DNA from: an uncultured archaeon
GTDB taxonomy: Archaea; Asgardarchaeota; Thorarchaeia; Thorarchaeales; Thorarchaeaceae
Direction: 5' to 3'
DNA length: 37,986 nt
Assembly (NCBI GenBank): GCA_964558645.1
Contig: CAZLEV010000026.1
Coordinates: forward strand, 1-37,986
Part shown: positions 1-37,986 of the stretch, piece by piece
Layout of the letters: the number at the start of each line of letters is the position of its first letter
How positions within the stretch are numbered: position 1 is the first letter of the stretch
Program-made: the position numbers and the translations under genes
The notes under the pieces: model-generated
Databases searched by the model: none
Told to the model about the DNA's origin: nothing
Seen by the model: only the letters and a program-made list of their open reading frames with translations

Positions 1-539
1 CCAGCAATACCCGTAGGGATGATTGCGTCGATTGACAGGGTGCCATAGGCCGCGAGACCGTCATGCTCGTCCACGCTAATCCTGATGATGCCTGTCTGGT
101 ATGCACTTAGGTGCGTGTCGTTCAGCACTGCGCCATTCCCGAACCGCACCGTGGTGTTCAGGTTCTCGCCCCGCTGGATGTAGATGTCGCACTTGGCGCC
201 TGTGCCAAGGATTACGTCAACACGCCGCTGGCGACCGGTGGACTCCAGATTCACCTGATTCCCCACCTCACGCACTAGGACCACCGAGCCTGACTGCGCA
301 TCGTACAGATCCACAGCCACCCTGCACATCAGCGATGTGTCATTCTCGAAGGAGATGGTGAGGTTAGCATCCGTCAGGTCACGGATGTACATCAGGATGC
401 GGCGGTTGGGCTCGGGGTTCCACTCCTCGAACCGGAACTCGGTACGGGTGGACTCGTATACCAAGTATACGCCCACTCCCGCCACTATCACGAGAACACT
501 GACAAGTATTGCAGCCTGTTTCTTCGAGAGAGTTCTCAT
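1..539 (-). CDS. Membrane-anchored extracellular protein, partial (runs off window start)
   Basis: Hand-translated: MRTLSKKQAAILVSVLVIVAGVGVYLVYES..., open to position 1. GGTGAG SD before the ATG, TTATAT box near 574-579, N-terminal TM helix, several N-x-T sequons. Confidence 0.8.
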   Translation of the reverse strand, partial: MRTLSKKQAAILVSVLVIVAGVGVYLVYESTRTEFRFEEWNPEPNRRILMYIRDLTDANLTISFENDTSLMCRVAVDLYDAQSGSVVLVREVGNQVNLESTGRQRRVDVILGTGAKCDIYIQRGENLNTTVRFGNGAVLNDTHLSAYQTGIIRISVDEHDGLAAYGTLSIDAIIPTGIA

Positions 540-612
540 CTCACCATCACACACCTGTGTTCCTCACCTGTTGATATAAGCCCAGCTGGAGGTCGGCCTG
601 AATACACGGCTC

Positions 613-2427
613 TCAGCCTCCAAGGACTATGGGAACACCGGTGAATCGGATGTCACCGATGTAGTACACCGGGAGTAGGACTGTTCCTGCAGCACCGTCG
701 TACAAGACCGTAAAGGCTGTGCGGATGTCCGATCTACTGGAACTCAAGATGCTTGCGGCCATGGCAACCGTGCCGTAACCGTATGCCACACCCACTGCTC
801 CCAGACCCATCTGGGGACGGTTCGCAAGCAGGACCGGGGTCATGCCTATCATTTGTCCCACGAGCAGCCCGCTGCTGAACAGGTTCACCGCCCTGCGCGC
901 CGCTGACATCTCCCGAGACTGCAACGGTCCGGGCTCGAACCTGCCATCAAGGCCCGCTCTGGTGAGAGAGTAGAGGGTCATCAGGGTCAGGAAGGTCTGC
1001 CCGCCGCCCAGCGGCCGCTCAGCCGGGTCCAGCCTCAGCATGTTGTCAAAGCTCATCTCGAAGACCACCTCGCCCACCAGCTCGACGTACTCCTTGGTCA
1101 GACCCCACGCCACCCGTAAGGCCTTCAGATACCCCGGCGAGTCACTGGTGATGGCCTCGTAGACCTCTCCTGCCAGGCCCTTGCCCAGTATCCGTGACCA
1201 CCTGCCTGAGGAGTCCATGGCATCATCCAGGATACCAAACCACCGAGCCCTGATGCTGTGGCCTACATACCTCGCCGCAGCGCTGATGCCGAAGGAGAGG
1301 ACCTCTGATAGGGCCTCCTGCAGGAACAGGTTCCGGCCCTCGTCGTGGGTGATGTGGAACAGGCTGAAGTTGCCAATGTAGTTCTCGTCGAAGGCTCTCC
1401 CCCGGTGAGCAGGTTGGCAAAGCGCATGATGGAACGCGTACCCACGTCCCAGACAGACTTCTCCCACAGGGTCTGGGATATCATATCAAAGCCCCAGACA
1501 GCCATGGCCGGGTTGAGCGGGGCCGAGGCCATCATCGCTGCACCAAGGGCCAGCATGTAGGGCTTGAGCTGCTCGCCCTCCTGTTCAAGGCCGATGGTGA
1601 TCTCGTAGTATCTATCGAGATAGTTGTAGTCTACTCCATCTTCAGGTACATGCTGTCTGCAAACAAGAGGTTCCTGAGGCGGCTCAGGCTGTCCATCCTG
1701 TTGGTGGGGTCTTCCCGATAGACCACGACTGCAAGGGCAGGCACTGTGTGCAGGCTCAGGTTGTTGGACACCCAGAGCGGTGCTCCAAGCTCGGTGTCCT
1801 CAGTCTCCACGGGCTCGACCCACTCACAGATCTCTCTCAGGTCAAGCTCGATGGTAGTGTTGTCCGGCGTCATGGTGAAGTTCGTCCAGTAGTTCCCACC
1901 TGCAGTCTGCACGAGTATGGTAGTATAGACAGTTTCGTCCTGGGAGATATCCTCCGGCCAGTCCAGTTCAAGGGTCATGGTCTCACCTCGGACCATCTGA
2001 TGGCGCAAGATGACCGCATCGCTGGTGAAGAAGTTCAGGATGGGGACAGAGTCCAGTAGTGCCTTGGGTGAGTCATCGTCCCAGTTGGAGTACTCCTGGA
2101 CCGTGGGCCGGACCTGCATGGTCTCGTTGGTCACAAATACGTCAATTGTATTGCTGAGAGTAGCCAATGATGCGAGAGGGTGACCACTTGTTAAGCCAGG
2201 AACGACAATTACGTCCAGATTTCGTGGCATTAAGCTATGATGCCCCTATGCTCTTGTTCCTTATACTCAGACGGGTCTTGAGCGCTATACCACCATACTC
2301 TGTGGCCGTCTGTCTTGATGCGTAAAACTCCGATTTGTTGATATGGTGATTTGTTTACTACACCGTAAGTATAGTTTCTATGTGATGTTGCAGAGTGAAT
2401 ACTCGAGGGGTCTAACCGTGAATACAA
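613..2427 (-). pseudogene. Frameshifted remnant of a large surface/membrane protein
   Basis: ORFs 2230-2427, 1631-2230, ~1400-1640 and 613-~1400 join into one protein-like reading by three successive -1 steps (near 2230, near 1640, and at the G5 run near 1399-1403). Confidence 0.6.
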
Positions 2428-4202
2428 GAAGGTATCTTCCAGTTGGTCTTATTGTTGGAATCTTATTGTCTTCAACAATTCCGGTACCTGTTAGCGCAAC
2501 TAGCTTGTCGTATGAACTCGTTGATGTCCATACTGCCTATGGCGTCCTAATGGGAAATCAGGGGCGACAACGAATGATCCTTGATATCCGTTCTGAATGC
2601 GAATACAGACTGACCCATTTGCATGATGCAATATCAATTCCTTTTGATCATCTTGAATCGAGAATTGATGAACTTAGTGGACTGAAGGATAGGGAAGTAC
2701 TTGTCTATTGTATGACAGGTGCAACTAGTCAGAGAGCTGCAGAAATCCTAGTGATTCACGGGTTTATGTGTGTGAGCAGTCTTTCGGGAGGCATTGTTGC
2801 ATGGCTCGAAGCGGAATATCCAGTTTGGACTGCGTCTCACTACGTATCGATGAATAACGGAAACTCGTTTAGCTCCAAACCTTTGCTTGCCGTCTTTGCT
2901 GGTTTCGATATATCGACGTCGGATTGTACTTCGTGTCAGGATTTTGACATGATAGGTGATGTGAATAGGACTACTCATGAAGAAGACGAATACCATCGAA
3001 CTGAATCAGTATCAGTTGATGTCAATGGTACACTCTTCGAAGCGACTGCAACCACTAGGTGGATATGGGGATTCTCAGAAGGAAGTAAGAGCATGAATGA
3101 GAGTGTTTCATTTGTGTCTTTCAAGATAACAGTACAGGGTATTGAGATGCTTGGGTATAGACTACAATACTCGATTCAACACGTAGAGTATACTCTTGGG
3201 CTGAACACTGTGATATATCTAGCGGATTCTGATTCCTATAATAGCTCAATGACGATAGTAGCATTCAAACCGAACGAAAACCCTGCCAATATCGTGTCAC
3301 TAGAGGCAATCGAATTTACAGAATCTCGAAATCTTTCATCAATCTATCGTGGCATATCCTTCATTGCGAAGAAGACTGGAAACCAGTATTCTCATGCATC
3401 CGATGGATATCTCAACACACTTAGCGATAGGTATGATCTCATTCACAAACACACCAAGCATCTATCGAAGATAGTGAAAAGAAACCTGAGATCTTTTGAC
3501 CTCGATATAGAACGCAGTTTCGCAGTTCTTTATGATCCATGTGACCTAGAGTGCTGGGCATTTGAGTTCCATAGCTGTTATGGGGCAATTGGAGCTGTTA
3601 CATTGGCCTGTCTACTAGCTGCAGTTGTAGTTTGCGCCGTATCTGGACCGCTTTTCGGTCCCTGCATAGGACCGTTTATTGTAGTATGTGGTGTTATCGA
3701 CTTCGCCCTAGCAGTCTTCTGTGCTGTAGAAGCTTACTTGGTATGCTGCTGGGACACGGGCGGTGGAGGTGGTTGTCCAATCCTTTCGGTATACAACGGA
3801 ACTACCTATGTTTCCGAAGGGCTATTGGACATTCATTCGGAATCGGACACTATCAGGACTTGCTTCTTGCAGACAGACCCAAGTCCACTGGCTAATAGAT
3901 ACTTACTTAGACTGACTGAGCACAACCAGACAAGGTCACATCTTGACGAGGTGAGGCTGTTTGGCCGCATAGATGATGGGCGTATCATCGAAATACCTCT
4001 TCTAGCTGCAAGACATGTGGCCTATGGCAACGTCTTGTATCAGCTCTCATCCAGTGATGATATACGAGTTGATATGCTGGGAGCGAATTATAATGATGGT
4101 ACGAGTCACTAAATTGACCTGCAATTTGCAGTTCCAGAGAGCATTGATTGCCTCCAATTTATGATAGTAATCGAAGGTTTCAATGTAGATGAGAAATTCT
4201 AG
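2418..4202 (+). CDS. Secreted multidomain protein: signal peptide, rhodanese domain, 10-Cys hydrophobic (halocin C8-like) segment, GGGGGCP-led C-terminal domain. In-frame TAA at 4110-4112.
   Basis: GAGGGG SD then GTG at 2418. Rhodanese motifs LDIR...HLHDAISIP, YCMTGATS and LSGGIVAW. Frame continues 29 codons past the TAA to TAG 4200-4202. Confidence 0.75.
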
Positions 4203-4248
4203 GAGTTCAAAAGGAGAAGGAAACTCACCTCAACGGAGGATGTGTGAA

Positions 4249-4524
4249 TTGAGCAACGAGCAAGGAGGATGGTTAAGTCAAAGAATAGACTCTTTTCATA
4301 AACGAGATGCGGCAACCGGACGCTGGTTTCGCCGATTTGGACAACCTATCCTGGTTGTGTATTTCGCAATCTTCGCTTTCTACCACACAGCAACTCGATT
4401 AGCACTAGTGCCCACTTCAATGCTGGCAGGCCTAACAGTGTTGTATTTCTCAACTCAGATTGCCTTGGGGTCGATTCTAGTGGTGATAATTACAAGACTG
4501 TACAGGCATGAAAGACCCGCTTAG
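4249..4524 (+). CDS. Small 2-TM membrane protein (candidate immunity protein)
   Basis: GGAGG at 4235-4239 then TTG 4249 (ATG 4240 is an alternative). Two hydrophobic helices. Confidence 0.6.
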   Translation: MSNEQGGWLSQRIDSFHKRDAATGRWFRRFGQPILVVYFAIFAFYHTATRLALVPTSMLAGLTVLYFSTQIALGSILVVIITRLYRHERPA

Positions 4525-4549
4525 TGTGGTGGAGAGAACAGCAGACACG

Positions 4550-4891
4550 CTAGTTGACTGGATTACTGCTGATATTGGAAAACTGCCGTTTGAGATCTAT
4601 GAAGGCAGGCAGAATTGTGAGCACCAACAGGTATGACAGGACAATGACAAAAGCGAGAGATGAGAGAGTGAGAACTATGGTGACAAGTGAGATGTAGAAG
4701 CAAGTCCAGACAGAGATTATCAGCCCACTCAACACCAGACGGATTCTTTGGAGTTTCTTTGGCTCAAATCCCCATGAGACTCTGAATTGCTTTCCTAGTC
4801 GCCATACTGAGAAGTAGAGGAATCCAAATGTGACCATTACCACAAGGAGATAGTTTATGGCTTCTTCCGTGGATGTCACGTGAATACTCAT
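4550..4891 (-). CDS. Small multi-TM membrane protein
   Basis: 113 aa with about 3 hydrophobic helices and basic loops. Confidence 0.65.
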   Translation of the reverse strand: MSIHVTSTEEAINYLLVVMVTFGFLYFSVWRLGKQFRVSWGFEPKKLQRIRLVLSGLIISVWTCFYISLVTIVLTLSSLAFVIVLSYLLVLTILPAFIDLKRQFSNISSNPVN

Positions 4892-5203
4892 TCCACAACA
4901 TACCTCTTGTCGATGTACAGCCCATCATGCGGATTCTGATATTTGACAGTATTGATAGTCCATTTCTCAATGGCGAAGCCAATTCTCTAGAGCTCATCGT
5001 CTGAGTTCCGAGACAGAGATTGACAGCCGGGCAATAAGGAGATGATGTTCCATCCTCTGAATTGAGGGCTCGAAGAGGCGGCTGCAATTCGGTCTAGTGC
5101 AATAGTAACACATGAGTGCCCCGTTTGCTCCGGCTAGCAAGCCTGATTTCCGATGGCGCAGTCTTTATACTGTGATGAGGAACTCTGAGAGGAGGGCTGT
5201 ATC

Positions 5204-5923
5204 ATGGACTTGCCCATCGACCAACAGATTGCTGATGCGCTCATCGAGCTGGTATCGACCACTGGAGAAGAGGATCAATACCCTGACGAGGCTCACCTGC
5301 TCAGCGAGCATAGGGAGAGATTCTACGAGCTGTACAAGACCAACGGCCTTATCGCATCCCTGACCCACCGGGTCCTGATGAACCGCGTGGTGGCTCACTA
5401 CTTCGTTGTTGTACTCCGCGACCTGAGAGAGCTCTGGCTGGAGGAGGAGGAACTGAGAGTCTTCTCCCCGGTTGCATACCCTTTTTCCATCCAGCAGTAT
5501 CGGCACTATGTGGAAAGGGTCTTCCGTTACTCCATTGTCCTAGGATGGCCAGGGGGCCTCCCAGTGATCCAGTTTCCTATGCTTGATGATCAGAGTGAGT
5601 TCATCCATGGGCAGGCATACTATTCGGGCTTGATATTGGGCTTGCTGGGACTTGGGCTTGTGCTAGGAGTGGTGGTCATGCTGAATCTCGTTGACAAGTA
5701 TGGGAATCCACCACAAGCGAGTAGACTGAAACCTGACTACCTTGTGCTTATTCCTCTGCAGCTTGCACTAGTGCTCCTGATGGGTCAACTCTGGCTTTGG
5801 GGCGGATTCATCTATCTGGTGGGAGGGTTCGGAGTCCTCGTGGTTTCCTCAATCCCGATAGTTTTGGCGAAAGCAAGAAATCGCTTGATGCAGCAGACCG
5901 ATCAAGAAGACGGGGTTCAATAG
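5204..5923 (+). CDS. Hypothetical membrane protein (C-terminal TM helices)
   Basis: GGAGG SD upstream. 239 aa with a soluble N-half and 3 hydrophobic segments. Confidence 0.65.
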   Translation: MDLPIDQQIADALIELVSTTGEEDQYPDEAHLLSEHRERFYELYKTNGLIASLTHRVLMNRVVAHYFVVVLRDLRELWLEEEELRVFSPVAYPFSIQQYRHYVERVFRYSIVLGWPGGLPVIQFPMLDDQSEFIHGQAYYSGLILGLLGLGLVLGVVVMLNLVDKYGNPPQASRLKPDYLVLIPLQLALVLLMGQLWLWGGFIYLVGGFGVLVVSSIPIVLAKARNRLMQQTDQEDGVQ

Positions 5924-5954
5924 AGTCAAGTGGTATGCCTGCCAAGTAAGTCAT

Positions 5955-6674
5955 ATGAACTGGCTGTCTGACAGAGAATCGATAACTGAGGCATCTGCCT
6001 TTGCAGTTGACATCAATGCAGAAAAGGCGGTGATGTGTTTTGAAACGAGATTCTATGGCCATCTGATTGAATCACTAGGCCTGTTTGATGCAGAGAAAGC
6101 ACCGGGAATCGCAGGCGGACTTGAGGGGAAGATCGATGATGATATTGTACTGTATCGCTGTTGTTTTGGAGCGCCGGCAGCAGGACTCCACCTAGAAGCA
6201 CTCATCGCGTCCGGTGTCAGTACCGTGATGATGGCCGGCGAGGGGGGTTCTATTTCTGCGGATTTGCCCATAGGTTCGATTGTTATTCCTACCTGGGGAA
6301 TCAGAGAAGAGGGGACATCCTATCACTACCTTCCTCCACAGGATACGGTCCATCCATCGGAGTCGCTCCTTCAGCAGATTGAGGAATCGATTGGAGCAGA
6401 GGGTTCAGCACGGGGTGGTGTATGGACGACAGACGCAGGACTCCGCGAGACCACAGACAAGGTCATAGAATACGCAGAGAGAGGGATTGTAACGGTGGAT
6501 ATGGAATGTACCGCCCTGATGGCCATTGCAATATTCCGAGAGGTAGAATTCACGGCAGTGCTTGTCGTCACAGATGAGCTCTTTGATGGGCGATGGGACC
6601 GAAGTTTTGGAAGCAGAGAAGTTGAAGTGGCAAAGAAACATGTCGCAGAGAGCATCGCGAGAGTTCTACACTAG
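5955..6674 (+). CDS. Nucleoside phosphorylase (PNP/UDP family)
   Basis: GAPAA...LE.LIA.G, REEGTSYHY, WTTDA..RET and VDME motifs. Confidence 0.9.
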   Translation: MNWLSDRESITEASAFAVDINAEKAVMCFETRFYGHLIESLGLFDAEKAPGIAGGLEGKIDDDIVLYRCCFGAPAAGLHLEALIASGVSTVMMAGEGGSISADLPIGSIVIPTWGIREEGTSYHYLPPQDTVHPSESLLQQIEESIGAEGSARGGVWTTDAGLRETTDKVIEYAERGIVTVDMECTALMAIAIFREVEFTAVLVVTDELFDGRWDRSFGSREVEVAKKHVAESIARVLH

Positions 6675-6883
6675 CTCTGTTGTCTGCAGAGACCTGTGTT
6701 CCAGTGTTCTTTGACGGAGGTTCTAGTTCTGCGTGCTAGGTCTGACGGTTTGCCCCAAGACGCTTCCGCCCCCCAATCTTCTTCGATGTTTCGGGATTCA
6801 TCAGTTACATCATGGAACCAAGGCATCACTACTAGCTGAAAGAGATAGCGAGTGTTCCTTTCGAACCCGTTCAGGCGTATCAT
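6671..6883 (-). CDS. Possible small hypothetical protein
   Basis: ATGA overlap with the flavodoxin stop and fills the gap. No recognisable motif. Confidence 0.25.
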   Translation of the reverse strand: MIRLNGFERNTRYLFQLVVMPWFHDVTDESRNIEEDWGAEASWGKPSDLARRTRTSVKEHWNTGLCRQQS

Positions 6884-7416
6884 ACTAAGAGATTACGTAT
6901 CCAGTTTCTGACTTGCTCGAAGTCCCGAAAGTCTATGACTTCAGGAATCTCCTCATCCGTCTTCTGTCTACTCTTGACGATTCTCTTGACAAGAAATCCC
7001 ACTACACGATTATACCTGGAGAAATCAAAAGCCCCGCCAAATAGGCCCGTGGAAACTGGATTGAGGCCCGGATAGGACGAGGCGACCTTATCCAAGTATT
7101 CCTCTTGTGCAATCTCGCATCTCTCAGGATCGCCAGCGTCACCACATACCACAAAGAGTGCAGTCTTGGTGTCTGAGAGAAGCGTTAGGTTGGTTTCGAT
7201 GAATTTGAGAGGTTCCTTTGTCCACTGACCTGCCTGTATGCCACTTCCAATAACGACAAGGTCGTAGGCGGAGATATCCTCAGACGGTTGAGCCTCCTTG
7301 AGATTGAAGACATCAACCTGCACATTCTGCTCTCGTGCAGTCTTCACCATCTCCTCAACAATACCTGTTGTGGTCTCATAGCGTGTCCCATAGCCAATAA
7401 GCATGCGTCCAACCAT
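6880..7416 (-). CDS. Flavodoxin-domain protein (Flavodoxin_5/HemG-like)
   Basis: YGTRYETT FMN loop, YDLVVIGSGI, FGGAFD and DFRD....RNW. AGGAG SD before ATG 7416. Confidence 0.85.
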   Translation of the reverse strand: MVGRMLIGYGTRYETTTGIVEEMVKTAREQNVQVDVFNLKEAQPSEDISAYDLVVIGSGIQAGQWTKEPLKFIETNLTLLSDTKTALFVVCGDAGDPERCEIAQEEYLDKVASSYPGLNPVSTGLFGGAFDFSRYNRVVGFLVKRIVKSRQKTDEEIPEVIDFRDFEQVRNWIRNLLV

Positions 7417-7519
7417 GACAATCTCCTTCAATCAAGACGATCAGAATACTTCTCAACCTTCGACTCTTCCAGAGTGCTAAAGTAGTTTCCTGTAAGAGAG
7501 AGAAGCGTTTGCTTCTACA

Positions 7520-7560
7520 AAAAGAGATGGCGGTGCTTACGTTGCTTCCAACGCAAGCAC
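7520..7560 (-). terminator. 12-bp hairpin plus pyrimidine/U tract ending the microprotein operon
   Basis: Minus strand GTGCTTGCGTTG-GAAG-CAACGTAAGCAC (7560-7533) followed by CGCCATCTCTTTTT. Confidence 0.5.
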
Positions 7561-7626
7561 TTCTTCACACGAGGGGTTCTTGTTGCCTTGGGAGGAGATA
7601 TCATTGTCCTGAGGCTGCGAGGTCAT
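7537..7626 (-). CDS. Putative microprotein 3 (29 aa, MTSQPQDNDISSQGNKNPSCEEVLALEAT)
   Basis: AGGAG SD overlapping the end of ORF2. Heavily overlapped by RNA stems, so it may be non-coding. Confidence 0.35.
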   Translation of the reverse strand: MTSQPQDNDISSQGNKNPSCEEVLALEAT

Positions 7627-7632
7627 AACAGA

Positions 7633-7716
7633 CTATCTCCTAAAGTATGAGTATGCAACAGCCTCAGTGGAAACGGGAAACTTCATTGTCTTCGTCTTGT
7701 CCTTAACGAGTGCCAT
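7633..7716 (-). CDS. Microprotein 2 (27 aa, MALVKDKTKTMKFPVSTEAVAYSYFRR)
   Basis: GAGGTGA SD 7 nt before the ATG. Paralogous to microprotein 1. Confidence 0.7.
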   Translation of the reverse strand: MALVKDKTKTMKFPVSTEAVAYSYFRR

Positions 7717-7723
7717 GATTGAT

Positions 7724-7825
7724 TCACCTCAGAATGGTGTAGTATGCGTAACCAATGGCTTGGGTAGACTGAATGGTCTTGTTCTTCTTCGCGGAATCAG
7801 TTCGGTTGTTGATTGTTAGAGCCAT
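7724..7825 (-). CDS. Microprotein 1 (33 aa, MALTINNRTDSAKKNKTIQSTQAIGYAYYTILR)
   Basis: TATA box 31 nt upstream. Shares MAL, KxKT and ST.A..Y.Y motifs with microprotein 2. Confidence 0.7.
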   Translation of the reverse strand: MALTINNRTDSAKKNKTIQSTQAIGYAYYTILR

Positions 7826-7856
7826 GATGTTTCACAAGGAATACTGGGTAGAATGA

Positions 7857-7911
7857 GTATATAATGCGAAGCCACAATGGAGGGTCACACAATGAAGTCA
7901 CAATCTGTGAC
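7857..7911 (-). promoter_or_regulatory. TATA box plus candidate operator for the microprotein operon
   Basis: TTATATAC at 7864-7857. CACAAT at 7873, 7888 and 7899. Palindrome GTCACA-atc-TGTGAC at 7897-7911. Confidence 0.5.
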
Positions 7912-8086
7912 CATCTAGACAGTTCCCAGGGGCGAAGACCCCGAGATGAATCAGACAGCGGGGACACGTGCCAGTGAAGAGGTTTACCGATTCTTCGCCA
8001 TGGAGTAGCATATTTTCAGAACCGTTCATTGTAAATTGGGCAGATGTGGACATCGAGCTGCCCGTCTAGGAACAGCACCGGATGGA

Positions 8087-8776
8087 TTATCTTGCAGATC
8101 GTGCGACTCGCTCGCGTTCGTCCTTTCGGGAGATCGCGTAGCTTGAAGGGTCTGCGTTATACGCGAGAAGCAGTTCATCAACGATGCATTGCTCGACAGG
8201 TTTTGCACTCTTATGGGCAGCCCGTATGGCGCCCACCGAGAGATACCTCAGGGCTATGTCAATTCTGCGCTGCGGAGCGACATCGACTGAGCGGGGATAC
8301 GCCATTCCGCCGTAGGAAATACGGGTTGTTTCCTCTGCTGGAGCCGCGTTCTCTACTGCGGTCACCAAGACCTGCATAGGATTCAGGCCGGTTCTATAGT
8401 CGATGATTTCGAAAGCCCGTCGAAGGAAAGATATCATGCGGAGTTTCTTGCCAGCACCACGACCGGTACGTGTCTTCTTCTCCTTTCGTTTTCCGGCATT
8501 CATAAGTTTGTTAACAAAGCGCTCTACGATAGGAACTCTAGATTTGTGAAATCTGCTTCGAGCGTGTCTTCCAGATGTATGAGGAATCAGAACAGGCTTA
8601 AGTGAAATGTAACGTTCAAGGCCAATGTCCTTAATCTCCACCCTTGATGGATCCCACTTACCGAATAGAAGAAGATCTGGTGTTTCTTCGGGTTGAATAG
8701 CCTCAGGTGGTTGACCGCCTTCGGGTTGTTCCTGCTCTCCTTCCACATCATTGTCGACGATTTTTTCTTCAGACAT
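8087..8776 (-). CDS. rps7: 30S ribosomal protein uS7
   Basis: LFGKW, PHT.GRH, NP.QVLV.AVENAAP.EETTRI.YGG and ERVARSAR. Acidic N-terminal extension. AGGTGG SD before ATG 8776. Confidence 0.97.
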   Translation of the reverse strand: MSEEKIVDNDVEGEQEQPEGGQPPEAIQPEETPDLLLFGKWDPSRVEIKDIGLERYISLKPVLIPHTSGRHARSRFHKSRVPIVERFVNKLMNAGKRKEKKTRTGRGAGKKLRMISFLRRAFEIIDYRTGLNPMQVLVTAVENAAPAEETTRISYGGMAYPRSVDVAPQRRIDIALRYLSVGAIRAAHKSAKPVEQCIVDELLLAYNADPSSYAISRKDERERVARSAR

Positions 8777-8785
8777 CGTGACCAC

Positions 8786-9229
8786 CTAGCGAATTGGTTT
8801 TTCAGCCTTACCATAAATTAGAGACTCAAGACTGACGCCATTGACCTTGATAACTTTCCATCGCACGCCCGGAAGGTCACCCATAGCTCCACCCATTGCA
8901 CCGCCGATGCCTTCCACAAGCACCTGGTCGTGTTCATCTATGTACTTCAAACCGCCATCGCCCGGAATGAAAGCTGTGATTTGTTTCCCATTCTTGGAGA
9001 GCTGCAATCTGACAGCCTTCCTTATGGCCGAATTCGGTTGCTTACTCTCGATTCCAACCTTCTCAAGCACGATTCCTCGAGCCTGAGGAGCTCCCTCTAG
9101 AGGATCGGTCTTTTTCCTGAGCTTCAATATTCGCCTCTTGTAGCTGGCCTTCTTCCATCTAAATCGCTTTCTTTTGGCCTTTAATGCCCGGCCAGCGAAT
9201 TCGCCCAACGGACTCTTCGACCCTGTCAA
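8786..9229 (-). CDS. rps12: 30S ribosomal protein uS12
   Basis: [25 protein letters not shown] and [10 protein letters not shown]. Confidence 0.98.
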
Positions 9230-9341
9230 TTACATTACCTCTATTATTGCTAAGGAGCCTACATTCATGGTGTGCTCTGTGGGTGGTCAGTGCATCGCCC
9301 TTATGTATACTTAAAAGCATTATGAAACGGGGCTGTGTGTT

Positions 9342-9776
9342 TCATGCGATAACAACATTATCAACGTCAAAATGCCGTCTGACCAGAATCCGAGCACGCG
9401 CAACGTTACGGCCGTCCTTGCCTATTGCAATGCCACGATCTTCTTCTTTCACAGTAACGCTAGCCACCTTAGTTCCATCTTTCTGTTCGGAGATTTCCAC
9501 ATTGTGAACTCGTGCTGGAGCTAGCGCACTCTTCACAAACTCCTCGGGAGTGTCTGCAATCTCAACAATATCAATATGTCTGCCCAAGACTTCTGATGCG
9601 TGACGTACGTTTGATCCCCCCTTTCCTATGGCTTTTCCTAGGTGTTTTCTGGGCACTACAAAGATCAATCGTTCTGCTTCATCATCTCTAACAACATCAA
9701 CTGCAGGAGCACCTGTTATTTTTTCGAATGAAGCAATGAGGGACATATCCTCCATTGAGATCTTGACACTGGGCAA
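9342..9776 (-). CDS. nusA: Archaeal NusA (two KH domains)
   Basis: GKAIGKGGSNV and GIAIGKDGRNV GxxG loops. Canonical position between L30e and S12. Probable TTG start at 9776. Confidence 0.95.
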   Translation of the reverse strand: MPSVKISMEDMSLIASFEKITGAPAVDVVRDDEAERLIFVVPRKHLGKAIGKGGSNVRHASEVLGRHIDIVEIADTPEEFVKSALAPARVHNVEISEQKDGTKVASVTVKEEDRGIAIGKDGRNVARARILVRRHFDVDNVVIA

Positions 9777-9786
9777 ACGGCTCGCC

Positions 9787-10086
9787 TCACACCATCTCAA
9801 GTATTCTTGAGTCGCCAGGTTTGATGACTGCAATAGAAGAAACCATGAATGGTTTTCCGATGACTTCGCCTAGGTCCCAAGACGTGCCTTGGAATACTGT
9901 AAGTTTTGTGCCGCTCATTTGTGTGTATTGCTCGATGTCTTCATACGCATCTGCGGGGCAGTTAGCCGCAACAACTATCAGCTTTGCCTCACCCTTTCTA
10001 AGGGCGTCGATAGACTCTTGCGTACCGATGCGACACTCACCCGTGTTGACTGCACTCTCGATTGGTTGATTAAGGCTCAATTCCAA
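9787..10086 (-). CDS. rpl30e: 50S ribosomal protein eL30
   Basis: AKLIVVAANCP, LGEVIGKPF and PGDSRIL. Operon position. Confidence 0.96.
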   Translation of the reverse strand: MELSLNQPIESAVNTGECRIGTQESIDALRKGEAKLIVVAANCPADAYEDIEQYTQMSGTKLTVFQGTSWDLGEVIGKPFMVSSIAVIKPGDSRILEMV

Positions 10087-10184
10087 ATACCTCGCTATTC
10101 TACGTTATAACTTCTTATTGAACCTGAAGCGGTTCTTTCGGGCCGAAGCCCTGTTTTAATGCTTCCGTACTGTGCGTCCAATTC

Positions 10185-11384
<1,200 letters not shown>

Positions 11385-14042
11385 CTATTTCATCCGGCTC
11401 TTGCCTAGTACCTTCTCTATTGCAATGTCAATGTTCACTGACCTACCGTGGTCCGATTTGCTTGGATCGACACCATCATCACCAAATCGGAATTGTACAA
11501 TCCGACCAGGTGCAGTCCTGACAGTACCGTCAGATTCTACCTTCAAGTCCTGCAACGCTGTCATCAGTCTTCGTTGCATATACCCAGAAGTGGATGTCCG
11601 AACTGCGGTATCAACTAGACCCTCTCTACCACCAGCTGCGTGGAACCAGTATTCGATTGGATCAAGTCCACTCTTGTAACTAGAGGTAACAAACCCACGG
11701 GCACGAGCACCTAGGTCACCTCTCTCAAAGTGAGGGAGTGTGCGGCCAATATAGCCTCGACTGATGCGTTCGCCACGAACTGCCTGCTGTCCAACAACCG
11801 CAGCCATCTGTGAGAGGTTCAGTCGTGACCCCCGAGCTCCTGTCTGTGCCATGATAACTGCAGAGTTCTCAAGGCCCAAGTGTTCTCCTGCAACCTCACC
11901 TGCAGAGTCTCTTGCCTCCGCCAGTGTGGCCATGATTCGCTGCTCTAGTGTTTCAAGCAGTGTCTGGCCAGGATTTGGATCTAGCTCACCGCGTTTGTAA
12001 GTCTCAATGAGTTGATTGACCTTCTTGTCAGCCTCTTCGAGGATTATTATGATTCTTCGAGATGCCTCCTTGGGCAGCGTCACGTCATCAAGACCCATCG
12101 AAAAGCCTCGATCTGTGATTAGTCGAACAAGAAGGCGTCCAACTGAGTCCATGAAATTGCGCCCTGCAGTGGAGCCTTTTTCCTTGATGATGCGATGGAA
12201 TAACGAGTCGGGCTCACCGGCACCAAAGGCTTTCTCATCCACAACGCCAAACTCTAATTCTCCATTCCGGATGACAACATATGCGTCATACTCACAGTCC
12301 TCCATTTTGCACACCTTACATTTTCGGCAAATATTGGCCTTGAATGAGATGTTGATGCCTTCGGGGATGAACATACTGAATATCTGTTTCCCGGTCCACA
12401 GTTGCACAGGAGCCTTGATTGCGGGTTCAGGCAGCTCTCCCTCGAACTTCGCTGTGGCTGTCAACTGGTTCACCTGATTCAGAGTGAACAGACTTGACTT
12501 CCGAGTGAGGAGAAATGCAGCTGAGATGTAGTCCTGTAGTGCTCCGATGATAGGACCGCCATATCGGGGAGAGAGAATCTGTTCCTGTACCCGCATGAGC
12601 ACGCGTGCCTCAGCACGGGCCTCTTCAGATTGTGGTACATGAAGGTTCATTTCGTCCCCATCGAAGTCCGCGTTGTAGGGCGGACAAACGAATAGACTCA
12701 GTCTGAAAGTCCGGTAGGGCATTACCCGTACCTCATGAGCCATGATAGACATCCTGTGAAGTGAGGGTTGCCGGTTGAACAACACAATATCGCCCGAGTC
12801 TAGGTGCCGTTCCACAACAAAACTAGGCTCTATCGTTTCAGCTATGGTGGTTCTGTCCTTTACAAACCGTAGGTCTACCCTACGGCCATCGGTACGGATC
12901 AAGTAGTTCGCGCCCGGATGACGATCGGGACCTCGAATCACGAGATCTTTCATCTTATCCATGTTCCACTCAGTCACCCGTTGTGGAATTGTCAGAATCC
13001 TAGCTATCTCCTCGGGAACCCCTACTTCATTCATGCTTATATTCGGGTCGGGCGAAATCACTGTTCGCGCTGAGAAATCCACACGTTTTCCGGACAGGTT
13101 CGATCTGAATCGGCCTTCCTTCCCTTTGAGCCGTTGAGCCAGTGTTCGCAGCGCCCGACCGCTTCTGTGCCTTGCTGGAGGGATACCACTCACACCATTA
13201 TCGAAATAAGTGGTCACATGGTACTGAAGCAGCTCCCAGAGGTCCTCAACAATCAACTGAGGGGCTCCGGCATCGAGGTTCTCTCGAAGACGTTGATTGA
13301 TTCGAATGATGTCGATGAGTTTGTGGGAGAGATCGTCCTCTGAACGCACACCGGACTCCAATGTGATGGAGGGGCGCACCGTGACCGGAGGGACTGGCAG
13401 CACTGTAAGAATAGCCCATTCAAGTCGTGCAGCCTCAGCATTGATATTCATAAGCCTAAAGTCTTCATCTGGAATGTTCTCAAGCCTAGCCCGAACATCG
13501 ATAGGTGTGAGCCGAACAGACCCGGCCTCACTAATCTCATATATCGATGTAGGTTTTTCGAGCTTAATCTTAAACTGCTCAGCCTCGCAATGGGGGCAGT
13601 TCTTTGCCTTATTGCCCCGTTTCAGAATTTCTTTGGAGAGATTTGCGGTCTTCTGACCAATCTCGGGATAGCGTTTGAACAGCTGCTCAAAGTGCTCAAT
13701 CTCTTCTTCGCTAAGAAGAAGTCGGTTGCATTCTCTGCATGTGGCCCTCAGTACCTTATAGATGACCTTGGCGTAACCCTCGTGCATAACAGGACGAGCA
13801 AGCTCAATATGTCCAAAGTGGCCTGGACAGTTACCTACACGGTTTCCGCACGTTCTGCAACGCTGACCTGGGTCGATAACGCCCAAACGCGGGTCCATGA
13901 TTCCTGATTCGATTGGATAACCATCTTCATCATACGTATCAGCGACCACGATTTGCGCGACAGACATCTTGCGGATGTCCTCCGGCGCGAGTAGTCCAAA
14001 CTCAATCTCGTCAACTTTCTTAGTGCTAGTTGTGGACATCAT
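11385..14042 (-). CDS. rpoA1: RNA polymerase subunit A' (Rpo1N)
   Basis: NADFDGD catalytic motif, CPGHFGHIEL and GKEGRFR.NL.GKRVDFSAR. Confidence 0.99.
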   Translation of the reverse strand: MMSTTSTKKVDEIEFGLLAPEDIRKMSVAQIVVADTYDEDGYPIESGIMDPRLGVIDPGQRCRTCGNRVGNCPGHFGHIELARPVMHEGYAKVIYKVLRATCRECNRLLLSEEEIEHFEQLFKRYPEIGQKTANLSKEILKRGNKAKNCPHCEAEQFKIKLEKPTSIYEISEAGSVRLTPIDVRARLENIPDEDFRLMNINAEAARLEWAILTVLPVPPVTVRPSITLESGVRSEDDLSHKLIDIIRINQRLRENLDAGAPQLIVEDLWELLQYHVTTYFDNGVSGIPPARHRSGRALRTLAQRLKGKEGRFRSNLSGKRVDFSARTVISPDPNISMNEVGVPEEIARILTIPQRVTEWNMDKMKDLVIRGPDRHPGANYLIRTDGRRVDLRFVKDRTTIAETIEPSFVVERHLDSGDIVLFNRQPSLHRMSIMAHEVRVMPYRTFRLSLFVCPPYNADFDGDEMNLHVPQSEEARAEARVLMRVQEQILSPRYGGPIIGALQDYISAAFLLTRKSSLFTLNQVNQLTATAKFEGELPEPAIKAPVQLWTGKQIFSMFIPEGINISFKANICRKCKVCKMEDCEYDAYVVIRNGELEFGVVDEKAFGAGEPDSLFHRIIKEKGSTAGRNFMDSVGRLLVRLITDRGFSMGLDDVTLPKEASRRIIIILEEADKKVNQLIETYKRGELDPNPGQTLLETLEQRIMATLAEARDSAGEVAGEHLGLENSAVIMAQTGARGSRLNLSQMAAVVGQQAVRGERISRGYIGRTLPHFERGDLGARARGFVTSSYKSGLDPIEYWFHAAGGREGLVDTAVRTSTSGYMQRRLMTALQDLKVESDGTVRTAPGRIVQFRFGDDGVDPSKSDHGRSVNIDIAIEKVLGKSRMK

Positions 14043-14043
14043 A

Positions 14044-17000
14044 TTAGATCATCTCCTTGAGCCTGAGTCTACAGGCAAGTCCCAGCGACATCATTTCCTG
14101 TAATAGGAGCTTGAATGCGTACGACACGGTGATATTGCTCACCTTAGCGCTGGCGCCACAGATGGGGCAGTATGTCATGTCCTTGTTCCTATCATAGACC
14201 CCAATGAGGCCACATTCCTCACAGACAAGCATGCTGCTCTTGTCTGATTCGTCCAAAAGGCGGCCCTTGAGAAGAATTGCGGCGCCGTGCCCAATCAGTA
14301 CGTCACGCTCCATCTCTCCGAACCTAAGCCCACCCTCTCGCGCACGGCCCTCTGTGGGTTGTCTTGTAAGGATCTGGACAGGACCACGAGCGCGAGCGTG
14401 AATCTTGTCAGCCACCATGTGGTGAAGCTTCTGATAATAGATTACACCGACAAAAACATCGGTTGTGAGTTTCTCCCCTGTGATGCCAGAGTACATGGTT
14501 TCGCGCCCGTTGTATTGAAGACCGTGTGCCTGTAGCTGATCAAACAGCTCCTGCTCAGTGACACCACAGAACGGGGTAGCATCCTTTTGTTCGCCCTCCA
14601 TGCATGATGCCTTTCCGGCAACCATCTCAAGAATCTGTCCGATTGTCATTCGACTTGGGATAGCATGAGGATTGATTATCAGATCAGGAACAACTCCATC
14701 CTCGGTGAATGGCACGTCTTGTTGGGGTACAATATATCCAATGACTCCTTTCTGTCCGTGCCGTGAAGCGTATTTGTCGCCTAGTTCAGGTACTCGCAAG
14801 TCACGTACTTTCACCTTCACAAGACGGTTTCCATCAATGGTTTCTGTAAGGATGACACTGTCTACAACACCCGATTCGCCATGTCTCACTGCGACGGAAG
14901 TCTCACGACGGTTTGGTGAAGCAATCTCAAACTCTGAGTATTCTTCAAGGAAGCGTGGTGGAGAGGTTCGTCCAATCAGGACATCACCGCCCTGTACCTC
15001 AACCTCAGTTTCGATGATTCCGTCTTCACCAAGATTGCGATATGACTCCGAGGCCCTATAACCTCGCACGCTGCGTTCAGGAATCTCAAATCGATCCTCT
15101 TGACCACCAGGGTATTTCCGCTCCTCGCTCTCATATACACGAGCGAAGGTGCTTCTTCCCAGACCTCTTTCGATGGAGGCCTTGTTCATTATGAGAGCAT
15201 CTTCTATGTTGTAACCCTCAAAGGAGAGAATTGCAACAACAAAGTTCTGCCCTGCCGGTCGCTCTTCGTAACCAATGGAATCCATGGCGCGAGTCTTGAC
15301 AAGTGGTATCTGAGGATAGTGGAAGAAATGGGAACGTGTATCTGCACGGTATTTGAAGTTTGAAGCTGGTACGCCAACGGATTGTTTTGCCATTCCAGCC
15401 ATGTAGACGTTTCGAGGGGATTGGTTTCGCTCAGGGAAAGGAATGAGGGCGGCAGAAATACCAAGAATGGTCGCAGGAACAATCTCAAGGTGCGTGGTAT
15501 TAGGTCCGATTTCTTCAGGACCCATTGCAATCAATGCATTCTCTTCTTCTTCTGCGTCGAGAAACTCAACAATCCCGTTCCGCAAGAGGTCTGGAAAGGC
15601 CCATTCACCATCATCAATCATGTGAAGATGTTCATCTGTCAAACGACTGCGTCCGTTCTCTACAACAATCAGTGGCCGACGAACGCGTCCGGCATCACAG
15701 TTTACCTGAACTTCATGGGTGCCATCGTAATAGGCAATGTTTACCTCTGGGTCTATATCTCCGGCTCGGCGTTTCTGAATCATAGTCTTAGCCAAAACCT
15801 GAGGAGCCGGATGAACACCTACAAGTCTACCGTTGAGAAAGACATCGGCCCATTTCGAGTCCCTCTTGCCTTTGAGTTCCTCGATGGGCTCCACCTCTGC
15901 ATTGAGCATTGTCCGCTCCACAGCCTCTTCGTCCGTTCCCACGGAGATGTAGGCCATCATTGCAATGTTCTTTACAAGACCACAGTTCGGGCCTTCAGGT
16001 GTTTCATTGGGACATATCTTTCCCCAGTGGGTCGAGTGAAGGTCTCTGGCCTCAAAGTGAGGTTGTGACCTAGACAATGGTGAAACCACCCTTCGCAAGT
16101 GAGAGAGTGATGATATGTAGTTGGTGCGATCTAGTAGTTGGGATACGCCCGCCTTTCCGCCAACCCAATTACCTGTAGCAAGAGCATGTTTCAGGCGCTG
16201 GGTAATGACATCGGCACGGACAGCGGTTCTGATGTTCGGTTTCCGACCGCGAACTGCCGTGCGTTCAAGCTGGTACTTGATGTCCCTCGTCAGGGAATAG
16301 AGAGCGACTCTGAATAGTGACATCAATAAATCGCCAGAGAGCTTCAGTCGCTTGTTGGCATAATGGTCCTTGTCGTCTGGCTGTCTCTTATTGAGTACAA
16401 GCTGAAGAAGTCTCTCCACCATCTGACCAAGATAGTATGCCTTCTTGAGGCGATGTTCCTCTTCTGTGCCAACGTGAGGCAGAAGATATCGATCTAAGAC
16501 TTTCTCGGCTCTGGCTAAGCGGTAGTCCTTTGTCTGGCCGACTGCGACTCGCTTACCGAGAAAATCGAGTGCGTTCTCGAGGGTTGAACCCTCCTCGTCG
16601 TCCACTTTGACATTGATTGGTTGAGCCTGTTCGATTGTTACAATGAGTTCATTACGAATCTCATCATCATCTGAGATTACGTCAACAATCTCTCTATCGG
16701 ACTCTAGACCCAATGCTTTCATCAGAATTGCTAGGGGTATTTTGCCAGGAACAGATGGAAATGATACACGAAGCTCTCCAGTTTTCTTTCTCTCAATGGT
16801 AACAGGTGCACGGAAGCCACGCGAGGTTGAGAACACTTTACCAATGTGGGTGTAACTAGAGCTCTTACTGGCCTCTTCAATCAGAATTCTGTTGGGGGCA
16901 AGATCTTCTTGGGTGACAAGAACTCGTTCAGATCCGTTGATGATGAAATAGCCACCCGGATCTTTCGGATCTTCGCCGTGTTGGATAAGTTCTTCATCTG

Positions 17001-17409
17001 ACATCCCATGAAGGAGACACTTCTCGCTACGGAGCATGATTGGCAAATCACCAATGTATATCCGAAGCGTTTCCATCCGGGTAGTAGACGAGCCTTCTTT
17101 TCTGACAGGAGTCATGTGAAGATACAGCTTGCTAGCGTAGGTCAGGTTCCGAATACGTGCCTCATTAGGATAAAGAGGATGTTCACTGCCGTCTGCCTCG
17201 CGGACTGAAGGACTCTCAATCTCAATATCTCCAAGATCTACATAGTAGCCTTCCACTTTCGGATTCAACCGAGCAACACTATCAACTACTTCTTTCAATT
17301 CGTGCTTCACGAACCGATTGAATGAGTCGAGATGCTGCCCAACTAGACCTCTGTCTCTGAAATATGCTTCAATTACTGGCCAATACTTTTGGCGCTCTTC
17401 GACACCCAA
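14044..17409 (-). CDS. rpoB: RNA polymerase subunit B, unsplit (Rpo2)
   Basis: GDKYASRHGQKG, ETPEGPNCGL and GGLRFGEMERD, plus a C-terminal Zn ribbon. GGTGA SD and TTG start. Confidence 0.99.
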   Translation of the reverse strand: MGVEERQKYWPVIEAYFRDRGLVGQHLDSFNRFVKHELKEVVDSVARLNPKVEGYYVDLGDIEIESPSVREADGSEHPLYPNEARIRNLTYASKLYLHMTPVRKEGSSTTRMETLRIYIGDLPIMLRSEKCLLHGMSDEELIQHGEDPKDPGGYFIINGSERVLVTQEDLAPNRILIEEASKSSSYTHIGKVFSTSRGFRAPVTIERKKTGELRVSFPSVPGKIPLAILMKALGLESDREIVDVISDDDEIRNELIVTIEQAQPINVKVDDEEGSTLENALDFLGKRVAVGQTKDYRLARAEKVLDRYLLPHVGTEEEHRLKKAYYLGQMVERLLQLVLNKRQPDDKDHYANKRLKLSGDLLMSLFRVALYSLTRDIKYQLERTAVRGRKPNIRTAVRADVITQRLKHALATGNWVGGKAGVSQLLDRTNYISSLSHLRRVVSPLSRSQPHFEARDLHSTHWGKICPNETPEGPNCGLVKNIAMMAYISVGTDEEAVERTMLNAEVEPIEELKGKRDSKWADVFLNGRLVGVHPAPQVLAKTMIQKRRAGDIDPEVNIAYYDGTHEVQVNCDAGRVRRPLIVVENGRSRLTDEHLHMIDDGEWAFPDLLRNGIVEFLDAEEEENALIAMGPEEIGPNTTHLEIVPATILGISAALIPFPERNQSPRNVYMAGMAKQSVGVPASNFKYRADTRSHFFHYPQIPLVKTRAMDSIGYEERPAGQNFVVAILSFEGYNIEDALIMNKASIERGLGRSTFARVYESEERKYPGGQEDRFEIPERSVRGYRASESYRNLGEDGIIETEVEVQGGDVLIGRTSPPRFLEEYSEFEIASPNRRETSVAVRHGESGVVDSVILTETIDGNRLVKVKVRDLRVPELGDKYASRHGQKGVIGYIVPQQDVPFTEDGVVPDLIINPHAIPSRMTIGQILEMVAGKASCMEGEQKDATPFCGVTEQELFDQLQAHGLQYNGRETMYSGITGEKLTTDVFVGVIYYQKLHHMVADKIHARARGPVQILTRQPTEGRAREGGLRFGEMERDVLIGHGAAILLKGRLLDESDKSSMLVCEECGLIGVYDRNKDMTYCPICGASAKVSNITVSYAFKLLLQEMMSLGLACRLRLKEMI

Positions 17410-17433
17410 CTTGTCACCACACCCTGATGGAGG

Positions 17434-17521
17434 ACGGGGGAACTACTGCGAGCATGGATGCTTCCCAACGCATGAACCCAGAGAAATCCGAGCTCGTCAT
17501 ATACCGCAATAGCCGCCCCGT
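17434..17521 (-). ncRNA. Candidate structured cis-regulatory RNA in the rpoB leader
   Basis: ACGGGGcGGCUAUUGCG pairs with CGCAGUAGUUcCCCCGU (16/17 pairs) and encloses hairpin GAGCUCGGA-UUUC-UCUGGGUUC. The many G-U pairs form only on the minus strand. Confidence 0.5.
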
Positions 17522-17564
17522 TTGTTCTGCTCTTGCAGATCCCGATTCTAATCCTGTAGGACTG

Positions 17565-17641
17565 TGGCGGGCTCGGCGGGATTTGAACCCGCGGCCGTCA
17601 GGTTAAAAGCCTGCTGCGCTACCTAGCTGCGCCACGAGCCC
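17565..17641 (-). tRNA. tRNA-Lys(TTT)
   Basis: Cloverleaf GGGCTCG...CGAGCCC-G-CCA. Anticodon loop CT-TTT-AA. GTTCAAATC T-arm. Confidence 0.97.
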
Positions 17642-18011
17642 GAACATCGATGCTTACCATATCGTGGCTCGTGCATCCAGAGTCCATGTAGAATCATGTC
17701 TTGCCTGCACTGTCAGTTATGGTCATGCATGGATGGGAAGCAGTACCTGCCTGAGCACCCGACGAAAATTTCGTGAGCATAAAAGGGTTGCGATAAAACG
17801 AAGATATGGTCTATCAACTAGCGGGGCTATAAGAGAATAAGCCGAGAAATGTATGGGATAAGGTCTGTAAAAAGCTTATGCTGCTGCTATCAACTCGGGC
17901 AGGTGATGTCCGGGAGGAAATCTAGGCTGGGCCATGTCCGACAACTTTAATAGATTAACAAGAATCGAGCGAATCGGCTCGTCAGTCCAAGGGGATTGAG
18001 GGCTGAAATGG

Positions 18012-18119
18012 GCCCCTGTAGTGTAGTTCGGCCTAGCATCCGAGACTGTCAAGCTTTGACGCTTGATGTCTTGGAGCAGACCTCTCGGGACCCGGGTTCG
18101 AATCCCGGCGGGGGCGCCA
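18012..18119 (+). tRNA. tRNA-Asp(GTC) with a 30-nt intron at 37/38 (18052-18081)
   Basis: GCCCCTG/CGGGGGC-G-CCA acceptor stem, CGAGA/TCTCG anticodon stem. Relaxed BHB: CTGT:GCAG helix with CA|A and AC|C bulges. Confidence 0.93.
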
Positions 18120-18358
18120 CTTCCTTCTGATGAATGGTATCACGAGTCAGCCAAGGGATTGAGTGTGTTTTGTTGAGATCATGCTTTCACGTATTTTGTG
18201 TTTGTTCGAGCACGGTCTTGTTGAGAAACGACCGTCTTGAAAACTCTTGAAGAGTTTGACCTGGAATTCTGGAATCTTGAAAACGCATTGACTTCCTAGT
18301 CATTTTGTCAGATATGTGTAAGATTTCCTCCTTGCTGACATGTAGTCTTGAACACTCT

Positions 18359-18409
18359 CAGGGGAGGGATGGAACGCAGAAGTCTCTTCCAGGTGATGTT
18401 CACTCACCA
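18359..18409 (+). repeat. Detached copy of the tnpB element 3' end / omegaRNA 3' scaffold
   Basis: 48/51 nt identical to the reverse complement of 35554-35604. Confidence 0.85.
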
Positions 18410-18498
18410 AACTGTAAGAAACAGATTATCTAGAAATCGGATTGTTGAAATGGAGGAGATGTGCTTCACCGGGTACAATGTTGTTCCAGAGGTGAGTA

Positions 18499-19497
18499 AT
18501 GATTACAACTGATTTTCTTAGCTCCTGCTACAAGACAATGATACAGCAAGAGCAGTCAATTCCAAGAACCTTGAAGAACGTTCCAGAGGGACAAGAGAAC
18601 ATTCTGAGAAATGCTGACAAAGTGATTCTGACGGGTGCAGGAGACTCGTTAGCGGTGGCAGAATACGGTGCTTTATTATTGCAGGAACTGGGCATTCATG
18701 CCATTGCTTTGACGCCAACAGTCGTCAACAGATTGCCAATCTCTACAGGGGATCTCCTCGTTGGAATCACAGCATCGGGTAGAAGCCTTTCCACTATTGA
18801 TGCATTACAGCATGCTAGGAAAGAGCGAGCCACATCTGTAGTCTTGACGGATAATCCAGATGGGAACGCTGCAAATCTCGCAGAAACAGTATGGACTACA
18901 GTTTCAGGCGTTGATACATACGACATCATTCCAACAGCCCCTACAACGACAGCAATGGCTTTCCTGCTGGGCCTTGTTTCGCGATTAGATGAGAGATTGA
19001 GCAAAGAGATTGAGAGACTGCTTGACGGCCTGTCATCAATAATGGATTGGGCGGAATCTAGGGGAGAAGAGATTGCAGGAAGAATAAACTTAGATGGCGT
19101 AGTCTGTTTCCTCTCAGAGGGAGAAAATCTAGTAGCTGCACATATAGGGATGATGAAACTGAATGAGAGCGCACTCGTTCGGGGAGTTCTGGTGCTTCGT
19201 GAAGAATTCGAGCATCATGGCAACCTGCCAGCTCGAGAAGAGGACTTTGTAATCCTAATCAGTGATACCCCGAATAATGGGAGAGATTTCCAGTATATGA
19301 AAGTGCTCACTGAACATATTGAACTCCAAGCCTATAACCTACATTTGCCCGAAAGATACCAGATAGCGGAACCAGCAGTTCAGGCCTTAGGGAATACAAT
19401 TGCCATGCAGATGATGGGATATTATTTGATTCTCGAACACAACCCCTCAATGGAGTGGTTCAGGATGCCTAACGCAAAAGCATTCAGAATCTATTGA
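18499..19497 (+). CDS. SIS-domain sugar-phosphate isomerase/deaminase (GlmS C-terminal-like)
   Basis: GAGDS, GITASGRS and EEFEHHG. Tandem SIS domains. Confidence 0.88.
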   Translation: MITTDFLSSCYKTMIQQEQSIPRTLKNVPEGQENILRNADKVILTGAGDSLAVAEYGALLLQELGIHAIALTPTVVNRLPISTGDLLVGITASGRSLSTIDALQHARKERATSVVLTDNPDGNAANLAETVWTTVSGVDTYDIIPTAPTTTAMAFLLGLVSRLDERLSKEIERLLDGLSSIMDWAESRGEEIAGRINLDGVVCFLSEGENLVAAHIGMMKLNESALVRGVLVLREEFEHHGNLPAREEDFVILISDTPNNGRDFQYMKVLTEHIELQAYNLHLPERYQIAEPAVQALGNTIAMQMMGYYLILEHNPSMEWFRMPNAKAFRIY

Positions 19498-19558
19498 TCT
19501 TCATCGGCACTTGCGATAAGGCAAAAGGTAACATGACCTCGCGTGCCTAGATACACAG

Positions 19559-20533
19559 ATGACAGTGAATGAAATACTCTCGAGGATAGACGACCCTTCC
19601 AAACGCGGAGAGGTTGCAGATTATATCAATAACCACGAGAGTGCGTTCTCCGAACTCATTGATGAGGCATTCTCGGACTCGCCTGATGAGATGAAGGAAA
19701 CGAGAAGGAGACTGCTTGATCTTGTGGATCTACTGAATCAACGGATTGCAACAGAGATTATCGAACGTGCAATATCTAGTACAGACACCAATACCAGAGT
19801 AAAAGGGCTAAAAGCGGCCTATAGAAACATGGTAGATGTACTGAATGATGACCTTCTAAGTATCCTTCACAACAGAAACTCCGACTTCGAAGCTCGGAAG
19901 TGGATTGTTCATATTTTGGCTACAACAGATTCTGAAACCTTTGGCCGTAGCCTTAGGTCTTTGGCACGAAACCACGAGGAAGACATTGAGATTCGCAGAG
20001 AAGCAATTTTTGCCTTGACCAATGTTGCTGATGATGAAAGCTTAGGCACCCTGTGTGCCGTCTTAGGGGATAGCGAAGTGGAGATTCGTCGATCGGGGGC
20101 GTGGGCGTTGAGCAAGCTTGGCGATAGGAGTACCATCAACTGTCTCTTTGCAGCCCTCGAAGATCAGGACTCCGATGTCAGGGACTGGGCCATCCGCGCA
20201 CTGCGTGACATGGATGATGCAAGAGCCCTTCAAGGACTTGCTGACGCACTTCACAGCGTAGCACCCGAGGAGCAGATTCGGATGATACGGCTTGTTGTTG
20301 AGAAACGTTCAGAGATCATTCTCCGTGCGATTGCCGAGCTCCTCAGTTCGCCGGATACAAAAGTCCGACGAGTCGCAGCATGGGCGATGGGAGTGTCTCC
20401 CTATCCGCCAGCTGTGGGAAGTCTTGAGGCTCTATTGAATGACCCGGATGAACAGACGAGGTATTATGCCAGAGCGGCCTTGCAGCGCTTAAGCACCGTA
20501 GAATCCTCTGACTTCGGCTCGTTCCTTGAGTAA
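19559..20533 (+). CDS. HEAT-repeat (PBS lyase-like) protein
   Basis: Repeated L.D.D.EVR..A.WAL units. Confidence 0.9.
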   Translation: MTVNEILSRIDDPSKRGEVADYINNHESAFSELIDEAFSDSPDEMKETRRRLLDLVDLLNQRIATEIIERAISSTDTNTRVKGLKAAYRNMVDVLNDDLLSILHNRNSDFEARKWIVHILATTDSETFGRSLRSLARNHEEDIEIRREAIFALTNVADDESLGTLCAVLGDSEVEIRRSGAWALSKLGDRSTINCLFAALEDQDSDVRDWAIRALRDMDDARALQGLADALHSVAPEEQIRMIRLVVEKRSEIILRAIAELLSSPDTKVRRVAAWAMGVSPYPPAVGSLEALLNDPDEQTRYYARAALQRLSTVESSDFGSFLE

Positions 20534-21289
20534 TCACATCATTCCTCTATACAGACCGCCATCTATGAGCAGCAAAGTTCCATGGATATAACTTGAAACG
20601 GGGCTCAAGAGGAATGCACTCGCTCTTCCGAATTCCTTGGCCGTCCCCATTCTTCCCAGAGGGATGCGTGAGATGATATCATCCTTTGAAGAAGAGTCAT
20701 CGGAGAGTAGTTCATCAACACGATTGGTCAGAATCCAGCCCGGGCAGATTGCATTGACTCTGATACCAGTGGGACCAATCTCGTCTGCAAGAGTACGCAT
20801 CATGCCAATGACTGCTGAACGAAGTGAGTTGGAGAGCATGAGATTCTCAATAGGTTGCTTCACCGAGATCGAAGTGCTGTACAAGATGCAGGGAGAATCG
20901 GCTTTCCGAAGAAGAGGGAGAGCCTCTCGGGTTAAACGTACAGCACTCATCAACGTGAGATTGTAGGCGTTCAGCCACTGTTCTTCCGACAAATCTGAGA
21001 ATGACCCAGGTGGCGGACCTCCAGCATTCACAAACAGACCGTCGATATGGTCTGTAATGGATGCTACATCTTCAAGTAATGCCCTAATGTCTTCTTCTCG
21101 TGAAAGGTCTGCAACAAGAAACTGTGATAGACCGCCAAGGGATTGAGTTGCAGATTCGAGGGCCGCCTTATGACGGCTGCAGATTATTACGCTAGCGCCC
21201 TCTTCCACTAGTGCCTCTGCCACGCCATAACCAAGCCCTCGGGATGCGGCGGTCACTAAGAAGATCTTTCCCTCTAGTCTAAGGTCCAT
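20534..21289 (-). CDS. SDR family oxidoreductase
   Basis: TAASRGLG, NAGGPPPG, VNAICPG and IPLGRMG. Atypical SNSLR in place of YxxxK. Confidence 0.92.
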   Translation of the reverse strand: MDLRLEGKIFLVTAASRGLGYGVAEALVEEGASVIICSRHKAALESATQSLGGLSQFLVADLSREEDIRALLEDVASITDHIDGLFVNAGGPPPGSFSDLSEEQWLNAYNLTLMSAVRLTREALPLLRKADSPCILYSTSISVKQPIENLMLSNSLRSAVIGMMRTLADEIGPTGIRVNAICPGWILTNRVDELLSDDSSSKDDIISRIPLGRMGTAKEFGRASAFLLSPVSSYIHGTLLLIDGGLYRGMM

Positions 21290-21346
21290 GATGAGTTGAT
21301 CACCATCAGACAGAATTGAGATGGAGCTATTTCACTGCTCCGAAAC

Positions 21347-21634
21347 TCAGCCCGCTACTTCTTTTCGTTCCGATTCTGTGCGGGTGCCCATTACCACTTC
21401 AAGATGGACAAAGGCGGCACTCAGTCTTCTGAAGGAGTTCTCCACCTCAAAATGACCTATACCCATCAAATTCAGCGCCTTCTTGATCCTTCGTGGGGTC
21501 AACCGTTTGTTATCTTTGGATCCAAATGCTAGGAGGACTCGTGTTTCATTGACGTCTGGTATTTGACATGCTGAGTGACACTTGATGCCCTTCTCTTTGA
21601 GTCCGCTCTTTATGGTAGAAACGATTGATGCCAT
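21347..21634 (-). CDS. Small basic hypothetical protein
   Basis: About 95-aa ORF filling the gap between same-strand genes. Start could instead be TTG 21646. Confidence 0.65.
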   Translation of the reverse strand: MASIVSTIKSGLKEKGIKCHSACQIPDVNETRVLLAFGSKDNKRLTPRRIKKALNLMGIGHFEVENSFRRLSAAFVHLEVVMGTRTESERKEVAG

Positions 21635-21772
21635 TGTGTTTGTCAACCAGATTTATGTTTCTGATTGGAGTACTAAAAGACCCGTAACACACATGTATTA
21701 CAGCAGAGCTCGCGCGAAATGGGCCCAGAGCGTTCATTCCTTGGCATCTGCTTCTGACTGCTGTGAATTCTT

Positions 21773-22402
21773 CTATCTAAAAGGGACAAACCTGAACTCC
21801 CCGTGCCGTGTGATTTTCGGAGGATCGCCCTTGAGAATCCGCGTCATGACTTGATAGCCATCAACCGATACAGGAATGACCATTATTCCTCTCTGCTTTA
21901 GCTGGGCCATTAGTGGATCGGGTATCTCGCTGGCTCCTGCAGTAACAATGATTCGATCATAGGGCGAGCCGGGGGGATAACCCTCATAACCATCGCCCTG
22001 AACAATTGTCACATTTTCAATCTGGGCCGCTCGAAGATTCTTCTTGGCTGTTTCTGCAAGAGTAGACAGGAGTTCAACAGATACTATTTGACCCTCAGCT
22101 CCAACAAGTCTGGACATCACAGCTGCATTATAGCCTGAGCCTGCACCTATCTCCAATACGGATTGACCTTCATGGAGATCGAGTAGTTGAATCATATACG
22201 CCACTGTGTAGGGTTGGCTTATGGTCTGACCATGTCCGATAGGTTGTGGATAATTGGCATACGCATCTTTTCGGTAGTATTCTGGGACGAATTTCTCGCG
22301 ATCTGTCTTGTTTATTGCACCGAGAACTCGGTTCTCAATTCCCATTCTCTCGAGCTCGTCTAGTAATCGTTTCTTTCTTTCTGCCGTATCCATCTGGTTC
22401 AT
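21773..22402 (-). CDS. pcm: Protein-L-isoaspartate O-methyltransferase
   Basis: GQTISQP, VLEIGAGSGY, GDGYEG...PYDRIIVTA and FVP. Confidence 0.95.
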   Translation of the reverse strand: MNQMDTAERKKRLLDELERMGIENRVLGAINKTDREKFVPEYYRKDAYANYPQPIGHGQTISQPYTVAYMIQLLDLHEGQSVLEIGAGSGYNAAVMSRLVGAEGQIVSVELLSTLAETAKKNLRAAQIENVTIVQGDGYEGYPPGSPYDRIIVTAGASEIPDPLMAQLKQRGIMVIPVSVDGYQVMTRILKGDPPKITRHGEFRFVPFR

Positions 22403-22424
22403 CCTTCTACTCCAAAATGCTACA

Positions 22425-23390
22425 TCAGCCGAATTGGTCGTATGCGTCTTGCAGCTCCTCGCTACGCTTGTCTACAGCTTCCTCAGAAAACTCATACTCA
22501 TCCACAAGCATTGTCCGCAGGGCATCATTATTTGGGGACTCCCAGACAACAGAGTAATCCTCCGTGGTTTCCATGTTCTGATAGAGATCCATGATGGTCT
22601 GCCAGTCAAAATCGCATTTCGCCTTCTCGAAAGCCTCCTGAATATGGTTTTGTCTTACCAGCTTGAGGCCTCGTTTAGGTCCTATTCCGCGGATACCTCC
22701 AGGATGATAATCCGTTCCCATCATTATTGCTATAGCAATCAACTCATCATGTGAGATTCCGAGTTCATCAAGAATGTCTTCTAAGACGAAGAGCTCGGAA
22801 CCGCTCTTCGCTCTCTGCGATTTGGAGAGTCGTCGGACCAGCCTAGGAGCGCCATGTAGAAGGGTGTCATAGTCTGTAGACGCTGCAGCATAACAGTCCT
22901 CGTTCTGGACCATCAAGGCTGTCTGAGCGTCTGCCTCAGACGGGGCCTGTACAACAGGTATACCGATAGCCTCCAAGAGTCGCTTTGAGGAGTCGATTAT
23001 CGCTGAAGTCAGCCGCGTGGTACGTGCTGCGTATTTCTTCATCTCTGATGTTTCGCCTGCTTCCTTTGCCTGGGCCAGCTTCTCCTGAGCATCAACCTTC
23101 TTGTCAGAACGATACCGAATAGTTCGCTCTTTGAGTTCAGGAGGGCTTCCATCGAAGACGTATGCAAGCGTGATTCCTTGAGTGAGAAGATTCGAAGTTC
23201 TCGGCAGGAGACCAAGTAGGTGCGATGTCACTCGGCCATCAGACGTGCGAAGATATTCGCCGTTGGGCTGTCGAATGACAGTGAGAAACTGATAGATCTG
23301 ATTGTGAGCATCTATAGCTAGAGTTTCGTACTTGAGACTGGAGATCTCAATCTCCTTTGGTGTGGCCAGTTTCCTTAGTTTTGTTCCCAT
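22425..23390 (-). CDS. fen: Flap endonuclease-1 (no evident C-terminal PIP box)
   Basis: AIDA.N.IYQFL..IR, YVFDG.PP.LK, APSEADAQ, DYD.LL.G and GTDY.PGG..GIGPK. Confidence 0.93.
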   Translation of the reverse strand: MGTKLRKLATPKEIEISSLKYETLAIDAHNQIYQFLTVIRQPNGEYLRTSDGRVTSHLLGLLPRTSNLLTQGITLAYVFDGSPPELKERTIRYRSDKKVDAQEKLAQAKEAGETSEMKKYAARTTRLTSAIIDSSKRLLEAIGIPVVQAPSEADAQTALMVQNEDCYAAASTDYDTLLHGAPRLVRRLSKSQRAKSGSELFVLEDILDELGISHDELIAIAIMMGTDYHPGGIRGIGPKRGLKLVRQNHIQEAFEKAKCDFDWQTIMDLYQNMETTEDYSVVWESPNNDALRTMLVDEYEFSEEAVDKRSEELQDAYDQFG

Positions 23391-23592
23391 CTTCTTCTCG
23401 AACCATTATGCCGCAAAGATCGCAACGGCATCTAGTGCCAGATTCAGAACGATGCTATCGGCTGTAATTAAGAGATCCATTAACTATATAAAACTCTGGC
23501 CATGCCGGATGCAAGGGGCATGACACCTTGAGTAGGCAGTTCTAGTTCTGCCCTGACTGCTTTGTGCAATTCCCGGAACGAATAACAGAAAA

Positions 23593-23669
23593 TGGTCGGA
23601 GCGGCCGGATTTGAACCGGCAACCGATGGATCTACAGTCCATTGCTCTGCCAGGTTGAGCTACGCTCCG
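23593..23669 (-). tRNA. tRNA-Tyr(GTA), intronless
   Basis: C1-G72 archaeal Tyr identity pair, A73 then CCA. Anticodon loop CT-GTA-GA. Confidence 0.96.
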
Positions 23670-23866
23670 CAAGGGGGGAGCACAGCGATTTTCCTTTAAA
23701 GATTTCCCATTGAGTGCACAAGCGCGGTCCACAAGAGATATCTCCCGATTCCCCGGGAGATTCATCATCTGCAAGTACACGGTCTGAAATATGAATAGAG
23801 GCGATTAGGCTGAGTCTTCAGGTCAGGGAATGGAATCGACAGGATGATTGGGATAGTTTCGCAAGG

Positions 23867-24784
23867 TTGTCTTGGGGGACTGCAAAGGCAACGAATAGCG
23901 CATACTATCAGGGACTTGTGAAAACAAACCCGGAGAAAACTGGGGAGGAGCTATTCCGTATATACGAAGAGGAACTGAAAGAGTTCGATTTTGATAATGA
24001 GCGATGTAGAGTCTTCGTAATTGAAGTCGAAAGGCGCTTTGCGGGGTATGTATGGCTCAGCATCCGTGACAGCAGGGATAGCTGGGAACTGACCCGACCT
24101 ATGTGGATCTATGATATTACTCTGAATCCTGACTATAGAGGACGTGGTCTTGGAAGAGTCTTGATGAAACAAGCTGAGGAATGGGCAGTAGAACAGAAGA
24201 GAAACTTGGGATTGTTCGTTCATGCGCACAATGAGCCAGCGATTCGACTCTATGAAGGCAAGGGATACGTTGTGAAATCGACCCCGATGACCTTGAGATT
24301 CTCGGAGATGGATAGTGCACCTCGGCTCCCTAGACGGCTTGAATTCATAGAGGATGATTATCGGAACAACAAGAGGGGGAAACAGATTGCCCATGACAGA
24401 TTTGCACGATTGGTTCGATTCAGTGAAGAAGCCAATGATGAAGAAATCGCCACAGCCTATCAGAGGTTTGTAGACTCCTATACATCAGATGAGTTGGAAC
24501 ATTCACGCTTCGTGGCTAGTAGAGAGGGAAAGACAATCGGTGTCTTCTGGGTCGGACAGGCGCCTTTCCGCAAGGACGTCGGCATGATCTATGAACATGC
24601 ACTGGTCAACAGTGATAGAAGAGTACAACAGGCACTCTTGGCAAAGGCTGTCAGGTGGGCCCAGGAACGGGGACTATCGGCACTCTATATTCTTCTCCAT
24701 GCTATGGATGATTTCAGGCCTTCTGTGTTAGAGTCTGCTGGCTTCGTAATTCCGGGCTACTTTATGGAGAAACGCCTGATATGA
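23867..24784 (+). CDS. Tandem GNAT N-acetyltransferase
   Basis: YRGRGLG acetyl-CoA motif and N..AIRLYE..GY. Second degenerate GNAT half. Confidence 0.88.
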   Translation: MSWGTAKATNSAYYQGLVKTNPEKTGEELFRIYEEELKEFDFDNERCRVFVIEVERRFAGYVWLSIRDSRDSWELTRPMWIYDITLNPDYRGRGLGRVLMKQAEEWAVEQKRNLGLFVHAHNEPAIRLYEGKGYVVKSTPMTLRFSEMDSAPRLPRRLEFIEDDYRNNKRGKQIAHDRFARLVRFSEEANDEEIATAYQRFVDSYTSDELEHSRFVASREGKTIGVFWVGQAPFRKDVGMIYEHALVNSDRRVQQALLAKAVRWAQERGLSALYILLHAMDDFRPSVLESAGFVIPGYFMEKRLI

Positions 24785-24970
24785 AATCCGTTTACAGGCA
24801 GGACTCTGCTGGGCATACGTCTTCTACCAGCAAGAAACGCCAACTTTCATCTTAGTCTGGTCAGGCCGAAGAAATCGGATGGTCTGGGGCCTGTCTTGGT
24901 CTTCTCTCTCGGAACCTTGAAAGGGCTTGGTGTTCTTGGTTGAGATAGCATAGAACAGGGAGGTCCAGAC

Positions 24971-27148
24971 CTGAACGATTCCCCCATTGAGAGTATCTTC
25001 CCGATCTCTGAAGTCAATCGGATTGCAGAGAAGGAATCAACGGGATTTGGCAGAAGACACTATCGTCCAGTATACGTCATGCACAAGTGGTGGGCGAGAC
25101 GGTTGGGTTCGGTGTTTCGGGCGATACTATTGTATACTCTCGCTGATTCCAGTCTAGAGGGATGGGGTGGCAATCCGGAAACCCTTTGGCAGTTCTATGC
25201 TCGCGATGTAAATATGGAACCAAAGGTTGTACTCGATCCAATGATGGGTGGCGGTACCACCATTGTTGAGAGCCTTAGATTTGGATGTAGAGTCATAGGT
25301 GGAGACCTTAATCCTGTAGCTTGGTTTGTGGTTAAGAAACAGGTAGAAGACTTGGACACGAGGCTGCTTGAGCAGAGTCTGAAGAAACTGGACAATGATC
25401 TGGGCGATGATCTGCGTCGTTACTATGTGACACAGTGCCCTGTGTGTGGAAGAGATGCTGAGGGACTCTACTATTTCTACACAAAGATGGTATCATGTCC
25501 TGACTGTGGCAAAGAACTGCCCTTGCTCAAGGACTTCGTTCTTGCCCGTTCTCGCAGGGGAAAGGGAGATGTTGTGGTATGTCCCGGTTGTTGGGGCGTC
25601 TTTGAAACTTCTGATGCACAGAAACGTACATCATGCCCTCAGTGTAGCAATACATTTTTCCCCAAGAAAGCTGGCCATGTGCGGGGGAGAAGCTTCAGTT
25701 GTCTTGGTAAGAAGTGCGGGTCACATAGCATTGTGAATCATATTCGAGAGAATGGACGACCTTCTGAGAAGTTGTATGCTGTTGAATTCTACTGTCCGCA
25801 TTGTGACAAGGAAGGAAATGAGCGTTTCAAGAATGGACGTGGATACAAGGCAAGTGATGTACAAGATACTCAGCTTCTCGGAGCTGCACGAAAGGAGTTC
25901 AAGAGAGTGGGGGAAAGACTGCCCATTCCAGACACGCATATTCCTGATGGGGTTGAAACCAGACGCGCCCTGAACCATCGCTATGAGCGTTTTCGAGATA
26001 TGTTCAACGAACGACAGCTTCTTAACCTAGGAAAGATATACCGTTGGATTCTGCGTGAGAAGCGCACTAATTTGAGAGAGTTCTTGATACTTGCATTCTC
26101 GAACTGTTTGAAGTATAACAATATGTTCTGCAAGTATAATGGAACGAGAGGCTTCATAACTGACATATTTCGCACACACTCCTTCTCGCCCTCGATGGGA
26201 CCTGTAGAGTGTAACTGCTATGACACAACAAAGGGGAGAGGATCGTTCACTGCATTTGTGAACTTGGTCATCGAGGGAAAGGAGTACTGTATGAATCCAT
26301 TCGAGAGACACTTTCACAACGGTCAGATGGAGAAGACGCCCATGGAAACTCCGATTTACGGACGGGTTGTTACTAGTCATAAAAAACTGGAGAATCCTAG
26401 TGATGTTCTCCTGCTATGTGGTTCCTCAAGTCACCTAGAGGTACCAGACTGTTCCGTTGATATCGTGGTCACGGATCCACCATATGCAGACAATGTGATG
26501 TACTCAGAACTCTCGAATTTCTTCTATGTTTGGCTTAAGATTGGTCTAGATGGTGACTATAAAGAATTCGAGAGTATATTGGTTCCTTGGGAAGAAGAGG
26601 TCATAGCAAACAGGGTGCAGGACAAGTCACCTGGTGACTTCCTAGATGGGCTACGGGGTGTTCTCCAAGAAACAAATCGCGTGCTGAAGGAGGAGGGAAC
26701 ACTTGTCTTCACGTTTCACCACCGCTCCTTGGATGCATGGTCTTCTGTGCTCCAGGCCGTACTAGATGCAGGGTTCTTTATCCGGACAATCTACCCTGTG
26801 AGAAGCGAGATGAAGGCGTCCACGCATTTTCTAGGCAAGAACAACATCAAGTACGATATGATTATCGTCTGTAAGAAGAGGAAGGGGCAAAGAGATGATA
26901 TCAGCTGGCACCAGTTGGCCTCTGAGATTCGGTCTTCTGCGACTCGGCTGATGAAACGTATGGACTCTTACGGTGAGGACTTGGGCCGTCTAGACAGATA
27001 TGTCATTGGAGTTGGAAAATGCCTAGAACTCTATTCGAAGCACTATCCGCAAGTCATGGCGGGTGCCATGACAGTCGATGTGGCCACCGCTGTTGAGAAA
27101 ATTGAGGATTGGATCTTTGACATCGGCTTTCAAACAGACAAAGGTTGA
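24971..27148 (+). CDS. DUF1156-type N6-adenine DNA methyltransferase with Zn-finger insertions, probable CTG start
   Basis: IE..FP...E...P...HKWWARR N-terminus, DPMMGGGTT motif I, TDPPY motif IV and multiple CxxC pairs. GGAGGT SD 6 nt before CTG 24971. Confidence 0.9.
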   Translation: MNDSPIESIFPISEVNRIAEKESTGFGRRHYRPVYVMHKWWARRLGSVFRAILLYTLADSSLEGWGGNPETLWQFYARDVNMEPKVVLDPMMGGGTTIVESLRFGCRVIGGDLNPVAWFVVKKQVEDLDTRLLEQSLKKLDNDLGDDLRRYYVTQCPVCGRDAEGLYYFYTKMVSCPDCGKELPLLKDFVLARSRRGKGDVVVCPGCWGVFETSDAQKRTSCPQCSNTFFPKKAGHVRGRSFSCLGKKCGSHSIVNHIRENGRPSEKLYAVEFYCPHCDKEGNERFKNGRGYKASDVQDTQLLGAARKEFKRVGERLPIPDTHIPDGVETRRALNHRYERFRDMFNERQLLNLGKIYRWILREKRTNLREFLILAFSNCLKYNNMFCKYNGTRGFITDIFRTHSFSPSMGPVECNCYDTTKGRGSFTAFVNLVIEGKEYCMNPFERHFHNGQMEKTPMETPIYGRVVTSHKKLENPSDVLLLCGSSSHLEVPDCSVDIVVTDPPYADNVMYSELSNFFYVWLKIGLDGDYKEFESILVPWEEEVIANRVQDKSPGDFLDGLRGVLQETNRVLKEEGTLVFTFHHRSLDAWSSVLQAVLDAGFFIRTIYPVRSEMKASTHFLGKNNIKYDMIIVCKKRKGQRDDISWHQLASEIRSSATRLMKRMDSYGEDLGRLDRYVIGVGKCLELYSKHYPQVMAGAMTVDVATAVEKIEDWIFDIGFQTDKG

Positions 27149-27945
27149 GGCAAAATAGCGAGAACAGTGAGTATCACTACAGATAGGAACAGTATCATGA
27201 GAAAGCTCACGGCTGTGTCTCTCTGCCTCCAGACGGGTCTACGAAGATACGTGCGAGTTTCGCGGTAGCCAAAACCACGGCCATCCATGGATAATGACAG
27301 GGACTCCGCCTTCGTGAGTGCTGACACAAGCAATGGGAAGAATGTATAGCGAATGGTGCGTAGTATCTTCCGTATTCCTTTCACGTCAGGATATATCCCC
27401 CTTGAGTGTTGAGCCATACGTACTGTTTCGTTCTCTTGGTCGAATAGGGGAAGGAAACGAAGAGCTACCACAAGTCCGAACGAGTACCTGTACGGAACTC
27501 CAATGTCTGTGAGAGCATAGGAGAGAAGCGTGGGATCAGTGGTGGCCACAAAGAGCATGCTGGAGAGGACTATGACCAAGAACCGGAGCATTATAGATGC
27601 ACCACGGCTAACGCCGTAGTCCGTAACTGGGAAAGCCGGGCCAATTTGGCCGATGCGAGGAATCAGATAGATGAAGATGTTTCCATTGGTAGTCACAAGT
27701 ATTTGGACAAAGAGGAGCAGAAGCGAGAATACAAGAATGAATCTCAACTTCCGAATGAGCAGTGCAAGAGATACTCTGGCCAAGCGAAAAGTGAGCAAGA
27801 GAACAAGGAAGACAACGAGTCCAAATACCCAATTCGGGTAGAGAAACACTGATGTGTTCAAGGCAAGCAGCATCCAGAGTTTCGTCAGTGGATGAATCTG
27901 GTGAAGGGGTGATTTGAGATCCATGAAACCGATTCTGGAGGCCAT
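27130..27945 (-). CDS. ecfT: ECF transporter transmembrane component T
   Basis: HPLTKL, ALRFLP, and the two Arg motifs AQHSRG and MDGRG. Confidence 0.92.
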   Translation of the reverse strand: MASRIGFMDLKSPLHQIHPLTKLWMLLALNTSVFLYPNWVFGLVVFLVLLLTFRLARVSLALLIRKLRFILVFSLLLLFVQILVTTNGNIFIYLIPRIGQIGPAFPVTDYGVSRGASIMLRFLVIVLSSMLFVATTDPTLLSYALTDIGVPYRYSFGLVVALRFLPLFDQENETVRMAQHSRGIYPDVKGIRKILRTIRYTFFPLLVSALTKAESLSLSMDGRGFGYRETRTYLRRPVWRQRDTAVSFLMILFLSVVILTVLAILPQPLSV

Positions 27946-29393
27946 TAGACATCACCCGTCGTTTTGAGGTATTCATTGCGTCCAAGTTTACGAAGCTGAC
28001 TCATCACCTGTGATGGCTTGCCATCCAGCAGTATGCGCCCATTATCGATGAACACAAGTCGGTTGCAGAACTCTGTAGCGAACTGAGAGTCATGGGTTAC
28101 AATAACGGCCGAACCGCCCTCGCCTACTGTTGAAAGAATCATCTTCTGGACAAACCTGCGTCCGTCAACATCTTGGCCGATGAATGGCTCATCAAGGAGA
28201 AGCAGTTCTGGTTCATGTATCATGATTGAGGATACATTGAGCCTTCTCTTCTGGCCGTGGCTGAGTGAGAAGGGATTGCGATTACGATTGTCATCCAGTT
28301 CTGCCAGTTTGAGGTATTCATTAGCCCTCTCAGCCGCTTCTTCTTCCGCCAAATTGAATACCTCTATCCCTAGGGTCTGCTCCTTCCAGACGGTGGTTTC
28401 GAAAATCTGATGGTTGGGATTCTGGAAGACGACGGCCGTTTTCCGAGCAACGGTAGACTTTGCTAGCCCATCTATTGCCTCCGAGTCCAAGTAGATCAGA
28501 CCGCTGTAAGGAGATAACAGTCCTGCAAGAAGGAGGAGCAGTGTAGTTTTGCCTGATCCGTTGTCTCCCATCAGAGCTACGACTTCTCCTCTGTCTATTT
28601 CAATGGTGATATCCTCAATTGCCTGTCGAGCACCGTAGGAGAAGGCTAACGATTCCGCCCGAACCATGGGGCGAGGGTCTTTTTTTATCAGGGGGATCTC
28701 ACACGAACGAGTGGCCTCTGGGGGAGTGGCGAACGCAATAATCTCATCATCTGCAAGCTGCAATACCCTGTCTGCAATGGAACGCAGTTTCTCGAGACGG
28801 TGCTCGATGCAGAGAATTCCCATTCCTTGAGATTTCAGGTTTGTTAAGACCTCTCGGATTCTACTCGTACCTGAAGGATCAAGACTCGAAGTGGGCTCGT
28901 CAAGTATCAAGTAATCAGGTTTCGATGCTAACATCGAAGCGATAGCAACACGTTGCTTTTCACCACCGGAGAGCTGGTAGGTGGCTCGATCTGCAAGATC
29001 CGGCCGCCCTACCGCCTCGAGTGAGCTGGTGACTCTCTCGGCCAGTTCGTCTTCAGGAATAAGGAAGTTCTCGGGACCGAATGCAACTTCGTCCGACACC
29101 CGCAGGGTGCACAATTGGCTTTCGGGGTCCTGTTGTACCAGAGATACCTTGCGTGCTATCTCACTGATTTTCATCAAATCCAAATCTTTGCCGTCCGCCG
29201 CAACGTGGCCGGAGAAGGAACCCTCTATCACATGGGGGATGAATCCGGCCAAGCATTTTGCCAAGGTGGATTTCCCAGAACCTGTTGAACCGGTGAGAAG
29301 GACAATCTCTCCTACGTCTATAGCAATGGAAACCTGCTTGAGAACAGGGTTCCCGTTTCCATATGAGAAACTGACATCTCTTGCCTCAAGCAT
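27945..29393 (-). CDS. ECF transporter fused double ATPase (A-A', YkoD-like)
   Basis: Two Walker A motifs (GSTGSGKS, GDNGSGKT), LSGGEKQR and LSHGQKRR signatures, two LDEP motifs. Confidence 0.95.
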   Translation of the reverse strand: MLEARDVSFSYGNGNPVLKQVSIAIDVGEIVLLTGSTGSGKSTLAKCLAGFIPHVIEGSFSGHVAADGKDLDLMKISEIARKVSLVQQDPESQLCTLRVSDEVAFGPENFLIPEDELAERVTSSLEAVGRPDLADRATYQLSGGEKQRVAIASMLASKPDYLILDEPTSSLDPSGTSRIREVLTNLKSQGMGILCIEHRLEKLRSIADRVLQLADDEIIAFATPPEATRSCEIPLIKKDPRPMVRAESLAFSYGARQAIEDITIEIDRGEVVALMGDNGSGKTTLLLLLAGLLSPYSGLIYLDSEAIDGLAKSTVARKTAVVFQNPNHQIFETTVWKEQTLGIEVFNLAEEEAAERANEYLKLAELDDNRNRNPFSLSHGQKRRLNVSSIMIHEPELLLLDEPFIGQDVDGRRFVQKMILSTVGEGGSAVIVTHDSQFATEFCNRLVFIDNGRILLDGKPSQVMSQLRKLGRNEYLKTTGDV

Positions 29394-29404
29394 TCTCTAC
29401 CCGC

Positions 29405-30463
29405 CTAGTTGACACGAAGTTCAATCACCTGCCTTACCCAAGCAGATCCGTCGTAGTTTCCGGCTATCAGCCAGAGACCGTCACTGGACTCTGTGAGCAG
29501 GAGTTTCTCATCACCTAAGACGGACTGGAGATTGAAAGTGATTGAATACCCATCTCTAGCAATCACCTGCACGCTACTCGCCTCTGGTTCTGGTTCTGCT
29601 CCGCCAAGAATGGTTGATAGTAACACCCCGGTGTAGTTGGTTGGAGGAAGATAGGTGTATGCTCCTTGAAGCTCTGCCATAATAGTTGCCTCATGTTCCG
29701 AGAAATCAGCCGGACGATATATGTAGGGATTCTCAACGAGGCCTGTCACCTCACAGGAATATGGATCAGCAAACATATCTGCAACGGCTACCAGATAATA
29801 CGTCGAACCAAGAATAAGGAAGGTCACAAAGGCAATTGCAGGAAGATTTCGTCGGATGGTAACAGGGCGAGCTTCCGTTTCTCTGACACGAGGATGGTTG
29901 GTCAGTCCAGCCTCCTGTAGAAAACTCAGAGTTTCCCATGCAAAATAGCCTGCAAATATTATGCCTGAACAGAATGCCAAGATTGTAATGAGGCCTATGT
30001 AGATCAGAGGTGTACCGGCAAAGTAGAACAGCTGGAATACAATAACATTGGACGCCGACGACAGACCGCCAAAGAGCCACCAGTTCAGACGCTCCATGAC
30101 TGATTTTTCAGATGGCCCCGCAAGAGAAACCGAGGGAATGTCTAGGATTGCACCTTGCATAAGGGATACAATGACAATCACGAGACCATGTGTGCTGCCT
30201 GTGAACATCTCTACAAATCCCTTTAGGAGCCCCGCGAAGGTGCCAGCGCCGCGTTTCGGGACAAGTACGCGAATCAATACAAGCCAGAAGACGTGTAGCC
30301 CTGCAATGATTTGGCCTGCCCCAAAAGGGACTCCCACTGCGATATTAATCAGATTGCCTAGATACCCGACAAAAGTACTAAGTGCCCCGCCCAGGGAAGA
30401 GAGAATGAAGAGAGTGACGAGTTCTCGTGTGCTCATGAACTTGAAGAGAGGGTCTGTGGTCAT
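29405..30463 (-). CDS. YkoE-like ECF S component fused to a C-terminal molybdopterin-binding-like (sulfite oxidase fold) domain
   Basis: Multi-TM N-half with K.GAG...G..E...G...G......QG pattern. C-domain VTGLVENP...YTGV.LS.IL...A.DGY...WVRQV. GAGGTGA SD and ATGA overlap with the upstream stop. Confidence 0.8.
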   Translation of the reverse strand: MTTDPLFKFMSTRELVTLFILSSLGGALSTFVGYLGNLINIAVGVPFGAGQIIAGLHVFWLVLIRVLVPKRGAGTFAGLLKGFVEMFTGSTHGLVIVIVSLMQGAILDIPSVSLAGPSEKSVMERLNWWLFGGLSSASNVIVFQLFYFAGTPLIYIGLITILAFCSGIIFAGYFAWETLSFLQEAGLTNHPRVRETEARPVTIRRNLPAIAFVTFLILGSTYYLVAVADMFADPYSCEVTGLVENPYIYRPADFSEHEATIMAELQGAYTYLPPTNYTGVLLSTILGGAEPEPEASSVQVIARDGYSITFNLQSVLGDEKLLLTESSDGLWLIAGNYDGSAWVRQVIELRVN

Positions 30464-32016
30464 GGTATCACCTCGATGATCTGTGTGTAGCGGACCCATC
30501 GTGCTCCTGCTGACAGGTATATCTGACAACCCATGTCAGGAGCTGATGTCTGCAGGCAGTCATCGATGCTGTACTGACCATCCTCCGGTAGCATCACCAG
30601 TCTCAGCCCAATGGACCAGTCGGGGACAGTTGTGCCGTTATAGGAATAGGCCAATATCATGTCGCCCTGCCGCTGGTACCAGCTCTCGTTCGGATGCACA
30701 TTGCCGTAGCAGAATTCTTGTTGATAGCCATCATTAGCAATCACTCTTAGTGTATCTTGGGTAGTCATACCACCCACTAGGGATAGCAGGTCTGAAATCT
30801 TCACGCCTACATAGTCACCCTGGCCTCGCCAGTTTCCAAGCTGATTCTGGAAAGAGGAGAACCCCTCTATCGCTGGTAACTGCATCAGGTCGCCTATTGT
30901 AAGAGTTATGTCCTCTTCATTACCCCGAATGACAACTTGATCTCTTGCAAAGGAAGGCTCTCCTAAGGGGACGGGTTCAATTCTAATCTGGGAGTCGGAC
31001 ACCGTGACGTTGACGTAGTGGTGTATACCACCCTTCCCAGCATCTTCATAGAGAGTAGCACCTGCTCCCCCAGTTATGACATAGGTCAGGTTGTTTCGAG
31101 TACTGACATTAAACATATGGATATGGCCTGCAAAGACAACATTCACCGATTCAGATTCAAAGATATTCATGAGGCGTGTGGCCGTGGTGGTATTGAGTAA
31201 TGTATGATTGCCATCCGCTCGCGGGTCAAATGGTGGGATGTGTGTGAAGACAAACTTGTACTGTGCTTTTGCAGTGGAGAGGTCATCCTCAAGCCATTGC
31301 AGTATTGTTTCTGACACATCACCAGCTGATGAGTCGAAGATGGCAAAATGCGCGCCACCAAAATCAAAGGAGTAGGTGGAGGGGCCGTATCTGCTCTGAT
31401 ATAGCTGGCCCCCGTTCAACTTGATATCATGATTTCCGGCTGTGAGAAAGAGGGGAACGGAGAGATTTCTCGTGGCGTCATCAAATCGTTGGTATTGTTC
31501 CTCTTGACCGAAGGGAGTGATGTCACCACAGTGGAACAGCATGTTTGGTCGAGATTGTTGAGCAGTAGCAACAATGGTTTCTATGGATCCCTGATAACCC
31601 TGCGAATCGCCGAAGACATAGAAATTCAGAGGAGATTTGGATGAGGTTTCCATGGTAAGGGTCGCGTTCTTCTCGTAACCGTCCAGTCGAATTGCCTTAG
31701 AAGACTGGGTTGAGCCAATCACAGAATACGAGGCGTCCGATGAAAAAGTGACTCTATTGGGGTCTATATTGGTGATTATGATATCGTAACTGCCCAGTCG
31801 GTTGCCAGTTTTTGCTGAGAGATAGAGTTGCATGGAGAGAGCCATCGCACGGATGACTGTCTGGGTGACAGTCTGGCTTAGGACGTATCCACCATCAACC
31901 ACTACGTCTGGCGCTAAAGCAGGCGTACTGAAGAACACTAGATATACCGACCCCACACTTGCAGTAAAGATGACAATGATGCTCATGAGAGCAAGGGCTT
32001 CTCTTCTCTGGTTCAT
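30460..32016 (-). CDS. Membrane-anchored calcineurin-like metallophosphoesterase with C-terminal molybdopterin-binding-like domain
   Basis: N-terminal TM helix. GD, GD, GNHD, H and GHIH metal motifs. C-domain Y.GV.ISDLL...A.DGY...ILAY..NG...LRLV...RWVR. Confidence 0.85.
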   Translation of the reverse strand: MNQRREALALMSIIVIFTASVGSVYLVFFSTPALAPDVVVDGGYVLSQTVTQTVIRAMALSMQLYLSAKTGNRLGSYDIIITNIDPNRVTFSSDASYSVIGSTQSSKAIRLDGYEKNATLTMETSSKSPLNFYVFGDSQGYQGSIETIVATAQQSRPNMLFHCGDITPFGQEEQYQRFDDATRNLSVPLFLTAGNHDIKLNGGQLYQSRYGPSTYSFDFGGAHFAIFDSSAGDVSETILQWLEDDLSTAKAQYKFVFTHIPPFDPRADGNHTLLNTTTATRLMNIFESESVNVVFAGHIHMFNVSTRNNLTYVITGGAGATLYEDAGKGGIHHYVNVTVSDSQIRIEPVPLGEPSFARDQVVIRGNEEDITLTIGDLMQLPAIEGFSSFQNQLGNWRGQGDYVGVKISDLLSLVGGMTTQDTLRVIANDGYQQEFCYGNVHPNESWYQRQGDMILAYSYNGTTVPDWSIGLRLVMLPEDGQYSIDDCLQTSAPDMGCQIYLSAGARWVRYTQIIEVIP

Positions 32017-32115
32017 CTGGGTCCGTTACTCCATTGAGTGATATGCATGGCCGTATATATCGCTTGTCTGAAGCAGTTAAGAAGCTTAGCACTTGTTCAT
32101 AAACGCGCATACCTA

Positions 32116-34077
32116 TTATCCCGACTTGGTGATTTGCACAATGGTTGAATTGAAAGTAGATCCACCACCAAGTCTTTGAGGGGTCGAAAGAGTAATTGAG
32201 TTGGTGGGCCGTCCATCCAAATCAGATCCTTGGCGAGGCACCCATAGGACCCCTCGCGGAACGGAGTCAGTGGGTTGAGCTCGCATTTTAAGCTCCCCTC
32301 TTTCATTCGAAATCATCACTGTGTTACCGAGAGCAATGTCCCTCTCCTCTGCATCAAGAATGTTCATCCTTACTACAGCAGGAATAGGACCGTAGACCTC
32401 TTGAAACTGAGTGTGACTATACCTCGATATTGCACTATTCAGGAGAATAAACTCCTTAGATTGCATAGGTATCGAGTAATACTGGGGAGTAGGTGCTACA
32501 CCAATCTCCTTTGCGCTGGATGAATAGAGCTCAATCTTCCCTGATGGTGTAGGATAGTGGTCAAGAGAACGGTATGCCAACTCCACACATTTGCCGCTCA
32601 TCAAATCTTCAAATGACGCGCTCTTCAGAGACCCTTTCATGGCAATTCGTAGTGCATCCCAAGGATTCTCAAACAACCAATCGTCATCCAATTCCAAACA
32701 TTCTGCAATCTGACGCATCAACCATATCTCATCCCTGCTTTCATGCAGAGGCGACACTGTATTCCTAGATGCCATTGTATAACGATGTGCCCAGGCAATT
32801 GTTACGTCATCCTTCTCTAGGTAGGTGGGAGCGGGAAGGATGAGATTCGCGTAGTCTGTTGTTTCAGTCCAGTGTGTTTCGTGCACAACAACGAAGACAT
32901 CATCTCGAAGCAATCCCTTTCTGAATATTGTTTGGTTAGGTATTGTTAGGGCAGGGTTCATGTTGTAGATGAAAATGAACTTGAACTTGCCACGCTCAAT
33001 CAATGATGCAAGGTTTACCTGGCTGACAGTATTCCAATCATTCTTTGACTGGCTCTTACCACTAAGATACAAATTGTCAATACTGAACCCACTCTCGTTG
33101 CTGTAGAAGAAACCTCTGTGGTTCCCTACGAGGCTCGGAAGAAGGGCAACGGCCCTGGTTGACTCGGCACCTTGTAGATTCTTTTGCATGCCCACCCCAA
33201 TCATGGTTGCACTGGGACTGCATCCGGCATACAGGTCTGCCAGGGCACGAATGACTTGGCCGTCCAAACCGGATATGGCTGATGCTTTGTCAAGTGACCA
33301 ACGGGAAATCTCTTGAGCATAGCGCTCGTAACCGGTGGTATGTGCCTTGATGAACTCTTGATTCGCCTTTCCCGTCTCAATGAGATAATTTGCGATGGCA
33401 AGAGCTACGGGAGTGTCCGTACCCGGATTAATACGAATCCATTTGTCAGCCCTTTCTGCAGTCTTTGTTCTACGGGGATCGATGACTATTATCTCCGCCG
33501 CATTCCTGTCACGGGCGTCTGATGCAAGAGCCCACAGGTGTGATGCACTTACCACCGCATTGAATCCCCAGAAGACTATCATCTTCATGTGAATCAGGTC
33601 ATCAGGTTGGATGCCGTAGTCTGACCCGTAGTGTAGCGAGATAGCATCTCTACCAGATTTTGCACAGAGAGCATGGTCGGTTCTTGTTGCACCAAGTGCA
33701 TTCCATAGACGCCGAGGGAAGTGCAAGGTGAGTAATCCAGTGTTTCCAAAGTAGTCCAACAAGAGGACGCTTTCCTTGCCATATTCTTGGATTGTGTTTC
33801 TGAGTCTGCTACTCAGATACTCTAATGCCTTTGGCCATGATACCTGATGTAATTCGCCCTTAGCCTTTTCACGAATGTAAGGATGCTTCACACGGTTTGT
33901 GACAAGACGGATCATATCCTTGGCCGCGCGAGGACAGGTGATACCTCGTGTGACTGGATGTTCAGGATCACCACGGATAGACTTGATCTGGCCGTCACTG
34001 TCGAATCCTACAAGAAGAGTACATGTATCATAGCAGTCTCTGGGACAGACTGTTCGAAATTCATAGGGAGCGGCCAT
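32116..34077 (-). CDS. Mo/W-bis-PGD oxidoreductase (DMSO reductase superfamily) catalytic subunit
   Basis: CPRDCYDTC...C [4Fe-4S] motif, VIDPRRTKTA..AD, PGTD and ETT.YA.LILPA..LEK. C-terminal MGD-binding domain. No TAT signal. Confidence 0.92.
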   Translation of the reverse strand: MAAPYEFRTVCPRDCYDTCTLLVGFDSDGQIKSIRGDPEHPVTRGITCPRAAKDMIRLVTNRVKHPYIREKAKGELHQVSWPKALEYLSSRLRNTIQEYGKESVLLLDYFGNTGLLTLHFPRRLWNALGATRTDHALCAKSGRDAISLHYGSDYGIQPDDLIHMKMIVFWGFNAVVSASHLWALASDARDRNAAEIIVIDPRRTKTAERADKWIRINPGTDTPVALAIANYLIETGKANQEFIKAHTTGYERYAQEISRWSLDKASAISGLDGQVIRALADLYAGCSPSATMIGVGMQKNLQGAESTRAVALLPSLVGNHRGFFYSNESGFSIDNLYLSGKSQSKNDWNTVSQVNLASLIERGKFKFIFIYNMNPALTIPNQTIFRKGLLRDDVFVVVHETHWTETTDYANLILPAPTYLEKDDVTIAWAHRYTMASRNTVSPLHESRDEIWLMRQIAECLELDDDWLFENPWDALRIAMKGSLKSASFEDLMSGKCVELAYRSLDHYPTPSGKIELYSSSAKEIGVAPTPQYYSIPMQSKEFILLNSAISRYSHTQFQEVYGPIPAVVRMNILDAEERDIALGNTVMISNERGELKMRAQPTDSVPRGVLWVPRQGSDLDGRPTNSITLSTPQRLGGGSTFNSTIVQITKSG

Positions 34078-34146
34078 CGGGTTTCCTGACTCCAAGTCTG
34101 GTAGTGGCCTCTTTGTGGTTAGTTCTATATTAAGTGGAGGAATGTG

Positions 34147-34929
34147 TCAATCGATAGGTATACCTTCCTGTCGTATTTGTTCAGAGAGCAATCTGATGCG
34201 CCTGTCCTCTCGCCAGACAGCAGTTTCTGCTAGTGTATCTCCGACAACCGACTGAAACCCTTCTTCGATTGTATCTGTACGGGACTGACCTAGCAGGTCG
34301 AGGTACGTATCCAAGAGATACCAGACTATCCTTCGCTTCTCTGGGGTGAAGATTGGGTTGGTGTCAAGGATGCTCGCCGCTACTCCACCGATGTCGAGAA
34401 GCCAGAGTCCTTCATGAGCCTCCTCGAAGTCTAGTCCCCAGAGCATATCATCAGCAAGAATGAAATTTCGGAGACGAGGATCACCTTTGACCATACCTGT
34501 AGTCTGGTGAAAATCGTAGTACCATTGTGCTAGTAATACCACGTATCGATTCTCTAGGGTACGATTCAGTACGTCAACCAATGTTTCGCCAGGGATGTAC
34601 TCCATAAGAATCACGCCGTCTTCTGCGCCATATACCTCAGGTACGGAGAGTCCTGCAGCACCACAGGAAACCAAGAGCTGGTGTTCCATCTCAAATCGCC
34701 CGGTGACAAAGAGCTTGCCAATCATCTTCTCTCCGGAAGTGAGACTAAGCCTGAGAACAACGTTCTTCTTGCTTCTCAGACGATCAACGCCAGTGACCGT
34801 GTCCGGCCCTCTTGCGTGTTCGTCAATAAGCCCGCGTAGCGTCTTCATACGTTCGGTATCCAACATCTGACCGTCTACACCACGTAGTCGTCCAGAGAGT
34901 CGATCAAGAGCGTCCATCGTCATCAGCAT
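34147..34929 (-). CDS. Protein kinase-like fold phosphotransferase (RIO/Bud32/Kdo/APH-like)
   Basis: VPEVY, LMEYIPG, GDPRLRNF catalytic loop and LDFE. Confidence 0.8.
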   Translation of the reverse strand: MLMTMDALDRLSGRLRGVDGQMLDTERMKTLRGLIDEHARGPDTVTGVDRLRSKKNVVLRLSLTSGEKMIGKLFVTGRFEMEHQLLVSCGAAGLSVPEVYGAEDGVILMEYIPGETLVDVLNRTLENRYVVLLAQWYYDFHQTTGMVKGDPRLRNFILADDMLWGLDFEEAHEGLWLLDIGGVAASILDTNPIFTPEKRRIVWYLLDTYLDLLGQSRTDTIEEGFQSVVGDTLAETAVWREDRRIRLLSEQIRQEGIPID

Positions 34930-35009
34930 ACCAACAGAAGATGTCTATTAGACTACCGACTGACCAATTACTCTTTAAGTCCAAGGCGAAAGCGCTCTCT
35001 TGATTGACA

Positions 35010-35225
35010 ATGGATGGTCGAATCTGTAACGCTGAGAAGAACAAGGAAGACTGCGGCTGCACATACCCTGGCTGTTCTCGCAAGGGGTACTGCTGTGACT
35101 GCATAAAATATCACTGGAAACACCGTGAACTGCCAGGTTGCCTCTTCCCGAAGAACGCTGAGAAGACCTACGATAGGTCCCTAGAGTATTTCATAAAAGT
35201 ATGGAACAAGGAATTGGGTTTGTGA
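35010..35225 (+). CDS. Small Cys-rich protein (DUF6485-like)
   Basis: C.CTY..C.RKG.CC.C..YH....ELP.C.F....E.TYDRS pattern. Confidence 0.8.
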   Translation: MDGRICNAEKNKEDCGCTYPGCSRKGYCCDCIKYHWKHRELPGCLFPKNAEKTYDRSLEYFIKVWNKELGL

Positions 35226-35300
35226 GAATGGCAGGCACAGCTCTCGTTTCCAAGAATCTTGATGGAAGCGCTTAAGAACAGAACAGGGATTGCGATGATG

Positions 35301-35403
35301 GGGCGCGTAGTCTAGAGGATAAGGCGCTTGCCTTCGGTGGGCCTTCTTTCGATGGTCCGAAGTAAGCAAGATGTCCCAGGTTCGAATCCTGGCGCGCCCG
35401 CCA
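35301..35403 (+). tRNA. tRNA-Arg(TCG) with a 27-nt intron at 37/38 (35338-35364)
   Basis: GGGCGCG/CGCGCCC-G-CCA acceptor stem. Canonical BHB: CTTC:GAAG helix, GG|T and TA|A bulges, GGGCC:GGTCC outer helix. Confidence 0.95.
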
Positions 35404-35553
35404 CTCATGTCCAACTTCTAAAAGATGTAGTGCATTTTGTTGTTTGTACGTCAGCTTCTCGTTTCCTCACATTCTAGTTTCTCAAAAACGAGAAACTTCT
35501 TCTAGACTCTAGATGGAGACCATACTAGACTATAATCCATCTCTCGCGTCTTA

Positions 35554-35700
35554 TGGTGAGTGAACGTCACCTGCAAGAGACTTCTGCGTTCCACCCCTCC
35601 CCTGCCAGTGTCACCACTCCCAGACACCCAAAGGATCTCTGAGTCAGCAGGGGCATTGTCCGCGCTCATGGGGATGGTATCCCTCCCACGGACCGGGTTT
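35554..35700 (-). ncRNA. Predicted omegaRNA/reRNA at the tnpB 3' end (5' limit uncertain)
   Basis: Position downstream of/overlapping tnpB. CCCCUGC/GCAGGGG stem and GAAG-hairpin-GUUCAC end. Second copy at 18359-18409. Confidence 0.6.
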
Positions 35701-37403
35701 CCTCCTCCTGTGCCTGTGCCGGGGCATCACTCCCGACCACAGCGAGGTCTTCCGCAGTACTTTCCACGGCGGGATCATCATCACCCATCTCGACCCCGTC
35801 GCCGAAGTCAAGAAGGCTCGATTGAGCATGGTGAACAGCCGCGGACTCTCCGGGACCTGATGTAGCCCCTTGTTTGGAGAGTAAGGACCTCCGTCGAGAA
35901 GAAGAGCTCTTCCCTCGGGCCTTCGGCCGCGAGCTCCCTGCAACTGCACTGGCCCACTTGCCTAGTCCTCTCACGTCATGCAGTGATGAGGTGAGCGTGA
36001 TATACCGTCCGGCGATGTTGATGGCTCCGTTCCTGTCAGCGTTGCAGCGGTTACCACAGGTCGGGCAGACAAAGTAGTTCTGTTTCGGCCTGTGGCCCCT
36101 CTGACCACATTTCCAGCAGATGATGGATGTCCAGCTCTCAGGAACAGCACGAAACCGGGAACCCTTTCCAGAAACATTCCAGCCAAGCTGTGCAAGCTGG
36201 AACTTGAGGCTCTCAGTGATGCGTGAGAAGGCCCAGGAGTGTATCATGGCCCGGAACTTCCGCCCCTTGTAGTTGCCACGTCTGGCCGCCGCCCGAATAT
36301 GCTTGAGCCTGCCCATAACCACATGAAGATTGTATCTCTCCGCCAACTCCGAGATGTAGTCAACCAGTTGTCGCACCAGTACCCGGTCGTACTCGCGGGT
36401 CACATTCGCTCTCTTCGAACTGATTAGCCGTAGCCGTCGGACCACCTTGTCGGTGGGTTGTCGGTTGTTCTGTCTGGTGTGATACTCGTGCTGCAGGTCT
36501 GCAACAAGCCCATCCAGCTGCTTGATCCGCAGGACCTTCTCAGTCTGGACGAAGTATCTGGTTTCCCGAACCTTCTCGGGAGTGACAAGAGCTGTGCATG
36601 CAGCCTTCTTGATACCCAGATCAATGCCGAGTACTGCAGGGGGTAGCTCTTTCCTCGGAGACTTGAGAACGTTGACCCTGACCGCAATAGTCACCCACCA
36701 TTTCTGCTGTCTGTCGGTGAATATCTGCAGCGCCTTCACCTCACCTCTCCCGAGCTGATTGAGATGGAAGGGAGACATCTTCAGGGGAATCAACAGTCGG
36801 TCGTGGATATTTCGTCCTTCGGGCGCAGAGTCTAGAGAGTCCCGCAGGTCAAGCCACCAGCGCGCAACCGTGGTATCGTGTTCTACCAGTTTGAACTCCC
36901 GCTTGAAGGCCCATCTAGGGATTCTCCGGGAAGAGACTATCCTGCAGGGGCGGGATGTCTTTCGCCCTTTCCTGCGGCGGCGCAGTTCAAGGTAACCCTC
37001 GTAGAGCTCCACAGCGGTCTTTCTGCACTCAGCAAGCTCGTTCTGAGACGCTCGGGGGTATCGTGCCTTCAGGTCATGAGGAACCGTCAGCCTCTTGCTG
37101 CAGCCCTTGCTGACCTTTATGGCCGTCAGTGTGAGCTCATCCAGTTTCCCGTCGTGGATTCGATTCTTATCGCGACCTATGAGCAGTTCATCTTCGTGTT
37201 CTTCAATCACTCCGAGAAAGGCCCGGATCACGCGGGTGTCACGTCCAACTATTTGCCGTAAGCGCTGTCTAGTCTTCTCTGTCATGACCTCCCATTTGAC
37301 AGGAACCTTGACCGAGATTGTGACACCATCAGACCGAGCCATCGCCTTCGCCTTTGAGGTATTTAAGTTTCTGACCTGTTTCAGTCAGGTGAGTTCACTC
37401 CCC
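35555..37403 (-). mobile_element. Non-autonomous tnpB-only element bounded by imperfect inverted repeats
   Basis: GGTGAGTGAACGTCACCTG (35555-35573) versus CAGGTGA-GTTCACTCCCC (37386-37403). Visibly GC-richer than its flanks. No transposase between the ends. Confidence 0.7.
35666..37342 (-). CDS. tnpB: TnpB-family RNA-guided nuclease with rearranged RuvC-II
   Basis: RuvC-I VLGIDLG. RuvC-II VVMGRL (Gly for Glu) with alternative Glu in VPESWTS. CWKC/CPTC Zn finger. RuvC-III NADRNGAINI. Confidence 0.92.
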   Translation of the reverse strand: MARSDGVTISVKVPVKWEVMTEKTRQRLRQIVGRDTRVIRAFLGVIEEHEDELLIGRDKNRIHDGKLDELTLTAIKVSKGCSKRLTVPHDLKARYPRASQNELAECRKTAVELYEGYLELRRRRKGRKTSRPCRIVSSRRIPRWAFKREFKLVEHDTTVARWWLDLRDSLDSAPEGRNIHDRLLIPLKMSPFHLNQLGRGEVKALQIFTDRQQKWWVTIAVRVNVLKSPRKELPPAVLGIDLGIKKAACTALVTPEKVRETRYFVQTEKVLRIKQLDGLVADLQHEYHTRQNNRQPTDKVVRRLRLISSKRANVTREYDRVLVRQLVDYISELAERYNLHVVMGRLKHIRAAARRGNYKGRKFRAMIHSWAFSRITESLKFQLAQLGWNVSGKGSRFRAVPESWTSIICWKCGQRGHRPKQNYFVCPTCGNRCNADRNGAINIAGRYITLTSSLHDVRGLGKWASAVAGSSRPKARGKSSSSRRRSLLSKQGATSGPGESAAVHHAQSSLLDFGDGVEMGDDDPAVESTAEDLAVVGSDAPAQAQEEETRSVGGIPSP

Positions 37404-37793
37404 CTTTTGTGAGAACAGAGGTTATTGAACTCGTAGAATTGCATAGTATGCAAGTATTTAAGTTCATTAAACAAATCTCTAAATAAAGTATGGAAGCCAA
37501 AGACGCTGTCTAGTGACCATTTTGGAGCATAGATCCGTTTATACACTATCGAGTAGAGATGGGTGGGTTCCCACGTTTTTTCTTTGGGTTTCCAATAGGG
37601 GCATCACGTGTTTCTCACAACCACGTCGTTACTGTCTAGAAGGCCACTCAACACCGAATTCTCCATCGATACAGGTATTTCGTTCAGGTCTTGGGCGTCA
37701 CGACAAAGGGACCCAGCCTCGCAATCTAGTCCCTCTCTCACACCATCTTCAGGAGTACAAAGACTGTGTGCAAGGCTACTCGGAGGAGCAACT

Positions 37794-37897
37794 ATGTGTA
37801 CGGGTGTACAATACATGAGGTCTAAGTGGAGAAACATCTGTACGGGGGTCCAATATGCGAAACCCGGCGGAGGAAGGATCTGTACGGGGGTACAGTA
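37794..37897. repeat. Three 20-bp palindromic repeats at an exact 42-bp period with 22-bp variable spacers
   Basis: ATGTGTACGGGTGTACAATA (37794), ATCTGTACGGGGGTCCAATA (37836) and ATCTGTACGGGGGTACAGTA (37878). Confidence 0.85.
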
Positions 37898-37986
37898 GCG
37901 ATATGACTGGAGAAGAGATGGTTGTTCGTCTGCAGTGCTTTCCCGCGGCTGCGAAGACTATGCCTCAGCCAGCTTGCGCATCTTTT

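Follow-up and report, generated by a model that had tools for sequence, protein, structure and literature searches.

A three-microprotein operon behind rps7 belongs to a cassette family of Thorarchaeaceae that shares a promoter switch with an MFS transporter gene

Behind rps7, on the minus strand of a 37,986-nucleotide stretch of Thorarchaeaceae DNA (the window, by which we mean the whole stretch that was analyzed), we found a self-contained operon of three microproteins at positions 7911 to 7518. Every element of a full cassette is present there, namely a promoter switch, basic Y-motif peptides, an acidic peptide with a VLALEAT tail, a hairpin, and a T-tract, and these elements align with cassettes from at least 10 genera. 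On sequence grounds, we regard the existence of the operon, its translation, and its membership in a regulon as solid. As a whole explanation, we tentatively favor, as plausible though still short of probable, a switch-controlled operon producing trans-acting, leaderless peptides that would be handled by a co-regulated MFS transporter, and we hypothesize a role of these peptides in export or signaling.

Layout of the operon and its terminator hairpin

The window is archaeal and contains a minus-strand rpoB-rpoA'-rpoA''-L30e-NusA-S12-S7 operon as well as intron-bearing tRNAs. The first-pass annotation, made from the DNA letters, had proposed a hidden microprotein operon behind rps7, and the TATA box, repeats, ORFs, SD sequences, and hairpin with T-tract were all found where it had placed them (Table 1). 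The operon also behaves as the independently regulated unit that had been proposed, with an operator/TATA switch of its own, coupled ORFs, and its own terminator. No SD was found ahead of ORF A in its short leader. The SDs of ORF B and ORF C each overlap the end of the preceding ORF, and such stop/SD overlaps between successive ORFs recur in other cassettes. Downstream of the cassette, on the same strand, lies a flavodoxin gene without an obvious promoter.

Table 1. Coordinates of the features in the window and of related features elsewhere (G000, the window's genome; C, contig; L, extracted locus)
Feature	Position	Strand	Remark
15-bp palindromic operator GTCACA-N3-TGTGAC, upstream element of the switch	7897..7911	-	Conserved in at least 10 genera (promoter alignment)
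Two direct TGTG(A/G)C half-site repeats, 13-bp spacing, between palindrome and TATA box	7889-7882, 7877-7871	-	Sequence and promoter alignment
Weak non-consensus BRE, then perfect TATA box (7865-7858)	7856..7872	-	Promoter alignment
Short conserved 5' leader with a further TTGTGAA half-site	7826..7838	-	Promoter alignment
ORF A (ORF1), peptide A, 33 aa	7724..7825	-	Charge +3.5
SD of ORF B	7724..7730	-	Overlaps last Arg codon and stop of ORF A
ORF B (ORF2), peptide B, 27 aa	7633..7716	-	Charge +3.5
SD of ORF C	7635..7642	-	Made of the two terminal Arg codons and stop of ORF B
ORF C (ORF3), peptide C, 29 aa, acidic	7537..7626	-	Charge -4.5
12-bp hairpin, 4-nt loop	7533..7560	-	Centroid -19.4 kcal/mol; overlaps last seven codons and stop of ORF C
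T-tract, archaeal termination signal	7518..7526	-	A few bases past the hairpin
rps7, upstream of the cassette	8785-8087	-	Pfam Ribosomal_S7, E 8e-36
N-terminal extension of the S7 protein	8620-8785	-	
tRNA gene	18012-18116	+	
tRNA gene	35301-35400	+	
Further cassettes in G000	C10:113003, C8:57087, C2:276587, C2:356400		Degenerate one on C1
Switch at the MFS transporter promoter, G000	C1:135824		E 2e-10
Inverted pair in the MFS leader	G000 C1:135980-136020		MFS loci L095-L109
Shorter switch form before the bactofilin-domain gene, G000	C9:53664		E 0.09
HTH_45 gene before the bactofilin-linked switch	C9:53334-53648, within L093 (G000 C9:53334-55006)		
RRE(PqqD)-rSAM-SPASM enzyme, G000, outside the window	C1:76803-78224 = L077:4804-6225	-	
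Second promoter type	L078:6880-6930 (G000 C2), L095, L101, L114, L072		Regulator-linked cassettes and some MFS genes
Tandem paralogous gene pair	L078:8507-9349 (G000 C2:358506-359348)		

Two features of the surrounding window were recorded in passing. The S7 protein has an acidic, Glu/Pro-rich N-terminal extension of about 55 residues before its Pfam domain, and two tRNA genes that were detected by Rfam and not by ARAGORN probably contain introns because they are 100 to 105 nt long.

The 3' hairpin is the only robust structure of the transcript, which as a whole is not unusually structured (z -0.55). In an alignment of 20 cassettes, 90% of the hairpin cells were paired compared to at most 47% in slid-partner controls, and three pairs showed compensatory changes. 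For example, a Leu-to-Trp change (UUG to UGG) is matched by a synonymous Ala change, and the third base of a Leu codon covaries with the middle base of the ORF C stop codon, which lies in the 3' arm. Two hairpin pairs are broken by synonymous changes, in eight sequences each, and selection on the protein therefore also acts on the C tail. The operon provides a clean example of dual coding, with terminal Arg codons forming the next SD and a peptide tail situated inside a terminator hairpin; in such overlaps, conservation can be mistaken for being purely at the protein level or purely at the RNA level.

Conservation of the peptides and distribution of the cassettes

Peptide A has an N-terminal MAL-x-x-NNRT sequence and a C-terminal S-T-x-A-hydrophobic-x-Y-x-Y motif. 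Peptide B is a paralog of A with the C-terminal end Y-F-R-R, and both consist of a disordered Lys/Asn/Thr-rich body followed by a short C-terminal amphipathic helix. Peptides of the A/B type are conserved at both termini and variable in the middle. Within their motif, S-T-x-A is conserved as strongly as Tyr, Y-to-F changes are tolerated at both Tyr positions, and many ORF2 (B)-type peptides have H, Q, D, E, or L in place of the first Tyr of Y-x-Y. Peptide C combines a variable Ser/Asp-rich body with a C-terminal tail, (E/D)-V-L-A-L-E-A-T, that is invariant. The peptides are hydrophilic (GRAVY of -0.3 to -0.9; mean charge of +4.0 and mean GRAVY of -0.72 for the cationic peptides), and no signal or transmembrane segment was found in them. 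An AlphaFold model of a B-C read-through contained two short helices (pLDDT 66, pTM 0.25; predicted helix of 11 residues) and no confident contact between B and C.

Entropies at codon positions 1, 2, and 3 were 0.87, 0.58, and 1.63 for the shared A/B motif (36 distinct DNAs) and 0.24, 0.16, and 1.03 for the C tail. The invariant Ala of the A/B motif occurs in all four codons, and its Ser alternates between TCN and AGC. In orthologous pairs, pN/pS was below 1 and mostly 0.2 to 0.5. At lengths from 29 to 40 aa, ORF C invariably has an open frame behind its SD (at least 14 distinct cassettes), and a six-frame scan of the 3.63-Mb genome from which the window comes confined both the A/B motif and the C tail to cassettes. 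These entropies, ratios, open frames, and cassette-only motifs therefore indicate that all three peptides are maintained as proteins, in agreement with the paralogy of ORF1 and ORF2 and the peptide-level selection that the first-pass annotation had read from the two sequences and had suggested checking by dN/dS. For ORF3, that annotation correctly recorded the ORF and its SD and missed its conservation: ORF C looks unconserved among the paralogs of this one genome, but comparison across genera revealed a constant, invariant C-terminal tail and a peptide that is acidic throughout.

We detected no match to any of the three peptides in profile searches of Pfam, NCBIfam, ESM Atlas, and PDB, and our literature searches did not find a description of the family. 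Mimicry of a larger protein by a microProtein was rejected, since no long ORF in the genome contains the motifs. A PIP box, HbYX, the PqqA E-x3-Y motif, MIM, and N-glycosylation sequons were each compared by eye with the peptide alignments and dropped due to failures of position or conservation.

The window's genome contains at least five cassettes, and the searched family genomes yielded from 1 to 12 peptide matches each. When the family was sampled with 24 genomes, a Y-peptide profile matched 23 of them; with 80 genomes, it matched 69. Sixteen genomes from outside the family gave no convincing match. The peptide C profile matched 44 of 76 family genomes, and the 224 other genomes of Asgard archaea yielded none. 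Among 1.84 billion representative proteins, a profile search gave 35 matches, approximately 33 of which were true, consisting of peptides of the same kind with 29 to 59 aa and one 103-aa call; two others were repeat proteins. The conservation of the ORFs and their motif in relatives, for which a six-frame motif search had been proposed, is thus well supported. Given these matches and the confinement of the motif and the ORF C tail to cassettes, the cassette is far beyond chance. Few lineage-specific features of the Thorarchaeaceae are more widespread than this family, which is often multicopy, and genes of such size are missed by annotation.

Neighbor clustering of 6 cassettes from the window's genome and about 40 foreign ones revealed syntenic slots in many genera: after polX, in the rps7-flavodoxin interval, and beside a regulator gene. 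The rps7-flavodoxin slot of the window is also occupied at four other loci (L035, L040, L050, and L069), and cassette loci do not vary between relatives. Apart from these synteny groups, the clustering yielded just generic hydrolase or ABC families. Because cassettes occupy shared slots across genera, they are vertically inherited and not mobile, and the family, judged by its distribution, is old and specific to the Thorarchaeaceae. Several MAG contigs end inside cassettes (G005:C37, C48, C50, and C51; G022:C73 and C127; G020:C173), which is expected because cassettes are repeats, and copy numbers in draft genomes are therefore underestimated.

Switch-linked transporter and regulator genes

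A promoter HMM built from 16 cassettes and run on the window's genome recovered the switch at four cassettes and in the promoter of a gene for a 483-aa MFS transporter (C1:136039-137487), and a shorter form of the switch was found before a bactofilin-domain (bactofilin-like) gene. In five genomes (G005, G020, G188, G007, and G237), the switch is followed by one or two Y-peptide ORFs and then by the MFS gene. A TATA box, one Y-peptide ORF, and the MFS gene are arranged in this order in G016 and G018, where the palindrome was not detected; diverged peptide ORFs precede the MFS gene in G003 and G012; and the MFS switch occurs without a recognizable peptide in G000 (the window's genome), G010, G008, and G014. 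The MFS-linked operons do not contain peptide C. Among 80 genomes, 63 had both peptides and the MFS gene, 6 had peptides only, 4 had the MFS gene only, and 7 had neither, giving an odds ratio of 18 (nominal p of 1.3e-4) in which the double-negative genomes fall into two clades; peptides and MFS were lost together in what amounts to only two or three events.

Switch-linked MFS genes of at least nine genomes have a conserved inverted pair in the 5' leader, GGTCAC and GTGACC separated by about 25 nt, with the same half-site as the switch. An Rfam search of the MFS leaders gave no match. This pair may represent either an RNA hairpin or another operator. At the bactofilin-linked locus, a gene for a 104-aa HTH_45 winged-helix protein ends 16 nt before the switch, and this protein is a candidate switch regulator.

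A second regulator link concerns a sister cassette. A PH1932-like wHTH gene (PDB 1uly, E 1e-4; C2:357394-358140 in G000) divergently adjoins this cassette in 17 of 25 genomes from 11 genera, and its product contains no TPR domain; the window's own cassette has no adjacent gene of this type. Also in this syntenic block are a gene for an OPT oligopeptide transporter and another MFS gene. The promoter of this regulator- and OPT-linked cassette differs from that of the window's cassette, peptide variants far outnumber regulator paralogs in each genome, and the neighbors of this cassette may represent plain synteny. We observed a second conserved promoter type, with GCAAACC followed by TTTATAT and a GTTTG...CAAAC inverted repeat. 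Orthologous genes can differ in which of the two promoter types they carry, as with the MFS gene of G000 and that of G001. Flanked by the regulator gene on one side and the OPT transporter gene on the other are two tandem paralogous genes of 123 to 126 aa without a Pfam match, whose products look profilin-like by eye.

Functional explanations and comparison with known systems

In the explanation that we favor, an activator would bind the GTGAC repeats upstream of the weak BRE and turn on all cassette copies together, and the peptides would act in trans, unmodified and leaderless. Most likely, they would serve the co-regulated MFS transporter as substrates or partners and be exported as signaling or competition peptides. 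Acidic peptide C would be produced in stoichiometric amounts and might partner A and B, the basic pair, in the cytoplasm, and the PH1932-like regulator by the sister cassette and the nearby OPT importer could close a signaling loop. The stop/SD overlaps and the complementary net charges (+3.5, +3.5, and -4.5) count for this explanation, and the links to a transporter and a regulator give some support to signaling peptides acting in trans. Counting against this explanation are the hydrophilic nature of the peptides, their lack of a signal or transmembrane segment, and the lack of a confident B-C contact. In addition, peptides of 30 residues are rarely transported by MFS pumps, and competition peptides are not usually inherited vertically at fixed loci over long periods. 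A complete cell-to-cell signaling or competition system, in which leaderless peptides made by many co-switched cassettes would be exported by the MFS transporter, a C-terminal fragment re-imported by OPT, and the fragment sensed by the PH1932-like regulator, is unlikely in our estimation. If true, Asgard archaea would gain their first described communication circuit based on ribosomal peptides. Thorarchaeota are close archaeal relatives of eukaryotes, and the cassette family may show how Asgard archaea communicate or compete via peptides.

Alternatively, A, B, and C may be intracellular stress microproteins that remain cytoplasmic, perhaps as a basic/acidic hetero-complex, and whose helices would modulate a common target (the MFS pump, the regulator, or the bactofilin-like protein, for example); the peptides would then be outputs of a stress regulon. 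We consider this possible, if somewhat doubtful. Because the peptides are hydrophilic and no confident B-C contact was predicted, an intracellular stress role appears nearly as likely as export by the MFS transporter. The absence of an export signal, the stoichiometrically coupled production of peptides with complementary charges, the vertical inheritance of the loci, and a regulon that includes an efflux-type MFS and a bactofilin-domain gene are all consistent with it, and the same helix motif in all paralogs suggests one conserved partner. However, a single partner would not require many diverged copies, the model gave no confident B-C contact, the small transporter modulators known so far are helices in the membrane, unlike these peptides, and the peptide-peptide-MFS operons fit a cargo role equally well.

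Another possibility is that the ORFs act in cis as leader or arrest peptides, with translation into the terminator hairpin tuning read-through into the downstream gene or, at other loci, expression of the MFS gene. The stop codon of ORF C is in the 3' arm, so that a terminating ribosome must melt the hairpin, Y-peptide ORFs lie ahead of the MFS gene in several genera, and the window's flavodoxin gene, for which no promoter is obvious, comes next on the same strand. Yet the genes downstream vary among paralogous cassettes and are often on the opposite strand, the transcript is not unusually structured, and a T-tract alone suffices for archaeal termination. A leader attenuator is followed on the same transcript by a constant regulated gene, whereas each cassette ends with its own hairpin and T-tract. 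We therefore find a cis-acting role improbable, and the Tyr-sensing leader peptides suggested by the first-pass annotation are unlikely given these terminators, the unrelated downstream genes, an S-T-x-A conserved as strongly as Tyr, and a peptide conservation that far exceeds the needs of a Tyr sensor.

The main idea of the same annotation was that the peptides could be aromatic-crosslinked RiPP precursors, with a leader and an aromatic Y-x-Y core on which a P450 or radical-SAM/SPASM enzyme would act in trans. In favor of it, the peptides are short and multicopy and contain an aromatic motif, and the window's genome encodes one orphan RRE(PqqD)-rSAM-SPASM enzyme without an NCBIfam equivalog. 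Orthologs of this enzyme (71 to 96% identity) occur in 18 of 24 relatives, but their distribution does not follow that of the cassettes. The ortholog and any PqqD match above the cutoff are absent in G008, G012, G014, G015, G020, and G023, of which G008, G014, G020, and G023 have full cassettes (completeness of 97% for G014 and 98% for G012), and the enzyme is present in the cassette-less G004. We rejected it as the maturase based on this mismatch. The other SPASM gene of the genome adjoins a sulfatase gene and was set aside as a sulfatase maturase by context. Neighbor inspection for radical-SAM/SPASM or peptidase genes, as the annotation had advised, uncovered no maturase, protease, or exporter recurring next to roughly 50 cassette loci (20 genomes), where the recurrent neighbors reflect synteny. 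Conserved ends around a variable middle are also the reverse of a leader/core pattern. Since the enzyme distribution is mismatched, no maturase, protease, or exporter recurs as a neighbor, and the first Tyr is dispensable in B, we disfavor RiPP precursors as highly improbable. The orphan enzyme itself has 473 aa, and no precursor peptide was evident beside its gene.

Hardly credible is a toxin-antitoxin-like module with basic peptides as toxins, the acidic peptide as the antidote, and autoregulation via the palindrome, which the basic/acidic set, coupled ORFs, multicopy cassettes, and palindromic operator might suggest, because type II modules have recognizable folds and mobile or variable loci, whereas these loci are syntenic across genera, not mobile, and invariant between relatives, the peptides of 27 to 33 aa have no DNA-binding or toxin fold and no Pfam or NCBIfam match, and peptide C is missing from MFS-linked operons.

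Returning to the trans-acting, transporter-handled peptides that we favor, several known systems offer partial parallels. Pheromone cassettes of the RRNPP type in Bacillota (Rgg/SHP and ComR/ComS) have a small unannotated peptide gene divergent to the gene of a cytoplasmic regulator. Their precursors are basic toward the N terminus and aromatic or hydrophobic toward the C terminus, and the circuit includes a dedicated exporter together with an importer of oligopeptides. By analogy, the sister cassette has a peptide gene divergent to a regulator gene, precursors with a basic N terminus and an aromatic C terminus, and transporter candidates. In contrast, the candidate regulator is a PH1932-like winged-helix protein rather than a TPR receptor, the candidate exporter is MFS rather than PptAB or Sec, the candidate importer is OPT rather than Opp, and two to four peptides per operon plus an acidic partner are present in many copies per genome of an archaeal host.

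Operons of leaderless bacteriocins and PSMs, such as aureocin A70, garvicin KS, enterocin L50, and psm-alpha with Pmt, likewise resemble the cassettes in having two to four tandem coupled ORFs of 20 to 45 aa, cationic products without a leader, and tight regulation, and PSM peptide genes are also chromosomal. These peptides are hydrophobic or amphipathic and membrane-active, whereas the cationic cassette peptides are hydrophilic, and database searches found no homology between them. Bacteriocin and PSM operons include a dedicated ABC transporter and no acidic third peptide; in the cassette regulon, it is an MFS transporter that shares the switch and is operonic with the peptides in several genera, with a putative role for the peptides as cargo. 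Small-protein modulators of transporters (AcrZ of AcrB, MgtS, and KdpF) are also tiny proteins co-regulated with or encoded beside a transporter. They are single transmembrane helices, unlike the cassette peptides, which are soluble and charged, occur in multiple copies, and are for the most part encoded at a distance from the transporter gene.

The cassette promoter resembles the Pyrococcus furiosus promoters activated by TFB-RF1 (PF1088), which have a palindrome, a weak BRE, and a good TATA box and drive a transporter (PMC5937170). In both, the palindrome has a 6-1-6 layout and precedes the BRE and TATA box, and both regulons include an efflux-type transporter and are probably not expressed under standard conditions (PMC5937170). 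The half-site is TCTGAA in TFB-RF1 promoters and TCACAA in cassettes, and the transporter is ABC in the TFB-RF1 regulon and MFS in the cassette regulon (PMC5937170). Unlike TFB-RF1 promoters, cassettes carry additional half-site repeats, both in the palindrome-TATA interval and in the leader. The likeness is one of mechanism rather than a demonstrated homology, and with putative activator sites upstream of a weak BRE, the cassettes offer a compact, testable system for gene regulation in Asgard archaea.

Follow-up and report, generated by a model that had tools for sequence, protein, structure and literature searches.

The window analysed here is a stretch of 37,986 nt from the genome of an uncultured Thorarchaeales archaeon, and its best DNA matches were found in marine sediment metagenomes. 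It carries a tnpB element and, between a tRNA-Asp gene and a SIS-domain gene, a solo copy of the right end of this element (Table 1). A sequence-only reading of the window had described the solo copy as a 48/51 match to the 3' end of the tnpB element, and this was reproduced: 18359-18409 (+) aligned with 35554-35604 (-) with 3 mismatches in 51, none such being expected by chance. The upstream stem partners pointed out in that reading (CCTTGCTGAC and CCCTGCTGAC) were found to be homologous in the alignment, with a shorter interior in the solo copy; the tRNA genes reported beside the two copies were both identified, and tnpB was indeed absent at the solo copy. The tnpB ORF itself was intact. Its RuvC-I and RuvC-III Asp residues and its zinc finger aligned to solved TnpBs, and the canonical RuvC-II Glu did not.

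Table 1 Features of the window and related features elsewhere in this genome (positions refer to the window unless a contig is named)
Feature	Position	Strand	Basis
tRNA-Asp(GTC), with intron; mini-element 155 nt downstream in the same orientation	18012-18119	+	Rfam; ARAGORN with introns
Left junction-core copy TCTGGA (consensus TC-NN-GA)	18268-18273	+	Left and right 6-mers agree in most copies; empty allele with one TCTAGA
Left-end part of the mini-element	18274 to ~18325	+	Alignment of copies; nhmmer left-end profile
Right-end part, truncated omegaRNA 3' domain	18326-18428	+	Homologous to 35530-35643 (-); long-form covariation structure; folds
P2-like stem of the window copy	18324-18335 with 18359-18369	+	Long-form structure; folds
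Conserved core GGAACGCAGAAGTCTC	18371-18386	+	Homology to the tnpB-element right end
Last stem-loop	5' arm 18382-18392; inner hairpin 18392-18408; 3' arm 18412-18422	+	Long-form covariation; folds
AACTGTAAGAAACAG, read earlier as the guide flank; 3' arm of the last stem plus linker, inside the element	18410-18424	+	Matches in right tails only; at least 9 genera; pairing
Terminal AGATTA	18423-18428	+	Right-end alignment
Right junction-core copy TCTAGA	18429-18434	+	Joint of 18268 to 18430 in a contig of run X3; sister-genome empty site agrees
True right flank, the only possible source of a TnpB guide if RNA were made	18435-18454	+	ISXfa1/IS605 boundary rule; kept in empty alleles
tRNA-Arg(TCG), with intron, beside the tnpB element	35301-35403	+	Rfam; ARAGORN with introns
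omegaRNA-like region of the tnpB element	35530-35968	-	blastn; alignments; covariation
tnpB, 558 aa, only close full-length relative in the genome	35666-37342	-	Pfam Cas12f1-like TNB; tblastn; PDB TnpB matches
Short gene-less copies	C26:18268-18435; C2:325286-325452; C2:404413-404593; C6:184835-185008; C13:103974-104152; C17:54857-55035		
~580-bp gene-less forms	C9:22648-23222; C4:5412-5995; C4:65119-65680; C15:57516-58095; C5:237183-237769; C2:161629-162192; C2:385790-386281		
tRNA genes near family copies	18012-18119 and 35301-35403 in the window; C2:432898-432973; C2:385475-385550; C16:25793-25897		

A search of the whole assembly of this genome (G000) with blastn and nhmmer returned six full copies of a 161- to 180-bp unit on 5 contigs, with 85-97% identity, plus right-end fragments. 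The flanks of these short copies were unrelated to one another, as is the case for dispersed repeats, and the 161-bp element of the window had no coding capacity. There were also at least seven gene-less forms of ~580 bp, made up of a left end that contains a TATA-like box (AATAAATACC or TTATATACC) and, joined to it, the 3'-terminal ~415 nt of the tnpB element. The box lies ~25 nt upstream of the start of this conserved tnpB 3'/omegaRNA region, the stretch retained corresponds to 35554-35968 of the window, and the forms end in tail variants of their own. These ~580-bp forms look like dedicated omegaRNA genes and are more numerous than the one cognate tnpB.

The solo copy had been thought to lack any left-end sequence. 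However, the segment from 18274 to ~18325 was found by nhmmer to be a left end, homologous to those of the ~580-bp family, which had been missed because it is dissimilar to the left end of the window's tnpB copy. With a profile of the ~580-bp left ends, matches to four other short copies of this genome were obtained at E values of 9e-9 to 3e-5; the window copy was not among the matches listed. In the short form a C-run marks the point where this left end meets the right end, and two inner hairpins are also missing. Of the three genomes of the genus, this one had the junction 6 times and its two sisters had it 5 times and once; the search of 58 further genomes of the archaeal family did not find it, and it gave 0 matches in JGI metagenome contigs, a set that may omit records near this genome. 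The sharing of exactly this junction points to a single deletion event, after which the short form spread within the genus. One of the short copies (C2:404412-404586) lies between perfect 9-bp ATCTGGAAT repeats, and its terminal hairpin is mutated; when its 174 bp were removed in silico, the frame spanning the site grew from 104 to 132 codons, as would be expected if the insertion had interrupted a gene.

The boundaries of the solo copy were set by alleles that do not carry it. In the sister genome G001, which belongs with G002 to the same genus, the window was matched at 17950-18267 and 18431-18999 with 91% identity and nothing between, i.e., an empty site. A contig of run X3, from an independent metagenome study, links 18268 directly to 18430, so that 161 nt are skipped and one TCTAGA remains. 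Conversely, five insertions of G001 and G002 have their empty sites in G000, with one 6-mer each vs two at the occupied site. The copies are thus polymorphic for presence and absence with precise boundaries, and a TC-NN-GA 6-mer is found at both of their junctions and once in the empty sites. Six variants of it (TCTAGA, TCTGGA, TCAGGA, TCAAGA, TCTTGA and TCGTGA) were each found on the left and on the right, and the two sides usually agree within a copy. The central NN correlates significantly with lineage, but subfamily structure confounds this correlation, and there is one exception to it. The element therefore ends at TC-NN-GA and extends from 18274 to 18434, flanked on the left by TCTGGA at 18268-18273, in place of the 18324-18430 first assigned to it, and a flank-derived guide could start only at 18435. 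No convincing terminal inverted repeats were found; those seen were of at most 4 bp (ATCT/AGAT) and inconsistent across subfamilies. No tandem or circle-junction pattern (right end, core, left end) was matched in the JGI metagenome contigs, which may omit records near this genome, and no empty site was found for the full tnpB element, whose locus is rearranged in G001 and occupied by a copy in G002.

Because RNAalifold gave no consensus on the raw MAFFT alignment of right ends, the RNA structure of the long forms was then defined by hand and tested on an alignment of 22 long-form 3' domains (A1). Standard pairs filled 83.8% of the cells in A1 as drawn vs 38-44% when the partners were slid by 1-3 columns, and both-side changes were seen at 27 pairs as drawn vs 9-16 in the slid versions; values as high as those observed were not obtained in any of 500 shuffles. 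The structure consists of a Px stem, an H1 hairpin, a closing stem P2 (96% paired), a variable hairpin H3, a hairpin H4 with a GNRA tetraloop (97% paired) and the last stem-loop. In the last stem-loop the core GUYUCUURCAG (A1 columns 130-140) pairs with the tail CUGYAAGARAY in 81% of cells, with both-side changes at four pairs. No Rfam family matched the solo copy or the tnpB copy, either at the gathering score or at loose E-values. As in omegaRNA/reRNA of the ISDra2 type, the structured domain overlaps the 3' end of tnpB, reaches the right end and has covarying helices. Unlike that type, it has no Rfam family match, and the conserved region is ~415 nt in the gene-less forms and only the last ~100 nt in the solo copy.

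From these results, the solo copy is an ordinary mini-transposon, a non-coding, internally deleted member of a Thorarchaeota tnpB element family, and window 18274-18434 is very probably a 161-bp non-autonomous, PATE/MITE-like mini-element in which a left end was joined to the last ~100 nt of a tnpB-family right end. Gene-less derivatives of tnpB elements formed by core deletion have been described in archaea (Haloquadratum) as PATEs (PMC3119063). The mini-element resembles them in its end-to-end core deletion, the lack of an ORF, its multiple copies and its strain-specific presence or absence, and also in that it keeps the 3' part of the right-end omegaRNA and depends on proteins supplied in trans. 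It differs from PATEs in its left end, which bears direct repeats and not a subterminal palindrome. Nor does it agree with a strict IS200/IS605 derivative: no Y1 transposase was found in the genus, the 6-mers on the two sides co-vary, and a long hairpin is present at the right end but no palindrome was seen at the left; matched TC-NN-GA stands at both junctions, while IS605 leaves no duplication. Like MITEs, the family is small, non-coding, multi-copy and flanked by short direct repeats; unlike strict MITEs, it lacks terminal inverted repeats. Gene-less derivatives carrying omegaRNA parts are already known as PATEs, and the solo copy adds a further example.

As the short copy keeps both P2 strands, the invariant core, the last stem-loop and the tail, it was considered whether it could also be a working trans guide-RNA gene, in which the ~100-nt scaffold would bind the window TnpB, take its guide from 18435 and have the vacated site cut, so that the mini-element would be restored by recombination. 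Such a role has been proposed before: Meers et al. 2023, working on Geobacillus, noted that PATEs often encode omegaRNAs and suggested that TnpB would use them in trans. An intact close tnpB is present in this genome. Both deletions left the two P2 strands intact, and in the short copy a pyrimidine run of the left end pairs with the purine run after P2 and thereby extends P2; three substitutions between short subfamilies in this P2-extension helix keep the pairing as U:G, C:G or U:A. Between these subfamilies the core is 80-94% identical vs 32-62% for the terminal left end, which hints at constraint on the short-form core, although gene conversion or DNA-level needs are other possible causes of this conservation. 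Against this role, the short copy has lost Px, H1, H3 and the GNRA-loop hairpin H4, four helices whose pairing covaries in all long forms, and also the left-end TATA-like box of the ~580-bp forms. The last stem of the window copy also contains a mismatch, and the fold energy of this copy was no better than that of shuffles on either strand (z ~0), i.e., a thermodynamic signal is absent. A working trans guide-RNA gene is thus a possible but doubtful reading; it would supplement the mini-element explanation with selfish retention in trans and would not replace it.

Because the left-end TATA-like box was deleted, transcription of the mini-element would need read-through. The RNA, if made, would be a truncated omegaRNA whose guide is the flank from 18435, and TnpB would therefore be aided only to re-cut the element's own empty site, with no new target. 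The right-end piece was probably retained because a recombinase motif (TGTAAGAAA) lies in it, as do the core and last stem-loop of the omegaRNA. A broader claim can be made for all gene-less forms (at least seven of ~580 bp and six of 161 bp), namely that they are trans guide-RNA genes which borrow one TnpB with a shifted RuvC-II Glu for their own retention, flanked by TC-NN-GA and with no linked IS605/IS607 transposase; we consider it unlikely. One tnpB alongside more than a dozen gene-less relatives nevertheless provides a natural setting for testing the use of TnpB in trans by omegaRNA-only elements.

The mini-element would have to be moved in trans by a recombinase encoded outside it, most likely a serine TnpA of the IS607 type. 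It has been reported that IS607 elements have direct subterminal repeats and no terminal inverted repeats (IS1535/IS607, PMC6188088), and that in ISXfa1 the TnpA repeats lie inside the last reRNA stem-loop and the guide starts at the element boundary (bioRxiv 10.1101/2023.08.09.552727). The present family shares these traits: direct TGTMAGA repeats occur two to three times in the left end and once in the right end, the latter motif lying inside the last reRNA stem-loop, terminal inverted repeats are lacking, the same short core is present at the exchange site in the target and at the ends, and the guide would start at the boundary. Two direct TGTMAGAWW motifs are present in the left end of the window copy (18306-18314 and 18317-18325), which lacks a 13-nt unit, inserted in other copies, that bears a third. 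Unlike IS607, the family has a 6-bp TC-NN-GA core vs GG, no tnpA is linked to the members examined, and the left ends differ from those beside the IS607-type tnpA genes of the archaeal family (ACAGC followed by two TTGGACA repeats).

IS607-type TnpA (MerR HTH plus resolvase, ~200 aa) was found in 16 of the 41 genomes of the archaeal family and Y1 transposase in 3 of them, neither being found in the genus. No Y1 or serine recombinase gene passed Pfam in this genome and no intact one was found in the genus; fragments of serine TnpA remain in G000 (C2:462460-462849, C5:222181-222430 and C1:506319-506429). Neither type of gene was found within 1.5 kb of 30 family tnpB loci. Searched for an autonomous partner, the left-end profile matched only the known gene-less copies and two fragments, and no candidate transposase adjoined any left end. 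In five relatives (L038, L040, L041, L043 and L044; cf. G000 C2:462400-462850) the IS607-type tnpA is convergent to and abuts an ORF of 435-490 aa, for which no Pfam match was found in the three scanned.

A serine recombinase acting in trans is favoured, with about an even chance of being the enzyme. The matched 6-mer, longer than the known 2-bp core of IS607, might instead reflect genuine target duplication by an enzyme of another class, such as a DDE-type or tyrosine recombinase and not a TnpA of IS607 or IS605. A prokaryotic tnpB would then have an unusual vehicle; among eukaryotes, Fanzor2* elements that show target duplications are known. The co-variation of the left and right 6-mers, every variant of which occurs on both sides, speaks for a duplication, and close relatives may differ in the central NN, as do the copy on C17 (TA) and L011 (TG), which are 96% alike. 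On the other hand, TC-NN-GA is dyad-symmetric about its central dinucleotide, as expected of a serine-recombinase crossover site, and the correlation of NN with lineage, the lack of terminal inverted repeats beyond 4 bp and the lack of a candidate transposase next to the left ends all speak against such an enzyme, which we regard as improbable.

In the sequence-only reading, the solo copy was a minimal guide RNA whose different flank, AACTGTAAGAAACAG, would serve as the guide and give TnpB a second specificity. This segment is the 3' arm of the last stem, as supported by covariation. The 16 nt after CACTCACC plus GATTA are present in 10 copies of the genome, among them all the full short copies and two ~580-bp forms (C9 and C4), and the order CACTCAC, conserved TGTAAGAAAYRGGTTATC and WRGA recurs in elements of at least 9 genera. 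All genomic matches of the AACTGTAAGAAACAG segment sit in right-end tails and none elsewhere, and the insertion boundary lies 10 nt past it. The presumed guide is therefore a conserved, base-paired portion of the element end and not a flank, and the interpretation built on it goes back to an element boundary that was set in the wrong place. In some distant members of the family the similarity between copies ends right after the CACTCA motif, which fits a scaffold ending there in those lineages; for the solo copy, with a segment identical in 10 copies that pairs with the core through compensatory changes, a second specificity of this kind is highly improbable. The right end is corrected to ~25 nt past the CACTCACC motif, the tail being part of the last RNA stem, and for these Asgard TnpBs the TC-NN-GA junction is therefore the point from which TAMs and guides have to be predicted. 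The other option offered in that reading, a decayed remnant, was right in that the copy is a derivative, homologous to the right end only of the full element and without tnpB, but erosion of a full tnpB element at this locus is barely credible for a mobile, multi-copy unit with a left end of its own, the same deletion junction in 12 copies at different loci of three genomes and precise empty alleles at the solo-copy locus.

The tail of the window tnpB copy is itself a variant (35530-35553, followed by TCTAGT at 35524-35529), so that among the copies compared the tnpB copy, and not the solo copy, is the odd one out. Counted by eye on the sequence, this divergent tail still forms 9 of the 10 last-stem pairs. 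The window tnpB copy and its relative in G002 are identical over the last 57 nt to CACTCACC, mostly different over the next ~16 nt and alike again at GATTAT, and this difference may have arisen by recombination between the right ends of two subfamilies. G008 (L063) has a comparable variant of the tail. The variant 16-mer was tried as a fixed guide, and its single match with 1 mismatch (C16:58981, ~0.08 expected), showing no extension or adjoining TC-NN-GA, was judged to be due to chance. The right flanks of the window and G002 copies are unrelated, and ~590 nt upstream of tnpB are common to both, reaching the start of a divergent ORF (MTGEEMVVR, + strand from 37905). This shared intergenic region contains TGTAC-N4-GTACA repeats (37781-37930), which may therefore belong to the promoter of the neighbouring gene and not to the element.

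A tRNA gene is found at a distance of at most ~330 nt from five of the 20 family copies, vs 0.9% of random 200-nt windows within 300 nt, and the right end of full-length tnpB copies tends to face the 3' end of a convergent tRNA. The mini-element of the window lies 64 nt upstream of the co-oriented SIS-domain gene (18499-19497). No obvious TATA box was seen between the two (18435-18498), so the element may sit in the 5' leader or promoter region of this gene.

Follow-up and report, generated by a model that had tools for sequence, protein, structure and literature searches.

TnpB nucleases in which glycine occupies the canonical RuvC-II glutamate position and an alternative glutamate is present downstream make up large prokaryotic clades, including TnpB2 as well as RIIr-3, RIIr-5 and others (PMC10691335, PMC10530073); certain branches with the rearrangement occur almost only in archaea (PMC10691335, PMC10530073). 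The change has been described as a shift of the RuvC glutamate from beta4 to beta5 (PMC10691335), and the NADxN form of the RuvC-III motif is typical of 'derived' TnpBs (PMC10691335). For proteins with a D-nonP-G RuvC-I motif, Yoon et al. have defined the spacing pattern of the alternative glutamate together with an E-x6-CxxC rule (PMC10711439). On the biochemical level, DNA cleavage has been shown for the archaeal TvTnpB, which has the same rearranged site (PMC10530073, PMC10691335), cleavage by ApmFanzor2 is abolished in the E467A mutant, and other alternative-Glu enzymes are without collateral activity. The cyanobacterial pro-Fanzors combine DPG in RuvC-I and the alternative glutamate with an IS607 TnpA (PMC10711439). 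In Asgard archaea, finally, TnpBs linked to a diverged Cas1 (aCas1; groups Cas1H-Asgard-1 and Cas1H-Asgard-2) have been reported to be followed, after a variable stretch, by the motif GTTCACTCA (Altae-Tran et al., 2023, PMC10691335).

The gene analysed here lies in a window of 37,986 nt, the whole stretch of contig CAZLEV010000026.1 that was studied. We take its product, P0001, with a probability of about 0.85, to be a complete, omegaRNA-guided DNA endonuclease of the TnpB family in Thorarchaeota (Asgard), built around an alternative-Glu RuvC site and belonging to the aCas1-TnpB family.

Protein, active site and family

The tnpB ORF (35666..37342, minus strand) encodes 558 aa, in which a WED/REC lobe and a RuvC region with zinc finger are followed by a 100-aa tail. 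Its RuvC-like domain retains D241, E402 and D436 and is split by a C4 zinc finger (the TNB domain). Codon mapping and alignments place the RuvC-I aspartate, D241, in GIDLG, a D-hydrophobic-G motif without DPG (36620..36622, minus strand), and the RuvC-III aspartate, D436, in NADRNGA (36035..36037, minus strand), while the zinc finger (36056..36118, minus strand) is formed by two CxxC pairs, C409/C412 and C426/C429. The canonical RuvC-II glutamate position is taken by G344 in VVMGRL (36311..36313, minus strand); the alternative catalytic glutamate, E402 in VPESWTS (36137..36139, minus strand), lies 58 residues further on and six residues before C409. The ORF with its length and the G344 and E402 codons agree to the base with the initial annotation, which also had both aspartates intact. 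From E402 to D436 the spacing is E-x6-CxxC-x13-CxxC-x6-D, with 158 residues from G243 to E402, and P0001 fits the alternative-Glu pattern of Yoon et al. for D-nonP-G proteins. Among family models, Pfam PF07282 (TNB domain) was matched above its cut-off (2.8e-12), and NCBIfam guided_TnpB at 3.3e-25 and 89.2 bits, under its cut-off of 100.

The AlphaFold2 (AF2) model (pLDDT 80.9, pTM 0.75) predicts a bilobed WED/REC plus RuvC fold of the TnpB/Cas12f kind, and the best Foldseek matches are Cas12f/TnpB proteins with E about 1e-16 (AsCas12f 2e-16, ISFba1 TnpB 7e-13, ISDra2 TnpB 9e-12). In the secondary-structure topology of the model, the predicted strand 397-401, which ends in E402, adjoins the strand bearing D241. 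G344 forms the end of strand 338-345 and E402 that of strand 397-401, which corresponds to the beta4-to-beta5 shift, and the strand topology suggests that E402 belongs to the active site. The RuvC site would then consist of D241 (beta1), E402 (end of beta5) and D436, with Gly344 replacing the beta4 glutamate of most TnpBs and Cas12s.

G344, E402, D241, D436 and the four cysteines are invariant in an alignment of 21 close homologues, and the same catalytic and zinc-finger residues are invariant in 50 diverse relatives, with G344 at 90% or more. Because these residues hold in close and diverse relatives alike, the alignments indicate that the Gly/alternative-Glu pattern is not due to chance; the initial annotation had named lack of conservation of the alternative glutamate as grounds for giving up its reading, and the residue proved constant in both alignments. 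Furthermore, the combination is present in 53 of the 55 full-length representatives of 50% clusters, the two exceptions being one protein with the canonical glutamate and one unaligned at the RuvC-II site. In our reading, Gly344 with the alternative glutamate is ancestral for the whole surrounding TnpB clade rather than a local change. Close relatives have D-L/F-G as their RuvC-I motif throughout.

More than 500 homologues and 80 loci were found, nearly all in Thorarchaeota/Promethearchaeota MAGs and with several copies per genome, which bears out the earlier guess at a probable Asgard host. In 41 of about 60 related loci, a giant ORF lies head-to-head with tnpB, diverging from it at about -250, and the tnpB paralogues on contigs C2 and C10 of the same genome also adjoin such a gene; no other neighbour recurs in more than 4 of 60 loci, although a rare TnpA may still occur among the minor recurrent ORFs. 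The giant partner protein (1400-1900 aa) has no match by sequence in Pfam, NCBIfam, PADLOC or PDB, and was named by fold comparison alone: residues 1-235 resemble Cas1 catalytic domains (Z 9.2-12.5, all 12 top matches), residues 253-545 resemble Cas4 and RecB-type nucleases (Z 5-7.3), and E102, H167 and D177 are invariant. By fold it begins with a Cas1-type catalytic domain, and a Cas4-like PD-(D/E)xK nuclease comes next; the Cas1-like protein is the presumed integrase. Cas1 homologues are reportedly the subject of work by Makarova et al. in the CRISPR J of 2020.

In the window, just 644 nt separate tnpB from the contig end on its upstream side, which cuts off the view of any partner gene; the region upstream of tnpB is homologous to that of a related locus (L018) in which the giant ORF begins 1242 nt upstream. 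The gene is assigned to the published aCas1-TnpB family of Asgard archaea, and its membership in the named clades Cas1H-Asgard-1 or Cas1H-Asgard-2 is suggested by three shared features, not by the authors' tree. Two other candidates were set aside. The sole Pfam Cas1 match of the genome lies in an ordinary CRISPR-cas locus (contig C4, with an array of 37-nt repeats), away from tnpB. The aloposons, giant-protein transposons of Asgard archaea, encode proteins of 3000-6000 aa, and the paper describing them names neither TnpB nor Cas1 (PMC8813620).

The omegaRNA, its copies and the element ends

The omegaRNA scaffold (35532..35968, minus strand) runs from codon 459 (GGACTAGG) through the stop codon to ...GGATTAT. 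Repeat comparison gives it sharp boundaries, at 35968 and at 35554/35532, and RNAalifold on 54 sequences yields 74 consensus pairs, 48 of them with compensatory changes. Because the DNA from 35968 to about 35532 combines a covarying fold with recurrence in the genome as stand-alone and miniature units, it is assigned to the omegaRNA; Rfam has no match in this region and finds just the neighbouring tRNA. The last 100 codons of tnpB coincide with the 5'-most two thirds of the omegaRNA of this same enzyme, about 435 nt long. Processing of the tnpB transcript probably releases this RNA, which terminates in a hairpin whose loop is a conserved GUUCAC. In this terminal hairpin at the right end (35540..35580, minus strand), GTTCACTCA (35557-35565) lies in and beside the loop. 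The motif stands about 100 nt past the tnpB stop, exact in about two thirds of loci and, with a tolerance of one mismatch, in 46 loci; in 45 of 46 family members folding puts its core into a loop whose closing stems vary.

Directly past the conserved end, where similarity among copies stops, lies a putative guide of 20 nt (35512..35531, minus strand); by analogy with IS605/IS607 TnpB, the guide is most likely the roughly 20 nt from 35531 down to about 35512. TnpB with its omegaRNA would cut matching DNA beside a TAM (transposon-adjacent motif). At the opposite end, 57 nt upstream of the ATG, the motif GAGTGAAC plus TCACCTGAC (37384..37400, minus strand) repeats the right-end motif (35558-35573) imperfectly and in inverted orientation. 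Of 61 loci, 47 have a left-end motif near position -57, and the 8-mer of the end motif is almost confined to these two places in each locus. In addition, a TATA-like box, CTTAAATA (37360..37367, minus strand), stands about 20 nt before the ATG, with TTTATA or TTTAAA conserved at the matching place in paralogous loci, and is the probable promoter of tnpB, which would yield a near-leaderless mRNA.

The RNA unit also occurs by itself. Stand-alone omegaRNA-like units number about 10 at full length and about 6 in miniature form in the genome. Two subfamilies among them differ in upstream sequence, but in each the exact unit start is preceded, at a distance of about 22 nt, by a TATA-like box rich in A/T. 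In four metagenome runs, depth is up to tenfold higher from 35463 to 35994, in line with a unit that exists in many copies, and loose ends in the contigs at 35554, 35611 and 35968 coincide with repeat boundaries; no joint skipping the element, and so no empty site or excision joint, was seen in the contigs of these four runs. Among the kinds of transposase for which the 92.8%-complete genome was scanned none was found, neither a Y1 HUH TnpA (PF01797) nor a serine recombinase (PF00239). The four TnpB paralogues of the genome share just 44-56% identity, which argues against recent full-length transposition.

From these observations it could be supposed that P0001 is an active nuclease that has moved past transposon homing into a host or defence-type role, taking guides in trans from the stand-alone omegaRNA genes. 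The many units with promoter-like boxes, the divergent paralogues with their lack of recent movement and the failure to find a known transposase in the genome would all suit such a resident enzyme, as would a tRNA-Gly(TCC) lying directly against the right end in four MAGs, together with the recurrence of the window's downstream genes in the same position at three other loci (L031, L048, L059). We nevertheless consider it rather unlikely: other MAGs hold several to nine or more copies per genome, flanks are mostly unrelated (47 of 54 are singletons), the literature treats the element as mobile, and ordinary mobile OMEGA systems have stand-alone omegaRNAs as well. Moreover, a genome search with the 30 nt past each unit end gave just weak or repeat-derived hits and no second match for any flank or guide.

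A bolder proposal, which is decidedly unlikely, would make the omegaRNA of Thorarchaeota an independent gene family with some 10 full-length and some 6 miniature members in each genome, apparently under promoters of their own, which feeds different guides in trans to a few TnpB paralogues, with the Cas1/Cas4-like giant installing or moving guide units. If true, the module would be CRISPR-like and multi-guide yet array-less, standing between OMEGA transposons and type V CRISPR-Cas instead of being a simple selfish transposon.

The reading of P0001 as an omegaRNA-guided TnpB treats the C-terminal tail as read-through into the RNA gene. Over residues 1-458, the ratio of position-3 entropy to that of positions 1 and 2 is 2.21, indicating purifying selection at the protein level; from codon 459 onwards it falls to 1.18, with a third-position entropy of 0.82 against 0.70 and 0.69 at first and second positions. 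AF2 predicts disorder here, with pLDDT below 50 over residues 473-558 and tail values of 28-46. Residues 459-558 are translated omegaRNA sequence and no protein domain. The low-complexity tail of the initial annotation, and its suspected overlap with the omegaRNA, are thus borne out by the low pLDDT, by nucleotide-level constraint from residue 459, by the covarying RNA and by the repeat unit.

That the tail is a functional protein segment, for instance a disordered acidic C-terminus binding a partner, rather than a by-product, is unlikely, although about 50 of 58 tnpB-linked copies (555-564 aa) keep the frame open across the RNA gene, 1-4 stops interrupt it in the stand-alone copies (amino-acid identity 57-83%), and the terminal ...GGIPS is conserved. 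Third codon positions are constrained like first and second ones, the 48 covarying RNA pairs account for the conservation, the predicted tail is disordered, and some homologues stop about 15 residues earlier.

Catalytic state and the relation to Fanzors

P0001 is probably an active RNA-guided nuclease, and much more likely so than a dead TldR-type protein, because the triad is invariant in the family and the body of the protein is under protein-level purifying selection; the preference of the initial annotation for an active enzyme is favoured on the same two grounds. A binding-only TnpB would be used for RNA-directed repression or marking of DNA, for example at the promoter of tnpB itself or of its Cas1-like neighbour, through complementarity to the 3' hairpin region of the RNA. 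The missing canonical glutamate would suit this idea, as would the right-end CAGGTGAC-GTTCACTC, which is the inverted complement of the motif 57 nt upstream of the ATG, a motif that stands directly before the TATA-like box. Left and right motifs are also slightly more similar within a locus than across loci (6.31 vs 6.00; 1 of 5000 permutations), a locus-specific covariation that is statistically detectable yet tiny, and the idea of a guide against the element's own promoter was dropped. Such a dead derivative is highly improbable: dead derivatives lose catalytic residues, yet D241, E402 and D436 have stayed invariant over hundreds of millions of years' worth of family divergence, and TvTnpB and Fanzor2 are active with the same site. 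Moreover, the complementarity spans just about 15 nt, mostly with a single additional base that breaks it, and inside the RNA hairpin its arms pair as well.

Another question concerns the origin of eukaryotic Fanzors, with which the initial annotation had linked the locus. What stands of that interpretation is an alternative-Glu TnpB with intact aspartates that is likelier active than dead; the special tie to Fanzor origins is not supported. The glycine with alternative glutamate, put forward as a Fanzor-linked mark, is the normal state in a very large prokaryotic TnpB clade, and the alternative glutamate is not diagnostic of Fanzors because it is widespread both in relatives of P0001 and in prokaryotic clades. 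P0001 has no special link to eukaryotic Fanzors, and in both sequence and fold it lies closer to Cas12f/TnpB than Fanzor2 does to it. That P0001 should be a pro-Fanzor in an Asgard archaeon, whether ancestor of the eukaryotic Fanzors or a near prokaryotic relative, is scarcely credible, since the points that recommend it (the glutamate six residues before the zinc finger as in Fanzors, the Asgard host, and inverted-repeat-like ends as in many Fanzor-carrying elements) are outweighed by a RuvC-I DLG where Fanzors and pro-Fanzors have a near-universal DPG, by an IS607 TnpA neither found in the genome nor recurrent among 60 loci, by the occurrence of the glutamate in nearly all cluster representatives and in large published clades, and by a Fanzor2 (9b0l) that ranks 28th in Foldseek and matches by sequence at just 1.8e-4, where a TnpB reaches 6e-13 and Cas12f 1e-11.

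Significance and comparison with known systems

The literature already knows the shifted glutamate as a common, active variant of TnpB, the Asgard family and its Cas1-like partner have already been described computationally, and the locus gives no new handle on Fanzor origins. What it adds is anatomical: exact omegaRNA limits, a covariation-backed RNA structure of about 435 nt, inverted-repeat-like ends, a reading of the 'hypervariable region' as a hairpin arm, and many stand-alone guide-RNA genes with promoter-like boxes. This defined anatomy would make biochemical testing of the family straightforward, and its members may be of some use as compact nucleases, possibly without collateral activity. 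In addition, the link between TnpB and a Cas1/Cas4-like protein bears on how CRISPR adaptation modules and the ancestors of Cas12 met.

With the aCas1-TnpB elements the locus shares the Asgard host, flanking repeats and the downstream GTTCACTCA, that family pairing tnpB with a highly diverged Cas1 homologue. It differs in that the Cas1-like gene of this window is lost to the contig end, and in that the 'hypervariable region' before the motif is here the 5' arm of a covarying hairpin, not an obvious spacer. Enzymes of the TnpB2/RIIr-5 type, including TvTnpB of Thermoplasma volcanium, have in common with P0001 the glycine in place of the RuvC-II glutamate, the alternative glutamate and the intact aspartates, and TnpB2/RIIr-type loci also share the NADxN RuvC-III motif and an omegaRNA at the right end. 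TvTnpB, however, belongs to an IS605 element with a Y1 TnpA and the TAM NTGAC, whereas no Y1 TnpA was found in the present genome, and the present locus stands apart by an omegaRNA that is much longer, at about 435 nt, by ends resembling inverted repeats and, in its family, by a Cas1-like partner.

Fanzor2 and the cyanobacterial pro-Fanzors (PMC10711439; ApmFanzor2, 9b0l, PMC11832414) likewise carry the alternative glutamate six residues before CxxC on a TnpB fold, but P0001 has DLG instead of DPG, an archaeal host and weak similarity to them, and IS607 TnpA was not found in its genome. ISDra2 TnpB and the IS200/IS605 OMEGA systems, finally, share the RuvC nuclease, an omegaRNA overlapping the 3' end of the ORF and extending to the right end, and stand-alone omegaRNAs. 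ISDra2 TnpB differs in its canonical glutamate, DRDxN motif and length of about 400 aa, and the ends of ISDra2 are same-strand subterminal hairpins moved by a Y1 TnpA, an enzyme not found in the present genome, in place of the inverted-repeat-like ends of the thorarchaeal locus.

The rearranged RuvC site

The tnpB gene (35666-37342, minus strand) encodes 558 aa, in which motif-to-codon mapping on the minus strand placed D241 in GIDLG (36620-36622), G344 in VVMGRL (36311-36313), E402 in VPESWTS (36137-36139), the zinc-finger cysteines C409/C412 and C426/C429, and D436 in NADRNGA (36035-36037); the Gly and alternative-Glu codons fall exactly where the initial annotation had located them. The protein matched the Cas12f1-like TNB domain in Pfam (2.8e-12) and the NCBIfam model guided_TnpB (3.3e-25, 89 bits, which is under the strict cut-off of that model). 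A search among 5.8 billion proteins returned more than 500 matches, mostly full-length at ~65% identity, the named ones coming from Thorarchaeota or Promethearchaeia.

None of these eight residues (D241, G344, E402, D436, four Cys) varies among 21 close sequences. An exhaustive HMMER search yielded 948 relatives (50%-identity representatives), and among the 55 full-length sequences within the best 150 of these, Gly is combined with Glu-x6-CxxC in 53, one carries the canonical Glu and one is unaligned there. A 50-sequence alignment that reaches relatives at 22% identity shows no variation at D241, T405, S406, D436 or the Cys residues, and at least 90% of its sequences keep G344; E402, on whose conservation the initial annotation had made its reading depend, is likewise invariant. 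From this distribution of Gly plus alternative Glu, the rearranged RuvC site is ancestral to a wide TnpB clade. The predicted nuclease is very likely active. In the AlphaFold2 model built from the 50-sequence alignment (pLDDT 80.9, pTM 0.75), strand 338-345 closes with G344, strand 397-401 closes with E402 and helix 435-450 opens at D436, a predicted topology that corresponds to the beta4-to-beta5 relocation described by Altae-Tran et al.

The omegaRNA unit, its ends and its stand-alone copies

A protein search of the archaeon's own genome (3.63 Mb, 37 contigs, of which C26 is the window in its entirety) recovered four full-length or nearly full-length TnpB paralogues (44-56% identity) and about 10 further sites matching residues 455-558 alone, with the frame broken by stops. 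As DNA, these tail copies share a start at 35968 and an end at 35554 (window coordinates; 77-91% identity), and their alignment extends the unit to ...GATTAT at ~35532. In 58 coding sequences, the entropy ratio of third to first and second codon positions is 2.21 for residues 1-458 and 1.18 for residues 459-558, indicating that the tail is constrained as nucleotides; RNAalifold predicted 74 pairs from 54 sequences and double compensatory changes in 48 of these pairs (e.g., UA:31/CG:21; AU:27/GC:25; CG:17/UG:17/UA:15), and AlphaFold2 predicted disorder for residues 473-558. These signals uphold the earlier suggestion that the tail overlaps the omegaRNA and, at the level of sequence, identify it as omegaRNA. 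The tnpB frame is open across the RNA gene (35666-35968) in most of the 58 tnpB-linked relatives, and the solo copies of the tail DNA, which lack tnpB, carry 1-4 stops in that frame; something selects, to some degree, for translating through the omegaRNA region despite the predicted disorder of the peptide.

The right-end motif GTTCACTCA (35557-35565) lies ~100 nt past the tnpB stop, and at a like distance in most relatives. For aCas1-associated Asgard TnpBs, Altae-Tran et al. (PMC10691335) reported this same motif beyond a 'hypervariable region' that follows tnpB, and suggested that this region might hold the guide. Here the motif core forms a hairpin loop in 45 of 46 sequences, with arms that vary yet remain complementary, so that the hypervariable stretch is read as the 5' arm of this covarying hairpin. 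The hairpin is followed by AGGT(C/T)A(T/G) (GGATTAT in the window) and often by C-N-R-G-A-A, where similarity among copies stops; if other TnpBs are a model, the putative guide would occupy the 16-20 nt that follow, from 35531 to ~35512. No second match to the right-end flanks was found in the archaeon's own genome.

At the left end, GAGTGAAC+TCACCTGAC (37384-37400, 57 nt ahead of the ATG) repeats the right-end segment imperfectly in inverted orientation and is followed by a CTGAC-loop-GTCAG hairpin and a TATA-like box. The family consensus at both ends is GAGTGAAC-(N)-TCAACTG, the shared 8-mer is almost restricted to the two end positions of each locus, and locus-specific left/right covariation is measurable, if tiny. 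The two ends are read not as a guide-target pair but as candidate inverted repeats for protein binding.

Solo units of the 415-437-nt type occur at C9:22654-23085, C4:5412-5847, C15:57549-57949, C5:237331-237762, C2:161683-162069, C4:65152-65557, C2:385932-386277 and C14:8-316 (C numbers denote contigs of the same genome), with partial copies at C16:26268-26451 and C8:1-177. Full-length units begin exactly at GGACTAGG and fall into two subfamilies with unlike upstream sequences, both of which have an A/T-rich TATA-like box ~22 nt ahead of the start and one of which has three GTGTCAGA repeats further upstream. These units are located after ordinary genes. They have the look of guide-RNA genes driven by promoters, not of decayed elements. 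In the unit at C2:385932-386277, 118 nt (window 35790-35909) are swapped for 29 other bases; the same shortened variant recurs in contigs of three metagenome runs, which points to a second, shortened RNA form. About six miniature units of ~100 nt (window 18352-18429, plus strand; C6:184929-185006; C13:104069-104146; C2:325292-325369; C17:54862-54939; C2:404510-404567) are reduced to the last long stem plus the terminal GTTCAC hairpin, are 91-95% identical to window 35554-35611, share an upstream region of their own and all end in GATTAT.

A Cas1/Cas4-like partner and the genomic setting

In 41 of ~60 related loci, an ORF of 1400-1900 aa lies on the opposite strand ~250 bp upstream of tnpB (332-5749, minus, in locus L020; 1142-5740, minus, in L075; 39 others). 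Nothing in the sequence libraries matched this giant protein; its alignment holds invariant E102, H167 and D177 and a GR-DLVLF...E-K-T-K motif. Its first 560 residues were modelled with AlphaFold2 (pLDDT 80.3) and compared with solved structures: residues 1-235 resemble Cas1 catalytic domains in 12/12 top matches, a casposase among them (Z 9.2-12.5), and residues 253-545 resemble PD-(D/E)xK nucleases of the Cas4, DinG, RecB and AddAB type (Z 5-7.3). Along the protein, a predicted Cas1-type catalytic domain that lacks its customary N-terminal beta domain is succeeded by a Cas4-like PD-(D/E)xK nuclease and ~1000 fast-evolving residues. Paralogues share only 25-34% identity; six are encoded in the same genome (C2:428289-430787, C10:127604-132070, C14:56342-60592, C27:23571-27947, C30:4114-8388, C6:129569-133780), those on C2 and C10 head-to-head with TnpB paralogues. 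The only Cas1 of this genome detectable with Pfam belongs to an ordinary CRISPR-cas locus (C4:101600-118400), in which cas1, cas2, cas4-like and cas3-like ORFs accompany a long array with a 37-nt repeat and which is not linked to tnpB.

The window's contig stops 644 nt upstream of tnpB. At 72-76% similarity, this stretch matches both the region upstream of tnpB in L018, the closest relative, whose giant ORF begins 1242 nt upstream of tnpB, and the end of C30, a contig with a giant gene; the likeness to both suggests that the partner gene probably lies just outside the contig. The last 55 bases (37932-37986) equal the first 55 of C20, an assembler k-mer overlap, but no Cas1-like gene is present on C20. 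From metagenome run X2, a 4195-nt contig reaches ~2 kb past the window end. Three repeats with 42-bp spacing and a TGTAC-N4-GTACA core lie upstream of tnpB at 37778-37897, and a similar palindrome, TGTACGAGTACA, occurs ~100 nt upstream of tnpB at other loci. The region around the repeats (37509-37928) shows a similarity of 76-94% to C30:9132-9511 and of 72% to the L018 upstream region, marking it as a spacer between tnpB and the Cas1-like gene conserved in the subclade of this tnpB.

There is evidence both for a mobile element and for a long-term resident. Mobility is favoured by copy numbers of up to nine or more per genome in relatives, where the flanks of most copies are unrelated; long residence is favoured by the age of the paralogues in this genome, by a directly abutting tRNA-Gly(TCC) at the right end common to four MAGs, by a tRNA no more than 600 nt from the tnpB stop in 17/56 related loci and by synteny of some downstream genes. 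Four metagenome runs showed no excision joint. An intron-containing tRNA-Arg(TCG) (35301-35403, plus strand) converges on the element ~130 nt from its right end, and the end of the C2 paralogue runs into tRNA-like 3' sequence.

Relation to published TnpB and Fanzor families

The three literature sources on the rearranged site all date from 2023. Jiang/Saito et al. (PMC10530073) described, for Fanzors and for TnpBs of multiple clades ('TnpB2'), a Glu-to-Pro/Gly change accompanied by an alternative Glu; TvTnpB of the archaeon Thermoplasma volcanium cleaved DNA, using NTGAC as its TAM and showing no collateral activity. Altae-Tran et al. (PMC10691335) found RuvC-II rearranged in two major clades and eight large branches, the largest of which carries Gly and certain of which are nearly restricted to archaea. 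Yoon et al. (PMC10711439) placed the alternative Glu six residues ahead of the zinc finger and limited 'pro-Fanzor' to proteins with DPG in RuvC-I, a cyanobacterial host and an IS607 TnpA companion. The initial annotation had taken Gly plus alternative Glu as a hallmark of Fanzor kinship, which does not hold given how common the pair is in prokaryotic TnpB clades (PMC10530073, PMC10691335); the shifted Glu here is the common alternative-Glu form of TnpB.

The proposed relevance to Fanzor origins fares no better, as the site reads D-nonP-G and does not match the DPG pattern of Yoon et al., and neither a serine recombinase nor a Y1 transposase was matched in the genome. In a profile search of PDB sequences, TnpB (6e-13) and Cas12f (1e-11) came far ahead of Fanzor2 (1.8e-4), and Foldseek placed Cas12f and TnpB complexes at the top (E 1e-16 to 1e-11), with Fanzor2 (9b0l) at rank 28. 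The gene is assigned to the already published aCas1-TnpB family of Asgard archaea, and trans-acting stand-alone omegaRNAs are already known from OMEGA systems; greater novelty may lie with the stand-alone guide genes and with the Cas1/Cas4-like partner.
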